Source of the DNA: Escherichia phage 241Ecol014PP | Sequence record: OR062943.1 | DNA: 64,000 nucleotides | Strand: one strand, 5' to 3' | Shown here: positions 1-64,000 of the stretch, in pieces | How the letters are laid out: each line of letters opens with the position of its first letter | Numbering within the stretch: position 1 is the first letter of the stretch | The notes under the pieces: generated by a model | The model's database searches: none | What the model saw: the letters and a program-made list of their open reading frames with translations, nothing else | What the model was told of the DNA's origin: nothing | Program-made: the position numbers and the translations under genes

Positions 1-252
1 GCCAAAGGTGGTTCGACATCTAAAAAGAAAAAGAAAAACCCGAGAGAGGATGTTGGCCTTACTGTAACCACATGCCTTAACGGAGCTATCCTCCCAGAGT
101 CCACTATTTATCTTAAAAGCAAGCAATATACAGGCTTCTATAAGGTGATCACGGTGCATCATAAGGGCACCATAGAAGGTGGTGACTACACTACAGAGCT
201 TGGCCTTGGGGAAACAGTGGGTGGAGTTGTTGACAAAACTGAGGAGGTATAA
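1..252 (+). CDS. 3' end of an upstream structural gene, truncated by window edge
   Basis: Frame 1 is open from position 1 to TAA at 250-252; stop overlaps ATG of next gene; tail ...KVITVHHKGTIEGGDYTTEL...; function not assignable. Confidence 0.4.
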   Translation, partial: AKGGSTSKKKKKNPREDVGLTVTTCLNGAILPESTIYLKSKQYTGFYKVITVHHKGTIEGGDYTTELGLGETVGGVVDKTEEV

Positions 253-929
253 TGGCAATAAATAGGAAAGATGCTGCTGTAAGATCCTTTATAGAAAAAA
301 TAATGAGGGACTACCACACCAGTATCAGGGCCAGAGTTGTCAGTGTAGACTACAGTATCCCTTCTGCAGCCGTGCAGCCAATAGCTGAAACCACGTTTGA
401 TGACGGAGATGTGGAGAGATACCCTCTTATCTATGACGTTCCAATTCAGGTGATGTCTGCAAACAGCGGAAAGGCAAGGTTAACACTCCCTATTAAGGCT
501 GGAGATGTTGTAGGATTGCAGTTTTCAGAGAGAAATGAAAACAATAACGACGATCAACAAACTCACGGCCTGTTTCCAGGGTGGGCAATCACCTCTGTTC
601 ATTCAGACTCAAACGCCTTACAGATCGATCCTGATAACGTAGAGTTATGGAATGATAGGGTTTATTTTAAACTGACACCTTCTGGCGATTTTGAGCTTCA
701 AACACCTGGTGGGACATTACGGTGCGACAGCAGCGGGGAGTTTTCTTTCACTAACGGGTCTGCCAATTTGCGAGCTGCTGTGGATGGGAATATCAGAATG
801 AATGGTGCTACAATAGACCCATCTGGTAGAATTATAACTGCTGCTGGCGTGGATTTGGATTCATTCTATGCAGAATATAAAGGTCATACCCACTCTTGCC
901 CTGATGGCGAGACAAGTGGACCGCACTAA
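252..929 (+). CDS. baseplate central spike-like protein (gpV/gp138-like)
   Basis: 225 aa; RBS GAGGAGG upstream; N-terminal region ARVVSVDYS...GDVVGLQF resembles spike OB domains; C-terminal His-rich tip GHTHSCPDGETSGPH. Confidence 0.4.
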   Translation: MAINRKDAAVRSFIEKIMRDYHTSIRARVVSVDYSIPSAAVQPIAETTFDDGDVERYPLIYDVPIQVMSANSGKARLTLPIKAGDVVGLQFSERNENNNDDQQTHGLFPGWAITSVHSDSNALQIDPDNVELWNDRVYFKLTPSGDFELQTPGGTLRCDSSGEFSFTNGSANLRAAVDGNIRMNGATIDPSGRIITAAGVDLDSFYAEYKGHTHSCPDGETSGPH

Positions 930-941
930 TAGAGGGCTTTC

Positions 942-1658
942 ATGGCTACGCTTTATAGTGATATATTGATGGACCCACAGACAGGCGATTTGGCGATAGA
1001 CAAAGGTCTTGAGTTGATAGATTCAAACCAGGTAAGTCTGCGCCAGCGCTTGTGGATGAGGTTTAATACGTGGAAGGGGAGCTGGTACTTTGACGAACTG
1101 TTTGGCTTCCCTTATATGGACTTTCTCAGTAAGAAGGTCATGAAGACTGTTCTTGATAACAAGATCATGGAAGTGGCAAGACAAGAGCCGGATGTGCTAA
1201 ACATCATAAACTTCCAGTCTACCATGGACCGAAGATCGAGAACATACCAAGCGTTCTTTGAGGTTGTTACCAAAGAGAACGAGATTGTAAGGCTGGCTTT
1301 CGTAGGTCTTGATCAGTTCACCTACCCACAACCTGATTCTGGGACAACCTCTCTCTGTGATGATGAGGGTTGGATTAAGTGGGCTAATAAACTGTACTAC
1401 CTGATCAACTTCAGATTACCTAGAACCGGAGATGCCACATGGTGGAACCAGTATGCTGGTCCTGAGATGGAAAACCCGATCCCTGTAGGCTCTCTGTTGA
1501 CTCAGGATAAAGATCTGCTGATGACTGAGGCAGAACAAACCATTAACCGCAATACCTGGACGCTTGCTCCAGATGAGCGCGAATACTCTGGTGTTATTGC
1601 TACCTCCAATGATGAGGCTATTGCCAACCAGTCTGGTCGTGCTATTGATGTTAACTAA
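942..1658 (+). CDS. baseplate wedge-like protein (gp25/gpW-like or related)
   Basis: 238 aa; N-terminus ...SLRQRLWMRFNTWKGSWYFDELFGFPYMDF resembles baseplate wedge families; position after spike gene. Confidence 0.35.
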   Translation: MATLYSDILMDPQTGDLAIDKGLELIDSNQVSLRQRLWMRFNTWKGSWYFDELFGFPYMDFLSKKVMKTVLDNKIMEVARQEPDVLNIINFQSTMDRRSRTYQAFFEVVTKENEIVRLAFVGLDQFTYPQPDSGTTSLCDDEGWIKWANKLYYLINFRLPRTGDATWWNQYAGPEMENPIPVGSLLTQDKDLLMTEAEQTINRNTWTLAPDEREYSGVIATSNDEAIANQSGRAIDVN

Positions 1659-1667
1659 GGAGAAATC

Positions 1668-2336
1668 ATGGCTGTAGCTTATCCTACAATACCAATTCCA
1701 GATCTTGAAGATGCAGAAACAGTCCTGAGTGATGACTTCTTGGTTGTCAACCAGACTGATGGGACAAGAAAGGCTAAGATTGACGATGTTGTCAACGATC
1801 TTAGTATTACTAAGATAGTCTATTTCACAGAGGGTGGTTATCTTAAGAGCAAGAAGGACTTTGCTTATGACCCAGAGACTAAGCGCTACTACACGTGGAA
1901 CGGGGATTATCCTAAAATAATCCTACCAGACTCCACTGTAGAGGGTGCTGGGGGCGTGTCTGCAAATGCCTGGTCTGTTTTTGGTGAGCTTGCTGCAACT
2001 TCTTCTGGCAGAATAGTTGATTACGGATCTATCGGTGGTCAGCTTGATATGGATCTTGAAGTTGCGGATACCTTTAAGGTTCGACTAACTTCAAATACCA
2101 CAATCTCTTTTGAAAATCAAACAGAAGGTCTTGAAGGGGTGGAGAGAACTATAACCGTATGCATTACTCAGACCTCTGGCGGCAACAAAGTCTATTGGCC
2201 TGGTAATGTTAAATGGTCCTACGGAAGAGATCCTATCCTAACATTTACAGCTGGTGCAACAGATATTTTCAAGTTGGAAACCTACGACAACGGGTTAACT
2301 TGGTACGGGGCACTGATTATCGCAGGAGCTATCTAA
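1668..2336 (+). CDS. tail fibre/adaptor protein sharing N-terminal anchor domain with the 4971 fibre
   Basis: 222 aa; N-terminal ~80 aa (DDFLVVNQTDGTRKAKIDDVV...FTEGGYLK...DFAY) aligns with N-terminus of ORF 4971-8771. Confidence 0.45.
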   Translation: MAVAYPTIPIPDLEDAETVLSDDFLVVNQTDGTRKAKIDDVVNDLSITKIVYFTEGGYLKSKKDFAYDPETKRYYTWNGDYPKIILPDSTVEGAGGVSANAWSVFGELAATSSGRIVDYGSIGGQLDMDLEVADTFKVRLTSNTTISFENQTEGLEGVERTITVCITQTSGGNKVYWPGNVKWSYGRDPILTFTAGATDIFKLETYDNGLTWYGALIIAGAI

Positions 2337-2337
2337 G

Positions 2338-4935
2338 ATGCGTATTCAACATAACATTGATAACGTATTTCAGATGATTGAGGGGCACAGGAAGTGCCTC
2401 GATAACAACACAGGTATTACCAACACCCCTACACAAAATAAGCTAGTAAACCCTGATGGTCTTATAGCTGCAGGGTGGGCAGGTAATAAGATAAATAATG
2501 ATTGGGCAATGCATGAGTCCCAAGCTGTGTTGATTCTGGGATACATTGAAGCATACAGGGCATCGAAAAGCGATTTCTATCTGGATAGGGCAAAAGATGC
2601 TTGGGAAGCTTACAATAGTCATCTTCTTGGTGCATATGCTGTAGAAAGTAAAATGCAAAGATTGTCCCACTACCCTCTATCCACAGACGGGGTTCCATCA
2701 CATGGTGGGTTTAAAGATGTGGTGGTGTCTTTTACCAATGGTAGAGGAAAAATCCCAGCTGGATCTCCGACATGGGGGGAATACCTGGACAAGGCATTCC
2801 AAGCGTATAACGGTGTGTTAGGAAGAAACACTGTAGACTCTGATGTTTACGGTGGCACAGATGCTAACCCAGATTGGACAACATCCGGATTAAGTTGGTG
2901 GGTTGAGTGGTACATAGCATGGGATGGTAACCGCTATTGGGCTAACGGTAGCATAGCCGACAGTGGTCATACGTCTGTAGAGTTCGGCACAATCCAATTA
3001 CAAGATAAGGGTGTTACAGGCAGCCACAAGGTGACCTATTGTGTAAGATTACCTCAAGAGCAGGGTGGATCGGTGATACCTGCAGGATCCCCTGTAATTG
3101 TAAATCCTATAAACGTGGTTGCAGATAATCAAGCCCCGGAGTTGGACGGGGAAGAGATGTGGTGTGACGCTTGTTATCAACTCTACACCTTGACAGGTGA
3201 GGAAAAGTATTACACCGCGTTTGAACAGTCTTACAACAAGTTGCTTAATTTCAGTGATATAAACGCCTACGACAAACTGTTTAGAAAGACCACGTTGATT
3301 AAGGCACCGTTCACAGATGGTACTTGTCTTGTTGCAGGAACAGTTCCTGTCATGAGCAGGGACAGTGACGGGTATATCAATTTTAGAATGAACGCACGCC
3401 AGCCTTGCGAAATAATTCAAAAAGGGACTACATACAAAATAGGCAGAGATGCTGAAATTGTTATGAATTTCGGAGGAGAAGGTGTTCTGTTCCAGCCGCA
3501 TTTCATCCTTAATGATGGCAACAATAACAAAAAACAGTACAGGATAGGTGTCCCTTTTGGAGGTGCAGAGGTAACAGAAATAGTTGCCAAGGTTACTGAT
3601 TTCGTAGAGGTAGTTGGTAAAGACGGTAATCCGTATCTCTTACCTAAAGAGGAAAACATTGCCGTAAGCGGTGGTGCTAGTGTTAGTATGCAGTATGATA
3701 CCGACATTTACAACCACTCTGACAACTTCACCCGTTGTAATATAGCAAGAGGTAAAGTAACTTTCAATTTTGGAAGAGAGATTTCTTTAAACTCAGTAAC
3801 TTATCGATCAGATGATGAGATGGTAAGGGTCAAATTTCTTGACAAAGACAGGTGGTTATGGTATGCTGATCTATATGCCACTAATGGACAATGGATAACA
3901 GAAACTCTTACTCTAGGAGATTTCAAACTAGATCCGACACAGCCTCATCACACCGAAGAAGAGATTAAACCTTTCTTTGCTAATCCTAAGGGGCTCACCT
4001 CTGTAGATTTCAGCCTAAGCGACAGGCAGATAGGTAATGGCTTGTTTGATCTGTATTGCGTCAACACACTGCCGCAATTTTATATTGCAGATAGGGATGC
4101 TTATCTAATCTGGTTTAGCGTATGGATGGCAAGCAAGACAGAATCAACCGCTAAGGTTGGCGATTGCTATGTCAGAAACTACAAGCAAGGTGCATACAGG
4201 CACACACCCGGTGTGTTCCCTGCCGGAAAGGTGATAGATAAGGAAAACTATCTCTTGGAGGAAAGGCCAAATTGGCCCTACCCTGGCATGCAATACCCAG
4301 CAGTCTACTGCATGGGTGCAGAAAACATAGATCGCCATAGATTGTCAAATACAATAGGCTTTCTGTATGACGCTCAAGTCTGGTATAACAATACATTTAA
4401 GACAGAAGGTCCAGTTGCCTCGCGTTATGTATGGCAGAGAGGCAATGAAGGGTTGACTGGTTGGTGGGAGATGGTAGATAACTCTAAACTACAGTCAAGA
4501 TCTTTTGTTGCTGCGTGCCGCACAATATATGAGCTCAAGAAACATAAAGAACCTGTTGATGAAAGACTATTCCTGTTCTGCCAGAAATGGGCATGGTTCC
4601 TCAACAGATTCCAGTCATCTCATTCAGGAAATCTGCCTACAGACTTTAACACCTCTGGGGGATACTCTTATCAAGACAGAGGGGACAGGATGTGGGTGGT
4701 AGGTGAATGGCTTGCAGGTTGCTGCTGGCTAGGTCTGTGCGGGTATTCAGAGACAATACCTCAAATAGATATTGTTGTAGAAGCCTGTGTGAAGCTACTG
4801 CAAAAGCACCACTTCATTAATGGGGATAATATTTTAAACGGCTGCTGGGCAGTTTCTGATCCGGTTGGCTATCACTCTGGCGAAATCCTTCGCGGTCTGG
4901 GCCTTTATGCTCAATACCGTGGATTGTACCTTTAA
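2338..4935 (+). CDS. large tail-associated protein, possible glycoside hydrolase/depolymerase
   Basis: 865 aa, Trp/Tyr-rich; ATG 2 nt after upstream stop; enzymatic assignment speculative. Confidence 0.35.
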   Translation: MRIQHNIDNVFQMIEGHRKCLDNNTGITNTPTQNKLVNPDGLIAAGWAGNKINNDWAMHESQAVLILGYIEAYRASKSDFYLDRAKDAWEAYNSHLLGAYAVESKMQRLSHYPLSTDGVPSHGGFKDVVVSFTNGRGKIPAGSPTWGEYLDKAFQAYNGVLGRNTVDSDVYGGTDANPDWTTSGLSWWVEWYIAWDGNRYWANGSIADSGHTSVEFGTIQLQDKGVTGSHKVTYCVRLPQEQGGSVIPAGSPVIVNPINVVADNQAPELDGEEMWCDACYQLYTLTGEEKYYTAFEQSYNKLLNFSDINAYDKLFRKTTLIKAPFTDGTCLVAGTVPVMSRDSDGYINFRMNARQPCEIIQKGTTYKIGRDAEIVMNFGGEGVLFQPHFILNDGNNNKKQYRIGVPFGGAEVTEIVAKVTDFVEVVGKDGNPYLLPKEENIAVSGGASVSMQYDTDIYNHSDNFTRCNIARGKVTFNFGREISLNSVTYRSDDEMVRVKFLDKDRWLWYADLYATNGQWITETLTLGDFKLDPTQPHHTEEEIKPFFANPKGLTSVDFSLSDRQIGNGLFDLYCVNTLPQFYIADRDAYLIWFSVWMASKTESTAKVGDCYVRNYKQGAYRHTPGVFPAGKVIDKENYLLEERPNWPYPGMQYPAVYCMGAENIDRHRLSNTIGFLYDAQVWYNNTFKTEGPVASRYVWQRGNEGLTGWWEMVDNSKLQSRSFVAACRTIYELKKHKEPVDERLFLFCQKWAWFLNRFQSSHSGNLPTDFNTSGGYSYQDRGDRMWVVGEWLAGCCWLGLCGYSETIPQIDIVVEACVKLLQKHHFINGDNILNGCWAVSDPVGYHSGEILRGLGLYAQYRGLYL

Positions 4936-4938
4936 CAT

Positions 4939-4960
4939 AGGGGGCTGTTTGCCCCCTTTC
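4939..4960 (+). terminator. stem-loop GGGGGC-tgttt-GCCCCC with short T run; weak terminator or RNA processing hairpin
   Basis: 7-bp GC stem immediately after stop of ORF 2338-4935, followed by TTTC then RBS AGGAG of next gene. Confidence 0.3.
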
Positions 4961-4970
4961 AGGAGAAAGA

Positions 4971-7900
4971 ATGGCTGATATTAAAGTTGTCAGAATTGAA
5001 TCTCTTCCTGCCACTACCGCAGTGACAGAGGATGATTACCTGGTTGTTCAGCAACCAGACCTGACCCGTCGTGTAAAAATTGGCGATGTTGTCCATGTGG
5101 ATGGGACTGTTTCTCATGTAATCTCCTTTAAGGAAGGTGGTAAGTTAAACGGCCCAATGGATTTTGCCTACTTCGAAGAGGAAGACCTCTACCTGCGTTG
5201 GAAAGGCGAATTTCCCCACACTGTTCCTGCACTATCTTCACCGTACTCCGATGGTGGGATTACTGACGCTGCATGGATGGTATATACAGATCCGTCCTTA
5301 AGGGAGGAGCTGGAATCTACCATTGGCGCATCTATGATCATGACAGCCGAAGGGCAGTCTGTCCAGGATGTAATGGATGTTACTGTTCAGACAGCTAACG
5401 ATGCTAAAGCACTTGCACAGCGTGTAGATTTTGGTACAGTGCACACCGTAGGCGATGTTATTCACCTTGATAACTTTGTTGGCCCTGCAGTTATTGAAGA
5501 GGGAAGAACCACCAACTACCCTTCTGTAGCAGCTGGTGAAAAATTTCTGAACGGTGTGGTATCTCGCCGTGATACTACAACTGTTGATGGTATTTTCCGT
5601 GGCGCTACCACCGGAGCCATGTACACCATTGCAGTAACCAACGGTGTAGCAACAACGAAAAGAATAGCACTTCGTGATGAATTTAAACGCCTAGAGGCAA
5701 ACAACCCAACAAGAACAGTTATCCGTGCTGGAGATGATTTAAATACGGCAGGGTACTTGCAGCTTGATGCAACAGGCCGTTGGGGTATGTGGAACCAACA
5801 AACAGCTTCGTGGCAACCTCTTGCTATAGAGCAAGGCGGCACAGGGGCTAGAGATGCCGCTGGAGTCCGTATCAATATCGGTGCTTTCTATAAGCAACGT
5901 GCAGCCCTTGAGCCAAATTTCCATATCAATAACTTGACTGGTAATCAGGATGGTGTATACTACCAGCCGATGACTGCTTATGCAACTGAGGCAAATGGTT
6001 ACCCTGCAGGTTCTGGTGCTGGTCACTTGATTGTTTGGCAGAACAATGCTAACGGCGGTACAGGTTGTCGTCAGGAATACTACCCATTCTCTAACGTAGA
6101 TGTTTGGTATTTGAGAACCTATCAGGCCAACACAAATCAGTGGACTGCATGGCAGCCGATGGTTAGACCTCGTAACGATAATACCTTTAGATCGCACATC
6201 GGTCTTGGGCCTAGAAATACCCCTACCTTCGGGCACATTTACCTGTCTCAAAGTTCTGCTGATGTTAAGTCAGCCTCGGGTATTGTTAACGGGGACAAAT
6301 ACAGCGCTGACGGTGTCCTTGAGCATGGATATAGGATCTATTCTGAGGTAAGAAACGACAATAAGGCTTGGTTGACAATCCACCTGCACAAAGGTGCAAA
6401 AGGATCTGAAACTCATAAATATTTAGGTTTCCGCGAAGACGGCGTATTAGACTGCCCTAAATATATGCAGGTTGGGGATCTTACTGGTCAGCTGACAAAC
6501 TGGGGACTTGGAGAATGGATTCGTAGTTCAGGAGCAGAAAGAGGCTTCTGGGGGTCCAAGAAAGCCGCCAAGATGGTTATCTGGGATGGTGGGATGGACG
6601 AATCCGGTAACGGCACTCTGGAATGGGGTGTTTATAACAACCGGAAGGCCAAGTGGGAACCTCTACCTCAAGCCGCAGGTGGCACTGGGGCTACAACTTT
6701 AGCAGATGCTCAGAATCTGTTCAAAGTTCCTATAGCAGCAGGTGTAAAAGACTTCTTAACACTGCCAAGAACCGCAGGGATGGAAGATGGGAAATACTAC
6801 CCAATCATCGTTAGAACAGATCCGTATTACTCCCCTGCGACAGGTGCAGATATTACTATAGTCACCAGGTCTTCATATGGAGATGACCCTATGAACTGTG
6901 CCACCCTGCAGTGTCACTATAGAACTGGCGGCTGGTCGGACAGGGGAGACTCTTTCTACGGGGTAGTAAATTTCTACCAGAATGAAAAAGCACTTCTTGG
7001 GATGGTTGCTCCAACAAGGGGTAAACAAGAGTATGTTGCTTTCTATGCAGAGGCTCGTGCTTTCCCTGTCAGCATATACGCAAGTAGAAATGTTGTCGAA
7101 GTGTTTACCAGAGAGCAAGATTATCAAGTCGGCTCTGTAACAAACAATCAGGATGGGGTTAAGTTCGTTGCACCTCTTCAATCAGCAGATTTGAATCTTG
7201 CTATTCTTGGAGATAACAACACCAATACCAGACCTATTGTTGACTTCAAAGGTACTTCAGGATTCTACACTGGTGGCGGCACACAGTGGCACTATATAGG
7301 TTCTGCTGAACGCTATGCTGTGATGAGCAAAATGAATATGCCAAAAGTCGAGCTATGGGCAGACGGTCTTGACTATTTGTGCTACGGCAGTCCTAGAAAG
7401 GCGTTATTCTCTAATGCAGGATTCCAGTGTGCATCGGAAGGAACAGAGGATCTGATCAACAACACCTTTACCTCTAAATGTGGTAATGGTGCAAGACTGC
7501 AAGGCCAGGCAGAGTTCAGATCTACTCCGGAAGCTGGTCAAGTTATCGTTCGCGATGTTGTAGGTACAGCTCATAAGTTCTACAATTTCAACAAAGACGG
7601 CACATTTTTCCCTCCTGGGGGCTATGTTTGCCAGACAGGTGCTGACTGGAACAATCAGTTTGGTAATACAAACCCCTCCAAGATAATGGCTGGCAATGTC
7701 AACGGGCCGGAAGGTTCGATGGTTGTTGGCGGGGTGTCTGTAGCATTTTCTGGGAACTATGCTTTCCAAATGGCTGGCCGCCTTGATCAGTTATACACCA
7801 GATCTATCGAGGGTGGTAACCATAGAGCGTGGAACAAGGTCATACAACACAGAGGGCAAGGTCTGGGGATTAATGACCTTAACGACTACAAAGGGGATAG

Positions 7901-8771
7901 GGAAGGTTTTTATCATCAGGAGGCCAATGCTCAAGCCACACCCGATAGAAACTACCCATGCTCCCGGGCAGGTACGCTTATCGTGTACAGGAACTACGCC
8001 AATGTTCCAGAGAGTTGCGTACAGGAGTATATATCATATCTTGGGGAAAAATTCCTGCGTTATGGAACAACAATAGGTAGTGTTTTCACATGGGGACCTT
8101 GGCAGCAGCTTGGTGGTAAGGGAATTACTCTTAAAACCGCAGGTTCCAATCTTGACCCAGAGTTCATGATACATACAGGTGGTGGGACCGATGTTACCAA
8201 CACTTCCAACATGCCTTCTAATACAGGCAGAATGTACTACTGGGGTAATGGCGCAGACAGGAAGAACGTGCTTGAGTTTCAGATAAACGACAACGCTACA
8301 TCTGCCAGTTGGGTATGGCATTGTGGTGCTAAGACAGATGAGGCCAAGTCAAGGTACTTTGCTGTCAACGGCGTAGTAGAGTGCACCGCTGTCAGCCAGA
8401 GCTCTGACCGTGACCTGAAGGATAACATAGAGGTTATTCCTAACGCGTTGGAAGCTATCCGTAAGATGAAAGGCTATACCTACACTCTAAAAGAGAATGG
8501 TATGCCTCACGCGGGGGTAATTGCTCAAGAGGTTATGGAAGCATTACCTGAAGCGGTTGGTTCTTTCGTGAAAAGGAAAGAGGTTCCTGGTCCTACTCAA
8601 GATGGTATTCCTCTGATGACCGAGGAAAGATTCTATAATGTTGACTATGCGGCTGTAACAGGATTGCTTGTTCAGGTTTGCAGAGAACAAGATGATAAAA
8701 TAACCGCCCTTGAGGAGCAGGTTAAAAAATTGACAGAGGTTGTTACTGGGTTGCAAGAGAAACTGAAGTAA
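4971..8771 (+). CDS. long tail fibre protein with C-terminal peptidase-S74-type intramolecular chaperone domain
   Basis: 1266 aa; RBS AGGAG; N-terminal anchor shared with ORF 1668; C-terminus SSDRDLKDNIEVIP...YTYTLKENG...AQEVMEALPEAV...LEEQVKKL matches autoproteolytic chaperone domain of endosialidase/T5 pb1-type fibres. Confidence 0.8.
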   Translation: MADIKVVRIESLPATTAVTEDDYLVVQQPDLTRRVKIGDVVHVDGTVSHVISFKEGGKLNGPMDFAYFEEEDLYLRWKGEFPHTVPALSSPYSDGGITDAAWMVYTDPSLREELESTIGASMIMTAEGQSVQDVMDVTVQTANDAKALAQRVDFGTVHTVGDVIHLDNFVGPAVIEEGRTTNYPSVAAGEKFLNGVVSRRDTTTVDGIFRGATTGAMYTIAVTNGVATTKRIALRDEFKRLEANNPTRTVIRAGDDLNTAGYLQLDATGRWGMWNQQTASWQPLAIEQGGTGARDAAGVRINIGAFYKQRAALEPNFHINNLTGNQDGVYYQPMTAYATEANGYPAGSGAGHLIVWQNNANGGTGCRQEYYPFSNVDVWYLRTYQANTNQWTAWQPMVRPRNDNTFRSHIGLGPRNTPTFGHIYLSQSSADVKSASGIVNGDKYSADGVLEHGYRIYSEVRNDNKAWLTIHLHKGAKGSETHKYLGFREDGVLDCPKYMQVGDLTGQLTNWGLGEWIRSSGAERGFWGSKKAAKMVIWDGGMDESGNGTLEWGVYNNRKAKWEPLPQAAGGTGATTLADAQNLFKVPIAAGVKDFLTLPRTAGMEDGKYYPIIVRTDPYYSPATGADITIVTRSSYGDDPMNCATLQCHYRTGGWSDRGDSFYGVVNFYQNEKALLGMVAPTRGKQEYVAFYAEARAFPVSIYASRNVVEVFTREQDYQVGSVTNNQDGVKFVAPLQSADLNLAILGDNNTNTRPIVDFKGTSGFYTGGGTQWHYIGSAERYAVMSKMNMPKVELWADGLDYLCYGSPRKALFSNAGFQCASEGTEDLINNTFTSKCGNGARLQGQAEFRSTPEAGQVIVRDVVGTAHKFYNFNKDGTFFPPGGYVCQTGADWNNQFGNTNPSKIMAGNVNGPEGSMVVGGVSVAFSGNYAFQMAGRLDQLYTRSIEGGNHRAWNKVIQHRGQGLGINDLNDYKGDREGFYHQEANAQATPDRNYPCSRAGTLIVYRNYANVPESCVQEYISYLGEKFLRYGTTIGSVFTWGPWQQLGGKGITLKTAGSNLDPEFMIHTGGGTDVTNTSNMPSNTGRMYYWGNGADRKNVLEFQINDNATSASWVWHCGAKTDEAKSRYFAVNGVVECTAVSQSSDRDLKDNIEVIPNALEAIRKMKGYTYTLKENGMPHAGVIAQEVMEALPEAVGSFVKRKEVPGPTQDGIPLMTEERFYNVDYAAVTGLLVQVCREQDDKITALEEQVKKLTEVVTGLQEKLK
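8394..8768 (+). other. intramolecular chaperone (S74-like) domain of the tail fibre
   Basis: Conserved S-D-x-D-x-K motif block and C-terminal coiled coil within ORF 4971-8771. Confidence 0.65.
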
Positions 8772-8778
8772 CTGTTTT

Positions 8779-8806
8779 GCCCTCGCTTCGGCGGGGGCTT
8801 TTTGTT
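8779..8806 (+). terminator. rho-independent terminator (UUCG tetraloop hairpin + T tract)
   Basis: GCCCTCGC-ttcg-GCGGGGGC followed by TTTTTGTTTG, 8 nt after stop of fibre gene. Confidence 0.7.
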
Positions 8807-8810
8807 TGTA

Positions 8811-8839
8811 TTGCGTATTAACTCAAAATCTGGTAAAAT
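8811..8839 (+). promoter_or_regulatory. sigma70-like promoter TTGCGT-N17-TAAAAT with TGn extended -10
   Basis: TTGCGT 8811-8816, 17-nt spacer ending in TGG, TAAAAT 8834-8839; sits between terminator and ORF 8871. Confidence 0.5.
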
Positions 8840-8870
8840 AGCTATCATGATTGTTTAACCTGGAGGCACA

Positions 8871-9461
8871 ATGTTTTTATGGGAAAGGCCTAGATACCTT
8901 CCAGATATCAGATTGGAGCTGCTGGCAGATATTGTTACGTTTAAAAGTCCGTTTACAGGTAAAACGCAAAAAGTAACCTATGCCACACCTAACTGGAAAG
9001 GCACTTTGACGGTTTCCAATATCAGCGAGTCACAGTTGCTAGAGCTTAAGAGCTTTGTTGATCAGGTGTATAAAGATGGAAACATCTTTCTTATTAAAAC
9101 TTACGGTCACTCAGTAACAGCTAATGAGCCAATCGCCCTTGGGCCTACTGGTAACGACGATTTTTTGAAGACGGTTGGGTGGGAGCCAAACAGAGACATA
9201 GCCAGAGCTGGGGATAAAATATCTGTCAATGATGAATTGAAAGTGGTAACAGCTCCAGTGCGTAGCGATGGTGTTGGGTCTGCTGTTATAAGCATATCTC
9301 CAAGACTTAGAAAACCTATTGCCGCAGGGGACACTATGAAGATAATAACTCAATCCCCGAAGGGTAGGTTTCATATCAGAGATATTTATAAAATTAAGCA
9401 AAAAGTCGATGCTATGCAAAAAGGTGATAATATAGTTATCAACTTCTTTGAGGATTTCTAA
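8871..9461 (+). CDS. minor tail protein (lambda gpM-like N-terminal region)
   Basis: 196 aa; RBS TGGAGG; segment WKGTLTVSNISESQLLELKSFVDQ resembles lambda M from memory. Confidence 0.35.
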   Translation: MFLWERPRYLPDIRLELLADIVTFKSPFTGKTQKVTYATPNWKGTLTVSNISESQLLELKSFVDQVYKDGNIFLIKTYGHSVTANEPIALGPTGNDDFLKTVGWEPNRDIARAGDKISVNDELKVVTAPVRSDGVGSAVISISPRLRKPIAAGDTMKIITQSPKGRFHIRDIYKIKQKVDAMQKGDNIVINFFEDF

Positions 9462-9462
9462 G

Positions 9463-10014
9463 ATGATCAGAGCGCCATTAGATAATTTATTTCTTGAAAA
9501 GCTGGAGCTTGATGGTGTTGAGATCTTAATTGCTGCAAAGCTGGAGCTACCGACAGGAACTGTCAGGGTGTGCTCAGGCACTGGTGTTGTAGTAATTGAG
9601 GGGCAACATTTTATAGGGATAGGTGGATCAGCAACGTTAACTGCTGTGTCTGAGAAAGATGCCACCAACTTCGGATCTGTGGTAGCGACATTGAACGGGT
9701 TTGATCCTAAGTATGTGGGTGATCTTCTGAAGACGGAGTATTCTGGTTGTCGTGCCGCGTTGTACATTACCGCTATGGAGAATGGCTTGCCTGTTACAAC
9801 TAATGGCTTGTTTGACGGACTTATAACAGATATGGCTATTCAGACAGGTGAGAATAGTGCTTTGTCCATATCAATCTCTTCCATCTTCAACAGTTGGTTA
9901 AGAGGTTTTCCTTATCGGTACACGGAGGAAAGTCACAGCTCAAGAAACGATAATGACAGATTTTTTAAATATGTGGATCAGGTGGCGAGCCGCCCGATCA
10001 TTTGGGAGGTTTAA
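9463..10014 (+). CDS. minor tail protein, function unknown
   Basis: ORF-track start 9448 is TTG; ATG at 9463 lies 1 nt after upstream stop; 183 aa; position between gpM-like and gpK-like genes. Confidence 0.4.
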   Translation: MIRAPLDNLFLEKLELDGVEILIAAKLELPTGTVRVCSGTGVVVIEGQHFIGIGGSATLTAVSEKDATNFGSVVATLNGFDPKYVGDLLKTEYSGCRAALYITAMENGLPVTTNGLFDGLITDMAIQTGENSALSISISSIFNSWLRGFPYRYTEESHSSRNDNDRFFKYVDQVASRPIIWEV

Positions 10015-10439
10015 TGAGCACACATCCTCGTCTAGTGGACTGGCAAGAAAGATTGTGGAAAGTATTTGACGAAGAGGCCACCATACCTTTTGAATGGGGA
10101 TTTCACGATTGTTGCACCTTTGCAGCCAAGTGTGTTGATGCCCAATACGGAACAGATTTTCTTTCTAACTTCGAAGGAACGTATAAAACAGAGTTGGAAA
10201 GCAAAAGATGGTGCATGCTTCATTTCAAAACCACACACCTGCCTACTATTTTTGATTTCTTTATGACTCGACTGGATACTCCTAAACAGGTTCAGCGTGG
10301 AGATATTGTCATTTTCGAAGGTCTGAACGGGCTCACCGCTGGTGTGTTCTGGAACAACCAGATTTGGGCTAAAGGTGATAAAGGGGTCTTTATGTTCGAC
10401 ATGAAAGATTCTATCGTTGTTGATGTCTGGAGGTATTAA
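10014..10439 (+). CDS. gpK-like NlpC/P60-fold tail protein
   Basis: ATG 10014 overlaps upstream stop (TAATG), RBS GGGAGG; FHDCCTF (Cys motif) and QRGDIVIF blocks align with lambda K C-terminal domain; second catalytic His not evident. Confidence 0.5.
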   Translation: MSTHPRLVDWQERLWKVFDEEATIPFEWGFHDCCTFAAKCVDAQYGTDFLSNFEGTYKTELESKRWCMLHFKTTHLPTIFDFFMTRLDTPKQVQRGDIVIFEGLNGLTAGVFWNNQIWAKGDKGVFMFDMKDSIVVDVWRY

Positions 10440-13400
10440 TGCCAATTGCAATGATTGATAACATCGTTGCTTCTGCAAGATCTTCAAGTTATGACTGGAA
10501 CGCATCCAAGGCAGCTCTGGCTGACAGCCTGAACACTGTTACCACCAGAACTCTGGATAAGATTTTTGAGGGCAACAAATCTTACAGAAGTCAGCAAGAT
10601 AGACAAAAGCTTCTCAGATCTTCTGCTGCACCTTGCTCTGTAGTGTATGGGAAGACACGCACATCCGGATTGCTTGCGTTTTTGGAGCAGGATAGCGACA
10701 GAACCCTCCATTGTGCTATTGTTCTTGCTAATCATCCTCTGGAAGGTATAGAAGACATACTCATCGACGGTAATCCTATTTCCTCGTATGGAGATCTGGT
10801 ATCGTGGGAGCTACATAACGACAGAAAAACATCTGATCCTTTCATGGGTACACACTGCCCATCATGGTCACCTGACATGATAGGTAGAGGGATTAGTTGG
10901 CTACGTGCCAGTTTCAAGTTTGACCCTAACAAGTTTCCTTTTGGGTTGCCAAACGTTACACTCGTTAAGGTTGGTAAAAAATGCTATGATCCTCGTATCA
11001 GTAAAGAGGTGTACACCAATAACGCAGCCTTGGTGATCCTAGACTATTTAAGAACGTACCTTAAATGTCCTGACGAAACCATCAACTGGGAGTCCTTTAA
11101 GGAGGCTGCCAACATATGCGACGAAGCGGTAAAAAACGCTGACGGAACCAGTGAGCGACGTTACACCATTAACGGTGAGTTCGACATGGATGAGGCTCCA
11201 GCAAGTATTATGGCAGAAATGTTGAAAGCTTGTGGTGCAGATCTCAGTTATGTAGCTGGTAAGTATGGTTTGCTGGTTGGTGCATACTATGGCCCGGCAA
11301 CAATGACACTGAGTGAGGACTGTGTCTGCGGTGAGGTCAAGATCTATCCGGAAGCCTCGTTTGACAAAAGATCCAACACAATAACTGGCAGATTCACTAG
11401 TCCGACCAAAGGGTATTCTGAAACAGATTTTCCATCAGTGTTTGTCCCAGAGTGGATAGAGAAGGATGGAGAAAGAAAGATAATCGATATAGACTATCGC
11501 TTTGTTACCAGCCCTTATCAAGCTCAGCGTGTTTCTGCAATCTTCTTAAGACGTGCTAGAGCTGGCAGGATTATTGAAGTCACCTGCAATATGCGAGGTT
11601 TTAAATTTAAGCCTGGTCGTTATGTTACAATGGACCTCCCAAGTATTGGTATAGTGGGCCAAGAAATGAGGGTTCTTGAATGGGAGTTCACCAAAAAGGG
11701 CGGTGTCAAGGTAAAACTTCGTCAAGATGCTAAAGAGTGGAATGATGCCACAGGGCAACTTCCGGATTCCGGTGATGTAGATATTCCGATATCCCCGTCC
11801 GGTGTAGCTCAGCCGCAAAACTTCAGATACTCCGTTCTCCAAGCTGGGGAAGTAACTCACGGTGTTTTGGCTTGGGACAACGTTGGGACTTACGCTCAAA
11901 ATATTGTGCAAGTAAGAAAGAACGGAGAGATTGTTTGGACAGCACAGACAGTTGAGCAGTTTGTCAGAGTAGAAGGTTTGACCAAAGGGTCATACACAGC
12001 AACCGTGGTTGCAACATCTTATAAAGGTGGTGTATCTCCAGAAGCGTACTGTGAGTTTAACATTCAGGCACCTGAAGCTCCGGTTTCTGTAGAGGTTAAG
12101 CAAGGATACTTTGCTATCACCTTGATTCCGCATAGTAGGGATTTAGCAAGTGTTAGCACCCAGTATGACTTTTGGACATCTGGTATGACAAGGTTGCCCG
12201 ACACCAGTGATGCAACCGTTACTTCAAACGCCACCCGTATGGGTGTTGGTTCAACTTGGACATCTGAAGGCCTGCAGAACGATAAGGTTTATTATTGGTA
12301 TATTCGAACCACAAACGCTTTTGGTAGTTCTCAGTTTGTAGAATGCGCTGCACGTTGCTACACCTCTATTGAGGATTTGATGCCTCAGATAGATGCTGAA
12401 TTCAAAAAGACAGAAACTTATAAAGAGTTGATGAGCACTTTGGATTCCTCTATTGAAGAGGTTGAAAATCGTGTCACAGAACTTAACAGGTACATGGATG
12501 GTAGGGTAGATGAAGCGTTCCAGCAACTTGGGGACAGAATAGGTGCGGTAGTTACAGAAACAACTCAGAAGTTTGAAGATGTCAATGGTAACATTACAGC
12601 GCTGGATAGGAAACTTGTTGCTGCACAGAACAAGTTCACCAACGATCTGAACACTGAAAGTGGAAGATTGGCATCCCTGATTGAGACAACCAATAAAGCA
12701 ACTACTGATCTTCTGAACAAAAAGACAGAGGCTTTAGATGAGAAATTGGTTGCCGCCAAAGGTGAGCTGGTAGAGCAGATAGAGGGAGTTGAGAGCGGGT
12801 ATTTAGCCGGAGATAAAACTCTGGATGGTAAGATCAATACCCAGAGAACAGAACTTGACGCAAGCATCTTGAGCACTAACCAGGCCACTGTGGATCTTTT
12901 GAACAGGACATCTGAAACTCTGGATCAAAAGATCAGTCAGACAAACGCGACGGTATCTAAAAACTATACCACCCTGGATGGCAAGATAACCACCGCAAAA
13001 ACTGACCTCAACACCTTGATTGCCAATACCAACAAGACCACCACTGACTTGTTGAATCAGAAAACATCTGCACTGTCAGAGCAAATAACTTCTGCACGTG
13101 GGGAGATCTCTACCAACAAGCAAGCGATTGATGCTTTGGATGGAAAACTGACCTCCACAAAAACAGCGCTGGATGCTACAATTTCCGATACCAACAAGGC
13201 CACTGTGGACCTTATCAACGGCACAGCGTCAGCTATTCGTCAAGAACTTGCTGTTGCTAAGCAGGAGATCATTGATGATGTTGGAGATGTGTCCGAGATC
13301 AGGGCTGCAGTAGCTACAACATCTAAGGCTGTGACCGACTTAGAGGGTAAAGTAAATGCTCAGTGGGGCACAAAAATACAGGTAGACTCCGCAGGGAATA

Positions 13401-14278
13401 AATATGTTGCAGGTATCCAGTTGGGGATGGAAGGGTCTGGGGGCCAAGTTCAATCCTACTTCATGGTTAGTGCAAACAATTTTGCGGTATACAACCCCGG
13501 CAATGGAACAGCAACCCTTGCTTTCGCAATCAAGAACAACCAAGCATTCTTGAAAGACGCTTTTATAGAGAATGGCACGATCTCCTCTGCCAAGATCGCA
13601 CAAGAAATTTCGTCAAACAACTACGATGGCAACGGGTACCATAAATACGGTTGGTATATTAACAAGAACGGGCACGCCCAATTTATGGATGTGTGGGTGA
13701 AAGGCAACATCAACGCTAGTTCTGGTAACTTCACAGGGGCAGTTAACGCCACTAGTGGTACCTTCCGTGGAGATGTTTATGCCAATAATGGTAGCTTCAG
13801 GGGCACCATAGATGCAACCGGAGGTACCTTCCGTGGGCGTGTAGAAGCTTCTGTTATTCGTGCCAACCAGTTTGAAGGTGCAATTGTTGCACACAGGACT
13901 TACGGGGATTGTGCACCAGTATACAACTCCCGGCAGAGGGTTTGCCGTTGGAGGTGGAGATACGTAGATAACGTTTCAGGTCAGGGTAAGAACGTAACAT
14001 TCTTCTTTAAACTGAACGGTACTCGTGCCAACTCCCAACTAAATGCGTGGATAGCTGGTCATCAACTCCTTGCTGGCAAGAAGTACGGAAACGACAACGA
14101 TGGCATGTGTGCAGTTGGGATAACAGGTCTAGGTGAACAAACTATAGACATTATTATTGAAATCTACACCCCGTGGTCAACGTCAAACGTGACAGGTATT
14201 ACAATATCCTGTCCTACTGTGGTTGTTAGTCGTTCTAACTCCAGCTTCCAGGGACCTTGGAACGAGTCTCACGACTAA
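10439..14278 (+). CDS. lambda gpJ-like tip attachment / central tail fibre protein with inserted coiled-coil repeat stalk
   Basis: 1279 aa; blocks QGYFAITLIPH, YYWYIRTTNAFGSSQFVE, KYVAGIQLGMEG...NNFAVYNPGNG...NNQAFLKDAFI match lambda J from memory; FN3-like region; C-terminal GxFxG repeats. Confidence 0.75.
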   Translation: MPIAMIDNIVASARSSSYDWNASKAALADSLNTVTTRTLDKIFEGNKSYRSQQDRQKLLRSSAAPCSVVYGKTRTSGLLAFLEQDSDRTLHCAIVLANHPLEGIEDILIDGNPISSYGDLVSWELHNDRKTSDPFMGTHCPSWSPDMIGRGISWLRASFKFDPNKFPFGLPNVTLVKVGKKCYDPRISKEVYTNNAALVILDYLRTYLKCPDETINWESFKEAANICDEAVKNADGTSERRYTINGEFDMDEAPASIMAEMLKACGADLSYVAGKYGLLVGAYYGPATMTLSEDCVCGEVKIYPEASFDKRSNTITGRFTSPTKGYSETDFPSVFVPEWIEKDGERKIIDIDYRFVTSPYQAQRVSAIFLRRARAGRIIEVTCNMRGFKFKPGRYVTMDLPSIGIVGQEMRVLEWEFTKKGGVKVKLRQDAKEWNDATGQLPDSGDVDIPISPSGVAQPQNFRYSVLQAGEVTHGVLAWDNVGTYAQNIVQVRKNGEIVWTAQTVEQFVRVEGLTKGSYTATVVATSYKGGVSPEAYCEFNIQAPEAPVSVEVKQGYFAITLIPHSRDLASVSTQYDFWTSGMTRLPDTSDATVTSNATRMGVGSTWTSEGLQNDKVYYWYIRTTNAFGSSQFVECAARCYTSIEDLMPQIDAEFKKTETYKELMSTLDSSIEEVENRVTELNRYMDGRVDEAFQQLGDRIGAVVTETTQKFEDVNGNITALDRKLVAAQNKFTNDLNTESGRLASLIETTNKATTDLLNKKTEALDEKLVAAKGELVEQIEGVESGYLAGDKTLDGKINTQRTELDASILSTNQATVDLLNRTSETLDQKISQTNATVSKNYTTLDGKITTAKTDLNTLIANTNKTTTDLLNQKTSALSEQITSARGEISTNKQAIDALDGKLTSTKTALDATISDTNKATVDLINGTASAIRQELAVAKQEIIDDVGDVSEIRAAVATTSKAVTDLEGKVNAQWGTKIQVDSAGNKYVAGIQLGMEGSGGQVQSYFMVSANNFAVYNPGNGTATLAFAIKNNQAFLKDAFIENGTISSAKIAQEISSNNYDGNGYHKYGWYINKNGHAQFMDVWVKGNINASSGNFTGAVNATSGTFRGDVYANNGSFRGTIDATGGTFRGRVEASVIRANQFEGAIVAHRTYGDCAPVYNSRQRVCRWRWRYVDNVSGQGKNVTFFFKLNGTRANSQLNAWIAGHQLLAGKKYGNDNDGMCAVGITGLGEQTIDIIIEIYTPWSTSNVTGITISCPTVVVSRSNSSFQGPWNESHD
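12600..13290 (+). repeat. in-frame tandem repeats (~45-aa heptad-like units, 4-5 copies) inside the gpJ-like gene
   Basis: Repeated peptide units L(D/N)x(L/I)IxxTNKxTTDLLNxKTxxL...; corresponding nucleotide repeats are visibly similar. Confidence 0.6.
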
Positions 14279-14286
14279 CCTTTAAA

Positions 14287-14312
14287 GCCCCGCTTCGGCG
14301 GGGTTTATTTTT
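14287..14312 (+). terminator. rho-independent terminator (UUCG tetraloop)
   Basis: CCCCGC-ttcg-GCGGGG followed by TTTATTTTTAT, 9 nt after stop at 14278. Confidence 0.7.
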
Positions 14313-14321
14313 ATGCTCAGA

Positions 14322-14350
14322 TTGACTATTGTTACAAAATTTGGTAAAAT
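14322..14350 (+). promoter_or_regulatory. sigma70-like promoter TTGACT-N17-TAAAAT with TGn extended -10
   Basis: TTGACT 14322-14327, spacer 17 ending TGG, TAAAAT 14345-14350; upstream of ORF 14384. Confidence 0.5.
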
Positions 14351-14383
14351 ACCTTGTAGAGATTTTCATACCGGAGGAGTGAC

Positions 14384-15874
14384 GTGGCTAAGTATGGATT
14401 GACAGAGGCTGGTTTCGTTATACCAACCCTAAATGACCTAATCGTTGAAACTAAGCAAAGCCTGATCCGTGCTTTTGGCGAAAACTTCAACGTACAGAGT
14501 AACTCCGTTGCAGATAAGCTGACCACTATCTTCAACGAGCGAGAGTATCAACTTATTCTTATGGCAGCATCTGTATACGCATCACAGACGCTGTATGGGG
14601 CAGAAGGTATTTACCTAGATGAGCTTCTTGGAAGACAGGGTATTTACCGAAGAGGCCGTTCTAAATCATCAGGTACCTGCCAGTTGACAATCAACACAAC
14701 TGTGCCGTACAATATGATTTATGATTCCAAAACTTATACGCTGGACAGTGGCAACTTTGTTCTTAGTAATGATGTGCAAGTAGCAGGGAATCTTATTGCT
14801 CACAGAATAAATGCTCCAGACCTAAGGATTGGGAAATACAACTTCCAAATTACCAACCAAACAGACGGAAGTATCAAAACAAAAAGCCTGGTTTTAACAG
14901 ATAAGTCTCTGGACTCTTCTGATTTGCCAAGCTTTTACGGAGAGATTAAGCAATTCATTGTCGATAATACAACCCTGTTGAACGACGATTTGATTCAGAT
15001 CGATATGTTGACAGGAACGTTGTGGATAGGGTACAATTCGAATCTTGATCAAGTTGGGCTTAACAGCAGGGTAGATTTCAGAGTATCCCCGATTGTAGGG
15101 GAAAGAACTATCACACTGGATGTTATCGCTAACGAGGCTGGTGAGCTGTCAAGAGAGGCAGAAACCGTGACAACAATGTCACCTACTCCCAGTGGATTCA
15201 TCAAGCTTACCAACCGAGAAAGATTCAATGAGGGCAGGGATGTTGAGAAAGACTCAGAGTATCGCTTAAGAGCTTCCAGCACAAAACAGTTAACATCTAA
15301 GGCTACCCGTCCTGCAATCCTTAGCGCTGTAAGCGAGGTGAAAGGTGTTGAGAAAGTGAGAGTGTTCTCCAACAACACCGATAAAACTGATGCTAAAGGT
15401 ATACCTCCTTACAAGTTCCAAGTGGTTGTGTTTGGTGGTGCAACGGAGGACATTTGCCAAGCACTTTACCAAACTATAGCCTGTACGAACAGGACTTATG
15501 GTAATATTTTCTACGATGTAACTACATCTGACGGTCAAACTGAAAGAATTTATTACTCCAAGGCAAATACCTACCGCCTAGATGTAAGAATTACCTACTC
15601 CGGTGCCGCACTTTCCACAACAGAAAAAGATGCCATTGTAGAGGCTCTTTTGCAGGTTGTTAACGGACTGGATGTTGCAGATACGTTGTATAATATCCAA
15701 TTGGTCGGTGCTGCATCTGCTGCTGTGTCAATAGGCAGATTTAATAGACTGGTAATTCAAGTTAAGCCAGTAGGAGCTTCTGATGAAGCTTACACTACAA
15801 ACGATATTGTTGCGAACATGACCGAGGTGTTTGACCTCGACGAAAGTAATATAACTTTCCAACAAACTATTTAA
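14384..15874 (+). CDS. baseplate J-like protein
   Basis: 496 aa; GTG start with RBS GGAGGAG; N-terminal block ...YGAEGIYLDELLGRQGIYRRG... resembles P2 gpJ/baseplate_J from memory; gene order J-I-(x)-H-G-like. Confidence 0.45.
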   Translation: MAKYGLTEAGFVIPTLNDLIVETKQSLIRAFGENFNVQSNSVADKLTTIFNEREYQLILMAASVYASQTLYGAEGIYLDELLGRQGIYRRGRSKSSGTCQLTINTTVPYNMIYDSKTYTLDSGNFVLSNDVQVAGNLIAHRINAPDLRIGKYNFQITNQTDGSIKTKSLVLTDKSLDSSDLPSFYGEIKQFIVDNTTLLNDDLIQIDMLTGTLWIGYNSNLDQVGLNSRVDFRVSPIVGERTITLDVIANEAGELSREAETVTTMSPTPSGFIKLTNRERFNEGRDVEKDSEYRLRASSTKQLTSKATRPAILSAVSEVKGVEKVRVFSNNTDKTDAKGIPPYKFQVVVFGGATEDICQALYQTIACTNRTYGNIFYDVTTSDGQTERIYYSKANTYRLDVRITYSGAALSTTEKDAIVEALLQVVNGLDVADTLYNIQLVGAASAAVSIGRFNRLVIQVKPVGASDEAYTTNDIVANMTEVFDLDESNITFQQTI

Positions 15875-15885
15875 GGCGGCGAGAT

Positions 15886-16572
15886 ATGGCAGAGATTAAG
15901 TCGGATGTTAACCACATCCACACTCTGCCAGATTTTGTTCAGGGGGGTCTTGACTACCTACCTGGAGATTTTCTGGCTGAGAAGGTTAATTTAGTCACAT
16001 TCTTAACCGTATACCTTAAAAGGTTGGAGGATGTTGATAAGATGCTGGTAGGTTTGGCTGAAGGAAGATTGCTTAACAATGCCAGCGGAAGATACCTTGA
16101 CGAAGTTGGTAATCAACTTGGTATTCTTAGGAATGGACTTTCAGATGCTGATTTTCGTGCCACACTAATTATTCAGCAGGCCGCAGCATCAAGGGGCGGG
16201 ACTCGCGAAGATGTCATCTCCACCTTGCGACAATTGTTCGGAAGAGACAATTTCGATACGTGGAAAGGAGACAACTTCAGGTTTGACATAAATATTAGAA
16301 AAACTTGCTTTGACATATTGCAGTCTATCGATCAGATCTTAGATATGCTACCATTGCCTTGTCATTTGCGTCTTACAGAATCGCAAGGGCAAGCTTTTGG
16401 TTTTGAAGGGGACTCTACAGCTCTGGGCTTCGGATCAGTGTGGGAAGAAAACCAATTCGGAGTTGGTGGGCTGGCTACTTTGCTGTATGTTCCTGACGTA
16501 AGACCTGATTGGGACACCACAACCATTTATTGTGAAAGTATTACAGTAAACGCAACTAGACAGGAGGGTTAA
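15886..16572 (+). CDS. baseplate/tail protein (possible gpI/DUF2313-like)
   Basis: 228 aa; RBS GGCGGCGAG region; position directly after J-like gene; weak motif similarity only. Confidence 0.3.
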   Translation: MAEIKSDVNHIHTLPDFVQGGLDYLPGDFLAEKVNLVTFLTVYLKRLEDVDKMLVGLAEGRLLNNASGRYLDEVGNQLGILRNGLSDADFRATLIIQQAAASRGGTREDVISTLRQLFGRDNFDTWKGDNFRFDINIRKTCFDILQSIDQILDMLPLPCHLRLTESQGQAFGFEGDSTALGFGSVWEENQFGVGGLATLLYVPDVRPDWDTTTIYCESITVNATRQEG

Positions 16573-18644
16573 TGGCAACAGCTGTTTTTAAACCTTACCG
16601 TGATTACTCTACAATGGCTGCACAGTTTCATTACCGAACAGTTCAGGATACTGCCGTTCCTGGTAGAGATTATAATCATGTTGAGGGCGATGTAACTATC
16701 CCAATTGGGGCAACCAGTATTGAGATCCCCGTGGAAATTGTTGACAAATTACCCAACAGGTTGCCAAGAAGCTTCTTTATGGAGTTTTCATCAAAATCTC
16801 AAGGGGTAATGATTGGAACACAAAGGGCGAAATGTACAATAGTTTCAGATGAGAATCTCGACAGGATATCTTGGGATACTGTTGAGGAGAGAATGTTCCA
16901 CCCAAGATATTGGGTTACAACTACTCAGCAGACTGAAAGTACCTGTATTGTTGCAGATAACAACTGTTGTATTAACCGTTTAGTGTCAAGAACATATGGA
17001 GGTATGGCTGGGTGCATTTGGGAAACAGTTGACAAGTATGACCATTTCGGCATTGGGTTTGATGATCATTATGAGATGAGAAACACCAAGCTATGGTTCA
17101 GAATGTCAATAACCAACGCCAGCAACTTCTCCACTCCTGAAAAGATGATTATGACTGTAGACCTTGTTGATGGCACAATCATCTATGTTCCTTTAGCTCA
17201 ATATGCTGTCAGCATCTCAGAGGATAAGAATGTTGCAGAAATTCATATTGATTTTGAGGACTGCGTCGGGATGGACCAGAACAACAACATGATGGGTGTT
17301 GATCCTCGGCAGGTGAGAAGGATTTTAATACCACTTATGCCTAAAGACTGGGTAAGTAACAGCACAGACCCGAGAACGGAAAACGTAGAGTGTGAGTTGC
17401 GCCTAGATCTGCTTCAGCCAGACACAGGCTGGAAAATGATGCAACTTAATAATATCCAGGTGAAAGAACACGACGTTGGAATCTGCACAGCATATGACGA
17501 TATGTGGAACGTATCCCCTTTAAGGGTGTTGAACAATATCAAACGTCTGGGCTATACCGGAACCATAAACCATTATGTTGGTATGAGTCATTATTATGAC
17601 TACACATGGTCAGGAACCCAATGGTCTATAAACAAAACAGGAGCGCTAAACGCTGCAGCTTATAAATGGCATGATGATTTTATGTACAATGCCAAACGAC
17701 ATAACTTCGACGTTATGCAATCTGTAAGTTTTGAGCTTTTCAGTGATGCCTGCCCGTTGGAATGGACCCAAAGAGACTGGAACGATAACTACGCTAAAAC
17801 AGGGTATACACCTTGTAGTTACCTCCTGTCTCCAACCATTGAAGAGGGTATGAATTTTCTTACTGCAGTATTTAAGAATTTTGCATCAGCCGCTATGAGA
17901 AACAATCTGCCAGTGATTATGCAGGTTGGTGAACCATGGTGGTGGTACAATACCGATACTCGTAGACCTTGTATTTATGATTACCCTACAAAGCAGGCGT
18001 TTTATGATGAGACAGGTGAGTATGCATTAGATATTGGGACTATTGACGATCCTAAAACTGGCGGTGTTTACGATAAGTATGTAGCATTTTGTCGTGGTAA
18101 GCTTGGCGCTCGTATTGCAGCTATTTCAAAGGCAATAAAGGCACACGCTGCATCAGCTCAGATGACAGCTTTGCTGTTTTTCCCAACCATCATGGAAACC
18201 GAGCTTACACAAAAGCTGAACCTTGCTGACCAATATAAAAAGGAAGCAGGTGCTCTTGATTTCTTCTGTACCGAGTGCTACGATTGGGTGATGCAGGGAG
18301 GTATTGAAAAGGCAAAAGAGTCTGTAAACATACCTATCGTTAAGTTAGGCTGGCAACCGTCTGAAATACAATACCTTGCAGGGTTCGTTCCTAGTAAAGA
18401 GCTTGCTCCGGTATATGGCTACGACCCAACTAGGAATTACCAAGAATTTTTATGGAGATGTATTTGCGGAAACATGGCAACTATAGAGTATAGATACCCT
18501 GAGGTAAAACAGTATGTGTGGGCATACCCGCAAGTAATGTCTGACAGCATCACTGTTACCGCTAGAGATTCTACCGTGCTTCATATGGGGCAGGTTGCTC
18601 TGAAAGGGTATGTAGAAGATGTTGTCCCGCCAGACTTCTCATAA
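16572..18644 (+). CDS. structural protein with N-terminal Calx-beta-like domain, possible tail-associated hydrolase
   Basis: 690 aa; N-terminus TAVPGRDYNHVEGDVTIPIGATSIEIPVEIVDK...CTIVSDENLD fits Calx-beta pattern; remainder Trp-rich. Confidence 0.35.
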   Translation: MATAVFKPYRDYSTMAAQFHYRTVQDTAVPGRDYNHVEGDVTIPIGATSIEIPVEIVDKLPNRLPRSFFMEFSSKSQGVMIGTQRAKCTIVSDENLDRISWDTVEERMFHPRYWVTTTQQTESTCIVADNNCCINRLVSRTYGGMAGCIWETVDKYDHFGIGFDDHYEMRNTKLWFRMSITNASNFSTPEKMIMTVDLVDGTIIYVPLAQYAVSISEDKNVAEIHIDFEDCVGMDQNNNMMGVDPRQVRRILIPLMPKDWVSNSTDPRTENVECELRLDLLQPDTGWKMMQLNNIQVKEHDVGICTAYDDMWNVSPLRVLNNIKRLGYTGTINHYVGMSHYYDYTWSGTQWSINKTGALNAAAYKWHDDFMYNAKRHNFDVMQSVSFELFSDACPLEWTQRDWNDNYAKTGYTPCSYLLSPTIEEGMNFLTAVFKNFASAAMRNNLPVIMQVGEPWWWYNTDTRRPCIYDYPTKQAFYDETGEYALDIGTIDDPKTGGVYDKYVAFCRGKLGARIAAISKAIKAHAASAQMTALLFFPTIMETELTQKLNLADQYKKEAGALDFFCTECYDWVMQGGIEKAKESVNIPIVKLGWQPSEIQYLAGFVPSKELAPVYGYDPTRNYQEFLWRCICGNMATIEYRYPEVKQYVWAYPQVMSDSITVTARDSTVLHMGQVALKGYVEDVVPPDFS

Positions 18645-18656
18645 TCAGGAGATAAA

Positions 18657-19697
18657 ATGTCAAAACCTAGTTTTCCATTAGAGATTTGGGCAGAGGAGGA
18701 TCAGGTTCTGCCTAACACCCACAGACAGAACAGGCTACGCCCGATTGATGATTTGTGGAGAAAAGGTTGGGATCTTGGTCAAAAGCCCTCATGTGAAGAA
18801 CTTAACTATATTTTCAATATGCTCGGGACTTGGGCAAAATACATTGCTGACGAGCAGATCCCCGCTCAAGAAGGCCGTTATCTGGTACGTGATAATAACT
18901 TGAGTGATCTTTTGAACATTCCTGTTGCCCGTAGAAACCTTGGGATTATTACTAAGGAAGAGGCAGACGCCAGGTATGTAAAAGTTACAGGTGATACAAT
19001 GACAGGCCCACTGGGTTTGCAACGTATCAACTTTAAAGCTGCCGAGACAGATAAGGCTTGGATAGAGACAACTATTGGCCCAGATAAGACAACTCTCGAC
19101 TTTGGGTTAAGTGATAATATTGGGTCGTTTGATGATGGTGGCACATCTACAATAGATGCGTTTCGTTGGAGATTCCAGCCAACTCAGCCGGATATTAATC
19201 CAGAGTTCACTTTGATGTACCTTAACGCGATCACGGCTAACCGTGCGCTGTTGAAAGTGGTCGGCAATGTTGAAGTTGTCGATAACATGAGGTGCAATAA
19301 CCTTACTATCAGCAATACAGCAACATTCACCAACTGTAATGTGGCTAGTCAGTTGACGGCTGGGTCAGTATATGTTAATGGTGGTGCAAGTTGTGACAGT
19401 ATGGTTGTAAGAAGCCAGCACTGTGTTGTAGGTAACAGAAATGTGGTTCGCTCTGTGAACGGAGTGACGGCTAACGGTAACGGTGATGTAACGATCACTA
19501 TCCCGCAGACGGGTGTGCAAGACATCAGAATCGGTGCAAGACTTGTGGACGGCGTTTCTGAATCTCCAATCCGCAACGGCTACGTTGTCACAGGCTGGCA
19601 TTTCGGTGACAAAAAAGAGATGCGTGGTTCAACTTACTGGGCAGGACCTTTACAAAAACTTGTAAATGGTCAATGGATCACTGTTAATTATGCATAG
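18657..19697 (+). CDS. side tail fibre protein (P2 gpH / lambda Stf-like C-terminus)
   Basis: 346 aa; C-terminus ...GPLQKLVNGQWITVNYA resembles P2 gpH end (...QKYINGTWYNV...) from memory; followed by Tfa-like gene. Confidence 0.65.
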   Translation: MSKPSFPLEIWAEEDQVLPNTHRQNRLRPIDDLWRKGWDLGQKPSCEELNYIFNMLGTWAKYIADEQIPAQEGRYLVRDNNLSDLLNIPVARRNLGIITKEEADARYVKVTGDTMTGPLGLQRINFKAAETDKAWIETTIGPDKTTLDFGLSDNIGSFDDGGTSTIDAFRWRFQPTQPDINPEFTLMYLNAITANRALLKVVGNVEVVDNMRCNNLTISNTATFTNCNVASQLTAGSVYVNGGASCDSMVVRSQHCVVGNRNVVRSVNGVTANGNGDVTITIPQTGVQDIRIGARLVDGVSESPIRNGYVVTGWHFGDKKEMRGSTYWAGPLQKLVNGQWITVNYA

Positions 19698-19711
19698 ATC
19701 GGAGGACTAGC

Positions 19712-20296
19712 ATGAAAATACTTCAAGAGTTTAAACTTTACCAACCGGGATCTGGCGAATACCACGCCAACAAGGAAACCAAAGAGCTGACCCCTCAAGA
19801 GGTCGAGGATTACACCGCATACACTGGGTATTTTTTACGTAATGATGATGGTGATTGGTATGTGCAGTCACGAACATTACGACAAGAAAATCCAGGGTGT
19901 ATCTTCCTACTTGTTGACGAGAAGGGAATTCTTAAGACATCTACAGAAGAACCTGATGCCTTATGGCCTGCTCCAGGTCTTCGTGTGGTTATCGCCAAAA
20001 AAGAAGAGGTACCAGAAAACATTATGCTTCACCACGACGATTTGCGTTTAGTTGGTGATGAATTTGTCACAGACAATGAATTCTTTGTTCAACAGGCAGA
20101 GGGTGTCATAGAGACAGAACTTGCTTGGGCTACTGCTAGAATTGGTGCCTATCAAGACATGATTGACCTTGAATATGATCTTACTGATGACCAGAAACGT
20201 AACATCAGAGATTTGAAAATGTACAGGGTAAAACTTCTTGAAATAGATACATCTAAAGCCCCTGACATTTTCTTCCCGGAGCGACCTACCCTCTAA
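19712..20296 (+). CDS. tail fibre assembly chaperone (Tfa-like)
   Basis: 194 aa; C-terminal ...DLKMYRVKLLEIDTSKAPDIFFPERP resembles Tfa C-terminal motif; downstream of fibre gene. Confidence 0.6.
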   Translation: MKILQEFKLYQPGSGEYHANKETKELTPQEVEDYTAYTGYFLRNDDGDWYVQSRTLRQENPGCIFLLVDEKGILKTSTEEPDALWPAPGLRVVIAKKEEVPENIMLHHDDLRLVGDEFVTDNEFFVQQAEGVIETELAWATARIGAYQDMIDLEYDLTDDQKRNIRDLKMYRVKLLEIDTSKAPDIFFPERPTL

Positions 20297-20307
20297 GAGG
20301 AGGTGTT

Positions 20308-20622
20308 GTGGAGTTGGATTTGGCGGCATTGTACGGTATCTGCATGGGTACCGTTGTCCCGATCTGTGTATGGGCTTTCAACCAGTGGCACACCAAATGG
20401 AAAGGCATTTCCAAGAGGTTGGAAGAGCTGGAGAAAGACCTCATCTTAGTGAAAAACAGTATGGTTACAAAAGATAAACTTGATTCCGTTATAGAGACCC
20501 GGTTAAGCAAGCTAGAGGCCGATATTAACGACCTTAAGCAGGATGTCAGGACAGATGTCTCCGGCATCAGAGCCGATGTACAAAAGATTTTGCACATGCT
20601 CGTAGAGCATAGTAAAAGGTAA
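20308..20622 (+). CDS. small membrane-anchored coiled-coil protein
   Basis: 104 aa; GTG start with RBS GAGGAGG; N-terminal hydrophobic helix LYGICMGTVVPICVWAF then heptad-rich region. Confidence 0.4.
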   Translation: MELDLAALYGICMGTVVPICVWAFNQWHTKWKGISKRLEELEKDLILVKNSMVTKDKLDSVIETRLSKLEADINDLKQDVRTDVSGIRADVQKILHMLVEHSKR

Positions 20623-20632
20623 ACAAAGGTCA

Positions 20633-20664
20633 GAACGGAAAGGACTCCGTTCTTGCATTTTGTT
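20633..20664 (+). terminator. stem-loop GAACGG-N8-CCGTTC followed by T-rich run
   Basis: 6-bp stem, 8-nt loop, then TTGCATTTTGTT. Confidence 0.4.
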
Positions 20665-20681
20665 CCCTAAAGTGTTAAAAT
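20653..20681 (+). promoter_or_regulatory. sigma70-like promoter TTGCAT-N17-TAAAAT
   Basis: TTGCAT 20653-20658, 17-nt spacer, TAAAAT 20676-20681; upstream of ORF 20709. Confidence 0.45.
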
Positions 20682-20708
20682 AGTCCTAAGGAATTTTCTC
20701 AGGAGAAC

Positions 20709-21755
20709 GTGATGACTAAACCAGTTATCCCTCTTGATATTTGGGCCAATCAGGATGTTGTGCTTGAAAATACGGGAGAGTTGAATAAGTCTCAACCAAA
20801 AAAAGAAGAGAGATTGAAAGGTTGGGATATGACACAAAGAGTGGCATGTGAAGTTGTTAACTTTGAACTTCACATGCTTTCTGCGTGGTTAAAGCATTTA
20901 ACAGAAGATGTTGTCCCAGGATGGGATAATAGATTCTTAAGGGTCACTAATAATCTAGCAGACGTTCCAGACAAAGCTGCTGCACGTCAAGTTCTCAATG
21001 TATACTCGCCTGAAGAAATGGACGATCTGTATGTTGACAAGTCTGGAGACATAATGACTCAGACTCAAACTTTAGGCCTTCAAAGAATCGAGTTTGCATC
21101 TGCGTCAACAGACAATGCGGCAATATATACCACCATAACTCCAGACAAGACGACGATGGACTTCTGGATTATGGACAACATCGGTGGTGCTGACGGCACA
21201 GACCTTGATGATCCTTCTCACCAAATAGACGGGTTCCGTTGGAGATTTCAACCTTCTGGTGGGCAGCCTGTGTTTTCGGCTATGAAGCTCAATGCTATAA
21301 CTGCCAACCGTGCAAGACTGGCTATCCAAGGAAATCTTGAATGCAACGATGCAAAAAGTTCCTCTGCAAATGCCAATGCGGTCACGATACCAAGAGCCAC
21401 TGTTAACGGACAACAATCCTGCGGAAGCGCTCAAATAGGTGGAAGAGTTGATTGTAACGATGAAACCGTTAGAGGCCAATATGCAACCGTTGGTGGAAGA
21501 AACGTGGTCCGCAGGGTAAACGGTAACAGCGCAGACGGTAGTGGTAACCTTACTGTCCCTATGCCCAGTAGAGGGGTTGACGATGTAAGGATAGCGAACC
21601 GTTTCAAAACCACCTACAGAGAGTCAAGAGTCTACCCTGGACATGTGATGTGCTCTGGTAACTACGCTTATAAACACCCTTATCAAGGTGATTACTGGAC
21701 AGGTGCTATCCAAAAACTTGTAAACGGTCAATGGATCACTATATCTTATGCTTAA
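20709..21755 (+). CDS. second side tail fibre protein (gpH/Stf-like), paralog of 18657-19697
   Basis: 348 aa; N-terminus PLDIWANQDVVLEN and C-terminus TGAIQKLVNGQWITISYA parallel ORF 18657; central region diverged. Confidence 0.65.
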   Translation: MMTKPVIPLDIWANQDVVLENTGELNKSQPKKEERLKGWDMTQRVACEVVNFELHMLSAWLKHLTEDVVPGWDNRFLRVTNNLADVPDKAAARQVLNVYSPEEMDDLYVDKSGDIMTQTQTLGLQRIEFASASTDNAAIYTTITPDKTTMDFWIMDNIGGADGTDLDDPSHQIDGFRWRFQPSGGQPVFSAMKLNAITANRARLAIQGNLECNDAKSSSANANAVTIPRATVNGQQSCGSAQIGGRVDCNDETVRGQYATVGGRNVVRRVNGNSADGSGNLTVPMPSRGVDDVRIANRFKTTYRESRVYPGHVMCSGNYAYKHPYQGDYWTGAIQKLVNGQWITISYA

Positions 21756-21766
21756 AAAGAGGGTAA

Positions 21767-22033
21767 ATGAAACTAACTCAGTTTTTATGGGGACTGGTTG
21801 CGGCATCTGATGACCCTACGAAAGTATCCCAATCTAAGCTATGGTCGAACATAGGCATGGCGGTGATGACTGGGGTGTTTATTCATATGGGGTATAATGA
21901 TACGCTTCCTGAATGGTATGCGTGGATATATGCACCTTCAGTAGCCTGCCCCCAGCTTATTAGCAAATTCATCTCGCTCCGGTGGGGTTGCCAGCACCCT
22001 GACCACGTTAAAAACGAAGAGCAAAAAGCTTAA
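21767..22033 (+). CDS. small hydrophobic protein, function unknown
   Basis: 88 aa; two hydrophobic segments. Confidence 0.35.
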   Translation: MKLTQFLWGLVAASDDPTKVSQSKLWSNIGMAVMTGVFIHMGYNDTLPEWYAWIYAPSVACPQLISKFISLRWGCQHPDHVKNEEQKA

Positions 22034-22042
22034 GGAGAAATC

Positions 22043-23788
22043 ATGGCGCAAGACATGACAAGCTTCGAGCAGGCGGTAGATCAAGTAATTGTTGATTCTG
22101 AACGTTTGCACTTGATTGTCAACGGTAACGCTGTGGATGAAGTTGTCGTAGAGGATGGGACCACTATCCCTACGGTACGAAAAGCCATGCTTGACACCCT
22201 TTATTTTAAAACGCCACCAATCCCTTGGGCGTATGGTGCATCCACAACAGTTTTTAACCAGTTGTATGAGTTTAAAGGGGATACAGGCACTCAGTGGTGG
22301 TACGCCCCAGCAGCATCAAAATCTAACCCGGTTAGAATGCCAGCAGATCCTTCACAATCTCCAAACTGGAGATTATACACCGACTCTGCAGTAATGGCAA
22401 AATACTACGCAAAACTTAACAGCCCAAGGTTCGAAGGTGACCCGCGAGTACCTACACCTCCAATGGACGATAAGTCAGAGTCCATAGCAAACACAGAGTT
22501 TGTTGTTGACTATGTTGATAGCATATTTAAAGCCATGGAGGGGATGAAAGTTACTGTAGGATCTTTGGTGGTAAAAGGTCTTACAGAACTCGCTAACACT
22601 ATAGTTGGTGGCACCCTTACCTTACATGGACCTGTTAATGGGGCAGATTCTACTGCACGCTTTAGGAATCTAATCCTCACGGCAAATACTTCTACACTTA
22701 CTTTTGCGTGGAGCGATCCTAAGCATGCAGACTGGAGAAGTACAGAGCTGCAACCTCATGAAGTGTCCACCCACAGGGTTATAGCTGACACTATAACTTC
22801 TGGGAAACCAGTGGCTAATAATAACGATGTGCATTTTGATGGTCTGGGTAATAACTTTTTTGACTACGTGTACATTCGTGGTAATGCCATGAAGGCAGCA
22901 ACCGAGCCGACATTGCAGGTCGATGGGACCGCCAGGGTTAAGAACCTTGAGGTGACAGGCACCGTTACAGGGATAACATACTCTGTCGATGGCACCATGA
23001 TCTACCCTAGCTATATTGAAAGCACGGGTGATGCATTGATAAATGGCGATTTGGAGGTTGGCGGATCTGTAGTTATTCGAGGTACAGCCTCTATCCAAAA
23101 CATAGCTCTGAATACCCTAAGAGTCAATGAGCGTGCAACTTTTGAAGGGGAAGGACTTACAGCCAACAAAGGTGTAATTACCGAGCTGACAACCACTACT
23201 TTAACTGCAACAACTGCAAACTCTGAAAACTGCAACGTTACCAGAAACTTGCAGGTAAATGGAGATGTTAGTTTAAACGCAGCAGGGACGGGCACCACCT
23301 ACCTTCACAACCTTGAAATATCCGGCACAGTGACTGGGTGGCTGCCAGACTTCTCTAATGTCAACTTTGTTTGTAATGGCATTAACTCCAGTGGCAAGAT
23401 AACCACCTCTCAAGAAATTGAGGCGGGTAAAACCATTACTGCCCCTACTTTCCACGCAGGAAAGGTAGATTTTGATTTAGAGGAGGTTGACGCGTCCAGT
23501 GGGACATGGACACCTAACGGGCAGGCCAGTATGTATGTTGTCCACGCGAAAGGGGATTTTACAATAGGACAATGGCCTGGGACATCAGCGGAAGATAAAC
23601 CTTATCCATTCACTGCAGTTATCTATGTCATTCAGGATGCTGTAGGTCACAACGTGACTTTGCACGATAAGTATGCTATCCTGTCGGCAACACCTGTTAT
23701 TAACAACAAGGCTAACAGTGTTACCTTGCTGCAATTAACGTATTGTGGTGTTGGTGATATTGTAGACGTAGTAATTGCACAACGTTAA
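22043..23788 (+). CDS. tail fibre/structural protein
   Basis: 581 aa; RBS AAGGAG; Thr/Asn/Gly-rich repetitive beta-like sequence typical of fibre shafts. Confidence 0.4.
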   Translation: MAQDMTSFEQAVDQVIVDSERLHLIVNGNAVDEVVVEDGTTIPTVRKAMLDTLYFKTPPIPWAYGASTTVFNQLYEFKGDTGTQWWYAPAASKSNPVRMPADPSQSPNWRLYTDSAVMAKYYAKLNSPRFEGDPRVPTPPMDDKSESIANTEFVVDYVDSIFKAMEGMKVTVGSLVVKGLTELANTIVGGTLTLHGPVNGADSTARFRNLILTANTSTLTFAWSDPKHADWRSTELQPHEVSTHRVIADTITSGKPVANNNDVHFDGLGNNFFDYVYIRGNAMKAATEPTLQVDGTARVKNLEVTGTVTGITYSVDGTMIYPSYIESTGDALINGDLEVGGSVVIRGTASIQNIALNTLRVNERATFEGEGLTANKGVITELTTTTLTATTANSENCNVTRNLQVNGDVSLNAAGTGTTYLHNLEISGTVTGWLPDFSNVNFVCNGINSSGKITTSQEIEAGKTITAPTFHAGKVDFDLEEVDASSGTWTPNGQASMYVVHAKGDFTIGQWPGTSAEDKPYPFTAVIYVIQDAVGHNVTLHDKYAILSATPVINNKANSVTLLQLTYCGVGDIVDVVIAQR

Positions 23789-23797
23789 TATATCTAA

Positions 23798-23822
23798 CCG
23801 CTCCTGACGGGGCGGTTTTCTT
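23798..23822 (+). terminator. rho-independent terminator
   Basis: CCGCTCC-tgac-GGGGCGG followed by TTTTCTT, 10 nt after stop. Confidence 0.65.
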
Positions 23823-23836
23823 ATCTGGAGAACACA

Positions 23837-26800
23837 ATGCTTCCAATCCCTTTGCTAAAACTTGGTCGTCATTTCCTCGATAAGAGGGGTGGAATTAAGG
23901 AACTTGCTGTTCTGTCATACCCAATAGACAACAGTGATGGTACAAGCAACACAGTATCCTATGTAAATAGCTTAGCTATACTTTTTGATGATGGTCAGCT
24001 TAATATTACTGGCTATAATAGGTTCGGAGAGTGTCGGACTGGAGATCTTGATACAATAAACTATCCTAATGAGGCTGCCTGGAACGTTGATCATGTGTGG
24101 AGAGCAGACCGTGCGTTTGTGATCCGAACTTTTGATAACCAGTTTTTCTACATCGGCTGCACTGCAGGGCTTATTGGGTCTGATGCTGCAGGCGGTAATG
24201 ATGTTTGTGTAAGAGAGTGGACACCTCTTCCTGAACAGATCGTTAAAGGGTTGCACCTTGACACCCACCCAGAGCGCCTTATTGAGGTGATGGGTGGTAT
24301 TAACAACACTGTCTGGGTTATTGCAGAGGCAGAAGGCACTGGCATACTTAACCTGTATGGATCTGGTAACAACACCTACGGATCTTTGCATGTAGATAAA
24401 AACCAGCATGCAACCCCTGTAAAGATTGGTGAGACATCGGAAAATCCTGAAACAGGCCCTTGGAAAAACCCAAGCATCAACTGTGAGGTGCATGACAACT
24501 CTGTTATTTTCGGTGGTCCTAGGGGTTTCTGGATTGCTGGATACGACTTTCTAAGAAATAACAGTAGAAACGACCTTGTTTGGCCTCCTGTGCAGATTAC
24601 TCGTAACGATTTGAGAGGCATTCCTGCAGATGAGGAGTGGAAAGGGTTTATGTGCGGTCCTAACGGGGCAATAATTGCCACACAGAGGATGCACACACCT
24701 AATGACCAGCAGCTTGTTAACGTATTCTACGGGCAAGACGTTTGGGGAGATGACACATGGCGTTCCTTAAATATCACCTACACCCATGAGGTGATAATGG
24801 CTCGTGGATACGGCACAAGTGGCATTTTCTTCAATAATGGCACTAAACAGTATCGTGGATTCTCTCGCAACTTGTGTAATGATATTGGTGCACAATCTGC
24901 AAACAATAGCCCTAGGGCTAATTTTATCCACTATCAGGCTCTTGCTACAGCTAAATATGTTGAGCAACGCCTGCCAGTTAGCTGGACAGAGAGTGTTTAT
25001 TTCCAAGGCATCCACAGGGAAGGTTTCTTAGGAACCTTTACTGTTGTTAATGGCAAACTTTGGTGGTCAGGCATCCCAAGGGGAAGTTTTGCAGGCTCTA
25101 ACAACCTGTTTGGCGGCAGACTTAATAGCCAGGGGTTCACAGAGGTTCCTGAGAATTGGTATAAAAATGTCCCGGTAGATAGTTGGGGTGTTGATGATAT
25201 TTTCGACGTTAACGGTGTTAGCAGCGTTAGCAATATTTACATTGGTGACACGGTCAAGATGAAATTGAAGCCTCAGCCAGAGGGGGCTACGTTCATTATT
25301 GACAAGATTGAACTGGTAAATGCTGCAGGCACGGTTGTTACAGATGCAAATTACCAATTCTCCACCAACTGGAACCACGGCGGGGCCAACGAAGTTGTTG
25401 TTACCCAATATAACAGAAATGTTAACAGACGTGGACTGTACTCTGTAAAAATAACCTATCATGACAAACATGGCACAGGCAGAACCCACACAACAAGGAC
25501 TTTGAACTGGAACACTATCGTCCCAGCGTACCCGTCTGATGGTAAATGGCATACTGTCGGTAGAAACAAACAGTTCCATGTTAATGATACTGTATACTTT
25601 GGGCTGAATGCGGCTCAGCCTGCAGTAGAAGGGGATACATCGTATATGGTCAGACTCCACAGAATGGATGCTGGATCAGTAACTTATGATGTTACCCAAG
25701 AGATTTATAATCAGCGACGAAATACCTATGATAACTTGGTGCAGACACAGGCCTTATGGGAGTTCAACCCAAACGGCAGAGGTGGTAAAATGTTGCAGGT
25801 CAATGAACAAAACGGGACATCGTTGACTGTCCATGAACATCCAAATCCTTGGCCTGATCCTGGAAAACCTAACTCTGGTGCTCGTACACTGAAAATTGTT
25901 AGCCATGATGCAGGATATTTCGGAATACGCTGGGAAGCCACAGTAAGATATGCCGACGGGACAACAAACAATATAGGGATCACCCTTGGTGGCACTAGTG
26001 AGGATAACTCACTGAAAATTGCCTACACCCCTAGAGGCATCTCTATTGACAATATGGATGTTGTTCGCAACGGTTACGGCGATGTGAATGTCAAAGTTAC
26101 TCTTGGCGAACATCTTGGTGGGGAAAGGATCATCATGTATGCCTTTGATCATGATCCGCGCACCAATGGGACTTATGCAAATCAGGCATGGAGTTATCTG
26201 ATAAATGCACCTGAGCCGAATACTAAAGAGTTCTACTACGGTATGAAGCGAGATGTGTGCAAGAAAACAGGAACACATGACTGGATTGCTATCTGCGTTA
26301 AAGATGAGCGCACAGCTTGGGATGAGCCTGTTAACAGATGGTTCATAGGTATTCCTACCAGAAGTGATAAGTATGTCGCAGAATATATTGTATGCATGGG
26401 CGGTACCAACCTAAACATGTGTTGGAACGAAGATGTAAACAAATACTCTGATTATGACTATATGAGGGATTACTCTTGTAATTTGTGGTTTAACCAAACT
26501 ACAGGTTACCCTCCGCGTCAGGCAAGGGTAAATCCTGCAATCTTTACAGATACGCAGGTTTTCTTGACAAAACAGGCCAACGAGGTCCAGACCTTCAAGA
26601 ACAAATACGACCCTAATAAGTGGTTCTATAACTGCTATGGGGCATTTTTCTGGGGACCTGGAGAATTACCTGGTGGTGGCTCTTGTTTTGAGGCTGCAAC
26701 TTACGCCAGTGACAGATTTATGGGCCAGGTCAAGAAATACAAGATAATTCCAGGGCCTGAAACTTTAGGCAACGCTGTCGACCCCTATATCATCATGAGT

Positions 26801-29473
26801 GATCTAAGATCGAACATGGATGGAACATCCATATCTATGCAAGTTCCGGTAACAAACGGATACAAGCGTGTTGTGATGATCATTAAGTGCGATCTGATAG
26901 GTAAGCAAGTTCTTGCAGAGAACGGAACTTCCACCCACCTATTTGAGACTGCTCTGCACTATCAGTTTGCTGATTCACCTTTTGCAGGGGATAAGAGAAT
27001 ATCTGACACAGACGCTGTGCGATGCAAGAAATTTATGCTAGGTGGTGGGTGGTGGTGGTATGAATTTGACTTAACAGACAAATTCACCGACACGTCTAAA
27101 GTAGTGACGGGGCTTCGTCTAGACCTTGGCGAAAACATGCACAAAAGTGTTTGTGATGGCACCTACGGTGACCCAACAATCTACTTAAAGTATGTCTCTT
27201 TTGAGCACCCAGAGGATGTTGTTTATGGTCCAAAACTGAGACTGTTTGGCAATTGGATTGCTAAAGACAGGGTAGGTATGGGCAAGAAGGTAAGAGGCTT
27301 CTTAATGGATGCCGGTACAGAGGACATGCTAGTCAATGCAGTGTGGCCTGAATTACCTGGGACTCAGTGGAACAACTCAGCCAAATCTATAAACTGGTTC
27401 AATATCCACAGGGCTATGTGGACAACCAACTGTTACCTGTGGAAAGAGCTGAATGACGGCGCTTTCGGGTTCACAGGCGGCAGAAGAATGGCAATCATTT
27501 GCTGGACAACGTTGCAAAGATGTTATGACCATGACTACGAGATTGGAGGTAGGGCATGGAAAAATATTAGGGATAGAATCATAACCAACTTTGCAGATCC
27601 TAACGGTGGTGGAGCGTATGGCTTCGACTGCAGCAGGCTCATCCATTTGAACGGATCCTCTGCCTACAAGAAAGAAGGTTACTCTGGGTCTATGATAGAA
27701 TGGGGCCTGGTGAAAGATGCTCGCGTGCTGATGGGTCAACAACTTGCTGCTGCAATAGGTCCTAATGCAGTGCAATCTGTTAAACCTGCGTGGTTTGATA
27801 TCCCATTGTGGTCATCCGGTACACCAGGAACTGCTGCAATCAACCCTACCACGGGGGATCTGGAAATCTCTTGGGAGGACTTGAAGCAGGTTGGAGGCTG
27901 GGATAAAACAGGGTATCAGGTCCAGTGGTGGAGGGCTGATGGATCTTTAGCCGCTGATGAGTTTGTTAAGGACAATTTCTACACCATGTCCTCTGCAAAA
28001 GCACAGCAATTATTTGGTCAGGCCACTCCGTCAACGATCACCATGTCTATGTGCTGTAAAGACAACAGGACTGGAGCTTTGGGGCCAAGGGTTGCTAAGG
28101 TTTTCTCAGGTATTAAATGGAATCTCCCTGTTCAAAGTGTTTCATGGAAGCAAATAGGTGATAACAAGCTGCTGGTTACCCCTGCCTGTCAGTTCAACGC
28201 AACTCTTAACGTTGATCCTGCTGTTGCGGCAAACTCAGCTAAAGCTTCTGACTTCTCTGTGTCTAACACTGCTATGGCAGATGTGAGGAAGATTGACACA
28301 CTGAACGCCAGAATTACCTGTAAAAACACTTATGGCACATTCCAAATCATCAACAACTTCACAGATGCTGATTCTAAGGTAGTAAGGACAGCAAGCCAGA
28401 CTCTGAGTTTAGGGACTCTAGCCTATGCGGCCATGATCACCGAACAGTCGGCAACACTCCAAGGAGGCGGTGTAGGCAAGTCCATTGCAACACCTGTGTG
28501 GAAGCCGAATGAGTGGGTTGTGTTTGATTTGACTGTGGACTTCTCCAGTGATAATAACTGGACATGGGTAAGGAATTGTTTGTCACAGTTGATGGGCGGT
28601 CCAAGCTCCATTAGCGATAGTCACGACTCTACTGACCCGAGCGTGTTCCAGGTGGGTAAAACTCACCCAGAGACTGGAGAAACGTTGCCTGACAGGAAGT
28701 ATGCTTTGGTTTGCATCTCTTACGGGAAGGCAGATGTCACCTTCTCAGGGACACACACTTATAACGGAACCTACAACTTCTCAAGGAAGTATAGTCTCAA
28801 AGCAGGGAACATTGTAGACGAGGTTGGTGTGCTGTATAATCCAGGTAACGGCATAGGGATTGTGGGTGGTAAACTGCAGATGCAGGAACCTTCTATTACC
28901 CCTTCCAACGTATCCGGTATTAGAAAGACTTGGGAAAGTAGTAATACCAACATTGCAACAGTGGATGCTGCCACAGGGCTGGTAACATTTAAAGCTACTG
29001 GGAATGTCACCATAAAGTTTGTAGTTACTGATGATGCAGGGCGCAAAACGTCTTCAACATCTTTTACTGTCAAACAGATGGCACCACAGTGGAGAATGTG
29101 GATAGGTACAGCAACAAACGGGGCATACCCTAATCCGGCAGGTACTTCTGGTATGAAGACTTTCTCTACAAGCAAACCGATGGAGTACGGCAGCGGTCCT
29201 AAGGTAGGGCAGATGGTGTACTTTGGTGCGTATATTCCTGAAATTATAGGGCTTCCTAGAAGTCAGCTTCAGTTGCTGTTTGGGGCTGGTGTTGACGATC
29301 TTGCCACTTTCGGGTATAGCGACAACATCGAGGCTGCAAGGAGTTCAGGATGGGTAGGGTTCAGAATGGAGTCTGGAAAGGAAGGCAGGATTCTAGGGAC
29401 AGCCTCTATAGGTGTTATGTTCCCTGGTGACCAGCAGTATCGTCTAGAAGCCTACGCAACCTTTTCTCGTTAA
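23837..29473 (+). CDS. giant adhesin/tail fibre-like protein with C-terminal bacterial Ig-like (Big_2-like) domain
   Basis: 1878 aa; RBS GGAG; segment SGIRKTWESSNTNIATVDAATGLVTFKATGNVTIKFVVTDDAGRKTSSTSFTV fits Big_2 pattern. Confidence 0.5.
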   Translation: MLPIPLLKLGRHFLDKRGGIKELAVLSYPIDNSDGTSNTVSYVNSLAILFDDGQLNITGYNRFGECRTGDLDTINYPNEAAWNVDHVWRADRAFVIRTFDNQFFYIGCTAGLIGSDAAGGNDVCVREWTPLPEQIVKGLHLDTHPERLIEVMGGINNTVWVIAEAEGTGILNLYGSGNNTYGSLHVDKNQHATPVKIGETSENPETGPWKNPSINCEVHDNSVIFGGPRGFWIAGYDFLRNNSRNDLVWPPVQITRNDLRGIPADEEWKGFMCGPNGAIIATQRMHTPNDQQLVNVFYGQDVWGDDTWRSLNITYTHEVIMARGYGTSGIFFNNGTKQYRGFSRNLCNDIGAQSANNSPRANFIHYQALATAKYVEQRLPVSWTESVYFQGIHREGFLGTFTVVNGKLWWSGIPRGSFAGSNNLFGGRLNSQGFTEVPENWYKNVPVDSWGVDDIFDVNGVSSVSNIYIGDTVKMKLKPQPEGATFIIDKIELVNAAGTVVTDANYQFSTNWNHGGANEVVVTQYNRNVNRRGLYSVKITYHDKHGTGRTHTTRTLNWNTIVPAYPSDGKWHTVGRNKQFHVNDTVYFGLNAAQPAVEGDTSYMVRLHRMDAGSVTYDVTQEIYNQRRNTYDNLVQTQALWEFNPNGRGGKMLQVNEQNGTSLTVHEHPNPWPDPGKPNSGARTLKIVSHDAGYFGIRWEATVRYADGTTNNIGITLGGTSEDNSLKIAYTPRGISIDNMDVVRNGYGDVNVKVTLGEHLGGERIIMYAFDHDPRTNGTYANQAWSYLINAPEPNTKEFYYGMKRDVCKKTGTHDWIAICVKDERTAWDEPVNRWFIGIPTRSDKYVAEYIVCMGGTNLNMCWNEDVNKYSDYDYMRDYSCNLWFNQTTGYPPRQARVNPAIFTDTQVFLTKQANEVQTFKNKYDPNKWFYNCYGAFFWGPGELPGGGSCFEAATYASDRFMGQVKKYKIIPGPETLGNAVDPYIIMSDLRSNMDGTSISMQVPVTNGYKRVVMIIKCDLIGKQVLAENGTSTHLFETALHYQFADSPFAGDKRISDTDAVRCKKFMLGGGWWWYEFDLTDKFTDTSKVVTGLRLDLGENMHKSVCDGTYGDPTIYLKYVSFEHPEDVVYGPKLRLFGNWIAKDRVGMGKKVRGFLMDAGTEDMLVNAVWPELPGTQWNNSAKSINWFNIHRAMWTTNCYLWKELNDGAFGFTGGRRMAIICWTTLQRCYDHDYEIGGRAWKNIRDRIITNFADPNGGGAYGFDCSRLIHLNGSSAYKKEGYSGSMIEWGLVKDARVLMGQQLAAAIGPNAVQSVKPAWFDIPLWSSGTPGTAAINPTTGDLEISWEDLKQVGGWDKTGYQVQWWRADGSLAADEFVKDNFYTMSSAKAQQLFGQATPSTITMSMCCKDNRTGALGPRVAKVFSGIKWNLPVQSVSWKQIGDNKLLVTPACQFNATLNVDPAVAANSAKASDFSVSNTAMADVRKIDTLNARITCKNTYGTFQIINNFTDADSKVVRTASQTLSLGTLAYAAMITEQSATLQGGGVGKSIATPVWKPNEWVVFDLTVDFSSDNNWTWVRNCLSQLMGGPSSISDSHDSTDPSVFQVGKTHPETGETLPDRKYALVCISYGKADVTFSGTHTYNGTYNFSRKYSLKAGNIVDEVGVLYNPGNGIGIVGGKLQMQEPSITPSNVSGIRKTWESSNTNIATVDAATGLVTFKATGNVTIKFVVTDDAGRKTSSTSFTVKQMAPQWRMWIGTATNGAYPNPAGTSGMKTFSTSKPMEYGSGPKVGQMVYFGAYIPEIIGLPRSQLQLLFGAGVDDLATFGYSDNIEAARSSGWVGFRMESGKEGRILGTASIGVMFPGDQQYRLEAYATFSR

Positions 29474-29482
29474 CAAGGGGGT

Positions 29483-29518
29483 AAATAAAAAAGGGGCCGT
29501 TTGGCCCCTTTCTTTTTA
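29483..29518. terminator. bidirectional rho-independent terminator between converging transcription units
   Basis: AAATAAAAAAGGGGCC-gttt-GGCCCCTTTCTTTTTAT: A tract, 8-bp stem, T tract; + gene ends 29473, - gene ends 29522. Confidence 0.75.
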
Positions 29519-29521
29519 TAG

Positions 29522-29722
29522 TTAGTAATACTCCCAACATGCCCCATCTTCAGACGGCTTGACGCGCTTACCTTTATGGTCAACATAGGTATAGCCACAA
29601 CCTTCACAAATAACAGGTGCTGCATAGCCTTCCTTCCACTGATCCTCAGTGATCAGACCTTCCAAATCTTTGCAGTCAAAGCCAAACAACTCTTCAGAAC
29701 AGTCTTTACAAAAATCAGCCAT
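29522..29722 (-). CDS. small zinc-ribbon-like protein
   Basis: 66 aa; Cys pairs CKDC ... CEGCGY. Confidence 0.45.
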   Translation of the reverse strand: MADFCKDCSEELFGFDCKDLEGLITEDQWKEGYAAPVICEGCGYTYVDHKGKRVKPSEDGACWEYY

Positions 29723-29791
29723 CTCTATCAGTCTCCATATTTAACCAATCTATATTACATATTGCCGAAGAAACAGTATTTCATTTCATCA

Positions 29792-30010
29792 TCACAGATC
29801 TCCAACAACTTCCCAAATACCCCAGTGAGCATCTATATCCTTGATAAAGTATCTTTCTCCACGGTTTGTCCACACACCTATCCCAACTTTACCATCTATC
29901 CCATTGTATACATCTGCCTCATACTCTTTGCCCGGTGTAAAGTGTACACCCATCATAAGGGCTGTTATTCCATTAGGATTTTTAAATTTAACAAATTTTA
30001 CTTTGCTCAT
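29792..30010 (-). CDS. hypothetical protein
   Basis: 72 aa ORF in co-oriented leftward operon. Confidence 0.4.
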   Translation of the reverse strand: MSKVKFVKFKNPNGITALMMGVHFTPGKEYEADVYNGIDGKVGIGVWTNRGERYFIKDIDAHWGIWEVVGDL

Positions 30011-30011
30011 A

Positions 30012-30341
30012 TTACTTAATCCTTGCAGTTACAGTAGCGCTATACCCCATGTAGTTATGAGACATAAAGAATGTAAGCCCTTTAAGTTCAGGATTCTTTC
30101 TAAGAAATCGTTTCAATTTTCGAATGCAATTAACACCATGATCATAGTTTGAGAAATTAAATTTAATACCCTGCTCCATCATAGTGCACACTTCTTCATG
30201 GGTATGCCATTGTCTATCGTGGTCACAAAACCAGTAACCAATACCTTCTTTTTCTTGGATATGCAATCCCCAAAATACTTTATGCATTGGATATTTTGGT
30301 TTTCTACCATGATAATGTAGTTTAATATTCACATGTGCCAT
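30012..30341 (-). CDS. hypothetical protein
   Basis: 109 aa; His/Cys-containing; RBS GGAG upstream on minus strand. Confidence 0.45.
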   Translation of the reverse strand: MAHVNIKLHYHGRKPKYPMHKVFWGLHIQEKEGIGYWFCDHDRQWHTHEEVCTMMEQGIKFNFSNYDHGVNCIRKLKRFLRKNPELKGLTFFMSHNYMGYSATVTARIK

Positions 30342-30377
30342 TTTTTTTTGTTACTCCGTTCTGTATCTGTGATAATG

Positions 30378-30407
30378 AGAATAGCAAACTGGGGTGTGTG
30401 CTGTCAA
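30378..30407 (-). promoter_or_regulatory. possible internal promoter TTGACA-N18-TATTCT (minus strand)
   Basis: Reverse complement of 30402-30407 is TTGACA; -10-like TATTCT at 30378-30383. Confidence 0.25.
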
Positions 30408-30512
30408 CAACATTTTTAAGCGTTTTGGGGAAGTTTTTTGAAAGGTGGGTGTAATCACAAGAGAGGGTGGAGTTATTGAAGGCACAGGCCTCTTTTGAGG
30501 CCTTAAAATCGA

Positions 30513-30893
30513 TTATGACACTTTGACGTAGCGCTCTGACAGAGCTGGAAAGCCAAAAGCAGTACCTATACTACCGTATGCTACCCACCATTGAAGTTCA
30601 TCGTGACACCATTTTCCGATCAGGAAGGTGCTGGGGTAGCGGGTCAGTATTTTGGCATAAGCTTTAGGGTCTGCATCTTCTGGGATAATGATACTTGGAA
30701 CATCTTTGTTATGGCCACAGCAGCAGTTTAGAGTTTTCAATCCTGCCGCCCATAGACTCATGATAGGCTTAGCCATGCACTTATCAAGGCACACACGTTT
30801 TTTGCCGTCACGGAGCTTTTTAGGCACATCAACGATAACATTTTGATGCTTGGCACCTTTCACTTTCCAATTATAGGATTTACACTTGCACAT
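30513..30893 (-). CDS. cysteine-rich protein, probable metal-binding, function unknown
   Basis: 126 aa; CKCK, CLDKC, NCCCGH, WCHDE motifs. Confidence 0.45.
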   Translation of the reverse strand: MCKCKSYNWKVKGAKHQNVIVDVPKKLRDGKKRVCLDKCMAKPIMSLWAAGLKTLNCCCGHNKDVPSIIIPEDADPKAYAKILTRYPSTFLIGKWCHDELQWWVAYGSIGTAFGFPALSERYVKVS

Positions 30894-30923
30894 TTAATCA
30901 GTCTCCATCTAGAAAGTAATACT

Positions 30924-31094
30924 TTACTTAAAATCTTTGTCACCTATTACGATTGCACGAATCCACTCATTGTGATGTTCAATGGCGGTAAGGTGTAACA
31001 TAATGCAGTGATTGTCATTACCAAACACGGTGCGGTAAGCTTTAGCAGCACCATGATATAACTTCCACATCAGGTAATGATATCTTCGCCTCAT
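30924..31094 (-). CDS. possible small ORF (56 aa) below ORF-track threshold
   Basis: ATG with GGAG 8 nt upstream on minus strand, fills gap between 30893 and 31100; hand-translated, not verified. Confidence 0.25.
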   Translation of the reverse strand: MRRRYHYLMWKLYHGAAKAYRTVFGNDNHCIMLHLTAIEHHNEWIRAIVIGDKDFK

Positions 31095-31099
31095 GGCTC

Positions 31100-31564
31100 T
31101 TACTCCGGTTCAGGATCTGGGTAATCTTCAATAATAAAGGGCCATCCGTTCCGCTTAGCCTCAGACTTATACTCGATCTCCTTCATTGCAAACTCTAACT
31201 GATTCTTAGCCGGAATACATGCCGGAGAATCATCAATCCAGATATCTGGGTAGATATCAAACTGCGCCAGATAGGCTGCCTTCTGAACACCACCAGTATA
31301 AAACACACCAACATCGAGCTCCTTGCGCCAATACTCAATGTCTACATTGTCTTGAGTAATGAATCGGAAAGTTACAAGGTAGACTGTCCACCCCTCATTC
31401 TTTAGATCCCTGATCAGGCGGGAGAAGATGAAAGGGCTCGCATTAAACGTTCCATCAAAGTCAATGGCAATGATGTGCGTGCCGTGGCGAGTCTCATATG
31501 GATTGCTAGTGGTAAGATTGCTGTAGTTAAAAGGAACTTCTTCCCCGCAGTAGCTGTAGTCCAT
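31100..31564 (-). CDS. HAD-superfamily 5'(3')-deoxyribonucleotidase-like phosphatase
   Basis: Start taken as ATG at 31564 (track GTG at 31570), 2 nt after upstream stop; motif I IAIDFDGTF and motif IV IWIDDSP. Confidence 0.55.
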   Translation of the reverse strand: MDYSYCGEEVPFNYSNLTTSNPYETRHGTHIIAIDFDGTFNASPFIFSRLIRDLKNEGWTVYLVTFRFITQDNVDIEYWRKELDVGVFYTGGVQKAAYLAQFDIYPDIWIDDSPACIPAKNQLEFAMKEIEYKSEAKRNGWPFIIEDYPDPEPE

Positions 31565-31566
31565 AT

Positions 31567-31842
31567 TCACACCTTCTCGTTGATAAATTTACGGGCGGTT
31601 TGGTGAGTTGTTTCTGCTGTCTTCAGAATGATATTAATTTTATTGTCAAGATCATTCATCTCTGCAGTTAATTCAGGAATCTCTCCGGCATGCATAGTGA
31701 AATCATACATAGACATTCCCAGAATCTCATTGATGCGGCGGTTGCATTCTGCAGCACGCTGGTTCATTTTCCAAGCTAACACCAAAGCCTCCTGCGTAGC
31801 CTCTAGTGCAAAATCTAATACGTCGGCCTCTTCTTTCGTCAT
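31567..31842 (-). CDS. hypothetical protein
   Basis: 91 aa, helical/charged. Confidence 0.4.
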   Translation of the reverse strand: MTKEEADVLDFALEATQEALVLAWKMNQRAAECNRRINEILGMSMYDFTMHAGEIPELTAEMNDLDNKINIILKTAETTHQTARKFINEKV

Positions 31843-31899
31843 GTCAGTCTCTCCTGTTGTATTGTTGGTAGGTGTATGAATACCTTATAACTCACCTTT

Positions 31900-32466
31900 T
31901 TATTCAAACTGCAATAGTAAATCCACCACCGCGCTAGGTCTGTCAACAAATTCCCCTGGCCCACATGCCCATAAAGGGTATCCGTCTACATACCGCCAAA
32001 TCCAACCTGCAGTGTGGAGTTCGAGCAGGGCAGTACCGTCCTTGCTGTCAACCACTCTTTCCCACAGTGTTGGGCAGCGAAGCTTGAGAATCGGATCACC
32101 TCCCTTATACCCATCCATGTAGATACCCATTGCAAAGTTCAGCATCATCTTTTTGTGCACCGATCTCTTACTGAGGGTGCTCATCACTTCCTCTTTGTGA
32201 ATGTTTGTAAGCCTCTCCTTGGCTACCCGCAGATCGTTGCAACCATTGTTCAGCAGATCTTCCAGACACTTGATCCGAAGGTCGTGAATGTCTTTGTCGT
32301 GTACCGTTGGCACAGGGTCGTAGCGGTATAGCACTGTTGATACAAGGTTGCTCGGGTGTGGGTCTGACAGCAACCCATAACCCCAATACTCTTCTGTATC
32401 TGAAAGGACAAGACACCCAATGTCTCTGTCAAGCTTTCCTGTGTTGTAAGCCACATTGACCGCCAT
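31900..32466 (-). CDS. hypothetical protein
   Basis: 188 aa ORF in operon. Confidence 0.45.
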   Translation of the reverse strand: MAVNVAYNTGKLDRDIGCLVLSDTEEYWGYGLLSDPHPSNLVSTVLYRYDPVPTVHDKDIHDLRIKCLEDLLNNGCNDLRVAKERLTNIHKEEVMSTLSKRSVHKKMMLNFAMGIYMDGYKGGDPILKLRCPTLWERVVDSKDGTALLELHTAGWIWRYVDGYPLWACGPGEFVDRPSAVVDLLLQFE

Positions 32467-32468
32467 GA

Positions 32469-32714
32469 CTATAGCTCCACTAGCAAAGTGCTTTCAAAGT
32501 GCCGTTCATGCAGACCGTTGTAAGGAACCACTTCTACAACGCCATCACGGACATATGAGGCCATCATGGTGGTATAATCTCCAAACGGGTTGGTATTGTC
32601 ACTAACCACAACCACCTTCTGCCCTTCCTTGGCAGAGTGCCAAATAGATCTGCACTTCATCAGGTGTTCGAGAGCTCCAGGTAAAATTTTGTTACGTTCT
32701 TTACGGGTCTTCAT
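32469..32714 (-). CDS. hypothetical protein
   Basis: 81 aa; 4-nt overlap with upstream gene. Confidence 0.4.
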   Translation of the reverse strand: MKTRKERNKILPGALEHLMKCRSIWHSAKEGQKVVVVSDNTNPFGDYTTMMASYVRDGVVEVVPYNGLHERHFESTLLVEL

Positions 32715-33160
32715 AACAGATATAGCTCCTTATGAAAGTGGTCTTTTAATTTCTCACTGAGAAACTTCTTGATACCTTCCTCTAAAGTGTTTTCGATGTA
32801 GTCCAGCTTAACTGCTTCGATGGACATATCATAGATCGCCAGCTCTAAGCTGTCAAGTCCCATCATAGCATGAACCATAAGATTTTCATCTTCAGATACA
32901 TTTAGGGGACTTCCTATAACATCTGGAGGCAGAATAGTTTCCCAATTATTCTGGGTGGTAGTTCTCCCTCCCTCTACTTTACGGCGCAGTTCGAATGTGT
33001 TCTTAGTGTAGAACACTTCATAAGAAACGATACGACTGTCGCTCTCATAATAAACGAAGTTCAGGTAGGAGCCTAGCCGCAGTCGGCAAACTTCCACCCC
33101 AAACCATTGTTTCTTATAAGAATTCAGGCTAATGCTGTCGCATTCACGTTTGCTCAACAC
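32711..33160 (-). CDS. hypothetical protein
   Basis: 149 aa. Confidence 0.4.
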   Translation of the reverse strand: MLSKRECDSISLNSYKKQWFGVEVCRLRLGSYLNFVYYESDSRIVSYEVFYTKNTFELRRKVEGGRTTTQNNWETILPPDVIGSPLNVSEDENLMVHAMMGLDSLELAIYDMSIEAVKLDYIENTLEEGIKKFLSEKLKDHFHKELYLL

Positions 33161-33176
33161 GGCTCTCTCCTTTTTG

Positions 33177-33410
33177 TTAATCTTCGTAAATCAGGATTTC
33201 TGCTTTAGGTTTTCGTGCTTTCAGGTCCAGCTCTATCCAGTGCACCATAGCTGTTTCAAGAAAAACAGCTTGGATGCATCCGTCCTCAGCGTGCCCCACC
33301 AACATAACAAGATCTTCACCTTCGTCATCTGCATCACGAACATACAGAATCTCTCCAGATTCAAAGTCTTTCACAACCTGATTGTTGGATAATTTACGAA
33401 TTTTTGCCAT
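33177..33410 (-). CDS. small protein, member of dispersed small paralog family
   Basis: 77 aa; FESGEILYVRDADDEGEDLVMLVGHAEDG matches F-x-x-G-x-x-Y/V...D-(D/E)-x-G family motif. Confidence 0.45.
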   Translation of the reverse strand: MAKIRKLSNNQVVKDFESGEILYVRDADDEGEDLVMLVGHAEDGCIQAVFLETAMVHWIELDLKARKPKAEILIYED

Positions 33411-33411
33411 A

Positions 33412-33675
33412 TCAGAAACCCTCTAAAAAGCTCTTGTAGAAAACAATCTCAGTATCAACACCAGTAACGATCTTGTCGTTCCTGATTTCATCCGTAAGGT
33501 AGGTGTCAAAACGCAGAACCTGTGTGGTATTGTCACACATCCACTCAGCTGTGACCATAGCGAAAATCTTAGCATCTTCATTATCTGGTGTGAATGTTAC
33601 CACCTCGCCGCATTTAAACTTTTCGATGGGTTGAGTGTTAGCTTTCGGTTCTGCAATGGTGATTTTCGTGGTCAT
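33412..33675 (-). CDS. small protein, member of dispersed small paralog family
   Basis: 87 aa; FKCGEVVTFTPDNEDAKIFAMV. Confidence 0.45.
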   Translation of the reverse strand: MTTKITIAEPKANTQPIEKFKCGEVVTFTPDNEDAKIFAMVTAEWMCDNTTQVLRFDTYLTDEIRNDKIVTGVDTEIVFYKSFLEGF

Positions 33676-33935
33676 TACTCTTCCTCCATAGTTTCACCAA
33701 ATACTTCGATACGAGCATCGAGCTCGGTTGCTTTCAGCTCTCCAACAAAATCTTTTAGTTCTTTCTCGTCCAGATCGTAAGCCCACACACAAGAGGAACA
33801 TGCAGATTTCACAATCAGCAGCGTAGATACACGGCCTGACTCTGTGATCATGCTCACAATGGTTCCCACAGGGAACGTGTTGATAGCTTTTTTTTTAACT
33901 GGGCGTTCAGATTTGATTACTACTTCTGTTGCCAT
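33675..33935 (-). CDS. small protein, member of dispersed small paralog family
   Basis: 86 aa; FPVGTIVSMITESGRVSTLLIV. Confidence 0.45.
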   Translation of the reverse strand: MATEVVIKSERPVKKKAINTFPVGTIVSMITESGRVSTLLIVKSACSSCVWAYDLDEKELKDFVGELKATELDARIEVFGETMEEE

Positions 33936-33950
33936 AAATAACGTCCTCTC

Positions 33951-35411
33951 TTACTTGGCGTACTCGATTAATTCCACAGTTTTCCCAAAGCTAGGGATAT
34001 AATTTTTATTATACCCTTCAGTGAGAACCCATAAAGTATCGTACTTTTTCCACTTATTGTCAACAGCCTTTTGTTCAAAGTTATGCTCAAAGTATAGGTC
34101 GGTCAGGACGATGACATCTTTTGCATTCGGTATGTTGGCATCCAGATACTCGAACACGCAAGCAGCTGTTGTGCCCCATGTTGAGTGGACCTCATAGTTG
34201 ATCATCTCATCTATGTTACCGCGAGTGTATACTTTGACCTCTCCAACCTCGGTTGACCAACAGAACATCGTAACCTTAAACTCTTTATACAGATTGCACA
34301 ATCCGGTGATTTCATTGAACATTTTCTTTAAAGTTCTTTGAGATATCGAGCCAGAAACGTCTAAAGCTACAACAATATCTATAGTGTTTTCAGGATTACG
34401 ACCGGGAACAATAACGTGCTGGTTCTTGTTTATAGCCCCAACTTTTCGCATTGTGCTGGTCAAAGAACCAGATCGGCGACCAGGTTTTCTGTAGGTCAGT
34501 TCAGCCTTTCGTTTAGACAACATGCGTTGCTTAATAATGTCTATATAGTTGATTACAGGCTTACCTCTGTTCTTGACAAACTCACGCACCGCCTCAGGGC
34601 AACGACCTCCGGAAGCTTGCATTGCTGCCTCCAGCATGTCACCAGAGTCCTGCATGGCCTGATCTTTATCAGATTGGCTGATTACAGGTTGTGGCTGATC
34701 ATATCCCAGAGCCTTTCCAAGATCATCACTGGTGCCACCGTTCCCACTCATGTGATCATCGGTTTGTCGCTTATCCCCTTGAGAGTTCTCACCTTTACCG
34801 CTCTTACTTTTACCGTTATTCTGATCTCTTTGCTTATCAAGAACTGCATAGACGTTCTCAGCAATCCACCCATGAAACTTCATGTCGCAGTAGCAGCTGG
34901 CTAAGAAGCCAAAAGGCTTACCTTTCACAAACGTAGTGCTTTTCCCCTTCGGGAAGAAAACACAAGGGGGCTTGCTAAAGTCAACCACAAGACCTGTGTT
35001 GATAACGTGATCACAAGCAATATTGAACAGTTCCGGCTCAAAGCTTTTGCCACGGACCAGGTGATCACAGATAATATGCCCCACCTCATGTGACAGAAGG
35101 AAAGCCACCTCTTTCACAGATTTGGGGGAATAGAAAACTTCAGCCATCTCAAACTGCTCGCCAGTTAGAGAGGCCTTAAGAATAGCCTTGCGTTCATCAG
35201 CCAACCCCATAATGAACTCAGGACTGTAATAGATGCGTTTATGGTCGGTTGCCATGGTGGAGCACCATGTGTGGTTTTCTACGAACTGTAACCCTGACAG
35301 CAGTGTGCCATAAAACGGCAGCTTTTCAAGGAGATACATACGTGCAGCCTGTAACATTCTCAGGGCATCATCTTTCTGTGAGGCAATGATTTCTGAACTT
35401 CTGCTATCCAT
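33951..35411 (-). CDS. putative metallopeptidase (HExxH) + von Willebrand factor A domain protein (MoxR/CobS-partner type)
   Basis: Start taken as ATG at 35411 (GGAG 5 nt upstream; track start 35432 lies in a hairpin); HEVGHIICDH motif; VWA-like VVALDVSGSISQ... Confidence 0.6.
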   Translation of the reverse strand: MDSRSSEIIASQKDDALRMLQAARMYLLEKLPFYGTLLSGLQFVENHTWCSTMATDHKRIYYSPEFIMGLADERKAILKASLTGEQFEMAEVFYSPKSVKEVAFLLSHEVGHIICDHLVRGKSFEPELFNIACDHVINTGLVVDFSKPPCVFFPKGKSTTFVKGKPFGFLASCYCDMKFHGWIAENVYAVLDKQRDQNNGKSKSGKGENSQGDKRQTDDHMSGNGGTSDDLGKALGYDQPQPVISQSDKDQAMQDSGDMLEAAMQASGGRCPEAVREFVKNRGKPVINYIDIIKQRMLSKRKAELTYRKPGRRSGSLTSTMRKVGAINKNQHVIVPGRNPENTIDIVVALDVSGSISQRTLKKMFNEITGLCNLYKEFKVTMFCWSTEVGEVKVYTRGNIDEMINYEVHSTWGTTAACVFEYLDANIPNAKDVIVLTDLYFEHNFEQKAVDNKWKKYDTLWVLTEGYNKNYIPSFGKTVELIEYAK

Positions 35412-35424
35412 TAAAACTCCAGAA

Positions 35425-35442
35425 GGGGCCATTGGCCCCTGT
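35425..35442 (-). terminator. intergenic GC hairpin, possible weak terminator/processing site
   Basis: GGGGCC-attg-GGCCCC; near-identical to stem of terminator at 29483-29518; flanking T run weak on minus strand. Confidence 0.3.
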
Positions 35443-35444
35443 TA

Positions 35445-36422
35445 TTATTTAACGTGTTTGAAAATACCTGCCAACTCGGTCATTGTCATGCGGGTGGTCT
35501 TCATAAGATCTGTCATAGCTTTCTCCATAATTGGGGATACTACCATAAAGTTTCCTTTAGTGAAACCTTTATTCCAGTCGGTCACTAACAGGGGTTTAAG
35601 TCCAGCTCCGAGACGTTCACCAGTTAAAGCACAGCATTTGCGAATATACAAACTCTTAAATTGGCTGAACGACAGATCAACCTTCATACCTGCATCGTAG
35701 AACGTTTGACAATAGAAAGTGTAAGCCTTAGCAACCTCAACATCATCAGGCAGTGCAGGAACCTCTTCTGCAATCTCCTCTTCGACCTCCTGAGGCTCTT
35801 TTTCCTCTTCAGAGTTCTGTTCTTCAATTTCTTCTGTCACAGTTTCGTTTACGATGTCTGAAATGTGTTTGTTGGCTGCACGATCAGCCATGAAATTTTT
35901 AAAGTCCTGCATTGGTGACATATCTTCTTCCTCTTCGTCAAAAAGTGCTAGTTTATCTTCTTCTGTCCCGTATTGCAAGATGAAATCTTCAAAAGTATAA
36001 TCACCTTTCAATTTCTCCATACGCTCTTCGCTCAGGTGGAGCATCATCTGCTGGACAATTTTTCGATCAGTTTCGTCTTTAATCAAGACTGCAGTCTTTT
36101 TATCTACCAGACAGTCCTTCAGAGCGTTGCACCTCAACCCTACCACACAACAATTATCAATTGCGTAAGGACCTTCATCATCTATCCGCTCCAGAGATGG
36201 GTAGAAAGGATTTCCCAGTCCGTTTTCATCTGTGTGCGTGTCGAAAGGTATAAGGGTATAGTCGCATACCCCTTCTCCTAAAAGTTTTTTACCAAATAGG
36301 AGGTATTCTTCCCACGACAGTTCGAACTCTATATCTCGTTTCCGTGCATTATTCTTTTTGCGTCTATATTTTTTGAGCAGGCGCTCTAACTCTTCTGTTG
36401 TATAATATTTTTCAAGATTCAT
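35445..36422 (-). CDS. protein with two degenerate HNH-like repeats separated by an acidic linker
   Basis: Start uncertain (36422 ATG downstream of predicted promoter, or 36485/36488); repeats ...SLERIDDEGPYAIDNCCVVGLRCNALK and CALTGERL...LLVTDWNKGFTKGNFMVV...K; Glu-rich linker. Confidence 0.45.
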   Translation of the reverse strand: MNLEKYYTTEELERLLKKYRRKKNNARKRDIEFELSWEEYLLFGKKLLGEGVCDYTLIPFDTHTDENGLGNPFYPSLERIDDEGPYAIDNCCVVGLRCNALKDCLVDKKTAVLIKDETDRKIVQQMMLHLSEERMEKLKGDYTFEDFILQYGTEEDKLALFDEEEEDMSPMQDFKNFMADRAANKHISDIVNETVTEEIEEQNSEEEKEPQEVEEEIAEEVPALPDDVEVAKAYTFYCQTFYDAGMKVDLSFSQFKSLYIRKCCALTGERLGAGLKPLLVTDWNKGFTKGNFMVVSPIMEKAMTDLMKTTRMTMTELAGIFKHVK

Positions 36423-36453
36423 GAGTTGTCTCTCGTGCTCTGTAAGTGAAGAA

Positions 36454-36482
36454 ATCGTATCAATTGTCTCAACAGATGTCAA
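36454..36482 (-). promoter_or_regulatory. leftward promoter TTGACA-N17-TACGAT
   Basis: Minus-strand TTGACA = revcomp of 36477-36482; TACGAT = revcomp of 36454-36459. Confidence 0.45.
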
Positions 36483-36495
36483 CATCAAGAACGTG

Positions 36496-36524
36496 TTGAC
36501 TTTACTCTAAATCTCCGATATAGT
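36496..36524 (+). promoter_or_regulatory. rightward promoter TTGACT-N17-TATAGT
   Basis: TTGACT 36496-36501, spacer 17, TATAGT 36519-36524; 40 nt upstream of ORF 36565. Confidence 0.6.
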
Positions 36525-36564
36525 GCACCCATTCGAAAGAAAACCAACATAGGAGCACTCACTC

Positions 36565-37464
36565 ATGGCAAATCTTAACAGTTTTAGTACTCGGTGGCAA
36601 CAGGATATAACAACCAATCTCTCGGCTGGAGACATTCTTTCTGCAATTTACGAGGCTTTAGATGCTAAAGCTACTTCAAAAGCGGTTTGTACCAACCCCC
36701 TAATCCCTGTAGTGATGAAGGTGATTGAGCGTAGATTGGTATCTGGGTCTGATAAGTGGACATATTTAGATAATGAAGGACACACCTATTCCAATGGGTA
36801 TGTCGATATAAAAGTAGAATACGCGGTATCATACCGCCGGAGCGGTTCTGTAACTTTCAACTTCTCTGGAGGTTTTCGATCTCTGGCTACCTCACCTTTT
36901 GTTTCCTCAGAGGAGAAGTATGAGCTGCCATTTCTTTGGATGATGGCTAACGCGACAGGAAAAACCCCCGTTAGCATCCGAGTAGAATACAACTACAACG
37001 GATCTAGTAAGATCTATGCCGAAAGTGTCTCAGCAAGTTTTTATTTTGTGATGGGGGATGGAATCCTCAAACATATAAAGATGTGTGATATGCATGATGT
37101 TATAAATGAAGTGACTGATAAGAATGTTCTAGTGAAAGACCTCAACAATTTTTATACACCCGGAGACTATTACGTCAGCCGTCCACTGTGCATCTTTAAT
37201 GCCGCACATCCTCTAGGTGAGTATTTGATCGCCAATAGCGATATTGCCAATAACCGCTTCGAGGTAGCAAGAGTTCAGAATGAGGTATTGACATCTTGTA
37301 AGAGCGGTGATAAGTTTACCGAAGAAGAGATGGGTGTTTTAGAAATGATGGGATATAAGTGTAGCCTTTGGGTAGATGAGGTGTTCAATGATTGCATCTA
37401 TGGACAGGATATTTACCCATTAAAGAAGTATACTGATTCCAGTTTAATTTACGCGGAGATTTGA
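36565..37464 (+). CDS. hypothetical protein (first gene of rightward operon)
   Basis: 299 aa; RBS AGGAG. Confidence 0.5.
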   Translation: MANLNSFSTRWQQDITTNLSAGDILSAIYEALDAKATSKAVCTNPLIPVVMKVIERRLVSGSDKWTYLDNEGHTYSNGYVDIKVEYAVSYRRSGSVTFNFSGGFRSLATSPFVSSEEKYELPFLWMMANATGKTPVSIRVEYNYNGSSKIYAESVSASFYFVMGDGILKHIKMCDMHDVINEVTDKNVLVKDLNNFYTPGDYYVSRPLCIFNAAHPLGEYLIANSDIANNRFEVARVQNEVLTSCKSGDKFTEEEMGVLEMMGYKCSLWVDEVFNDCIYGQDIYPLKKYTDSSLIYAEI

Positions 37465-37739
37465 CTATGATGAAGTCATGTGGTAGTGTATATTATGTTG
37501 GTGAGAATGTTCAGGCAGATAGTGTGTGGAAATCCATTAAGTCCACCACCGATGATGCCTTTCTGAGCGGGTTATGTTTTCCCAGCCCAGGGGACACTCT
37601 CCCTTACCCTGGAGATTTTGTTGTCAACAAGATGGACGGTTATACCGTGTGCCTGATGGTTGAAAAAATCTTTTTAGACACTAGACACAATCACCGTCTT
37701 GTGTTAAAATTTCAAGAATGTAAAATGACAATTGCCTAA
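37461..37739 (+). CDS. hypothetical protein
   Basis: 92 aa; ATGA overlap with upstream gene. Confidence 0.4.
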   Translation: MTMMKSCGSVYYVGENVQADSVWKSIKSTTDDAFLSGLCFPSPGDTLPYPGDFVVNKMDGYTVCLMVEKIFLDTRHNHRLVLKFQECKMTIA

Positions 37740-37752
37740 GGAGACCTTGCCG

Positions 37753-38109
37753 ATGTCTAAAGTTACTTATCGTGCAGCTATTTACTGCAATGAACACCCA
37801 ATCAATAATGATGGTCACTGCCTTTTTAAAGAAAATCAATTGGGCTGTATTGTCCTCCCTGATGAAGGGGAAGGTTATCTGATTGCATTGACAGGGTTTG
37901 AACCTGAGGCTCTGGAAGCCAATCTGGACTACCTGGTAGAAGAGGGTGCTGCAGACCTGGTTGCCAATGGCCTCTCCATAAGCCTTGACGAAGTGGAGCG
38001 CTTCATGGGTAATTACCGTGTAGTGCGTGAGTTTACTATCGAGGTTGAAACTCCAGAGTGGGGCAGCCCTGAAACTAATGTCGAAGAAAAAGAAGAGGAG
38101 GTAGAATAA
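37753..38109 (+). CDS. acidic small protein
   Basis: ATG 37753 with RBS AAGGAG 37738-37743 (track TTG start 37732 less likely); Glu/Asp-rich C-terminus EEKEEEVE. Confidence 0.4.
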   Translation: MSKVTYRAAIYCNEHPINNDGHCLFKENQLGCIVLPDEGEGYLIALTGFEPEALEANLDYLVEEGAADLVANGLSISLDEVERFMGNYRVVREFTIEVETPEWGSPETNVEEKEEEVE

Positions 38110-38366
38110 TGAAAGTGCAGATCTTGACTAATGCCGAGAAGATGTTTATTGAAGATACACCTTTTGAAGCTGGTGAGCTACAGTTCGTTTATTTTGTTGA
38201 CTTAGATAAGGTGTTTCCTGCACTGAATCTAGGTTTTGATGAAGTTCCTCATAAGGTTTTGTGCCAAGTTGTTCGTGCCTTAGCGGCAGAGGGGGAGTTC
38301 CGCACCCTTCAAGATGTCCAGACCTACGGGTACCTTGAACTACAACGAGAAGAAGAGGTGGACTGA
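38109..38366 (+). CDS. acidic small protein
   Basis: 85 aa; overlapping stop/start; ends REEEVD. Confidence 0.4.
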   Translation: MKVQILTNAEKMFIEDTPFEAGELQFVYFVDLDKVFPALNLGFDEVPHKVLCQVVRALAAEGEFRTLQDVQTYGYLELQREEEVD

Positions 38367-38368
38367 TA

Positions 38369-38749
38369 ATGGCTCAGTGGAAGACAACAGTTGACCTTCA
38401 TGATCAGTGGTTAGGACGCATCACTGAAGACGGGAAGCTAGTGGAGTGGGACAATAAGCATGTTAGCGAGTTGGCAAGTATTGTGGCTGGTAAGTTACGC
38501 TCCAAGTTCCCTGAACAACTGGATCCTGATAGTTCAAAGTTCGATCCTGAGTTGGAGGATGTTGTATACTACTTCGATACCGTGGATGACTACGATGCGT
38601 GGTTTGCAGCACGGGAGCTTTACCCACAAGGCTCTGCTATGCGCCAGATGGAAGAAGATTATCCTCCGTGTGAGCAATTCAATAGTGCAATGACTTGCCT
38701 CTATGATTGGGCAGATAAGAACCTTGTCTGGATTCGGACTGCATTTTAG
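38369..38749 (+). CDS. hypothetical protein
   Basis: 126 aa. Confidence 0.45.
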   Translation: MAQWKTTVDLHDQWLGRITEDGKLVEWDNKHVSELASIVAGKLRSKFPEQLDPDSSKFDPELEDVVYYFDTVDDYDAWFAARELYPQGSAMRQMEEDYPPCEQFNSAMTCLYDWADKNLVWIRTAF

Positions 38750-38793
38750 TGGGCAGGAATGGCGGCAAGGATGCTGCTTAAGGAGTAGTAGAG

Positions 38794-39063
38794 ATGTTAT
38801 ACCAGCAATATGAACTTCGTGCAGAAAAAGAGTTAAATTTTGACAAAGATATTCACAGATATTATTATGGGAAAGTTAGAGGGCAAGCAAGAAAGTGTAC
38901 TCCAACACTCTTTTATGCCAGCAGACGACTAGCGCCAGAAGAGGCAACAGCAGAAAGGGTTGCGTTCAACTGGAAAGTCACGTATGATATTGACAGATCC
39001 GATGTGATATCTGTTTTGGAAAACTTTGAAAACACTTACACACAAGTAGAGGACTTTTACTAA
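38794..39063 (+). CDS. hypothetical protein
   Basis: 89 aa; RBS AAGGAG. Confidence 0.4.
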   Translation: MLYQQYELRAEKELNFDKDIHRYYYGKVRGQARKCTPTLFYASRRLAPEEATAERVAFNWKVTYDIDRSDVISVLENFENTYTQVEDFY

Positions 39064-40247
39064 TGTCAAGAAACGTATTCGAAAGTGGTCAAATCACTGT
39101 CCGTGAGTTGCCAGCTATTATTCAGTTTGCCCAACGTCATAGCCGATCTGTCCTAATTTTGGGACCAATGGGTGTGGGTAAAAGCCAGGTGATGAAGCAG
39201 ATCGCTGATAATATGTTCGGTGAGCGAGATGACAACCTTATTGACGTGCGACTGTCAGATAAAGATCCTGCCGACTTATCTGGGCTACCTATCCCTGTAG
39301 AAGCGGATGGAACTACACGTACAGTGTTTGCAATTCCAGAATTTTGGCCTGCGGATCCTGACTGGAGCGGAATTATCTTTCTGGATGAGCTCACTCATGC
39401 AGATAACTACCTGCAAAAGGTTGCAATGCAAATTATGCTTGACCACAAGTGCGGCACCTATGCATTCCCTAAGGGTTCTGTTTTTGTGGCTGCGGGTAAC
39501 CGTTCTACAGATGGTGCGGTTCTTTCGGCGCTCGAAGCCCCTCTGGCTAACCGTTTTATCATTGTAGAGGTTACAAGCAATGCAGAGGTGTTTATTGAGG
39601 ACTACGCATTCCTTAATGGGGTGCATTCCTCTGTAATTGGATATTTGAAAAGAGTTCCCTCAGCTATCGATAATTATGAGGCCATGGCTGAGATTAATTG
39701 TCCATCTTTTGCCACACCGCGATCTTGGGTTGCTGCATCTGATATCTTGCACGATTTTGACAGCGGTATTATTTCTGACGCTATGGCCCGTGTTCTTCTG
39801 CAAGGTGCTATTGGTCACACTGCAGCGGTAGAGATCTGGACCTACCACACCAAGAAGCGCAACTTACCGGAAATTGGTCGGATTATGGCAGGGGGTTGCA
39901 AAGAATACGTCGGTCCTAAACAGCCAGACATCTTGTGGATTCTTGGATCTGAAGGTTGTATCGCTATTCGTAATATGATGGAAAATGCAAGTATCTCAGA
40001 CGAAGATCTTGTCAGCTGCGTGGCAAACTTCCTTGATTTCCTTTGGGAAAACTTCAAGGACGAGAACCGAGATTTTGTATTCTCAGTCTTTATGGCGATG
40101 ATGAAACCTAATGCCTTAGGAAATGCCTTGCTTATCGGTAAAGGGCGTGACAAGATCGTTGCTCAACTGATCAAAGCGTATCCAAACCTGATGAAGATTG
40201 TAAAAGAGTTTGGTGAAGAGTTTAGCGCCATTTTAGCTAAAGCTTGA
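39063..40247 (+). CDS. MoxR/CobS-like AAA+ ATPase (AAA_5 type)
   Basis: 394 aa; Walker A LILGPMGVGKSQ, Walker B IIFLDELTHA. Confidence 0.75.
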   Translation: MSRNVFESGQITVRELPAIIQFAQRHSRSVLILGPMGVGKSQVMKQIADNMFGERDDNLIDVRLSDKDPADLSGLPIPVEADGTTRTVFAIPEFWPADPDWSGIIFLDELTHADNYLQKVAMQIMLDHKCGTYAFPKGSVFVAAGNRSTDGAVLSALEAPLANRFIIVEVTSNAEVFIEDYAFLNGVHSSVIGYLKRVPSAIDNYEAMAEINCPSFATPRSWVAASDILHDFDSGIISDAMARVLLQGAIGHTAAVEIWTYHTKKRNLPEIGRIMAGGCKEYVGPKQPDILWILGSEGCIAIRNMMENASISDEDLVSCVANFLDFLWENFKDENRDFVFSVFMAMMKPNALGNALLIGKGRDKIVAQLIKAYPNLMKIVKEFGEEFSAILAKA

Positions 40248-40256
40248 GGAGGTTGT

Positions 40257-40637
40257 ATGGCTAAAGTAGGTAAGCGGGGAAACTACTTGGTAGTATTGAC
40301 CGAGGAGCCGGAGAAGGAGTACGAATGCAGCTCCACTTGCGTGATCGATATCCGAGAAAAAGATGTAGATGAAATCTGGTTTGAAATATTAGACGCTTGC
40401 GACAGCAGTGATTATTTCTTCATCTATGTCAACGATAAGGCTGGGTTCTTCCATGACGACGGAGAGTTGCCATATGAAATCTATGAACTTGTAGAGGCTT
40501 GCCATCGTGGAGATGCAGAGTTGTTTGGCCTACGGCTGAAAAGTGGTAAATTCTTCTATCAAGATGAGTGCATGAATCTTCATAACTTTGTAGAGGGAAC
40601 TTGCAACGATGGAGAGATTTTGGCACACTACGATTAA
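40257..40637 (+). CDS. hypothetical protein
   Basis: 126 aa; RBS GGAGG. Confidence 0.45.
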   Translation: MAKVGKRGNYLVVLTEEPEKEYECSSTCVIDIREKDVDEIWFEILDACDSSDYFFIYVNDKAGFFHDDGELPYEIYELVEACHRGDAELFGLRLKSGKFFYQDECMNLHNFVEGTCNDGEILAHYD

Positions 40638-40649
40638 TTTCTAAGACAC

Positions 40650-40676
40650 CCCCGCTTCGGCGGGGATTTTCTATTT
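40650..40676 (+). terminator. rho-independent terminator (UUCG tetraloop)
   Basis: CCCCGC-ttcg-GCGGGG then ATTTTCTATTT. Confidence 0.7.
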
Positions 40677-40685
40677 GGAGTTATT

Positions 40686-41186
40686 GTGAAAATTAAGATC
40701 TTTGCTATTATTTTGAGCGCATTTTTATCGCTGCCTGTTGTTGCAGCACCAAAACAAAAAGTATATCATACTTGCAAGCCCTCAGATACTAAGGAAAACA
40801 TTCTGGCATGCAATATCTACAGGGAAGCTAGAGGAGATGGCACGATGGGTATGCTGGCATCTGGGTTTGCCACACTGAACAGGAAATCCCACCCTAAATA
40901 CCCAGACACTATAAGAAAGATTGTCTACCAACCTAACCAATTTTCGTGGACAAACCACGGCAAAACTTTTAAGGTGACAGAAAAAGATTCATGGGATCAC
41001 GCTAAAAGTCTTGCAAAGATGCTTCTAAAGGTTTATAATAACAACCATGTTGCATACATGGCTATGGATATAACAGGTGGAGCAACACACTACCATACAA
41101 CCAAAGTACGACCGAAATGGGCAAAAAAGATGCAGAGGACAGCTCAATTCGGGAACCATATCTACTACAAGGAGCGCAATAAATGA
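40686..41186 (+). CDS. secreted cell-wall hydrolase, SleB/Hydrolase_2-like (candidate endolysin)
   Basis: 166 aa; GTG start with GGAG; N-terminal signal-like KIFAIILSAFLSLPVVAAP; motifs YREARGDG, NQFSW, ATHYH. Confidence 0.65.
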   Translation: MKIKIFAIILSAFLSLPVVAAPKQKVYHTCKPSDTKENILACNIYREARGDGTMGMLASGFATLNRKSHPKYPDTIRKIVYQPNQFSWTNHGKTFKVTEKDSWDHAKSLAKMLLKVYNNNHVAYMAMDITGGATHYHTTKVRPKWAKKMQRTAQFGNHIYYKERNK

Positions 41187-43165
41187 TTGTAAACAGTAAT
41201 GAAACTAAAGCAGTGCTAACCGGAAATATGGAGGTCACCAGGGGCTCAATTTCTCTGAACAAAGAGACTTTTGGGCTAATCATTAAAGGGATTTACGAAG
41301 ATAAGGTGCTGGCAAGCTGCCGTGAACCAATCTTCAATGCTGTAGACTCCCATGTTGAGTCTGGACGGGGTGATGTACCGATCATCATTCACTCCCCTAC
41401 AGACCTTGAACCATACTTCTTTGTGCAGGACGTTGGATTGGGCATGTCAGAAGAGATGGTCCGCAACACGTTCATGAACCTTGGAGAGTCAACCAAGCGC
41501 AACAGCAACGCTCTGGTAGGTAATAAAGGTGTTGGTTCAAAGGCTCCGTTCAGCATGGTGGACACTTTCGATGTTATCAGTGTGCACAATGGTGTTGAAA
41601 GCACATATCTATTGTTCTTGGATCAGGGTATCCCAAACGTTACCAAGATCCGCGAGCGGAAGACTAAAGAGCACAACGGGGTAAAAGTTCAGTTTCATGT
41701 TAAGAAAGAGCATGTCCTGAAATATCGCACTGCTATTGCATCGTGCTTACGCTACGCGAAGTTTCCGTTCACCGTCACCGATCCCATGACCAGTAAGATG
41801 CTGGAAGGTGACAAGGTTGAGGCGCAGTATCAATACGAGAAAGATGGTTGGAAAATGACCATCCTGAAAGGTTATACCAGCTCTGACGAGAGTCGCGTGG
41901 TAATGGGTCACCAACCTTACCGCTCCAAGTTCCTGGAAACATTAACCGATTATCCTGCGATCTGTGTAGAAATCCCTATCGGGGATTGCAATATTAACCC
42001 TGGGCGCGAATGGACCATAGAGGGTCACGACGATGGTGGATTCCAAGAGCGTTTGGAGGCTTTTGTCAAAGAAGGTATCCGTCTTCGTGGGGCAGAAGTT
42101 GTTGCAGAACTGGAGACGGCAAAAACCTCCGCAGAAGCACGTGAAATGATGAAGAATAGTGGAGTGTTCGGACACATCTTCGGCAAAAACTTTATGTGGA
42201 ACCGTTGGGAAGAAACAGGGCTTGGCGACTTAGGCGATTGTGAAATTTTCGCTGGCGGCTTAAATAAAGGCCGCATAGGCTATGCTCGTTACGGAAAGTC
42301 GGAGTTCTTACGGGGGGTCTACTTAGTATTTAACGACGGAGACGGCAAATATAACCGAAATAAGTGTAACTACTTAAGCGAGATCACCGGACGCAACGTT
42401 TTCTATTGCCGTAACACGGATCTGGTGGAAGAGTTTAAAGAAGCGGCACACCACCCGTTCTTTGCAGATACGGTCAAATTGTTATCAGAGCTCCCTCGCC
42501 GACCTGTAAAGAAAGGTGAAACAAAAACTCACTATGAGCCAGGGTATTGGGTTAAAAAACTTGAGAAAGACGGTTACTTCCGTCGTGAGCGTATTACTAA
42601 GGCAGAGTTCAAGAAGATTAAGCACTGCATTCCTTATGAGGGTGATATCCAACGTGGAAGTTGTTGGCTGGGACAGCTAAGTAACATCTACCAGCAAAAT
42701 TATGACCGTGTGCGTGCGGCACTCCAGATTCCTGAAGGGGAAGATCTGTACCTGGTATCAGAATCTCGTCTGCTTTGGACTGATCCTGATTGCCAGTATG
42801 TTACAGAGAAGAATGTGGAACATTTGTTGAAAGAGGATGCTTGGAAATTCTTACTAACTCGCGCAGCAAATGAAACTTCATATGACAGCCTGTATAGACA
42901 ATTAGGGAAAATTATCCCCATGCAAGATTTTGGAAATTATCAGCCACATTTCCACAAGTGGGAAGGTAACACCACGTGGAAGCACAGTGAGCTAAATCAT
43001 CGTGCCAAAATCTTAATCGCCAACCGAGTCAAGTGCGGGAAGGCCTATATTGCAAGATTGGAAAAGAAATACCCACTTTTGAAGCATGTAGGCTTGAAAT
43101 ATTGGGACACCCCTGCTATGATTGAATACCGTGAACTGATTGACACAAAGAATAACACCAACTAA
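41183..43165 (+). CDS. rIIA: rIIA-like protein with GHKL/HATPase_c fold
   Basis: 660 aa; N-terminus MIVNSNETKAVLTG resembles T4 rIIA start; Bergerat motifs FNAVDSH, VQDVGLGMS, GNKGVGSKAPFS. Confidence 0.7.
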   Translation: MIVNSNETKAVLTGNMEVTRGSISLNKETFGLIIKGIYEDKVLASCREPIFNAVDSHVESGRGDVPIIIHSPTDLEPYFFVQDVGLGMSEEMVRNTFMNLGESTKRNSNALVGNKGVGSKAPFSMVDTFDVISVHNGVESTYLLFLDQGIPNVTKIRERKTKEHNGVKVQFHVKKEHVLKYRTAIASCLRYAKFPFTVTDPMTSKMLEGDKVEAQYQYEKDGWKMTILKGYTSSDESRVVMGHQPYRSKFLETLTDYPAICVEIPIGDCNINPGREWTIEGHDDGGFQERLEAFVKEGIRLRGAEVVAELETAKTSAEAREMMKNSGVFGHIFGKNFMWNRWEETGLGDLGDCEIFAGGLNKGRIGYARYGKSEFLRGVYLVFNDGDGKYNRNKCNYLSEITGRNVFYCRNTDLVEEFKEAAHHPFFADTVKLLSELPRRPVKKGETKTHYEPGYWVKKLEKDGYFRRERITKAEFKKIKHCIPYEGDIQRGSCWLGQLSNIYQQNYDRVRAALQIPEGEDLYLVSESRLLWTDPDCQYVTEKNVEHLLKEDAWKFLLTRAANETSYDSLYRQLGKIIPMQDFGNYQPHFHKWEGNTTWKHSELNHRAKILIANRVKCGKAYIARLEKKYPLLKHVGLKYWDTPAMIEYRELIDTKNNTN

Positions 43166-43175
43166 GGAGACCAAG

Positions 43176-44381
43176 ATGATTTTCATCTACGAACATTTCA
43201 AAACTCGTAAAGAAGCACGCGACCGCCGTGCAGAACTTGAGAGGAAGGGTTTCACATGTGCCATTGAGAAAGGTAACACAACCTGGACACTGGCAGTGGG
43301 TGCCCCAGAGGTGTTCGATCCTGACCGTGACAGCGTCTGCTACACCCGTGAGGATTTTGAAACCCGTGAAGAGGCCCGTTTATTCCGCTATGGACTGGAA
43401 GACAACGGTAAGTACGCCATGATCTTAGACTTAGGTGAGGGTTCCGTTAAACGTTGGGGTGTGGTATACCCACTGTGTGTTGTTCACGGTGTGGGGTTCA
43501 CTGGGGTGGCAATCAAGTCAGAAGAACCTTTAGTAGAAGTCAAAGATCCGGTGCTGGAGGTGGTGAGCAGTGTGTCTCAGCAACAGACTCGAAGCATCGA
43601 GCCTTTAGTGGTTATTTGCGGGGAACTCCTCCAGATCACCTGCAACGAAGGCATTTTTGAAATTCGCCGCAGTGAAAGTGAGGAAGTTTACCAGAAAGTC
43701 TTCGACCATATCTCTGTTCAGGAATATGACGAGGCAATTGGTGAAATCCTTGTCTGGTTGGAACGCAAGAATGAGTTCACCACACTTGCAGACAACCTGA
43801 TCATGAAGGATGGTAAGCTCTACTACTACGGTGTAGAGATGCGATCCACCATTGCAAAGAAAATTGAGAAAGATTATGCAGACGGAACACTGGATGACCG
43901 CTATGTGAAATTCTTAGTTCGCCTGCTACGCAATCCTTCTGCAAAATCTGTAAACATGCTCTACGATTTTATGCAGGCCAATGATATTCAGATTGCAGAA
44001 GATGGTCGAATCATTTGCTACAAAGGGGTTCAGTTTAACGGAAGCAAGTGGGTGGACTGGCACAGTGGTAAAGTTCCACAATACCAGGGTGCTTTTGTAT
44101 CCATGCCTCGTAACTTTGTAGAGGATGATCCGGAAGCTGCGTGCTCCTATGGCTTACACTGCGCCAGCAAAGAGTATGCAAAGAGCTACGGTACTGTAAT
44201 GACTGTCATGGTTGATCCTGCAGATGTGGTTAGTGTGCCATACCAACACAATAGCGCCAAGTGCCGTGCATGCCGATATGAGATTGTGGTAGCTCCGGAA
44301 GCACGCAAGGACGGAGACCCGATTGAATACGTGGTTGACCGAGACGGCAACACTATCGACATTCTTTACGAGGAGGCGTAA
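43176..44381 (+). CDS. rIIB: rIIB-like protein
   Basis: ATG 43176 with RBS AAGGAG (track start 43140 overlaps rIIA); C-terminal blocks LYDFMQANDIQIAEDGRIICYKGV, CSYGLHCASKEY, DVVSVPYQHNSAKCRACRYEIV match T4 rIIB from memory. Confidence 0.6.
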   Translation: MIFIYEHFKTRKEARDRRAELERKGFTCAIEKGNTTWTLAVGAPEVFDPDRDSVCYTREDFETREEARLFRYGLEDNGKYAMILDLGEGSVKRWGVVYPLCVVHGVGFTGVAIKSEEPLVEVKDPVLEVVSSVSQQQTRSIEPLVVICGELLQITCNEGIFEIRRSESEEVYQKVFDHISVQEYDEAIGEILVWLERKNEFTTLADNLIMKDGKLYYYGVEMRSTIAKKIEKDYADGTLDDRYVKFLVRLLRNPSAKSVNMLYDFMQANDIQIAEDGRIICYKGVQFNGSKWVDWHSGKVPQYQGAFVSMPRNFVEDDPEAACSYGLHCASKEYAKSYGTVMTVMVDPADVVSVPYQHNSAKCRACRYEIVVAPEARKDGDPIEYVVDRDGNTIDILYEEA

Positions 44382-45751
44382 TGGAAAAAGGGCAGTATGA
44401 TGTAGGCACAGATGCTGCCCTCGTTGCAATCATGAGCGGTGAGAATGTCTTCGTTTCAGGACCTGCAGGTTGTGGGAAGACGTACCTCATCAACATGATC
44501 CAGTCAATGTATGGGGACTCTTGCATAACGGTTGCCCCGACAGGGGTAGCCGCTTTAAACGTTAATGGAGCAACAGCACACCGAACCTTCGATCTTGCAG
44601 CAGGTGTGAGCATGGAGTCAGACTGGACCGCAATAAGGGCAAAAACAGCAAAGCCTTTGAAAAGCAAGGCATTTACCATCCTAATTATCGATGAAATCTC
44701 TATGATCCGTGCTGATAAGTTTATAGAGATGGATAGGAAACTTCGCTTCCTTCGAAAAAATGACAAACCTTTCGGAGGCATACAGGTCATATTGTTTGGC
44801 GATTTTTACCAGGCACCTCCTGTTGTCTCTTCTATGGAGAAGGAGGCCTACTTCAACTTCTACCATACAGACCTGTGTTGCTATACCGAATCTTGGAAAG
44901 AGCTTGACCTCCACAACATAGCCCTAATAGATCAGTTCCGACAGGAGTCTATTCGATTTGCCACAATGCTCAACTGTGTTCGTGAGGGTCGTCGCATAAA
45001 AGAGGTTGTAGCAGAGCTTAATGCTCGCTGTTACAAAGGTGGTGTACCAACAGACGCTCTCACAATTTGCGCCACCAACAAACAAGCAGAGGAAGTGAAC
45101 AGAAGGTTCTATGATGCCATCAACGCCCCAGAGAAGGTATACACTGGTGAAATGAAGGGTAAGTTTCCCTCCACCCTGCCAGTTGAGCAGGAGATGAAGT
45201 TGAAAATTGGCATGAAAGTTATGATAACCGCCAACGATGTTGACCCGACGCACAAAGTACCTTATTATGTTAACGGAACACGTGCCACAATTGTTAAATT
45301 TAAGAACAAGGCGGTGGTGGTAGAGCTTGAAGATGGAACACAGGTTGACATAGAGCAGAGGTTATGGGAGAATAACGAGTATAAGCCATCTCAGAGATAC
45401 AACATTGCAGAAAGGAAGATGGAGAAGTTTATAGAGAGGGTAGTGATTGGGTCATACAAGCAACTTCCTCTGAAATCTGGGTACGCCGTAACATCTCATA
45501 AAAGTCAAGGACTTACGCTAGATTGTTACAACCTAGACCTTGGAAAGAACGGAGCTTTCTCTCCTGGGATGACATATGTCGCTTTGAGTAGAGTTAAGAC
45601 AATACAAGGAATAAACTTGTTGCGTCCACTAAGAGAAGTTGACATTATTGTTGACCCGCGAGTCGTAGAGTTTTACAATACAACATTCCCTGACTTAGAC
45701 AAAATTGTCAGGAAAGATTTTGAAACCAGAGCCGAAGAGGGGGACGTATGA
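44381..45751 (+). CDS. Dda/Pif1/RecD-family SF1 helicase
   Basis: 456 aa; Walker A GPAGCGKTY; C-terminal YAVTSHKSQGLTLD. Confidence 0.75.
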   Translation: MEKGQYDVGTDAALVAIMSGENVFVSGPAGCGKTYLINMIQSMYGDSCITVAPTGVAALNVNGATAHRTFDLAAGVSMESDWTAIRAKTAKPLKSKAFTILIIDEISMIRADKFIEMDRKLRFLRKNDKPFGGIQVILFGDFYQAPPVVSSMEKEAYFNFYHTDLCCYTESWKELDLHNIALIDQFRQESIRFATMLNCVREGRRIKEVVAELNARCYKGGVPTDALTICATNKQAEEVNRRFYDAINAPEKVYTGEMKGKFPSTLPVEQEMKLKIGMKVMITANDVDPTHKVPYYVNGTRATIVKFKNKAVVVELEDGTQVDIEQRLWENNEYKPSQRYNIAERKMEKFIERVVIGSYKQLPLKSGYAVTSHKSQGLTLDCYNLDLGKNGAFSPGMTYVALSRVKTIQGINLLRPLREVDIIVDPRVVEFYNTTFPDLDKIVRKDFETRAEEGDV

Positions 45752-46089
45752 GTTTGTGGAGAAATATAGTTAACTACGTGTGTGGCAATCCAACTCCTGA
45801 AGAGAAGGATGTTGTGATTCACGATTTTACTAAAAGATCTCGTGAAAAAGATCTACTGCTAACAAAGGTGACTGATAAAGATCCTGCAGTAGGGGACTGG
45901 GCAGGTTTTGCGTTCACATCGGACAAATACACCTTTAACAAAGGTGACTACCTTGTTGTGGATTTTAACGAGGACATCGAGGGTGCTGAACCTTACTATC
46001 AGACCCTTATCGTTGCAGGGTGTGTTAATCTCTCTGCAGGTGTGCACAGTTTGATTCTTTTTGAGCTTGACTCTGAAGACCTCCAGTAG
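45748..46089 (+). CDS. hypothetical protein
   Basis: 113 aa; overlapping stop/start. Confidence 0.4.
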   Translation: MSLWRNIVNYVCGNPTPEEKDVVIHDFTKRSREKDLLLTKVTDKDPAVGDWAGFAFTSDKYTFNKGDYLVVDFNEDIEGAEPYYQTLIVAGCVNLSAGVHSLILFELDSEDLQ

Positions 46090-46106
46090 TAAGATGTGAG
46101 TATAAA

Positions 46107-46124
46107 GGGGAGGCACTCCTCCCC
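46107..46124 (+). other. intergenic GC stem-loop without downstream T tract
   Basis: GGGGAGG-cact-CCTCCCC between ORFs 45748-46089 and 46150-46452. Confidence 0.3.
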
Positions 46125-46149
46125 ACAAAAACTAAGGAAGCACTGAACG

Positions 46150-46452
46150 ATGAAACGTTATAAACCATACACTTTTGAAATCGATTTCGAACTTGACGAT
46201 ATGTTCACTGTAGAAGCTCAGGCAGTTGTCCAGTTGCCAGACCCGGAGTGCCGTGATTCTGATGTTGACTATTACGGATTTAGACAAATTACCGATGTGC
46301 ATGTTTACCACAACGGTGAAGAGGTGGACTTCCACAAACTGCCAAACGATATGCGCCACTCAATTTACAAACGTGCAGCCCGTGAACTAGAGTCCTATCT
46401 GGATGCAGCGACGACAGCAGCTGCATTTGCTGAAGAAGTGGGAGGTTTCTGA
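46150..46452 (+). CDS. hypothetical protein
   Basis: 100 aa; RBS AAGGAAG. Confidence 0.4.
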   Translation: MKRYKPYTFEIDFELDDMFTVEAQAVVQLPDPECRDSDVDYYGFRQITDVHVYHNGEEVDFHKLPNDMRHSIYKRAARELESYLDAATTAAAFAEEVGGF

Positions 46453-46847
46453 TGATTACAGGTGTGAAGGTTATCCAATACCACTTAACCAAATTGGAAG
46501 ATGCTGAAAAAGAGCTTGCAGAAGTTCTGAATAGTGGATATACTTTGCTATCATGCGCCTGCTCAGACACCTACGTTGTGTGGACACTTATCCGGAAGGA
46601 AGAGCCTGCAGGGATCTTGGTGCCAAACCATAAGATTATTAGTGAGGTGGATGACTACTCTCAGGACGGACTGCCGGAAGTATGGGAAGTATGGGAAGGT
46701 GGTGAAAATCCTGCACCAGGTAAGTGGGTAAAATACAAACTACGTAGCGGTGCACAGTACGCTGACTACTCTGATGACCTAGACTGGAGTCATTCTTCAC
46801 CAGGATCATCTGCAAGTTCATATGATATCATAGCTTTTCAGGAATAA
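46452..46847 (+). CDS. hypothetical protein
   Basis: 131 aa. Confidence 0.4.
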   Translation: MITGVKVIQYHLTKLEDAEKELAEVLNSGYTLLSCACSDTYVVWTLIRKEEPAGILVPNHKIISEVDDYSQDGLPEVWEVWEGGENPAPGKWVKYKLRSGAQYADYSDDLDWSHSSPGSSASSYDIIAFQE

Positions 46848-46859
46848 GGAGAAGAAGGT

Positions 46860-47342
46860 ATGTCAGATTTTATGTGGAAAGTAGGTTACGCAACCCCTGA
46901 AATGTGTGAGGCTTGCTTTGTTAAAATAGGCCGCGAGGATATCGACAAAGTGATCCTTAAGTTTCGTGATGTGGCTGTGATCGGCAACCGAGTGCTTAAG
47001 CACTTAAAGAATCTGAAGCTCACCAAAAAGAAGTTCTTCGGACTTTTCGAAGAGAAGGTTGATGCTTGGACTCATTGCATTCAGGAAGCCAAATCTCACT
47101 ACAGTGCCATCGTTACTCCAGAACGGGTAGCAAAGATGGAAGGATTCATCAACAGCACAGAATTTGAGTGCCTAAAGGCTGCCCTTGATAGCTATCCAAA
47201 GTGCCTCAAACACCTTGACAAGTATGCAGAAAAGGATGGTGAAATGTATCTCACCCTGGACGCATATTATGAGATGCAAGAAATTTTAAATTTAGATTTG
47301 ACATTGGTATCCACCGAGTATACAATAGGTATCCGGGTTTAA
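46860..47342 (+). CDS. hypothetical protein
   Basis: 160 aa; RBS GGAGAAGAAGG. Confidence 0.45.
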   Translation: MSDFMWKVGYATPEMCEACFVKIGREDIDKVILKFRDVAVIGNRVLKHLKNLKLTKKKFFGLFEEKVDAWTHCIQEAKSHYSAIVTPERVAKMEGFINSTEFECLKAALDSYPKCLKHLDKYAEKDGEMYLTLDAYYEMQEILNLDLTLVSTEYTIGIRV

Positions 47343-47348
47343 CACTAG

Positions 47349-47376
47349 GCCCTGCCCGAAAGGGTGGGGCTTTTTG
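47349..47376 (+). terminator. rho-independent terminator (GAAA tetraloop); identical hairpin recurs at 59993
   Basis: GCCCTGCCC-gaaa-GGGTGGGGC then TTTTTGCATT. Confidence 0.7.
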
Positions 47377-47393
47377 CATTAGGAGACAGCAAA

Positions 47394-48158
47394 TTGAAAT
47401 TTATCTACAAAGAACACTACCACAAAGGTGTTGTGTGGAGTCTATTTGACGGATCTGGTGGTGCAGTCATTGACTGGGCAAAAGCTGGGTACCTGTGCCT
47501 GTGCTTTAATGCAGAAGGTGCTGATCACGGCAGTTATGCAGAGGTGATAACCGATCATCACAACATTCACTATGTGGATTATTGGATTGACCCATGGTTC
47601 CCTCAGGAAACTTTTTGCATGTACCCAGCTCCAGACTTTATTCTTGCATTTCCTCCGTGCACGCATTTAGCGGTATCGGGTGCTGCACATTTTAAGAAAA
47701 AGCTGGCTAAGGACCCCATGATCCAAATTAATGCTGTAAAGGATGCTCGGGTTGCGGAAGAGCTGGGAGAGATTTACGATTGCCCGTGGCATGTAGAGAA
47801 TCCTGTTGGTGTTATGTCCACACTGTGGCGCAAACCTGATTACCGTTTTCATCCTTCTGACTATGGCGGGTATTTACCGGAGGATGATGTAAACCCCTGG
47901 TTTCCTGAATTTATAGCTCCACGTGATGCCTATCCAAAAATAACTTGCGGCTGGATAGGTAATGGATTTATAATCCCGGCCACAAAACCTGTCCCGCAAA
48001 TAGTTGACGCGGTTAGTGGGTATTCAATGCAACACGCCAAGCTGGGTGGAAAGAGTGCAAGAACGAAGATGATTCGAAGCCTCACACCACGTGGCTGGGC
48101 AAAAGCCGTATTCTTAGCAAACGAGCCTGCAGTAAGGAGCAGAATTAATGGGAAGTAA
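47394..48158 (+). CDS. DNA (cytosine-5)-methyltransferase-like protein
   Basis: Start taken as TTG 47394 with RBS AGGAGA (track GTG 47364 lies inside terminator stem); motif I LFDGSGG, motif IV FPPCTHLAVSG, motif VI-like HVENPVG. Confidence 0.5.
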   Translation: MKFIYKEHYHKGVVWSLFDGSGGAVIDWAKAGYLCLCFNAEGADHGSYAEVITDHHNIHYVDYWIDPWFPQETFCMYPAPDFILAFPPCTHLAVSGAAHFKKKLAKDPMIQINAVKDARVAEELGEIYDCPWHVENPVGVMSTLWRKPDYRFHPSDYGGYLPEDDVNPWFPEFIAPRDAYPKITCGWIGNGFIIPATKPVPQIVDAVSGYSMQHAKLGGKSARTKMIRSLTPRGWAKAVFLANEPAVRSRINGK

Positions 48159-50226
48159 ATTTATGGCATCTGCATACAACCGTTTCGGTGAGCCAAACCC
48201 GGTTGCAACAAGATACAAAAGTGGGGGTAGTATGAAACGAGACTATCGTGATGAAAAAGAGGTTGAAACTGTAGAGACTGTTTTAGAAAATACTAAAATT
48301 GTCCCTGTCCCACAACAAAATATCGGTCTGATGGCTGCACAATATTTTGGTGTGCGATCAGCATTGTCCCAAGAAGACGGTGTGACAGTCACTGCAACAT
48401 ATTTCCCATATTACGACCGCTACGGGAATCTGTCCGGTTTCAAAAAGCGTGACTGGACTAAGCCGAAAGAGCAGAAAGGACACTGGTCTGTAGTAGGCAT
48501 CGTAAAGGCCAACTCCCAGATGTTTGGTCAAAAGTTGTGTGCATCTTCCAACAACCGTAAGCAGATTAACGTTTGTGAGGGGGAAGGCGATGTTATTGCA
48601 GCATGGCAGGCTGCATATCAGATACAGGTAAAAGGGATTCTCACCAACGCTAAAGCTCCGGCAAAGGTGAAGCAGTGGGCTAAAGAGGTCCAGGACGGGA
48701 TCGACGCAGTTATCAACGGTGGTGATCTGGCAGGAAAACCCTGCCTGCCTTTTGTTGGAATTAACTGTGGATGTGCAAACGCAGTAGATACTTTTGCAAA
48801 CAATGAGAAGTTTATCCGTAGCTATGGAACAGTTGTGCTGGCAATGGATAACGATGCAGCTAACGAGGTAGAAAAGCAAAAACACGTCATTAAAGGTGTT
48901 GAGGCAACTCACAATATCGCAGCATTTTTGATGGCTGATAACGTTTACCACGTAGAATATCCCGGTGAGGTAAACGATCCTGACGGTGTAAAAGATATCC
49001 GTGACATGCTGAAGGCTAAAAAGCTAGAAGATATTGTCAACATGTTCCGGCATCCTGTTAAATATGTACCTGATGCTGTGTCGGATTTAGAAGACTTCTC
49101 TATCGAGTCTTTGCGGAAAAAGACTTCCAACGGGGTGGATATCAGCGCAGAGTTCCCAAAACTGCAAAAAATGCTAAAAGGCTTGCACAAAGGGACACTC
49201 GTAATGCTTACAGGTCCATCGGGGGGCGGTAAAACAACTATAGCTAAAAAACTGGAACACTGTATTGCAAGATACCTAATGGACCCAACATGCCCGAAGG
49301 CTGATGACTACGAGGAGGATGATCGTCTATGCATGATCCATCTTGAGGAGGACCCAGAGGAAGCAATTAACTCCTTGTATGCAAACCAGTTGGGGTTCGA
49401 TGTTAAAGAGTTTGTTGAAGATCCTAGCCGGTTTTTAACTGATCAGGAACACGCAGAGATTCACCAATCATGGGCAAAAGCCGGAAAAATCAAAGTGTTC
49501 AAACATTTCGGGTCTATTCCGGTGGACGAGTTGATTACCAAGCTTAAGCAAATGGTTTGCCTGTACCATTGCCGTTATATTGTGCTGGATCACCTGTCCA
49601 TGGTAATTTCAGGGCTTAATGTTAAGGATGAGCGAAAAGAACTGGACATGGCTATGACCCAACTGGCTGCGTTTTGTAAGCAGTTTAATGTGTTTATCTT
49701 GGTGATCGCTCACCTCAAACGTACAGAGATTGTGCCCCCTAAGGACAAGGATGGTAACCCGTTACCTTTCTGGTATCCTGTGCGAAAAGAGAATTTGCGA
49801 GGATCGGCTGGGCTTGAGCAGTTGAGTTGGGTAGTCATAGGTGTCGAGGCCGAAGAAATGGTGGATCGTTCTCGTGGGCGTGTCCGTCTGGTAAGTCTTA
49901 AAAACCGTCCAGCAAAAACTTTAGGTATTGCTGACACTTTAGTTATGGACCCGCACACAGGTAAGTTCCATGATGCCAGTAATTGGTACTGGGACAAAGA
50001 AATGCAGATGTTTACAGACGGAGAAGGTGGGGAGGTTGTTTGGAGACCTCAGGCTATGTTTGAGGATCAGGAGCATGCAGTTGTAGAAACACCTGTTGGC
50101 AAGGTTGTGGCTGATAAGGTTGTAACTTCTACTGTTAAACCTGTTGACACGCAGGAAGACCTCCAGTACGATGATCCATCCTCTGACCCTGTCCCTGGTT
50201 TTGAGGATGATGAAACGCCTTTTTAA
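48148..50226 (+). CDS. primase-helicase (T7 gp4-like; toprim + DnaB-family helicase)
   Basis: 692 aa; RBS AAGGAG; toprim-like CEGEGD; Walker A GPSGGGKTT. Confidence 0.75.
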   Translation: MGSKFMASAYNRFGEPNPVATRYKSGGSMKRDYRDEKEVETVETVLENTKIVPVPQQNIGLMAAQYFGVRSALSQEDGVTVTATYFPYYDRYGNLSGFKKRDWTKPKEQKGHWSVVGIVKANSQMFGQKLCASSNNRKQINVCEGEGDVIAAWQAAYQIQVKGILTNAKAPAKVKQWAKEVQDGIDAVINGGDLAGKPCLPFVGINCGCANAVDTFANNEKFIRSYGTVVLAMDNDAANEVEKQKHVIKGVEATHNIAAFLMADNVYHVEYPGEVNDPDGVKDIRDMLKAKKLEDIVNMFRHPVKYVPDAVSDLEDFSIESLRKKTSNGVDISAEFPKLQKMLKGLHKGTLVMLTGPSGGGKTTIAKKLEHCIARYLMDPTCPKADDYEEDDRLCMIHLEEDPEEAINSLYANQLGFDVKEFVEDPSRFLTDQEHAEIHQSWAKAGKIKVFKHFGSIPVDELITKLKQMVCLYHCRYIVLDHLSMVISGLNVKDERKELDMAMTQLAAFCKQFNVFILVIAHLKRTEIVPPKDKDGNPLPFWYPVRKENLRGSAGLEQLSWVVIGVEAEEMVDRSRGRVRLVSLKNRPAKTLGIADTLVMDPHTGKFHDASNWYWDKEMQMFTDGEGGEVVWRPQAMFEDQEHAVVETPVGKVVADKVVTSTVKPVDTQEDLQYDDPSSDPVPGFEDDETPF

Positions 50227-50284
50227 TGTTTAACCAAGAGTGGGAGGGGTAGTACAACCGCCTCCCCTTTAAGGAGAACACTTT

Positions 50285-53200
50285 ATGAGCATGTATAGCT
50301 TCGATTTTGAGGCCTCCGGGCTTTTGGAAGACCCAGATCTTTATTACCACTGCGGCCTGTTTAAAGAGCTGAATAAGAACCGTTTTATGCTGTTCCTCCC
50401 TCTAAATGACCGCACACACTACTCCGAGGAGGATATAGAGAAGGCTAAGAACTTCATTCTGGCAAAGAAAACTCTTTATAAAGATTTTGAAGTTCGCATA
50501 GCAGATTTTTCGGAGTTGGAAGGTTGGCTTACAGGCAATTCCGACTGGTCACCAACAGCTTTGAACTGCCATAACTGCTACAGTTATGACTTTATGCTGA
50601 TGGAGAAATTATCCGGTATTCATTTTGATATGTTCCGTGATCCTAAATGCATGGGTACTATCAACGATCACCAGGTTAACCTGTTCGATACGTTGGCGAT
50701 GAGCCGAATCTTGTGGCCTGATCGCCCTTTACCAAAAGGTTGTCCGGACTCTGTATTCAACCCGGTTACTAAGAAAATGCAGCCTGTTGGTGCCCACGGC
50801 CTTATGGCATGGGGCTACGCCCTTGGTAACCAGAAAGTTCAAATTGATGACTGGCGTGATCTTCCGTTGTGGAAGTATGTGGATCGTGTATTCGAGGACG
50901 TTATCATCCAGGAGCTGCTCTGGAAAGAGCTGGTAGCGGAATCAAAAGGTGTATTCTACGGCAAATCTGACATGCAGAACTTTATGTACGATCCTGCCAA
51001 AGAGAAGCCGAAAGGGTTCAAGAAGATCACCTGGAAGAACGCATTACGCCGGGGTATGCTGCAGCACTTCCTGATGGAGCTGCAGGCCCGTCAGGGTGTA
51101 TACTTCGACATAGATGGAGCTATTGCTTTACGTGACCGTTGCGATGCGTGGATGAAAGAGATCGCTGATCGTGTTGAACCTCAACTTCCTTTAAAAGAGT
51201 TGTCAATGTCTCAGCGGCCCAAGTTCCCTGAAAAGCCGTTTAACCAAGATGGGACAATCTCCAATAATGGTTGGAAATGGTTAAAAGATAAGCTTGGCTA
51301 TCCTGTGGACATGAGTGCTTTAGAGTTCAAAGCCCCGCCTAAGCGAGCATTTACCTCCACAGGAGATGTCAGCAAGATGGGGATAAAATGGTGTGAAGAG
51401 ATGGGCTGCAAAGACCCCGATAAGATGGCTGATTTCTTGAGAGGCTATATTAAGGGCACTTCCACACCACACCCTTTACCTAAAGAGCTGATGGATCAGG
51501 CGATAAGTGATCTACAGCAGAAGCGAATGCCGGACTGCAAGATACCTATGAAAATCAGCAATCAGGACGACATTAAGCGATACCTGATCAGTGCTGGTTG
51601 GCTTCCGACAATGTGGAGAACTAAGGATGTAACTAAAGACAGCAAGAAGAAAGCTCTACCTGATGCAGATGTTGATGCACGAGTATATGCATATATGGAC
51701 GAGCTTTTAGAGTCAGAGTATTGTGATCTGATTATCAACTTCTGGAACAAAACTGATGCTAAGTTCCAGACAACCGTGCACAAGTTCCGAAGCTTTCCTA
51801 ACTCCGAAAGGATTAAAAAGGAAGTGTTCGGGAAAATACGTAGAAAAGCCAGAGCACTTATTACTTCTCCGCAGCTGAAAGATACGTTTGGACACCTATG
51901 CCCAAATCTTGAAAAATTGAACGGAGAGATGGCTAAAGATATCGTCTTGTGGTTATCATTGCGAAACCGCAGATCGGTCCTTGATCCAATCAAGGAGGAT
52001 AAGGTTGATACTGGTCTTCTTAATCACCCACGTTTGAAGATTGACCATAAGCTTCCTGCTAAAAGTTCTGGGTTAACAAACACTTCCCGACAGAAACACA
52101 GTATTTGTGCAAACATGCCTAAACCATCTCCTAAAGTGGTTATGGGTAAAGAGATGCGTAGTCTGTGGGGTGTTCCTCCAGGATACTTTGAGATCGGTAT
52201 TGACGGGTCCAACTTAGAGCAGCTTATCGGGGCTTGGGGTGCCTTTGAGTTCGACAACGGCCTGTATTATGATGTTGTAAGTAACGGCGATGCACACTGT
52301 TATTCAGGAGATACACAAATTCTCACGGAGAAAGGGTGGGTGAGGTTTGAAGATCTTGATCCGGGAACACAAGTGTTCCAGTACGATCACAACACCTCGT
52401 CGATGAACCTTGTTACTCCATTAAATTACGTTAAGCGTAGTTATTGTGGGGATATGTATCATTTCCACAACAGCAGTGTGGATTTTATGGTTACAGATCA
52501 ACACAGGATGCTGACCGTGGATCACAGAAGCAATAAATTGTTTGAAGATTTGGCAAAAGACCTGAAAGCAGGTAAAGGGTCTAATTCAGGAAGAAGGTTT
52601 ATCCATGCGGCAGAGTTTTATGGGAATACAACCTTATCTCCTGCCCAGATTAATTTGCTTATTGCTATTCACGATGATGGGCACTTGCATACAAATAAGG
52701 ACGGCAGCATCGTGTGCAGGATTCAGGTCGGGAAGGGCAGAAAAGTTGCAACGCTTTTAGATACTTTTTCTGCTCTAAGCCTTAGTTATGTAGAGCAGAG
52801 CGGGAAAACCACAAAAGGGGGCTTACTGGCGAGAAGGTTCCAATTCCACGTTCCGTCCTGGGTATTTGAGTTTTTGGACAGCAATAAGGATTTCACCTAC
52901 AACCTGATGGACCTTGATAAAGAATCTAAAAACCTGTTTATAGCTTCTTTATCTAACTGGGACGGATGGGTATCTTCCGAAGGTGGAAAAGTTGCCTACT
53001 ACTCTCAGTCCGAGTGCAGGAAGAAATCTGTAGAGGTTGTGTCTGCGCTGGCTACTCAGTGTGGTTTACGGAATAATACGGTGGCGATTCACAAAAAAGG
53101 TCGTTCCGTACAGCACAGAATCACGATTGGTAGCAAACAGAGAGCAGGGTTGCTGACACTATCTAAAGAGTCTGTCGAGGTGAGTGGTTCTTTGGTTTAT

Positions 53201-53677
53201 TGCGTTACCGTCCCTTCTGGAGCAATCATTGTGAGAAGGAATGGTAAAGTGGCAGTGTGCGGTAACTGTAATAACGCCAAAGCTTACTCTTCTGTAGCAG
53301 GCAAGGAGATTTCCCGTAACGATGGTAAGCCTGTCACGTATGGGGTTATGTACGGGGCACAAAAAGATAAAGTTGCAGATATGCTGGATATCTCCCCAGA
53401 GTTGGGGCAAAGGGTGATCGATGCACTTTGGGATGCCAACCCCGGTCTTAAGGGGCGCAAAGAGGATCTGGAGAAATTCTGGGAAGCAACAGGTAAGAAG
53501 TTTATCTACTCTTTTGATGGTCATGCTATCTGGACTCGATCTAAACACTCTTTACTTAATGCATACCAACAAAATGGTGGTGCATCGCTGTGTGACTTAG
53601 TTGGGATACTCATGCACCACCAAATGGTGAAGCGTGGGTGGTACGATGAAGGTGTTCGTCGTATTATTTATTACCAT
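50285..53677 (+). CDS. family A (T7-like) DNA polymerase, exon 1 (contains an in-frame intein)
   Basis: RBS AAGGAGAA; exo motif FDFEASG; motif A region IGIDGSNLEQL; after intein motif B KPVTYGVMYGA; ORF stops at 53683 before motif C, implying an intron. Confidence 0.8.
52298..53266 (+). mobile_element. intein (about 323 aa) with LAGLIDADG-type homing endonuclease domain, inserted between polymerase motifs A and B
   Basis: Begins CYSGDTQIL (block A) with MVTDQHRMLTVDH (block B, TxxH); ends ...VAVCGN followed by +1 Cys (CNNAKAY); internal LLIAIHDDGH and LFIASLSNWDGW motifs; host junction NGDAH/CNNAK parallels T7 NGDIHTKNQ. Confidence 0.7.
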
Positions 53678-53953
53678 AAATAACATTGTGGCTTCATAGA
53701 GTAATCTATGTCGAATAACCTCTTTAACTGCGGGAAGCCTAAACCTTATGGCAAGGTAATCCGCAACGAAGCGCTCAAAAGAGCGAACGCTCAGAGGCCA
53801 TTCCGAAAGGAAGTAGACCAGCAAGTGCGGTCGAAATGGGAGGATTCCTGTGGTTGCTTATCATAGGAATATGAGATGGTCCGATCCTACGTGAAAACGT
53901 ATGGCTATGCACGTAATGGTGCGGGGTAGCTTAACGACCTACCTGAACTATTG
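53678..53953 (+). mobile_element. ORF-less group I intron (276 nt) splitting the DNA polymerase gene just before motif C
   Basis: Exon 1 ends ...YYH (last nt U at 53677), exon 2 begins DEYQIQV at 53954 giving HDE motif C; intron last nt G at 53953; intron GUGG (53688-53691) can pair with exon CCAU (P1 with U.G); in-frame stops inside. Confidence 0.6.
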
Positions 53954-54307
53954 GATGAGTACCAAATTCAAGTCCCTGACACGCCTAAGTATAAGACTGT
54001 GTACACCTTCGACACAATTGAAGAACTGGAAGCATTTAAGGCAGAGCAGGAGGCCAAACTTCATGTGTTTGACGGTCATAAGTACAAAAAGGCACGCAAG
54101 GATGAGAACGGAAACGAAGTGGTTGACAGAGACGGAAACACGGTGTACGATCCTATCCTGAACGATGACGGAAAGCTTGAACTTATCTGGAGCCCTGTGG
54201 GTGAAATGGTGGTGCATTGCTTCTGGCAAGCTTCTAAAATGATGGGCGTCCCGTTCCAGATCACAGGTGAATACTTGTGTGGGGCTAATTGGGGTAGTTG
54301 CCATTGA
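53954..54307 (+). CDS. DNA polymerase exon 2 (motif C to C-terminal His)
   Basis: DEYQIQV...GEYLCGANWGSCH parallels T7 polymerase C-terminus HDEIQV...WAICH from memory. Confidence 0.7.
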   Translation, partial: DEYQIQVPDTPKYKTVYTFDTIEELEAFKAEQEAKLHVFDGHKYKKARKDENGNEVVDRDGNTVYDPILNDDGKLELIWSPVGEMVVHCFWQASKMMGVPFQITGEYLCGANWGSCH

Positions 54308-54327
54308 TCTGATAAGAGATATTTGCT

Positions 54328-54975
54328 ATGGAAGAATGGAGAAAACTGGTTGGCAGGGAGGCCAACTATGAAGTTAGCAGTAAAGGAAGGATTAAAAGGC
54401 TGTCTTACCTGAGGAAGTACAGTAACCAAACAGGTAAAGTTACTTTCAAAGCTGTCCCTGACAGGATTTTAAAAGGTAGCGTAGACAGTAGCGGTTACAT
54501 TCAAGTAAATGTAGATGGAAGATCGGAATTGCTTCACAGGTTAATTGCCGAGACCTTTCTAGAGCCTCCTTCAAAAGAGCTTGTAGAGGAATGTAAGGCA
54601 GCAGGGCTGGACTATGTGCCGATCAATCATAAAGACCATAACCGCCTAAACAATGCTGCTGACAACCTTGAATGGGCCTCGCCTTCAAAAAATGCACAAG
54701 ATGTGGACTACGACTACCATAAAACAAGAGGGGAAAGTTCATACTGTGCAAAACTTAAAGAGCGAGATGTTGACGAAATATTAAAGCTTTCCAAAACAGG
54801 TATGTCACAGCAAGCTATAGCAGATCTTTTCGGTGTTAATCAGATAACCATTTCCAATATCTTGACAGGTAGGAGTTGGGCATGGTACACTGGGATACCT
54901 AAAACCGCAAGGTGTAAAAACAAAAGGGGGAGATCCCCGAAAAGCATGTCTGAGCAAAATTTCTCTGTAAGCTGA
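54328..54975 (+). CDS. free-standing HNH homing endonuclease (NUMOD4-like N-terminus + HNH + C-terminal HTH)
   Basis: 215 aa; EEWRKLVGREANYEVSSKGRIKR; INHKDHNRLNNAADNLEWASPSKN; C-terminal MSQQAIADLFGVNQITISNIL. Confidence 0.75.
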   Translation: MEEWRKLVGREANYEVSSKGRIKRLSYLRKYSNQTGKVTFKAVPDRILKGSVDSSGYIQVNVDGRSELLHRLIAETFLEPPSKELVEECKAAGLDYVPINHKDHNRLNNAADNLEWASPSKNAQDVDYDYHKTRGESSYCAKLKERDVDEILKLSKTGMSQQAIADLFGVNQITISNILTGRSWAWYTGIPKTARCKNKRGRSPKSMSEQNFSVS

Positions 54976-55034
54976 TTGTCACTAATGTAAACTATCAACA
55001 CATGGAAGTGTTGTTGAGCAAAGAGGAGACTTTT

Positions 55035-55319
55035 ATGGTAGTAGAACCAACAAAAACATTTACATCTATGACTATCCCTGTTATTATGCAGGTGGAGTGT
55101 GTTCAGGTATCTCAAGTGTGGCCTGGCACCAAAATCCCAACAGGGCCTGATTTCTTTCAGGTTGGCAAAGTGTACAATGTCTGGAAGGCACCAGATTGTT
55201 ACCCTTTCATTAAAGATGACCGTGGGATGCTGTGGTATCTTGGAAATGATTTGACACTGCACCTTGGGAATGCTATTATTGCAGTATTCAGACTTAACAA
55301 GAAGGAGACCGATCAATGA
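55035..55319 (+). CDS. small protein, paralog-family member
   Basis: ATG 55035 with RBS AGAGGAG (track start 55002 less likely); FQVGKVYNVWKAPDCYPFIKDDRGMLWY. Confidence 0.4.
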   Translation: MVVEPTKTFTSMTIPVIMQVECVQVSQVWPGTKIPTGPDFFQVGKVYNVWKAPDCYPFIKDDRGMLWYLGNDLTLHLGNAIIAVFRLNKKETDQ

Positions 55320-55543
55320 CAACTTTGGTTAAAGCTACTTTTGTAGAAGAAAAGATGACAGACCTGTCCTTCTTTAAAGAAGGAAAGACCTACGAGGTTT
55401 ATTACGATAAAGATCGTGCAAACAAGATGATTAAAGACGAGGAAGGGATTGCCTGGTTTATCTCCCATCTGGCAAACGGTGAGTATCATATCTACGGAAC
55501 CACCCTGCTTGCCAAGTTTGTAGCTGTCGAAGAGGACCTATGA
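55316..55543 (+). CDS. small protein, paralog-family member
   Basis: 75 aa; FKEGKTYEVYYDKD...DEEGIAWF. Confidence 0.4.
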   Translation: MTTLVKATFVEEKMTDLSFFKEGKTYEVYYDKDRANKMIKDEEGIAWFISHLANGEYHIYGTTLLAKFVAVEEDL

Positions 55544-55734
55544 AAGTAAAGTATCTGGCTGAGGGCATGAGCAGGTATTTTACCCTTGGTGAAGAATATT
55601 GGCCCTTTACAAACAACGGTGATGTCTACGTGAAAGATAATTTCGGCACGCCGTGGTTTCTGCACTCTAATGGGCTGGGATACTCCATTTACTGCGGTGC
55701 AGTGAACAACACAACTCTTGCAGAGTTCGTTTAG
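55540..55734 (+). CDS. small protein, paralog-family member
   Basis: 64 aa; FTLGEEYWPFTNNGDVYVKDNFGTPWF. Confidence 0.4.
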   Translation: MKVKYLAEGMSRYFTLGEEYWPFTNNGDVYVKDNFGTPWFLHSNGLGYSIYCGAVNNTTLAEFV

Positions 55735-55744
55735 AGGAGGTAGG

Positions 55745-56116
55745 ATGTTAGTAAAAGGTACCCACACAGTCAAACAACGTATTGAAGTTGAGATTGATGA
55801 TTGTGAGCTGAAGCATATTTTACGGTCATGCTCCAACGTTTTGCTCCTTAGTATTCTTCAGGAGCGAGCGGAGAACGAGTTCTTAAATGCACTGGCAGGC
55901 CGTCCTGGTGACTTCTGTGTGCGTAAGCGTGGTGACAACAAGTCATGGCTGTGGGAAATCGATGCCGACTGGGATTACCACAAAAATGAGGGTATAGATG
56001 AGCCTATTCGTGAACTGACGGACAAAGAGGTTCAGATGTACAATGAAGTTTGTCAGTGGGCAAAAAGTCAACAAACTTATCTTGATCCTTGGTGGATGAT
56101 CGAAAATAGTCGTTGA
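55745..56116 (+). CDS. hypothetical protein
   Basis: ATG 55745 with RBS AGAGGAGG (track start 55718). Confidence 0.45.
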   Translation: MLVKGTHTVKQRIEVEIDDCELKHILRSCSNVLLLSILQERAENEFLNALAGRPGDFCVRKRGDNKSWLWEIDADWDYHKNEGIDEPIRELTDKEVQMYNEVCQWAKSQQTYLDPWWMIENSR

Positions 56117-56141
56117 CAGGAAGTAAGATTAGATATAAGAT
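56113..56141 (+). promoter_or_regulatory. sigma70-like promoter TTGACA-N17-TAAGAT
   Basis: TTGACA 56113-56118; -10 candidates TAAGAT 56136-56141 or TATAAG 56134-56139. Confidence 0.5.
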
Positions 56142-56192
56142 GCTTCACACAAACAGAGCGTTGATTGTTTAACACTTAAGGAGACCGCTAAG

Positions 56193-56447
56193 ATGAAAAT
56201 CATGTTGAAACCAGAGTGCGTTGCAAATGACCGAGCTTTTAAAGATTGCACGCTTGGTGCTATTTATGAAGCCGAGTTTTGTGATAACCCTCTGGTAAAA
56301 GCTCTCCTGGAAGAGGGTGCCCCTTTATCTCAAGAAGAGATTGATGAACTGGAAAACTCAGCCCAGTGCCTTACCTTTAAAGATGATGAAGGAGATTCTG
56401 TCTGGTGCACCGTTAACGAAGTGGTTTTTGTAAAACCTGAACATTAA
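56193..56447 (+). CDS. small acidic protein, paralog of 56511-56771
   Basis: 84 aa; KPECVANDRAFKDCT...DDEGDSVWCT. Confidence 0.45.
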   Translation: MKIMLKPECVANDRAFKDCTLGAIYEAEFCDNPLVKALLEEGAPLSQEEIDELENSAQCLTFKDDEGDSVWCTVNEVVFVKPEH

Positions 56448-56450
56448 TAC

Positions 56451-56479
56451 TTGACAAGAAAGATGGGACCTATTATAAT
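56451..56479 (+). promoter_or_regulatory. perfect-consensus sigma70 promoter TTGACA-N17-TATAAT
   Basis: TTGACA 56451-56456, spacer 17 nt, TATAAT 56474-56479. Confidence 0.7.
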
Positions 56480-56510
56480 GGCCCTATCAAAACGAAAGGG
56501 GACCACAGTA

Positions 56511-56771
56511 ATGACCAAACAATATCAACGAATTAAAGCCAAGGTTAAGCCAGACTATCTGGAGAAGGACTCTGCTTTTCGGGACTGCACAGCCGACAAA
56601 GTTTACACAGGAGCTGTCCTGTTGAACGATAAACTTGAAGTAGATGTGCTGGGTAAAGAGGCCGTTATCGAGGATGACAACGGTGACTGTGTTTTCTGCA
56701 CCACACGGGAGCTGGAAGTCTTAGAATACTTCGGTGAAATCTTCAACTCCTTAGACGACGAGGAAGCGTGA
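56511..56771 (+). CDS. small acidic protein, paralog of 56193-56447
   Basis: Start moved to ATG 56511 because track start 56451 coincides with promoter; KPDYLEKDSAFRDCT...EDDNGDCVFCT. Confidence 0.45.
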   Translation: MTKQYQRIKAKVKPDYLEKDSAFRDCTADKVYTGAVLLNDKLEVDVLGKEAVIEDDNGDCVFCTTRELEVLEYFGEIFNSLDDEEA

Positions 56772-57160
56772 TGAAAAATATTTGGGATATTGATATCTTT
56801 GAAGCCTCTAAGCTTGACGGTGCTGATGGAGTTATTATGGTGTCTGATGGCAAGGCAACACTAACTTCTGGAGATATCATCTATGCCTTGGACGAGCTGG
56901 CGCTTCTGAAATCTACCGGTAACACTTTAGAGGAGCGTCTTCAAGGCTTCGCCTTCAAAGAAGGCACAAATACCGCCATGATGTGCACCACACGGACAGT
57001 TCAGGTTGGTAACGGTGTCTATATGATCATTGCTGTGTGTCCTAAATTCAGCAACGTCAATAAAGATGATGCTGACGCTGTCAACGATGGGGTTGTTCTC
57101 TTCGTGGGTGACGCTATGGCAGATCTGATGAATGCAGGAGAAGCAGCAAATGAAGACTGA
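56768..57160 (+). CDS. hypothetical protein
   Basis: 130 aa; ATGA overlap. Confidence 0.45.
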   Translation: MMKNIWDIDIFEASKLDGADGVIMVSDGKATLTSGDIIYALDELALLKSTGNTLEERLQGFAFKEGTNTAMMCTTRTVQVGNGVYMIIAVCPKFSNVNKDDADAVNDGVVLFVGDAMADLMNAGEAANED

Positions 57161-57452
57161 AAACATCACCCCAGCAGGGTTTTTAAAAGTATACCGTGAA
57201 CTGCTATATACTACAGAGGACAGTGTTCTAGAGTATCCAGAATATCTTTTGCTGTATAAGTATCTGCAGGAGGCTGGTGAAAATCTGCCAGTTAGTGCAG
57301 AAGGTGGTCCGAACTGGATATACAGCGCATGGAGAAAGGTTGACATTCTCCCAGATCCAGGTAAAGATATGGTAGTTTGGCAGCTTATCAACAACATCGG
57401 GATTCCAATCTTTGATGAAGCTGTTAAAATCTATTTTGAACTTGACGATTAA
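57132..57452 (+). CDS. hypothetical protein
   Basis: 106 aa. Confidence 0.4.
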   Translation: MQEKQQMKTENITPAGFLKVYRELLYTTEDSVLEYPEYLLLYKYLQEAGENLPVSAEGGPNWIYSAWRKVDILPDPGKDMVVWQLINNIGIPIFDEAVKIYFELDD

Positions 57453-57469
57453 TATCAGGAGACCTTAAG

Positions 57470-57715
57470 ATGACTGAAGTAGTTGCTCGCGCAGGACAGA
57501 AAGTACGTTGTGTTGAAGTAGGTTTTGGTGGCAAAGGGTGTCAAAACTTGACTCAAGGTAAGGAATACGCTGTTATTTCTGGTGGTGGCGACGAAAGTAT
57601 TGTGTTCGAGGGCCACATCCTGGATGCTGAAAACTTTGAAATCTTTGACGACGATGGGGATCCGATCACCTGCCTGCTGGACGGGAATTGGGGAACTTTC
57701 GAAGTGATTGGCTAA
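57470..57715 (+). CDS. small protein, paralog-family member
   Basis: 81 aa; RBS AGGAGA; LTQGKEYAVISGGGDESIVFEGH...DDDGD. Confidence 0.4.
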   Translation: MTEVVARAGQKVRCVEVGFGGKGCQNLTQGKEYAVISGGGDESIVFEGHILDAENFEIFDDDGDPITCLLDGNWGTFEVIG

Positions 57716-57725
57716 CAAATACCTA

Positions 57726-57754
57726 TTGTAATTTACAGAAGGGGATGCTAAAAT
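57726..57754 (+). promoter_or_regulatory. promoter-like TTGTAA-N17-TAAAAT
   Basis: Upstream of ORF 57799. Confidence 0.4.
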
Positions 57755-57798
57755 AGTGTCTCCTTCTATGTTGTTCAAATAAAATCGGAGATTCCATA

Positions 57799-58164
57799 AT
57801 GGAACAAATGAACGATCAAGCGTCGGTTGCGATGAACGAGCAAGAACAACCTCAAGAATTTTTCTTAGGGTTAAGTAAAGATCAAGTGTCTCTTTTGCTA
57901 GTGCTTTCTTCTTTCATGGGAAGACTTCAGGAGCTCACACAACAGCCGGAGGCTGAACAATTATTTCAGGCTCTGCGTGAAGAAGAAAAATATCGTCGTT
58001 TGGACTATGCCTTAGGTTGGGTAGCTCAACAACGAGATATGCTGATGGCCCTCTCTGGGACCACAAGTTTTGCAATGGGCCTGTTGGCTCAAGTTCAGGA
58101 CAAATTAATTCAAGCAGGGTTTGCACACACGGCAAACACTAACGAAGAACAAGGAGACAAATAA
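57799..58164 (+). CDS. hypothetical helical protein
   Basis: 121 aa; RBS GGAG. Confidence 0.45.
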   Translation: MEQMNDQASVAMNEQEQPQEFFLGLSKDQVSLLLVLSSFMGRLQELTQQPEAEQLFQALREEEKYRRLDYALGWVAQQRDMLMALSGTTSFAMGLLAQVQDKLIQAGFAHTANTNEEQGDK

Positions 58165-59390
58165 TGAGCGTTATTCAACAATTCGCTAACCCGATGAATC
58201 CGCGTGAAACTGTTTTACTGGCTCACGGCATGATTAAACGCGTCAGCATCAAGCCTATCAAAGGTGCTGATCCTACAACAGGTATTAAAACCACTGTGTG
58301 GCAAGGTAAGAAAATTGAGTCCAGCCACACCATCTCTTTACTGATTTCTGAACTGGATTCCTCTGATAACCTGCTTCAAGGTGGTGAAGAAGTCTGGATC
58401 AGCATGGGTGATAAACTGCTTAAACCGGGTCATCAAGACTCTGTCTCTGTTAAAATTGATGACAAGTGGGAAACCGTAACACCGGGATGGATCGTAAATA
58501 TTCCTTTGAAGGCAAACGAGCATAACGGTAAGACCTATTACAAAGGCTCACTGGCTAAGATGGTCAAGCTGGGTGCAGGAGAGGCTCCAGCAGCGACTCA
58601 GCAGCAAAAACAGCAACAAGGTGCACAATCACAAGGCCAGAAGCAGAAACCTCAGCAGAATGCCAATCAGGACGTTTTACGCATCTACGGTGATGTGACT
58701 CAGATTGTTGGCAACGTGGTTACTGTTAATGACCACAAGATTGGCGAAGGTGCTATGGTTGTCACTGATGAGCAGCTTAAAGACCTGGTGGTGGGTGGTC
58801 GTGTTGCCGCCATTGTTGACAAAGACACCGGAAACATTATCAGTGGTTTCAAAGCCTATCCACCTAAGGCAGAGAACGGCACTCAAGGCTCTGGTGGCAA
58901 GCGTAAATCATCTTACGACCCTATCGGTGTGGAAACGGGGCATAGCATCAATGCGTTGCAGATCATCCTGGATCGCGGGTTTAAGGTAGACGACCCACTG
59001 GGCGTGGCTAAAACACTGCACGTAGTCACCATTGAGCTTAAGAAAGAGTATGCTCAAGCCACCAACCGAACTGAAGATGAAGTAGGTGCCAGTGTCGGTA
59101 ATGCGGTGTTGAACGCTTGTCGCCGTATTGACAAGAAAACGAAAGTTGATGATTTTGCAGCGGCAATTACTGCAGAAGCAAAAGATGTCTTGACTAATCT
59201 GGCTGAACCGTTGTACGATTGGATCAAGAACGGTGCTGGGTCAACCGACCATCAAGAACCTCAGGCTGCCAAACAGGAAGCAGCTCCACAGCAAAACACT
59301 GTAGACGCTCCTCCTGTAAATGATGAGGGAGATGACCCGATGGATCAGAATCCAGCACAGTATGAGTTCGATGACTCGATCCCTTTCTGA
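58164..59390 (+). CDS. protein with SSB-like Gln/Gly-rich linker and acidic C-terminal tip (...EFDDSIPF); possible single-stranded DNA-binding protein or SSB-tail mimic
   Basis: 408 aa; RBS AAGGAG; C-terminus DDPMDQNPAQYEFDDSIPF parallels E. coli SSB ...DFDDDIPF; poly-Q linker; N-terminal OB fold not recognisable by eye. Confidence 0.5.
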   Translation: MSVIQQFANPMNPRETVLLAHGMIKRVSIKPIKGADPTTGIKTTVWQGKKIESSHTISLLISELDSSDNLLQGGEEVWISMGDKLLKPGHQDSVSVKIDDKWETVTPGWIVNIPLKANEHNGKTYYKGSLAKMVKLGAGEAPAATQQQKQQQGAQSQGQKQKPQQNANQDVLRIYGDVTQIVGNVVTVNDHKIGEGAMVVTDEQLKDLVVGGRVAAIVDKDTGNIISGFKAYPPKAENGTQGSGGKRKSSYDPIGVETGHSINALQIILDRGFKVDDPLGVAKTLHVVTIELKKEYAQATNRTEDEVGASVGNAVLNACRRIDKKTKVDDFAAAITAEAKDVLTNLAEPLYDWIKNGAGSTDHQEPQAAKQEAAPQQNTVDAPPVNDEGDDPMDQNPAQYEFDDSIPF

Positions 59391-59398
59391 GGTCAGTT

Positions 59399-59977
59399 AT
59401 GAAATGCAAACGTTGTGGAGAGGACAAGGAGGCCTCCGACTTCTACACCAGTAACAAATCAACGTGCAAAGAGTGTTGCAAGAAGGCCAGCAGGGAGGCT
59501 GACCAATTTGCTAAAGACTCTTCAGAAAAAGGTGTAATACGCGTGCTGTACAAGTCTCAAAAGTGCAACAGCAAGCAAAGAGGTCACCCTCCTCCGACTT
59601 ACACCAAAAAAGAGTTTAAGGAGTGGCTATACCTGAACGGTTACAAAGAGTTGTATGATCAGTGGGTAGCCAGCGGATACGACAAAAGGAAAAAGCCTTC
59701 TTGTGACAGGATAGATGATTTCAAAGGGTACTCTTTTGATAATATCCGTTTAACGACTTGGGGAGAAAATAAAGACAAGCAGACAGAAGATATTCTGTTA
59801 CATAGAAGCACCAGCGGTAGACGGTGCAAAAATGTAAGGAGGTTGGACATGAATGGTAACGTTCTTAAAGAATGGGTATCCCACAACTCTTGTAGCAGAG
59901 AAACCGGAATATATATTGGTTACTACATTCATGAAAAAATTCCAGCTCCAGATGGATACTTCTATGAATACTTTTAG
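59399..59977 (+). CDS. putative HNH-family endonuclease-like protein with N-terminal zinc finger
   Basis: 192 aa; CKRCGEDK...CKECC; degenerate HNH block SCDRIDDFKGYSFDNIRLTTWGEN. Confidence 0.4.
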   Translation: MKCKRCGEDKEASDFYTSNKSTCKECCKKASREADQFAKDSSEKGVIRVLYKSQKCNSKQRGHPPPTYTKKEFKEWLYLNGYKELYDQWVASGYDKRKKPSCDRIDDFKGYSFDNIRLTTWGENKDKQTEDILLHRSTSGRRCKNVRRLDMNGNVLKEWVSHNSCSRETGIYIGYYIHEKIPAPDGYFYEYF

Positions 59978-59992
59978 CACCTAACTGACATA

Positions 59993-60020
59993 GCCCTGCC
60001 CGAAAGGGTGGGGCATTTTT
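59993..60020 (+). terminator. rho-independent terminator; 22-nt hairpin identical to 47349-47370
   Basis: GCCCTGCCC-gaaa-GGGTGGGGC then ATTTTTGTAT. Confidence 0.7.
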
Positions 60021-60039
60021 GTATAAGGAGATCTGAAAA

Positions 60040-60456
60040 ATGACATTAGAAGATATCATTGTTAAGCCTGAGAACTATGACCAATACAACCTGTCAACTC
60101 AATCTGTAGACCTCGGATGCGCCACAGTCAGTGCATGGCTGGTTAACGGAAAAGAGCTTGACGAGTGCCTGGAAGCACACATGTCGGTGAATAAATTCCT
60201 TGATGAAAATACCCACTGGCTAGAGGGTGCAGGAGTATATGCTTCATGGTTGGAGAGTATGGGATTCAACTACCAATCTGAAGAGGGGTGGTGGAGCTAT
60301 TTAGCTATCTGCCCAGAGACGCTGCAATGCTTCATGAAATATTCTGAAGATTTGGAGTACCGGGCGGTGGTTGATAGTGCTATTGCCCGTTATAGCCGTA
60401 AACCTTTTTCCCACGACATTAAAACTGTGGAAGAATTTGTTGAAGTTTTCTGTTGA
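60040..60456 (+). CDS. hypothetical protein
   Basis: 138 aa; RBS AAGGAGA. Confidence 0.45.
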   Translation: MTLEDIIVKPENYDQYNLSTQSVDLGCATVSAWLVNGKELDECLEAHMSVNKFLDENTHWLEGAGVYASWLESMGFNYQSEEGWWSYLAICPETLQCFMKYSEDLEYRAVVDSAIARYSRKPFSHDIKTVEEFVEVFC

Positions 60457-60481
60457 CACAGGTTGAAAGGTGTGCAATTAT
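60453..60481 (+). promoter_or_regulatory. promoter-like TTGACA with weak -10 (AATTAT)
   Basis: TTGACA 60453-60458 overlapping stop of upstream gene. Confidence 0.35.
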
Positions 60482-60505
60482 AACTTCATAGAACGGGAGG
60501 ACGTG

Positions 60506-60532
60506 ATGAACGAAGAAAACTGGGATGTATAA
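60506..60532 (+). other. 8-codon mini-ORF (MNEENWDV) with its own RBS in the leader of ORF 60553
   Basis: GGGAGG 5 nt upstream of ATG 60506; stop 20 nt before next start. Confidence 0.2.
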
Positions 60533-60552
60533 CTAACAGGAGGCCACTGCCC

Positions 60553-60750
60553 ATGATTTATCGAATCCGTGTAAGAGAAGATGCACCAGGCTGTTACTTT
60601 GACTGGCGTGGGTGGTGGTTTCTCCACCCGATGGATGGACTCACAGATAGAATGCTGGATGCTGCCCTTTATACAGATACCGATATAGAATATAATCTCT
60701 ATCTGAAGGACGGTATAGATAACGGCCTATTTGAAGCAATTCCTGTGTAA
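60553..60750 (+). CDS. hypothetical small protein
   Basis: 65 aa; RBS AGGAGG. Confidence 0.4.
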   Translation: MIYRIRVREDAPGCYFDWRGWWFLHPMDGLTDRMLDAALYTDTDIEYNLYLKDGIDNGLFEAIPV

Positions 60751-60818
60751 GAGACTGTGATAGCTATGTTTTATGATCTTCCTGTAGCGCCACCACCTGT
60801 TGAACCCGGAGAACTAAG

Positions 60819-61244
60819 ATGATCTATGAAATGCCAAAACTGATTCGTGACGATGCCCAAAACGCTCACACCATTATTATGGGCAAACGCATGGATATTA
60901 TTTGTCATAAAGATTTCTGGGAAGGAAGTTACTTCACAGAGTATTTTGGTAAACTGGACAATGGTCTGCTGATCCAGTTCTACACCGATGCGGAAAACAA
61001 CATTCCCTGGGAGTTCGAAACTGAAGATGTCAATAAACTTTTCACCTTCCTCGGTATTAAGGTTAAGGCCAAGTTTGAAGAAGGTGAGTGCGACGATTGT
61101 GGATTTTATGAGGTAACAGATTTCTACCTTCCTAGCGGTAAGAACCTTTACTATGAAAGCCACTTCGGTAACTCCAATATGCCACAGTGCTGGACTGAGT
61201 TTTTTGAAATTGCGGAAGAGGAGCTGGCTTACCGTGATTATTGA
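60819..61244 (+). CDS. hypothetical protein translationally coupled to downstream macrodomain gene
   Basis: 141 aa; RBS CCGGAG; 3' end overlaps predicted macrodomain start by 11 nt. Confidence 0.45.
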   Translation: MIYEMPKLIRDDAQNAHTIIMGKRMDIICHKDFWEGSYFTEYFGKLDNGLLIQFYTDAENNIPWEFETEDVNKLFTFLGIKVKAKFEEGECDDCGFYEVTDFYLPSGKNLYYESHFGNSNMPQCWTEFFEIAEEELAYRDY

Positions 61245-61692
61245 TACTGTAGAGGGAGATTTAATCTCCCTTTTTAAGAGCGGTGCTGGTCACCTGATCC
61301 ACGGTTGTAACTGCTTCCACACAATGGGCAAGGGTATAGCAAAACAGATTGCCCGTGAGTTTCCTCAAGCACTGTCAGCCGACAAAGAGACTAGATACGG
61401 TTGCCTAAGTAAACTGGGTGCGTTCTCCCGATGGGAGCACTTATCTCCGATAGGTATTGTCTACGGAATCAATCTATATACCCAGTTCTACCCAGGACCT
61501 AATGCTGAGTATTTCTCAATCCTGAAAGGCTTTGAGCTAGTCAATGAAGTATTCAGCGGATCGACTTTACCATTCTACATCCCTAAGATCGGGTGCGGCA
61601 TAGGCGGTTTGAAGTGGGAACACGTAGAGGACGTTATTAACCTTGCCACTTTCGACATAGATATTGTCGTGGTGGAGTACAAAAAGTGTTGA
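61234..61692 (+). CDS. macrodomain protein (TARG1/OARD1-like, ADP-ribose processing)
   Basis: Start uncertain (GTG 61234 with RBS AAGAGGAG; track start 61153 would overlap upstream gene); GDLISLF...AGHLIHGCNCFHTMGKGIAKQIAREFP resembles TARG1-type macrodomain. Confidence 0.55.
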   Translation: MIIDTVEGDLISLFKSGAGHLIHGCNCFHTMGKGIAKQIAREFPQALSADKETRYGCLSKLGAFSRWEHLSPIGIVYGINLYTQFYPGPNAEYFSILKGFELVNEVFSGSTLPFYIPKIGCGIGGLKWEHVEDVINLATFDIDIVVVEYKKC

Positions 61693-61717
61693 CGACCATC
61701 TTCTGAGGTGATATAGT
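61689..61717 (+). promoter_or_regulatory. sigma70-like promoter TTGACG-N17-TATAGT
   Basis: TTGACG 61689-61694, spacer 17, TATAGT 61712-61717. Confidence 0.55.
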
Positions 61718-61746
61718 TTCCACGACAACTAAGAGAGGAGAGCACT

Positions 61747-61917
61747 GTGGAGACTAAAATCTTAATTCTTGCTGTGGTAGATACAACCGAAGGAGCTATA
61801 TTCGAATCTGCAGGAGGGTATTTCTACCTACCATACGGAAAAAGAACTTCCGAGCCAAGTAAAGATTCAATCCTCAAAGTGTTCCCGTGTGCTTTCTGGC
61901 TGGAGATTTTGGTATAA
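61747..61917 (+). CDS. possible small ORF (56 aa) below ORF-track threshold
   Basis: GTG with RBS AGAGAGGAG; METKILILAVVDTTEGAIFESAGG...; hand-translated. Confidence 0.25.
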   Translation: METKILILAVVDTTEGAIFESAGGYFYLPYGKRTSEPSKDSILKVFPCAFWLEILV

Positions 61918-61943
61918 GATTGCAGAGGATTTGGGAGAGAATT

Positions 61944-62138
61944 ATGAGAAACAAGAAAGAACTTTACTCCGGTGAGTGGATCAACGATCAACAGGTGGGA
62001 GAGGTAACCTGCTTCCGATGTTTTACCAGGTACAATCTTAAAACTGCACCAAAAAGTGTTCCAAAGACTGACGGTTACTACATAAAAGAACCTCATTGCC
62101 CAAAATGTAAATGCCGATTGTACTGGAGCAATCTATAA
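61944..62138 (+). CDS. small zinc-ribbon protein
   Basis: ATG 61944 with RBS GGAGAGA; CFRC ... CPKCKC. Confidence 0.4.
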   Translation: MRNKKELYSGEWINDQQVGEVTCFRCFTRYNLKTAPKSVPKTDGYYIKEPHCPKCKCRLYWSNL

Positions 62139-62142
62139 GAGG

Positions 62143-62170
62143 TTGACATCTGAAAACTGCAGTGTATAGT
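62143..62170 (+). promoter_or_regulatory. sigma70-like promoter TTGACA-N16-TATAGT
   Basis: TTGACA 62143-62148, TATAGT 62165-62170. Confidence 0.55.
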
Positions 62171-62201
62171 ATACGCATAAACTAACAGAGAGCGATGTAT
62201 T

Positions 62202-62393
62202 ATGGTAATTTTTAACCGGGATGGTATCATAGTTAGACAGCACCCGTTCCTTGAATACTATCAAATTGAGCAATGGTGCTACGGGGATTGCAGTCACTCC
62301 TATGGGCAAAGTTGGGGATATCGTACAGTTTTTGAATCAACAGACCTTGACAAAGTAAGACAGAAAGTTTTAGAACTTATTAACAACAAGTGA
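62202..62393 (+). CDS. hypothetical small protein
   Basis: 63 aa. Confidence 0.35.
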   Translation: MVIFNRDGIIVRQHPFLEYYQIEQWCYGDCSHSYGQSWGYRTVFESTDLDKVRQKVLELINNK

Positions 62394-62402
62394 GTATGAT
62401 AT

Positions 62403-62735
62403 ATGGTAACATTAGAAAGACGTAAAGCTATCGCCGCCACACTGGCAGACATCTTTTGGGATTGCAACTTAAAAGATACCCGAAATTGTGGCGCATCTGT
62501 AGATGTATTATTCCCACGGCCCACCATTGTTGCAATGGGAAACCTGTTAAACGTAGTGTACGGAGCATGGGACAAAGAAGGTGGATTCTATGTCTGGCAA
62601 CCTGACTACGGAGCCTGGAAAGAGGTAAGGGGTGCGGATGACTTTGGGCCTACAGTTGCTAAGATGGATGGCTGGCAAATTTATGTTGGAAACGACATGG
62701 AACTGAAAGGCGAAATTGTTTACTGGTTACCTTAA
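62403..62735 (+). CDS. hypothetical protein
   Basis: 110 aa. Confidence 0.4.
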   Translation: MVTLERRKAIAATLADIFWDCNLKDTRNCGASVDVLFPRPTIVAMGNLLNVVYGAWDKEGGFYVWQPDYGAWKEVRGADDFGPTVAKMDGWQIYVGNDMELKGEIVYWLP

Positions 62736-62755
62736 GAAAGTGCAGGAGATAAAGC

Positions 62756-63001
62756 ATGAACAAAGAATGGACATTAGTAGACGGCGTTAAAAACATGCCT
62801 CTCGGAAAGTATATCGTAGCCATGACGGATGAGAATGGCAATGTGGATTTCGGAGCTTGCGAGGTTGTTCTTGCAGGATCTGGTAACTACGTGGACAAAA
62901 CTGGGATAATTAACGGTCAGTTCTACTTTGATCACAACCCTGTTGTAGCGTATATGGCTATGCCAGAGTTCAAGCTACCAAAGGAGTGCGCTAATGTTTA
63001 A
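62756..63001 (+). CDS. small protein, paralog-family member
   Basis: 81 aa; RBS AGGAGA; MPLGKYIVAMTDENGNVDFG. Confidence 0.4.
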   Translation: MNKEWTLVDGVKNMPLGKYIVAMTDENGNVDFGACEVVLAGSGNYVDKTGIINGQFYFDHNPVVAYMAMPEFKLPKECANV

Positions 63002-63191
63002 GCTAAAATCCGCATGGAACATTGCTGTAGGAGATGAGATCCGCATCCCAGGCGGGAAGACCATTATGAAGATATCTCGTATTGAGTACGAAGGTGACCG
63101 TGTATTCCACATCTTTGCAGAAGATGGTCGAGAAATTTATGTGCAGGCAGGCTCTCACATCTATATCCGTAAGAAAGGAGATGACAAATGA
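62994..63191 (+). CDS. small protein, paralog-family member
   Basis: 65 aa; IAVGDEIRIPGGKTIMKISRIEYEGDRVFHIFAEDGREIYV. Confidence 0.4.
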   Translation: MFKLKSAWNIAVGDEIRIPGGKTIMKISRIEYEGDRVFHIFAEDGREIYVQAGSHIYIRKKGDDK

Positions 63192-63514
63192 CAGAGATCA
63201 TCATTTCAACTGCAGGGTATGTATTCCTGACAATCCTTGCGCTGACTATTTTGGTGGTGGTATATGGGATTGTTATTCTCCCTATTCTTGAGACAATTAG
63301 TTTGTGTCGGTGTTGGAGAAAGGCTTACGGTCCACAGCCGTGGAAGGACTGGCCCCACCTGGTGCACATAGCGTTCTCTTATGCCTACGATCACTCTAGC
63401 AGTGCATGCATAACCGGATACCACGCCCACAATTGGAGATGGGAAGGGTTGAGGAAGTGGAATGTTACAAAGACTATACCTCTGCGCATGTACAAAGGAA
63501 AAAGGAGGGATTGA
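63188..63514 (+). CDS. small membrane protein
   Basis: 108 aa; N-terminal hydrophobic helices YVFLTILALTILVVVYGIVILPIL. Confidence 0.4.
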   Translation: MTEIIISTAGYVFLTILALTILVVVYGIVILPILETISLCRCWRKAYGPQPWKDWPHLVHIAFSYAYDHSSSACITGYHAHNWRWEGLRKWNVTKTIPLRMYKGKRRD

Positions 63515-64000
63515 TGGGAATACCTGTTAAAGACAGAAAAATATGTGGTCGTGGAGTAAACGATTTAAAAGACAAAGTCCCAATGTACCAATCTGTTAAT
63601 GGTAAGAGAGTACCAGAACCTCACTATGCTACATGGAAAGCATTATTCCAGAGGTGCTACGGCGATAACTCAAAGTACCATACAGGTTGTGAAGTTGTAG
63701 AAGATTGGTGGTTGTTCTCAGAATTCTGGAAATGGATGGATACACAAGAGTGGAAAAGAAACGCTAAGAAGTTCACTCTTGACAAAGATCTGAAAATCCC
63801 CGGAAACAGAATATACTCCCCAGAAACATGTATGTTTGCTCCACCACAAATAAACACCTTATTTGGCATAAGACAGGCAGCACGAGGGGATTTACCTTTG
63901 GGTGTGACACTTAGAAAAGATGTAAACAAGTACCTCGTGCATTGTCATCAAGATGGAAAAATTGTTCATGGTGGTCATTTCGCTGATCCGCAGATAGCAC
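63514..64000 (+). CDS. 5' part of an HNH/AP2-type endonuclease-like gene, truncated by window end
   Basis: ATG 63514 with RBS AGGAGG; hand-translated frame stays open to 64000; LDKDLKIPGNRIYSPETC (degenerate HNH_3-like) and LPLGVTLRKDVNKYLVHCHQDGKIVHGGHF (AP2-like). Confidence 0.4.
   Translation, partial: MGIPVKDRKICGRGVNDLKDKVPMYQSVNGKRVPEPHYATWKALFQRCYGDNSKYHTGCEVVEDWWLFSEFWKWMDTQEWKRNAKKFTLDKDLKIPGNRIYSPETCMFAPPQINTLFGIRQAARGDLPLGVTLRKDVNKYLVHCHQDGKIVHGGHFADPQIA

Follow-up and report, generated by a model that had tools for sequence, protein, structure and literature searches.

Small genes in the window

The window analysed here, the whole 64,000-nucleotide stretch from Escherichia phage 241Ecol014PP (OR062943.1), is on sequence comparison that of a Vequintavirus, an rV5-like myophage of E. 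coli, with 96-97% identity to Vequintavirus phages. The genes considered below are named by their first coordinate and are listed together with promoter-like sites.

55035..55319, + strand: family member A1, 94 aa, domain at residues ~35-94 (FFQVGKVYNV...KDDRGMLWY), PHROG 12922
55316..55543, + strand: family member A2, 75 aa, the representative used for structure prediction
55540..55734, + strand: family member A3, 64 aa, with a cross-match to PHROG 3249
56193..56447, + strand: B1, 84 aa, pI 4.2, paralogue of 56511, possible distant family member
56511..56771, + strand: B2, 86 aa, pI 4.3, predicted SH3-like five-stranded barrel, possible distant family member
57470..57715, + strand: family member, 81 aa, pI 4.1 (KVRCVEV...LTQGKEYAV...FDDDGDPITC), PHROG 4927
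29792..30010, - strand: family member absent from the earlier list, 72 aa (VKFVKF...HFTPGKEYEA...YFIKDI...WGIWEVV), PHROG 30425
33177-33410, 33412-33675 and 33675-33935, - strand: three tandem genes of a separate Vequintavirus-specific family, not the beta-barrel family
62756..63001, + strand: singleton, 81 aa, PHROG 7252, not a family member
62994..63191, + strand: singleton, 65 aa, pI 9.1, PHROG 14110, not a family member
56451..56479, + strand: promoter-like site just upstream of 56511, a perfect match to the sigma-70 consensus (TTGACA-17-TATAAT), by consensus match only
54862-54891, 55251-55279 and 56113-56141: similar promoter-like sites, consensus matches

The first-pass annotation had placed all of these genes except 29792, eleven ORFs in total, in one family with one shared pattern. 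The ORFs themselves are real, as each is present at its coordinates, is preceded by an AGGAG/GAGG-type ribosome-binding site and is an annotated CDS in phages HeinrichReichert (Bas58) and isim. The pattern is much weaker than was claimed, with the N-terminal motif h-x-x-G-[KE]-x-[YV]-x-V in only three of the eleven (55035, 55316 and 57470) and D-[DE]-x-G in seven. Sixty other small annotated isim proteins contain these motifs in 0 and 2 cases, respectively, an enrichment that is circular because the listed ORFs had been picked for the motif. All-vs-all comparison by BLASTP and phmmer gave significant similarity within sub-groups and none across them, and each ORF belongs to a separate PHROG. 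Both observations favour a reading in which only neighbouring tandem duplicates are related and the more distant links (57470, 29792 and the repeat proteins described below) are artefacts of short beta-hairpin motifs of similar composition.

The clearest sub-group is the trio at 55035-55734, which by sequence comparison can be shown to derive from tandem duplication and divergence. In the all-vs-all comparison 55035 matches 55316 with a phmmer E value of 1e-6, and 55316 matches 55540 at 4e-4 to 1e-3 (BLASTP/phmmer; phmmer value 4e-4), with invariant F/G/Y/KD/G/W columns common to all three. The start of 55035 is supported by a GAGGAG site and by the Bas58 annotation. Among 31 orthologues of 55316, variation clusters at residues 16-48.

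A second pair, 56193 and 56511, was previously described as clear recent duplicates. The proteins match at E 1e-8 but share only 32-37% identity, blastn finds nothing beyond 7-10-nt chance matches and hence no similarity at the DNA level, and both copies are present in 115 of 115 Vequintavirus records, at two places per record. They are old paralogues, and the earlier description is wrong.

A diverged beta-barrel domain

Five genes, four of them on the + strand (55035, 55316, 55540 and 57470) and one, 29792, on the - strand, each encode a single free-standing copy of the same ~60-aa beta-barrel domain, which has diverged strongly. Its signature consists of a first strand (often h-K-C-h) and a long loop ending in an aromatic residue, then (F/W)-T-x-G-K-x-Y-x-V, followed by h-h-x-D-D-x-G-x-x-(W/F). 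A merged domain profile was built from stand-alone proteins and repeat units, several of the profile links being made on small alignments (Neff 1.3-2). Against it, the single sequences of the trio score 97.8-98.0% in hhalign, all three being within that profile, and 57470, also within it, scores 98.6%. With 57470 left out of the repeat-unit profile, its family profile still aligns at 96.6-97.1% (E 6.5e-10 to 5e-11), and the reciprocal search with the 57470 HMM matches the multi-repeat proteins P0071 (7e-15), P0074 and P0065 (5e-6). Profile comparison thus joins 57470 to the trio. Taken alone, the 29792 sequence scores 89.4%, which places it fifth among the 315 window ORFs; combined with a second sequence into a profile it reaches 92.7% (E 4e-7). 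It also cross-matches PHROGs 10169 and 17857. This gene is located in a variable cassette.

The trio profile, used in an exhaustive HMMER search, retrieved stand-alone proteins of 60-67 aa and larger proteins with 2-5 tandem repeats. The domain recurs across enterobacterial phages, in single small proteins, in 2-5-repeat arrays and in a fusion to DUF3310, a domain labelled 'nucleotide kinase' in PHROGs. The fusion, P0075, has two domain copies and a C-terminal DUF3310, and a DUF3310 gene also occurs on the repeat-protein contig, whereas no window member has DUF3310; the fusion indicates that the domain is modular and nothing more. On a metagenomic phage contig two adjacent genes encode four repeats each, and one of the two, which was outside the profile training, scores E 2e-49. 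The repeat protein P0074 has no tblastn match in GenBank phages. Word-indexed protein searches returned Vequintavirus orthologues only and a 29-unit alignment query brought nothing further, while phmmer found no orthologues of the listed ORFs in PVP-SE1, Av-05 and Mydo, which belong to other Vequintavirinae genera.

Against these results, the view that only tandem duplicates are related has already been largely refuted and we consider it highly unlikely. Apart from the pairwise scores and separate PHROGs noted above, it can draw on P0063, a top match of the exhaustive search that is clearly a spurious repetitive translation. It is opposed by reciprocal profile matches at E 1e-7 to 5e-11 over 55-71 columns, by a noise ceiling of about 5% among the 315 window ORFs used as controls (the next unrelated ORF reaches ≤5.6% against the merged profile), by the recovery of repeat proteins outside the training set, and by the isim protein isim_172, which was found by the sequence profile at 95% and independently by Foldseek.

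The earlier remark that this is not a recognisable family was fair as regards sequence, since Pfam and NCBIfam contain no family matching at threshold. The domain cross-matches more than 12 PHROGs, all of 'unknown function', among which 3249, 12623, 12802, 12922, 17857, 16833, 3523, 4927, 10169, 18403 and 30425 match one another. Window members and relatives cross-match 3249, which includes isim_172 (E 1.6e-26), 4927, 10169, 17857, 16833 and 3523 (315 aa), the multi-repeat form, although PHROGs holds these families apart and gives none of them a function or a described domain. The nearest Pfam entry is DUF7244 (PF23896), to which 57470 has a weak sub-threshold match (E 0.038, 14.5 bits) and the repeat proteins P0069 and P0074 match at E 2e-4, also below threshold. 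Scores range from 14 to 22 bits (best relative 21.8) against a gathering threshold of 27 bits, and only 3 of the 29 domain units give a match (E ~0.1).

The position of 56193 and 56511 is less clear. They probably represent a distant SH3-like offshoot of the family, as their group profile aligns with the merged profile at 61.3% (E 7.9e-5) in motif register, their single sequences (18.8% and 6.5%) take ranks 6 and 7 both among the 315 window ORFs and among 72 annotated isim proteins, straight after the true members, and they lie within the 55035-57715 cluster. There is nevertheless an appreciable chance that they form an independent SH3-like family outside the superfamily, in which case the motif likeness (C-T-x-x-x-x-Y ... 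D-D-x-G-D) would be a generic strand-turn-strand signature of small acidic barrels. An HMM link to the superfamily is absent both ways, individual sub-profiles align at just 0.4-7%, and PHROGs 12544, 11936 and 17459, to which the pair corresponds, are absent from the cross-match network. A search of IMG/VR with the pair's alignment profile returned two Vequintavirus contigs only, and isim_211, tried as a bridge to 57470, gave no link.

The five remaining listed ORFs score 0.1-2.3% against superfamily profiles, which is noise level, and have no shared PHROG cross-matches; a single family of eleven is rejected. Genes 33177, 33412 and 33675 are weakly similar to one another in the all-vs-all comparison and in leave-one-out HMM searches (E 6e-4 to 1e-3); 33412 aligns with the 33675 family over its full length (hhalign 70%, E 3.9e-5), and 33177 does so weakly (3%). 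The three give no signal against the superfamily (0.1-0.5%), and a higher value for 33177 (14.7%) covers 6 aligned columns only and was treated as spurious. Gene 62756 reaches ≤0.6%, falls outside the best 20 when the 315 window ORFs are ranked by the merged profile and has no cross-match into the PHROG network. Its W...P...G ... M-P-E-x-x-L-P pattern resembles DUF551, but Pfam gives no match and the assignment is not claimed. Gene 62994, the sole basic protein of the set, scores 0.2-0.8%. What stands of the expanded family proposed on both strands is four to six of the eleven listed ORFs plus 29792, the only member on the - strand, making five, perhaps seven, small genes in the window.

Predicted fold and comparison with Gp54

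The fold was modelled for one of the five family members, 55316. The confident prediction is a rare six-stranded barrel in which a prominent loop joins the first two strands, as in the solved structure of Gp54 from phage Bas11 (PDB 9AXB). Foldseek matched the model to many small coliphage proteins at TM 0.6-0.8, isim_172 among them. The model of 56511 (pLDDT 82.5) is SH3-like, lacks the Gp54-like fold and does not retrieve 9axb as a structural query, so the six-stranded topology may cover just part of the superfamily. SH3 and SH3-like small beta-barrels, such as the yeast Sho1 SH3 domain (2VKN), are among the closest known systems.

In phage Bas11 (JohannLBurckhardt), Gp54 is a protein to which the CapRel defence system responds (Zhang et al., Nature 2024, PMC11578894). 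Its topology is described as very rare and the protein has so far been reported from T1-like phages only. The phage can dispense with Gp54, which unfolds strands 1 and 6 before it binds CapRel-SJ46 and has been suggested to inhibit another defence system; even its close homologues fail to activate CapRel-SJ46 (PMC11578894). Like the window members it is a small (64-75 aa) stand-alone phage protein encoded within a block of small hypothetical genes. Alignment of the two sequences by eye puts F-K-x-G before strand 2, G-h-x-W in strand 4 and a third Gly turn at equivalent positions, and the best local hhalign alignment is in the same register. In tuinn, FSL SP-126 and Supreme284 a superfamily member adjoins the Gp54 homologue gene. 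The Gp54 family differs in being limited to Drexlerviridae (tblastn finds Drexlerviridae-type hosts and phages only). A six-member Gp54 profile aligns with the superfamily profiles at 0.4-2.9%, which is not significant, Gp54 matches PHROG 7421 only, itself outside the superfamily network, and PDB sequence searches with profiles A4, A5, A3 and A6 gave no meaningful match and did not find Gp54. The fold match could therefore be convergence.

Expression context and possible role

Promoter-like sites number 28 between 54 and 64 kb, compared to 17.2 +/- 3.3 expected, and nearly all are on the + strand. Most members are strongly acidic (charge -5 to -12 at pH 7, pI 4.1-5.0), 55035 and 29792 being near-neutral. 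Consensus promoter matches suggest early transcription of the genes by way of sigma-70-type host promoters. The products would be small, mostly acidic, soluble proteins in which conserved Gly, Tyr and Trp build the barrel core and strands 2-4, together with the long loop, form a variable surface that binds a protein of the host or of a defence system, with a separate target for each paralogue. Binding may be Gp54-like, involving partial unfolding and beta-strand augmentation. Small acidic proteins with a variable surface and such binding would likely serve in host takeover or counter-defence, and would in turn be open to sensing by host immunity. The most likely role, on our analysis, is to bind host or defence proteins after early expression from host promoters. 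The first-pass suggestion that proteins of this kind may target host functions draws its support from context and from the published work on Gp54 (PMC11578894).

Small barrels of the SH3-like and OB-like kinds commonly bind nucleic acids, and the genes adjoin DNA polymerase and other replication genes, so that barrels of the Sm, KOW, cold-shock or Tudor-type SH3-like folds acting on phage or host DNA or RNA, not on proteins, were also considered. This appears quite improbable given the strong acidity of most members, a motif without conserved basic residues, and the fact that the sole studied protein with the fold binds a protein (PMC11578894). That the family consists of minor virion or assembly proteins is scarcely credible: it follows only from the rV5 annotation and from isim_172 being named 'putative minor capsid protein' in GenBank, a label that carries no stated evidence. 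The window genes belong to replication/early clusters that carry sigma-70-like promoters and are distant from the structural module, and isim_172 lies between anaerobic ribonucleotide reductase genes. On balance we favour, with some confidence, one diverged beta-barrel family of five genes, with a Gp54-like fold in 55316 and a putative early role in binding host or defence proteins.

A more speculative extension, which we hold to be unlikely as it stands, is that the TxGKxY/Gp54-like barrel is a widespread modular 'defence-interface' domain of phages. Its diverged copies, alone or in arrays of up to four per protein, would bind different bacterial immunity or host-takeover targets through unfolding and augmentation of beta-strands; the counter-defence arsenal of Vequintaviruses would number 5-9 copies, some of which would also trigger CapRel-type fused toxin-antitoxin sensors. 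The occurrence of the domain as intragenic repeat arrays suggests multivalent binding. The analysis brings a dozen phage protein families of 'unknown function' into one domain superfamily, in which 55316 now has a confidently predicted fold with a solved structural counterpart in Gp54, and it provides concrete candidates for existing assays, namely CapRel-SJ46 activation, defence-system panels and pull-downs. Close relatives, including Bas58 HeinrichReichert, belong to the BASEL collection and are amenable to experiment.

Comparison of the eleven small ORFs

The first-pass annotation had described eleven small ORFs as one family of paralogues sharing a loose motif. All eleven exist, each with a Shine-Dalgarno-like site upstream, but the N-terminal motif is present in only three and the D-[DE]-x-G motif in seven. 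All-vs-all alignment (BLASTP, phmmer) resolved three islands of similarity rather than one family: group A (ORFs starting at 55035, 55316 and 55540, + strand), group B (56193 and 56511, + strand; E 1e-8, 32% identity) and the weakly connected group C (33177, 33412 and 33675, - strand). In these comparisons 57470, 62756 and 62994 (+ strand) matched none of the other listed ORFs. Group profiles run against 1,242 six-frame ORFs did not recover members of other groups, and each listed ORF falls in a separate PHROG. Eleven paralogues are therefore not supported by direct comparison. No listed ORF reaches a Pfam or NCBIfam threshold, and the related phages Bas58 and isim annotate all eleven as hypothetical proteins. 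The group B genes, formerly called clear recent duplicates, share 32-37% protein identity without DNA similarity and both occur in all 115 records, which contradicts a recent origin. Within group C, 33412 and the 33675 family align over their full length (hhalign probability 70%, E 3.9e-5) and are probably paralogues, while 33177 is weakly linked to them.

A small-barrel domain shared by group A and 57470

Profile searches show that group A represents a genuine domain, present well beyond this phage; we refer to this domain of about 60 aa as the TxGKxY small-barrel superfamily. Word-indexed searches with group A returned Vequintavirus orthologues only. An exhaustive HMMER search with a 10-sequence group-A profile against 1.84 billion representatives gave 17 hits. 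The non-orthologues include stand-alone proteins of 60-67 aa (P0064, P0068, P0073) and larger proteins (P0065, P0066, P0069, P0071, P0072, P0074, P0075) with 2-5 separate matched stretches each; P0063 was rejected as a spurious repetitive translation. The repeats have in common the signature h-K-C-h ... (F/W)-T-x-G-K-E-Y-x-V ... D-D-x-G, and P0075 additionally carries a C-terminal DUF3310. P0065 is encoded on a 29-kb phage-like metagenomic contig (SRR28381859_682, locus L015) with Prim-Pol and DUF3310 genes, where adjacent genes of 358 and 346 aa (L015 2550-4668) have four tandem domain copies each. The 358-aa neighbour of P0065, which was left out of profile building, matches the profile at E 2e-49. 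In some Vequintavirus alleles of 55035 (P0032, P0033), 11 residues around strands 2-3 are duplicated internally (KAPDCHPFIKE-KAPNCYPFIKD).

Membership was assessed with three profiles: A5 (29 domain units), the 57470 family, which takes in remote homologues encoded by phages of Klebsiella and Pantoea, and a merger of both. The 57470 profile aligns with the unit profiles at hhalign probabilities of 96.6-97.1% (E 6.5e-10 to 5e-11, 62-71 columns) and finds the repeat proteins, P0071 at E 7e-15; on these profile matches 57470 belongs to the superfamily. When 315 window ORFs of 45-200 aa were scanned with the merged profile, 55035, 55316, 55540 and 57470 ranked at the top, followed by an unlisted ORF at 29792-30010 on the - strand (89%; 92.7% as a two-sequence profile), 56193 (18.8%) and 56511 (6.5%), with the remaining ORFs at noise level (<=5.6%). 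The same ranking order was obtained with 72 annotated isim proteins. Group C, 62756 and 62994 scored at noise level. PHROG cross-hits draw the same picture: they connect 3249, 12623, 12802, 12922, 17857, 16833, 3523, 4927, 10169, 18403 and 30425, with the PHROGs of group B, group C, 62756 and 62994 outside this network. The first-pass observation is thus partly confirmed: an expanded family on both strands is retained for 55035, 55316, 55540, 57470 and 29792, but not for 33177, 33412, 33675, 62756 and 62994.

The AlphaFold2 model of 55316, built from the group-A alignment (pLDDT 90.1), is all-beta with six strands, the first two joined by a long loop. Foldseek against BFVD matched it to many coliphage proteins of 60-80 aa, including those of T1-like phages (TM 0.6-0.8). 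Further superfamily copies elsewhere in Vequintavirus genomes are isim_172 (95%) and, as possible members, isim_211 (67%) and isim_190 (20-40%). The first, a 78-aa protein encoded outside the window (PHROG 3249), was found by Foldseek (TM 0.69) and independently by sequence profile.

isim 121873-122109 (L014 25873-26109): isim_172, labelled 'putative minor capsid protein', between anaerobic ribonucleotide reductase genes

As a small-barrel superfamily member, isim_172 probably carries the wrong label.

Group B reached 61% as a profile (E 7.9e-5) with the motif register kept, HMM search gave no link to the superfamily, and its two members are possible outliers. Since this membership lies on the boundary, 56511 was chosen for structure prediction. 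The five-stranded model (pLDDT 82.5; two-sequence alignment, two of five models failed) predicts that group B is an SH3-like small barrel, the broad fold class of the superfamily, without the topology of Gp54, the small barrel protein of phage Bas11 (PDB 9AXB) sensed by CapRel-SJ46.

Genomic surroundings and variable loci

Over 55000-63200, the sequence shares 95-97% identity with more than 100 genomes of Vequintavirus, the rV5-like E. coli myophages that include nom, HeinrichReichert/Bas58 and isim. Sixteen 'Campylobacter phage' records (MG0656xx; host C. jejuni) are also at least 95% identical to E. coli Vequintaviruses here, and their host label or sample origin looks doubtful. The DNA polymerase gene lies directly upstream of the + strand block, and group C lies 3' of a DUF2201 metallopeptidase/VWA gene.

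29792-30341, -: variable cassette with a conserved gene on either side; 109-aa ORF (30012-30341, without Pfam hit) and the 72-aa family member
33177-33935, -: group C tandem array, following the DUF2201 metallopeptidase gene; three copies, versus four in Bas58 and isim (L002 33393-34417)
54328-54975, +: NUMOD4/HNH_3/HTH homing-endonuclease gene, directly upstream of 55035
56451-56479, +: perfect sigma-70 consensus match, TTGACA-17-TATAAT
57132-57452, +: DUF7238 gene, about 100 aa, between group B and 57470 (Pfam E 3.4e-7, above threshold)
58164-59390, +: 408-aa protein with Gln-rich central linker, without Pfam hit
59399-59977: second endonuclease-like ORF, without Pfam hit; labelled endonuclease VII or homing endonuclease in relatives
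61153-61692, +: Macro-domain protein (Pfam Macro E 3.5e-6); relatives annotated 'macro domain' or 'Poa1p-like'

Sigma-70-like sites, counted as consensus matches, number 28 at 54-64 kb against 17.2 +/- 3.3 expected, nearly all on the + strand, and such matches also precede 55035, 55316 and 56193. This enrichment would fit early transcription by the host polymerase. The homing-endonuclease gene 54328-54975 has no counterpart at this position in Bas58 and isim, which suggests a mobile insertion.

The DUF7238 gene is the sole ORF at 55-58 kb assigned a Pfam family. The Macro-domain gene is situated among small early genes, and its product is a possible ADP-ribose-processing counter-defence enzyme. 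The 408-aa protein is conserved across Vequintavirinae and relatives, and its counterparts in PVP-SE1, Mydo, CR3 and an Acinetobacter phage are 27-39% identical to it; the matching stretch of Salmonella phage 40 overlaps labels for a single-stranded DNA-binding protein, a terminase large subunit and a hypothetical protein.

Closely related phages differ at both the 29792 locus and the group C array. At the former, Bas58 and isim encode just one protein, of 135 aa, with the homologous domain as its N-terminal half (PHROG 15992, versus 30425 in the window). In the array, the 33675 copy shares just 40-43% identity with each of its two Bas58/isim counterparts, indicating that this locus turns over quickly.

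Relation to Gp54 and proposed role

Gp54 was not recovered by PDB sequence searches, its PHROG (7421) is separate from those of the superfamily, and a six-sequence Gp54 profile scored 0.4-2.9% against the superfamily. The best local alignment covers 39 columns (E 0.015) in the register that the structures predict; in our own reading of the two sequences, G24/G23, G40-x-x-W43/G44-x-x-W47 and G57/G61 stand opposite each other. In the T1-like phages tuinn (96%), FSL SP-126 (59%) and Supreme284 (80%), a superfamily member is encoded immediately 3' of the Gp54 homologue; in Bas11 the downstream gene, gp53, is not.

L016 598-810: superfamily gene, tuinn
L018 607-840: superfamily gene, FSL SP-126
L019 610-846: superfamily gene, Supreme284

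Remote homology of Gp54 and the superfamily is likely but unproven. New in this analysis are the connection to the Gp54 fold, predicted for 55316, and the discovery of relatives with repeat arrays.

Most members are acidic. The 31 orthologues of 55316 that were compared vary mainly within residues 16-48, which comprise strands 2-4 and the last part of the long loop; the corresponding part of Gp54 touches CapRel (PMC11578894). The invariant residues of group A are Gly, Tyr, Trp and Phe, whose nature suggests turn and core positions. Together with the promoter-like sites and the variable loci, these features would fit members acting as rapidly evolving protein-binding modules for host takeover or counter-defence.

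Follow-up and report, generated by a model that had tools for sequence, protein, structure and literature searches.

A Tk.4/AdfM-family macrodomain gene of a Vequintavirus with a putative role against DarT2, and its overlapping neighbor ORF-A

The window, that is the whole 64,000-nucleotide stretch of DNA analysed here, originates from a Vequintavirus, an rV5-like E. coli phage, and carries on its plus strand two overlapping genes, ORF-A and a macrodomain gene, both of which are real and conserved. We propose, at a probability of roughly 0.6, that the macrodomain gene represents, in Vequintavirus, the phage Tk.4/AdfM family of stand-alone, DarG-like "orphan antitoxin" macrodomains that counter DarT2, and that ORF-A is a separate accessory gene. 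A preliminary description of this DNA had already suggested a role in countering DarT-type defence, and the suggestion is backed by the homologous anti-DarT factor of T4, the macrodomain protein Tk.4 (also termed AdfM), which is needed for the growth of T4 on DarTG2 hosts. In BLASTP, Tk.4 is 39% identical to the window protein over residues 1-150 (E 3e-41, 122 bits), a level of identity that limits how far its anti-DarT function can be transferred. Most Vequintavirus records, including those of the BASEL phages Bas48, Bas54 and Bas55, still list the macrodomain gene as "hypothetical" or "phosphatase"; the label "Tk.4/AdfM-family, Gln-type orphan ADP-ribosyl hydrolase" could now be proposed, and the value of the assignment lies mainly in annotation.

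Gene layout and expression signals

The preliminary description had reported a pair of plus-strand ORFs, both of which exist where it placed them, but the second had been over-extended at its 5' end (Table 1). The mechanically called ORF (61153-61692) begins at ATG 61153 and adds 27 residues that occur in no homologue. All of the 56 aligned homologues start at "MII/MIV", and the GenBank records of relatives place the start at the GTG. From these comparisons the true start of the macrodomain gene is read as GTG 61234, and its overlap with ORF-A as 11 nt, not 92 nt; an overlap of 11 nt is likewise annotated in HdK5, Bas48, Bas54 and Bas55. An antisense ORF (60771-61163) is regarded as spurious, because ORF-A is conserved and under purifying selection, with a dN/dS of 0.07-0.17.

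Table 1. Positions of the genes, codons and sequence signals in the window
Feature	Position	Strand	Remarks
Best sigma-70-like promoter 5' of the unit	60453-60481	+	TTGACA-17-AATTAT, extended TG; candidate from consensus scan only
Shine-Dalgarno GGAG of ORF-A	60808-60811	+	7 nt 5' of ATG; from sequence
ORF-A	60819-61244	+	141 aa, function unassigned; overlaps macrodomain gene
Recombination patch	61100-61700		Sliding identity against Bas55
Shine-Dalgarno GGAAGAGGAG of macrodomain gene	61214-61223	+	Within ORF-A, at its 3' end; 10 nt 5' of GTG 61234
Overlap GTGATTATTGA	61234-61244	+	11 nt, from macrodomain start GTG to ORF-A stop TGA
Macrodomain gene	61234-61692	+	152 aa, single-domain, ALC1-like; phage Tk.4/AdfM family, PHROG 335
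Codon of His23	61300-61302	+	
Codon of Asn26	61309-61311	+	
Codon of Gln84	61483-61485	+	
P-x-I-G-x-G-x-G-G loop	61582-61608	+	
Sigma-70-like promoter	61689-61717	+	TTGACG-17-TATAGT with TG; begins at macrodomain stop codon; candidate from consensus scan

The upstream promoter candidate probably drives a 65-aa ORF (60553-60750), ORF-A and the macrodomain gene as a single transcript, and the consensus scan found no promoter-like or terminator-like site between 60750 and 61689. At the downstream candidate, the following transcription unit would begin. The region had also been described as promoter-rich; it contains 16 sigma-70-like sites compared to 11.3 ± 3.6 in shuffled sequences, which is no significant excess. 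By contrast, the translational coupling proposed in the same description fits the data, as a second, divergent allele keeps both the overlap and the Shine-Dalgarno sequence that lies within ORF-A; the latter sequence is found in HdK5 and in the divergent allele of Bas55. The two genes are probably translationally coupled, and this coupling, together with their co-transcription, would be accounted for by the tight packing of early phage genes. A hairpin that pairs the GUG of the macrodomain gene was considered as a coupling device and rejected; it is weak, present in the window (z -2.4) and not kept in Bas55. A separate hairpin within macrodomain codons 7-14, considered as a regulatory element, follows the peptide G-D-x-[IV]-[AS] and is gone where that peptide differs.

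Fold and active site of the macrodomain

The assignment of the second gene to the TARG1/DarG class holds across several lines of evidence. The protein matches Pfam PF01661 (Macro) at 2.2e-06 (28 bits; cutoff 22), the PDB profiles of DarG (2e-17), TARG1 (1.6e-15) and SCO6735 (6.3e-15), and, with its macro part only, the PADLOC DarG model at 2.9e-13. In addition, it matches PHROG 335 at 2e-59. Its AlphaFold2 model has a pLDDT of 96.4 and a pTM of 0.91, and a Foldseek search against the PDB gave TARG1, Poa1p, DarG and SCO6735 as the best structural matches. The top 23 matches are TARG1, Poa1p, DarG, BT1257 and SCO6735 (TM 0.65-0.78), with two designed serine hydrolases at ranks 20-21 as the sole exceptions. 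Altogether, the model is that of a TARG1/DarG-class (ALC1-like) macrodomain with a three-layer α/β/α macro fold.

The active site departs from the TARG1-like one that had been expected. Human TARG1 (C6orf130) is the best Foldseek match, with a TM of 0.78/0.85 and an identity of 23-25%; its His32 aligns with His23 of the window protein, and the PxIGCG loop is common to both. However, the Lys84/Asp125 dyad of TARG1 is replaced by Gln84 and Gly124, and the position of DarG Lys80 is also occupied by the glutamine, which aligns with TARG1 Lys84 as well as with the lysine in the PTKK motif of Mtb DarG. The two putative ADP-ribose-binding glycine-rich loops, MGxGIA and PxIGxGxxG, are both present. 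In two alignments, of 56 and of 12 homologues, the residues His23, Asn26 and Gln84 are invariant or nearly so, as are M31, G32, G34, A36, P117, I119, G120 and G122. Asn26 corresponds to Asn22 of DarG and to Asn23 of PhiKZ AdfM, a residue needed for the activity of the latter.

Judged from these alignments, the active site is SCO6735-like rather than TARG1-like. SCO6735 of Streptomyces coelicolor (PDB 5E3B) is an ALC1-like cellular protein, in contrast to the phage-borne macrodomain of the window, and superimposes on it with a Foldseek TM of 0.74/0.76 at ~22% identity; in both, a glutamine replaces the catalytic lysine of TARG1 and DarG. SCO6735 efficiently cleaves dT-ADPr DNA and rescues cells from DarT, and mutation of this glutamine (Gln85, equivalent to DarG Lys80 and TARG1 Lys84) in the Q85A variant abolishes activity (PMC9411070). 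For DNA binding, SCO6735 has an extended mobile loop with Lys89 and Lys94, in addition to Lys34 (PMC9411070). Lys34 and Lys89 do not appear to be conserved among the phage proteins; the window protein has Lys33 within MGKGIA, where the family consensus is alanine, and its loop after Gln84 (FYPGPNAEY) contains no lysine. Beyond the literature that we consulted, the T4-type AdfM family lacks the DarG/TARG1 lysine and carries the SCO6735-type glutamine in its place, and a lysine-independent mechanism is therefore predicted.

The absence of the catalytic lysine and aspartate of TARG1 would also suit a non-catalytic binder, which might act as a sponge for immune signals derived from ADP-ribose, for example Thoeris gcADPR or His-ADPR, or as a stoichiometric inhibitor of DarT, and catalytically dead SCO6735, DarG and TARG1 do still inhibit DarT by interaction (PMC9411070). 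We give this explanation very little credence, as the glutamine at the catalytic-lysine site is invariant and its counterpart is needed for SCO6735 catalysis, Asn26 is invariant as well, and the Adpp protein of Vibrio phage Gary, which has the same residues, is an enzyme.

ORF-A and the exchange of macrodomain alleles

With a pI of 4.36 and a net charge of about -16, the ORF-A protein is very acidic; it is also rich in aromatic residues, with a variable N-terminal half and a highly conserved C-terminal half that contains the motif EGECDDCGxYxVxD..LPSG...YxExHFGNxNxPxxWxEF. Its fold prediction is confident but orphan, in agreement with the earlier statement that it has no recognisable fold. The invariant residues Cys91-x-x-Cys94 and His115 possibly bind a metal. 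At the sequence level, ORF-A does resemble a VWD-like motif, each of seven repeats being 40% identical to it over 53 aa; as a VWD domain it was rejected, with no Pfam VWD match and no VWD fold. The cysteines of VWD form extracellular disulfides, which suggests that the likeness may result from convergence or chance.

Outside Vequintavirus, ORF-A is confined to Krischvirus and a small number of metagenomic contigs; it is 92-99% identical across ~115 Vequintavirus records and 39% identical to the Krischvirus homologues. The preliminary description had presented the two genes as a module with ORF-A as the possible cognate factor, a proposal that the distribution does not bear out: the very common macrodomain family has ~2,770 phage records compared to ~180 for ORF-A, the two genes are unlinked in Krischvirus, ORF-A lacks an adjacent macrodomain gene on three metagenomic contig types, and the macrodomain gene is exchanged separately. 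We therefore consider a true two-component counter-defence improbable. In such a system, ORF-A might take over the part of the missing DarG C-terminal domain and bind DarT2 in trans, or might target or regulate the hydrolase. It would agree with the phage macrodomain lacking the DarG C-terminal domain, with the 11-nt overlap and internal Shine-Dalgarno sequence that are conserved in ~115 Vequintavirus genomes and in both macrodomain alleles, with a recombination patch that takes in the last 48 codons of ORF-A, and with the co-occurrence of the two families in both phage groups where ORF-A occurs. This co-occurrence, however, carries no information, as the macrodomain gene is present in nearly all T-even-like phages; in addition, T4 Tk.4 works without ORF-A. 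In Krischvirus JSE, ORF-A lies upstream of dam and overlaps it, whereas in the related GEC-3S the macrodomain gene occupies the vs-tk slot, the two sites being ~8 kb apart by record coordinates. On the three further metagenomic contig types (contigs L007-L010), no macrodomain gene was found within 3-4 kb of ORF-A, so that a conserved pairing was found neither in Krischvirus nor on these contigs. Moreover, the DarG HMMs of PADLOC and NCBIfam do not match ORF-A, and the idea that it substitutes for the C-terminal domain of DarG was rejected. In the scheme that we favor, ORF-A would be a separate, acidic accessory gene with a new fold, rather than a dedicated partner of the macrodomain.

Comparison with Bas55 showed flanks that are 97-100% identical to the window, whereas the last ~140 nt of ORF-A and the whole macrodomain gene are only 70-89% identical. 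The dS is 0 in the 5' part of ORF-A, 0.675 in its 3' part and 1.12 in the macrodomain gene, for which the dN/dS is 0.105. Among Vequintavirus, the macrodomain falls into two identity classes as against one for ORF-A. These values point to the patch being a second, old macrodomain allele under purifying selection, swapped between otherwise near-identical phages, and to recombination having exchanged the macrodomain gene separately from most of ORF-A. The exchange of such an old and divergent allele fits an arms-race gene. In transposon data for Bas54, insertions were present at 21/23 and 31/31 TA sites of the two genes (in the order reported), both of which are non-essential, and a natural deletion takes out ORF-A and the macrodomain gene together. 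The macrodomain gene is bas54_0092 in Bas54 and bas48_0091 in Bas48, and ORF-A is bas54_0091. Non-essentiality, natural deletion and allele replacement all agree with an accessory, arms-race character.

Proposed function and comparison with known systems

T4 Tk.4 and the window macrodomain are both single-domain proteins of ~150 aa that share the motifs HGCNCFHTMG-G-A, NLYTQF-PGPN and P-x-IG-GIG. They differ in genomic position, as tk.4 sits in the vs-tk slot, whereas the Vequintavirus gene follows ORF-A in a block downstream of the DNA polymerase gene. The nearest relative outside Vequintavirus is a Krischvirus protein of 70% identity, which is encoded in the T-even vs-tk.4-tk slot. A tk.4 knockout of T4 becomes sensitive to DarTG2, and tk.4 was the sole significant gene in a genome-wide transposon screen; these are genetic data reported in a preprint, whose authors infer that Tk.4 removes ADP-ribose enzymatically (bioRxiv 10.1101/2025.11.20.689424).

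In the proposed mechanism, host DarT2 would block replication by attaching ADP-ribose, taken from NAD+, to thymidines of single-stranded phage DNA. The phage macrodomain would bind the ADP-ribose in its macro pocket, where the glycine-rich loops (residues 32-36 and 117-125) presumably hold the diphosphate, and would hydrolyse the bond between thymine N3 and ribose C1'', so that ADP-ribose is freed and the template restored. Catalysis would be lysine-independent as in SCO6735: Gln84 would position the distal ribose, and a water held by the backbone would start the reaction. As the window protein has no DarG C-terminal DarT-binding domain, it would act on the product of the toxin and not on one particular toxin.

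A role in phage-internal ADP-ribose metabolism, where the macrodomain would reverse, or clean up after, the action of a phage enzyme that uses NAD+, either an ADP-ribosyltransferase or the sirtuin, is hardly probable. Bas54 does encode a "sirtuin domain NAD-dependent deacetylase" (bas54_0207), and TARG1-class macrodomains hydrolyse O-acetyl-ADP-ribose, as the PDB name of TARG1 indicates, which would allow either deacetylation of O-acetyl-ADP-ribose or reversal of sirtuin ADP-ribosylation. However, the sirtuin gene is on the opposite strand at a distance of ~50 kb, the T4 gene list has Tk.4 yet no annotated sirtuin, and the macrodomain family spans many phage groups whatever their sirtuin content. 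Regulation of a phage ADP-ribosyltransferase, as once suggested for this gene, is not supported, as no such enzyme is annotated in the relative Bas54, whose genome is complete, and none was found in the window.

A further rival reading is an Adpp-type ADP-ribose-1''-phosphate phosphatase directed against host RES-domain NADases (aRES), and RefSeq does name the family "phosphatase". Here, cleavage of NAD+ by aRES would yield nicotinamide and ADPR-1''-phosphate, and the phage enzyme would strip the 1''-phosphate from the latter for ADP-ribose to be recycled. Adpp of Vibrio phage Gary (KNV71_gp137) belongs to the same family (35% identity, E 4e-20), has His23, Asn26, Gln84 and the glycine-rich loops in common with the window protein, and converts ADPR-1P to ADPR in vitro (bioRxiv 10.64898/2026.01.28.702374). 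Yeast Poa1p, also an ADPR-1''-phosphate phosphatase, is among the top structural and sequence matches. Since the catalytic residues are common to Gary Adpp and the window protein, sequence alone cannot fix the substrate. Nevertheless, we consider the phosphatase reading unlikely. Adpp is of use only when Adps and Namat are also present (bioRxiv 10.64898/2026.01.28.702374), between whose genes it lies in Gary, and tblastn searches of the window and of the complete Bas54 genome with these two NARP1 proteins gave nothing (E > 1). Tk.4 is also the closer homologue, at 122 bits compared to 68 bits for Adpp. Furthermore, an alignment of 15 proteins, with genomic context noted where evident, separated the two kinds: the signature HGCNC/YTQ occurs in the window protein and in 10 of the 10 sampled homologues that are not NARP1-linked, T4 Tk.4 included, while all five sampled NARP1-linked proteins, from two unrelated phage groups, have HQ[CA]NC/YGQ, which the window protein lacks. 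Gary Adpp itself carries HQCNC/YGQ and an insertion after the glutamine. Beyond the literature consulted, this two-position signature (residues 24 and 83; HGCNC/YTQ versus HQxNC/YGQ; n = 15) appears to distinguish Tk.4-like from NARP1-linked Adpp proteins, and could help function assignment across ~2,800 phage genomes.

The macrodomain may, on its sequence, perform both anti-DarT hydrolysis and ADPR-1''-phosphate dephosphorylation. A bolder proposal is a bipartite Vequintavirus anti-DarT system, in which the new-fold ORF-A would bind and neutralise DarT2, as the C-terminal domain of DarG does in cis, and the macrodomain would erase the DNA adducts, or, in a milder form, a general bifunctionality of Gln-type macrodomains; we hold this to be very improbable. 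If true, such macrodomains, as dT-ADPr-DNA glycohydrolases and ADPR-1''-phosphate phosphatases in one, would serve against both DarTG2 and aRES.

DarG of DarTG2 (PDB 5M31, 5M3E and 5M3I; NCBIfam NF048014) gave the best PDB sequence match. Like the window protein, DarG has the conserved asparagine and a GxGxGGLxW loop without the aspartate of TARG1. They differ in the lysine-to-glutamine replacement and in the C-terminal DarT-binding domain, which is missing from the window protein, as only positions 4-142 of the 329 in the HMM are matched; the NCBIfam DarG model scores 46.8 bits, far under its cutoff of 250 bits. DarG also has a darT neighbor, whereas none was found beside the window gene, where PADLOC models gave no match for the three upstream proteins scanned (ORF-A, the 65-aa ORF and a 138-aa ORF). 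Among phages, gp104 of PhiKZ (Chimallivirus AdfM) is likewise a stand-alone macrodomain that counters DarTG2 via ADP-ribose removal from DNA, and this more distant, Lys-type protein removes T-ADPr from DNA in vitro (PMC13309987). PhiKZ AdfM keeps the DarG-type lysine (N23/K78) and enters the phage nucleus, whereas the Tk.4 family has a glutamine, the name AdfM being common to both.

Genomic setting and expression signals

The segment 60000-62500 matched 119 phage records by megablast, 115 of them with at least 80% query coverage at 90-99% identity. Judged by their names and by the taxonomy given in each opened record, the great majority belong to Vequintavirus (rV5-like phages of E. coli), and 'Campylobacter phage' is a wrong label on some of them. 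Alignment revealed that ~18.2-81.2 kb of Bas54/MaxBurger is colinear with the window, in which ORF-A and the overlapping downstream macrodomain gene (macro gene) correspond to bas54_0091 and bas54_0092, respectively. Both are part of a long run of small plus-strand genes that lies downstream of those for helicase, primase and DNA polymerase. The polymerase gene has three interruptions relative to Bas54, the first of which is a probable intein. Moreover, the window lacks a ~1.3-kb segment encoding bas54_0070 ('putative N6 adenine methyltransferase'); at window ~46150, the blastn alignment skips from 15326 to 16661 of Bas54 (L023). Closer to the pair, bas54_0087 was classed as 'Essential' by transposon mutagenesis of Bas54 (8/57 TA sites disrupted), and the endonuclease gene next to its counterpart is an insertion missing from HdK5, Alma and Bas55. 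The metagenomic protein P0104 joins an N-terminus of this endonuclease family to an ORF-A-family C-terminus, which suggests that the mobile gene is able to land inside ORF-A.

Coordinates of features in the window and of related loci
Feature	Position	Strand	Remark
DNA polymerase gene	50285-54975		three interruptions relative to Bas54
Polymerase insertion (probable intein)	52297-53294		in-frame, ~1 kb, inside a 1132-aa ORF (925 aa in Bas54); weak Hint-domain match at aa 672-706
Group I intron	53668-53903		in polymerase gene; Rfam RF00028, 64.7 bits
Polymerase-gene insertion	54295-54973		~680 bp
Homing-endonuclease ORF	54328-54975		NUMOD4/HNH; borne by the ~680-bp insertion
408-aa Gln-rich protein	58164-59390		PHROG 4477, no Pfam; = bas54_0087, no annotated function
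192-aa ORF	59399-59977		PHROG 1035, 'endonuclease VII'/HNH-like, no Pfam match; = bas54_0088, 'putative homing endonuclease'
Terminator-like hairpin	59993-60014		strong; follows 192-aa ORF
Promoter-like site	60453-60481		good site
ORF-A	60819-61244	+	141 aa; GGAG 7 nt before ATG
Direct repeat CCAGTTCTAC	60974-60983 and 61482-61491		10 nt; codes Q-F-Y in ORF-A and macro gene
von Willebrand D-like segment	61047-61190		ORF-A residues 77-124
Divergent patch	61100-61700		counterpart in Bas55 (L006), 2370-2960
Macro-gene hairpin	61251-61275		codons 7-14
Promoter-like site	61689-61717		good site, right after macro stop
NARP1-linked homologue, Ceto (L020)	1501-1977
NARP1-linked homologue, Gary (L021)	2001-2477
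NARP1-linked homologue, VPG01 (L025)	2504-2995

The two ORFs overlap, as the preliminary description stated. The macro reading frame is open from ATG 61153, but the true start is GTG 61234: 'MII/MIV' is the start in 56/56 aligned homologues, and the GTG is used in the curated annotations of HdK5, Bas48, Bas54 and Bas55. The overlap is thus 11 nt (GTGATTATTGA), and GGAAGAGGAG lies 10 nt 5' of the GTG; overlap and Shine-Dalgarno sequence are the same in a second, divergent allele. Such an overlap with an internal Shine-Dalgarno sequence is consistent with translational coupling. A hairpin of the window that pairs the GUG codon is not conserved. The supposedly promoter-rich region is not enriched, with 16 promoter-like sites against 11.3 ± 3.6 in shuffles; nevertheless, from the positions of the two good sites, the macro gene is probably co-transcribed with ORF-A and a 65-aa ORF as a single unit.

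Inside codons 7-14 of the macro gene lies a stable hairpin that leads into a U-run (GAGGGAGAUUUAAUCUCCCUUUUU), with equivalents in Bas55, Krischvirus GEC-3S, T4 tk.4 and Pseudomonas phage C11. The homologues carry compensatory GGA/TCC to GGC/GCC changes, and the hairpin is missing wherever the peptide differs from G-D-x-[IV]-[AS]. This element may serve as an attenuator or in RNA stability, or be a by-product of palindromic codons.

ORF-A and its linkage to the macro gene

The product of ORF-A is very acidic (pI 4.36, net charge about -16) and has an orphan fold; searches of Pfam, NCBIfam, PADLOC and PDB sequences gave no match. Its family is tiny: 4 clusters in a word-seeded search, 11 matches when phmmer was run exhaustively against 1.84 billion representatives, and 9 in a profile search; by tblastn it occurs in about 117 Vequintavirus and about 60 Krischvirus records. 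Nearly all invariant residues fall in the C-terminal half (G89, C91, D92, C94, G95, Y97, V99, D101, P105, G107, Y111, E113, H115, F116, G117, N118, N120, P122, W125, E127 and F128), among which the CxxC...H residues could hold a metal. The gene is under purifying selection (dN/dS 0.07 for its 3' part). The AlphaFold2 model, which is confident although built from only 9 sequences (pLDDT 92.1), comprises two beta-beta-beta-alpha units.

The conserved segment CDDCGFY..DF.LPSG....FGNS resembles the C-terminal end of eukaryotic von Willebrand D (VWD) domains (CGLCGxY..DDF.TPxG....FGNSW), with 40% identity over 53 residues to each of 7 repeats of a 3189-aa VWD/C8/TIL protein. A relationship is supported neither by the Pfam VWD model nor by the fold search, and the resemblance is probably convergence or chance.

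ORF-A had been proposed as a possible cognate factor of the macrodomain in a two-gene module. The overlap would fit such a partnership; however, the distribution of the two genes makes it very improbable. The macro family has a distribution about 15 times as wide as that of ORF-A, and Tk.4 of T4 functions in the absence of ORF-A. Krischvirus JSE has its ORF-A overlapping with the dam start, and the macro gene of the related GEC-3S occupies the vs-tk slot; the two sites are roughly 8 kb apart in record coordinates. Metagenomic contigs L007-L009 and L010 carry ORF-A homologues with no macro gene within 3-4 kb; the homologue of L010, which derives from a contig of 138 kb, shares 71% identity with the ORF-A of the window. 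ORF-A overlaps whatever gene comes next, dam in the case of JSE. The overlap reflects gene packing, not partnership, and the linkage is lineage-specific.

Recombination argues against a module as well. Compared to Bas55, a sharply bounded patch made up of the macro gene plus the 3'-terminal ~140 nt of ORF-A has 70-89% identity between flanks of 97-100%, with dS of 1.1 and 0.68 for these two parts and 0 for the first 279 nt of ORF-A. The patch is an old allele, so that exchange of the macro gene by recombination is largely independent of ORF-A. Two macro allele classes exist within Vequintavirus, Bas54 and Bas55 carrying the other one (about 82% identical in protein).

In Bas54 HIDEN-SEQ data on K-12, both genes were 'Non-essential' (bas54_0091, 21/23 TA sites disrupted; bas54_0092, 31/31). 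Resampling, from the table in which bas54_0140 is strongly depleted, gave no depletion (log2 fold change +0.52 and +0.42, respectively; q = 1). The protein P0004, from a 135.5-kb contig, is a natural in-frame ORF-A(1-55)::macro(85-152) fusion of 121 aa, explained by the direct repeat: loss of the 508 nt between the CCAGTTCTAC copies yields exactly this fusion. As this natural double loss-of-function variant removes both genes, they are both dispensable, in line with the transposon data. Our best guess is that ORF-A acts as an independent early accessory protein binding a host factor.

Fold and active site of the macrodomain

The TARG1-like fold is borne out by several searches. Pfam Macro covers the N-terminal motif only (28 bits), but the protein matches PHROG 335 at 2e-59, and a 56-homologue profile retrieved Mtb DarG (2e-17), TARG1 (1.6e-15), SCO6735 (6.3e-15), Taq DarG, BT1257 and Poa1p from the PDB. 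The PADLOC DarG model matches at 2.9e-13 over its macro part only (positions 4-142 of 329), and the score for NCBIfam antitoxin_DarG is 46.8 bits (cutoff, 250). The AlphaFold2 model (pLDDT 96.4) best resembles TARG1 (TM 0.78/0.85), Poa1p, DarG and SCO6735 in Foldseek. The gene is under purifying selection (dN/dS 0.105 at dS 1.12).

Among the 56 homologues, G24, N26, G34, A36, N80, Q84, P117, I119, G120 and G125 are invariant and H23 nearly so. In profile alignments, Asn26 matches the conserved Asn of Mtb DarG, and its counterpart in Taq DarG is, by homology, probably Asn22. Gln84 aligns with the catalytic Lys of Mtb DarG (PTKK) and with TARG1 Lys84, and Gly124 takes the position of TARG1 Asp125; therefore, both the Lys84/Asp125 dyad of TARG1 and the DarG lysine are missing. 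SCO6735 likewise has a glutamine (Gln85) at exactly the catalytic-Lys position. It was the most efficient dT-ADPr DNA hydrolase of three enzymes compared, and it rescues cells from DarT, with Q85A or Q85E inactivating it (PMC9411070). By analogy, the Gln84 pocket should not be dead.

Relatives and proposed function

GenBank already lists close to identical genes as 'macro domain protein' or 'phosphatase'. The main rival reading, an Adpp-like phosphatase activity, draws on KNV71_gp137 (Adpp) of Vibrio phage Gary, which dephosphorylates ADPR-1''-phosphate (bioRxiv 10.64898/2026.01.28.702374). Adpp belongs to the same family as the window protein (35% identical to it, and also to T4 Tk.4) and has H23, N26, Q84 and the Gly loops in common with the window protein. 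Together with NARP1 it overcomes aRES NADase defence, and the phosphatase is of use only in this combination (bioRxiv 10.64898/2026.01.28.702374). The homologue of Vibrio phages Ceto, Gary and VPG01 is flanked by a gene annotated 'ribose-phosphate pyrophosphokinase' and one annotated 'nicotinamide phosphoribosyl transferase', which are Adps and Namat of the NAD+-reconstitution operon NARP1; the Pakpunavirus homologues adjoin the same genes. However, Gary Adps and Namat have no tblastn match in the window or the complete Bas54 genome. Furthermore, a small alignment of 15 proteins shows H-Q-[CA]-N-C and Y-G-Q in the five that are linked to NARP1, which come from two unrelated phage groups; these have His-Gln rather than His-Gly at positions 23-24 and Tyr-Gly-Gln rather than Tyr-Thr-Gln at 82-84. 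The motifs of the other ten, T4 Tk.4 and the window protein among them, are H-G-C-N-C and Y-T-Q. This two-position signature may separate ADPR-1P phosphatases from AdfM-type proteins. The signature and the missing NARP1 genes favor an AdfM role in the window phage and leave the phosphatase reading unlikely, although the protein may have both activities.

The preliminary description also considered regulation of a phage ADP-ribosyltransferase, but none is annotated in Bas54, whose sirtuin-domain gene lies about 50 kb away. The window protein belongs to the Tk.4/AdfM family as a Gln-type, stand-alone, putative DarG-like hydrolase, and we consider, with a probability of roughly 0.6, that it removes the thymidine-ADP-ribose made by DarT2 on phage DNA.

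By tblastn the family occurs in 2,771 phage records; its representative in T-even-like phages is tk.4, a gene flanked by vs and tk, and the GEC-3S protein from this slot is 70% identical to the window protein. T4 Tk.4 shares 39% identity over the full length (E 3e-41) and the same HGCNCFHTMG and NLYTQF motifs. A genome-wide transposon screen on a DarTG2 host singled out tk.4 as the one gene that T4 needs there, and its clean knockout sensitised T4 to DarTG2; the gene was named adfM, and the authors of the screen inferred enzymatic ADP-ribose removal (bioRxiv 10.1101/2025.11.20.689424). PhiKZ gp104, also named AdfM, confers protection against DarTG2 and in vitro strips DNA of T-ADPr (PMC13309987). 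This phage macrodomain is separate and Lys-type, whereas that of the window is Gln-type.
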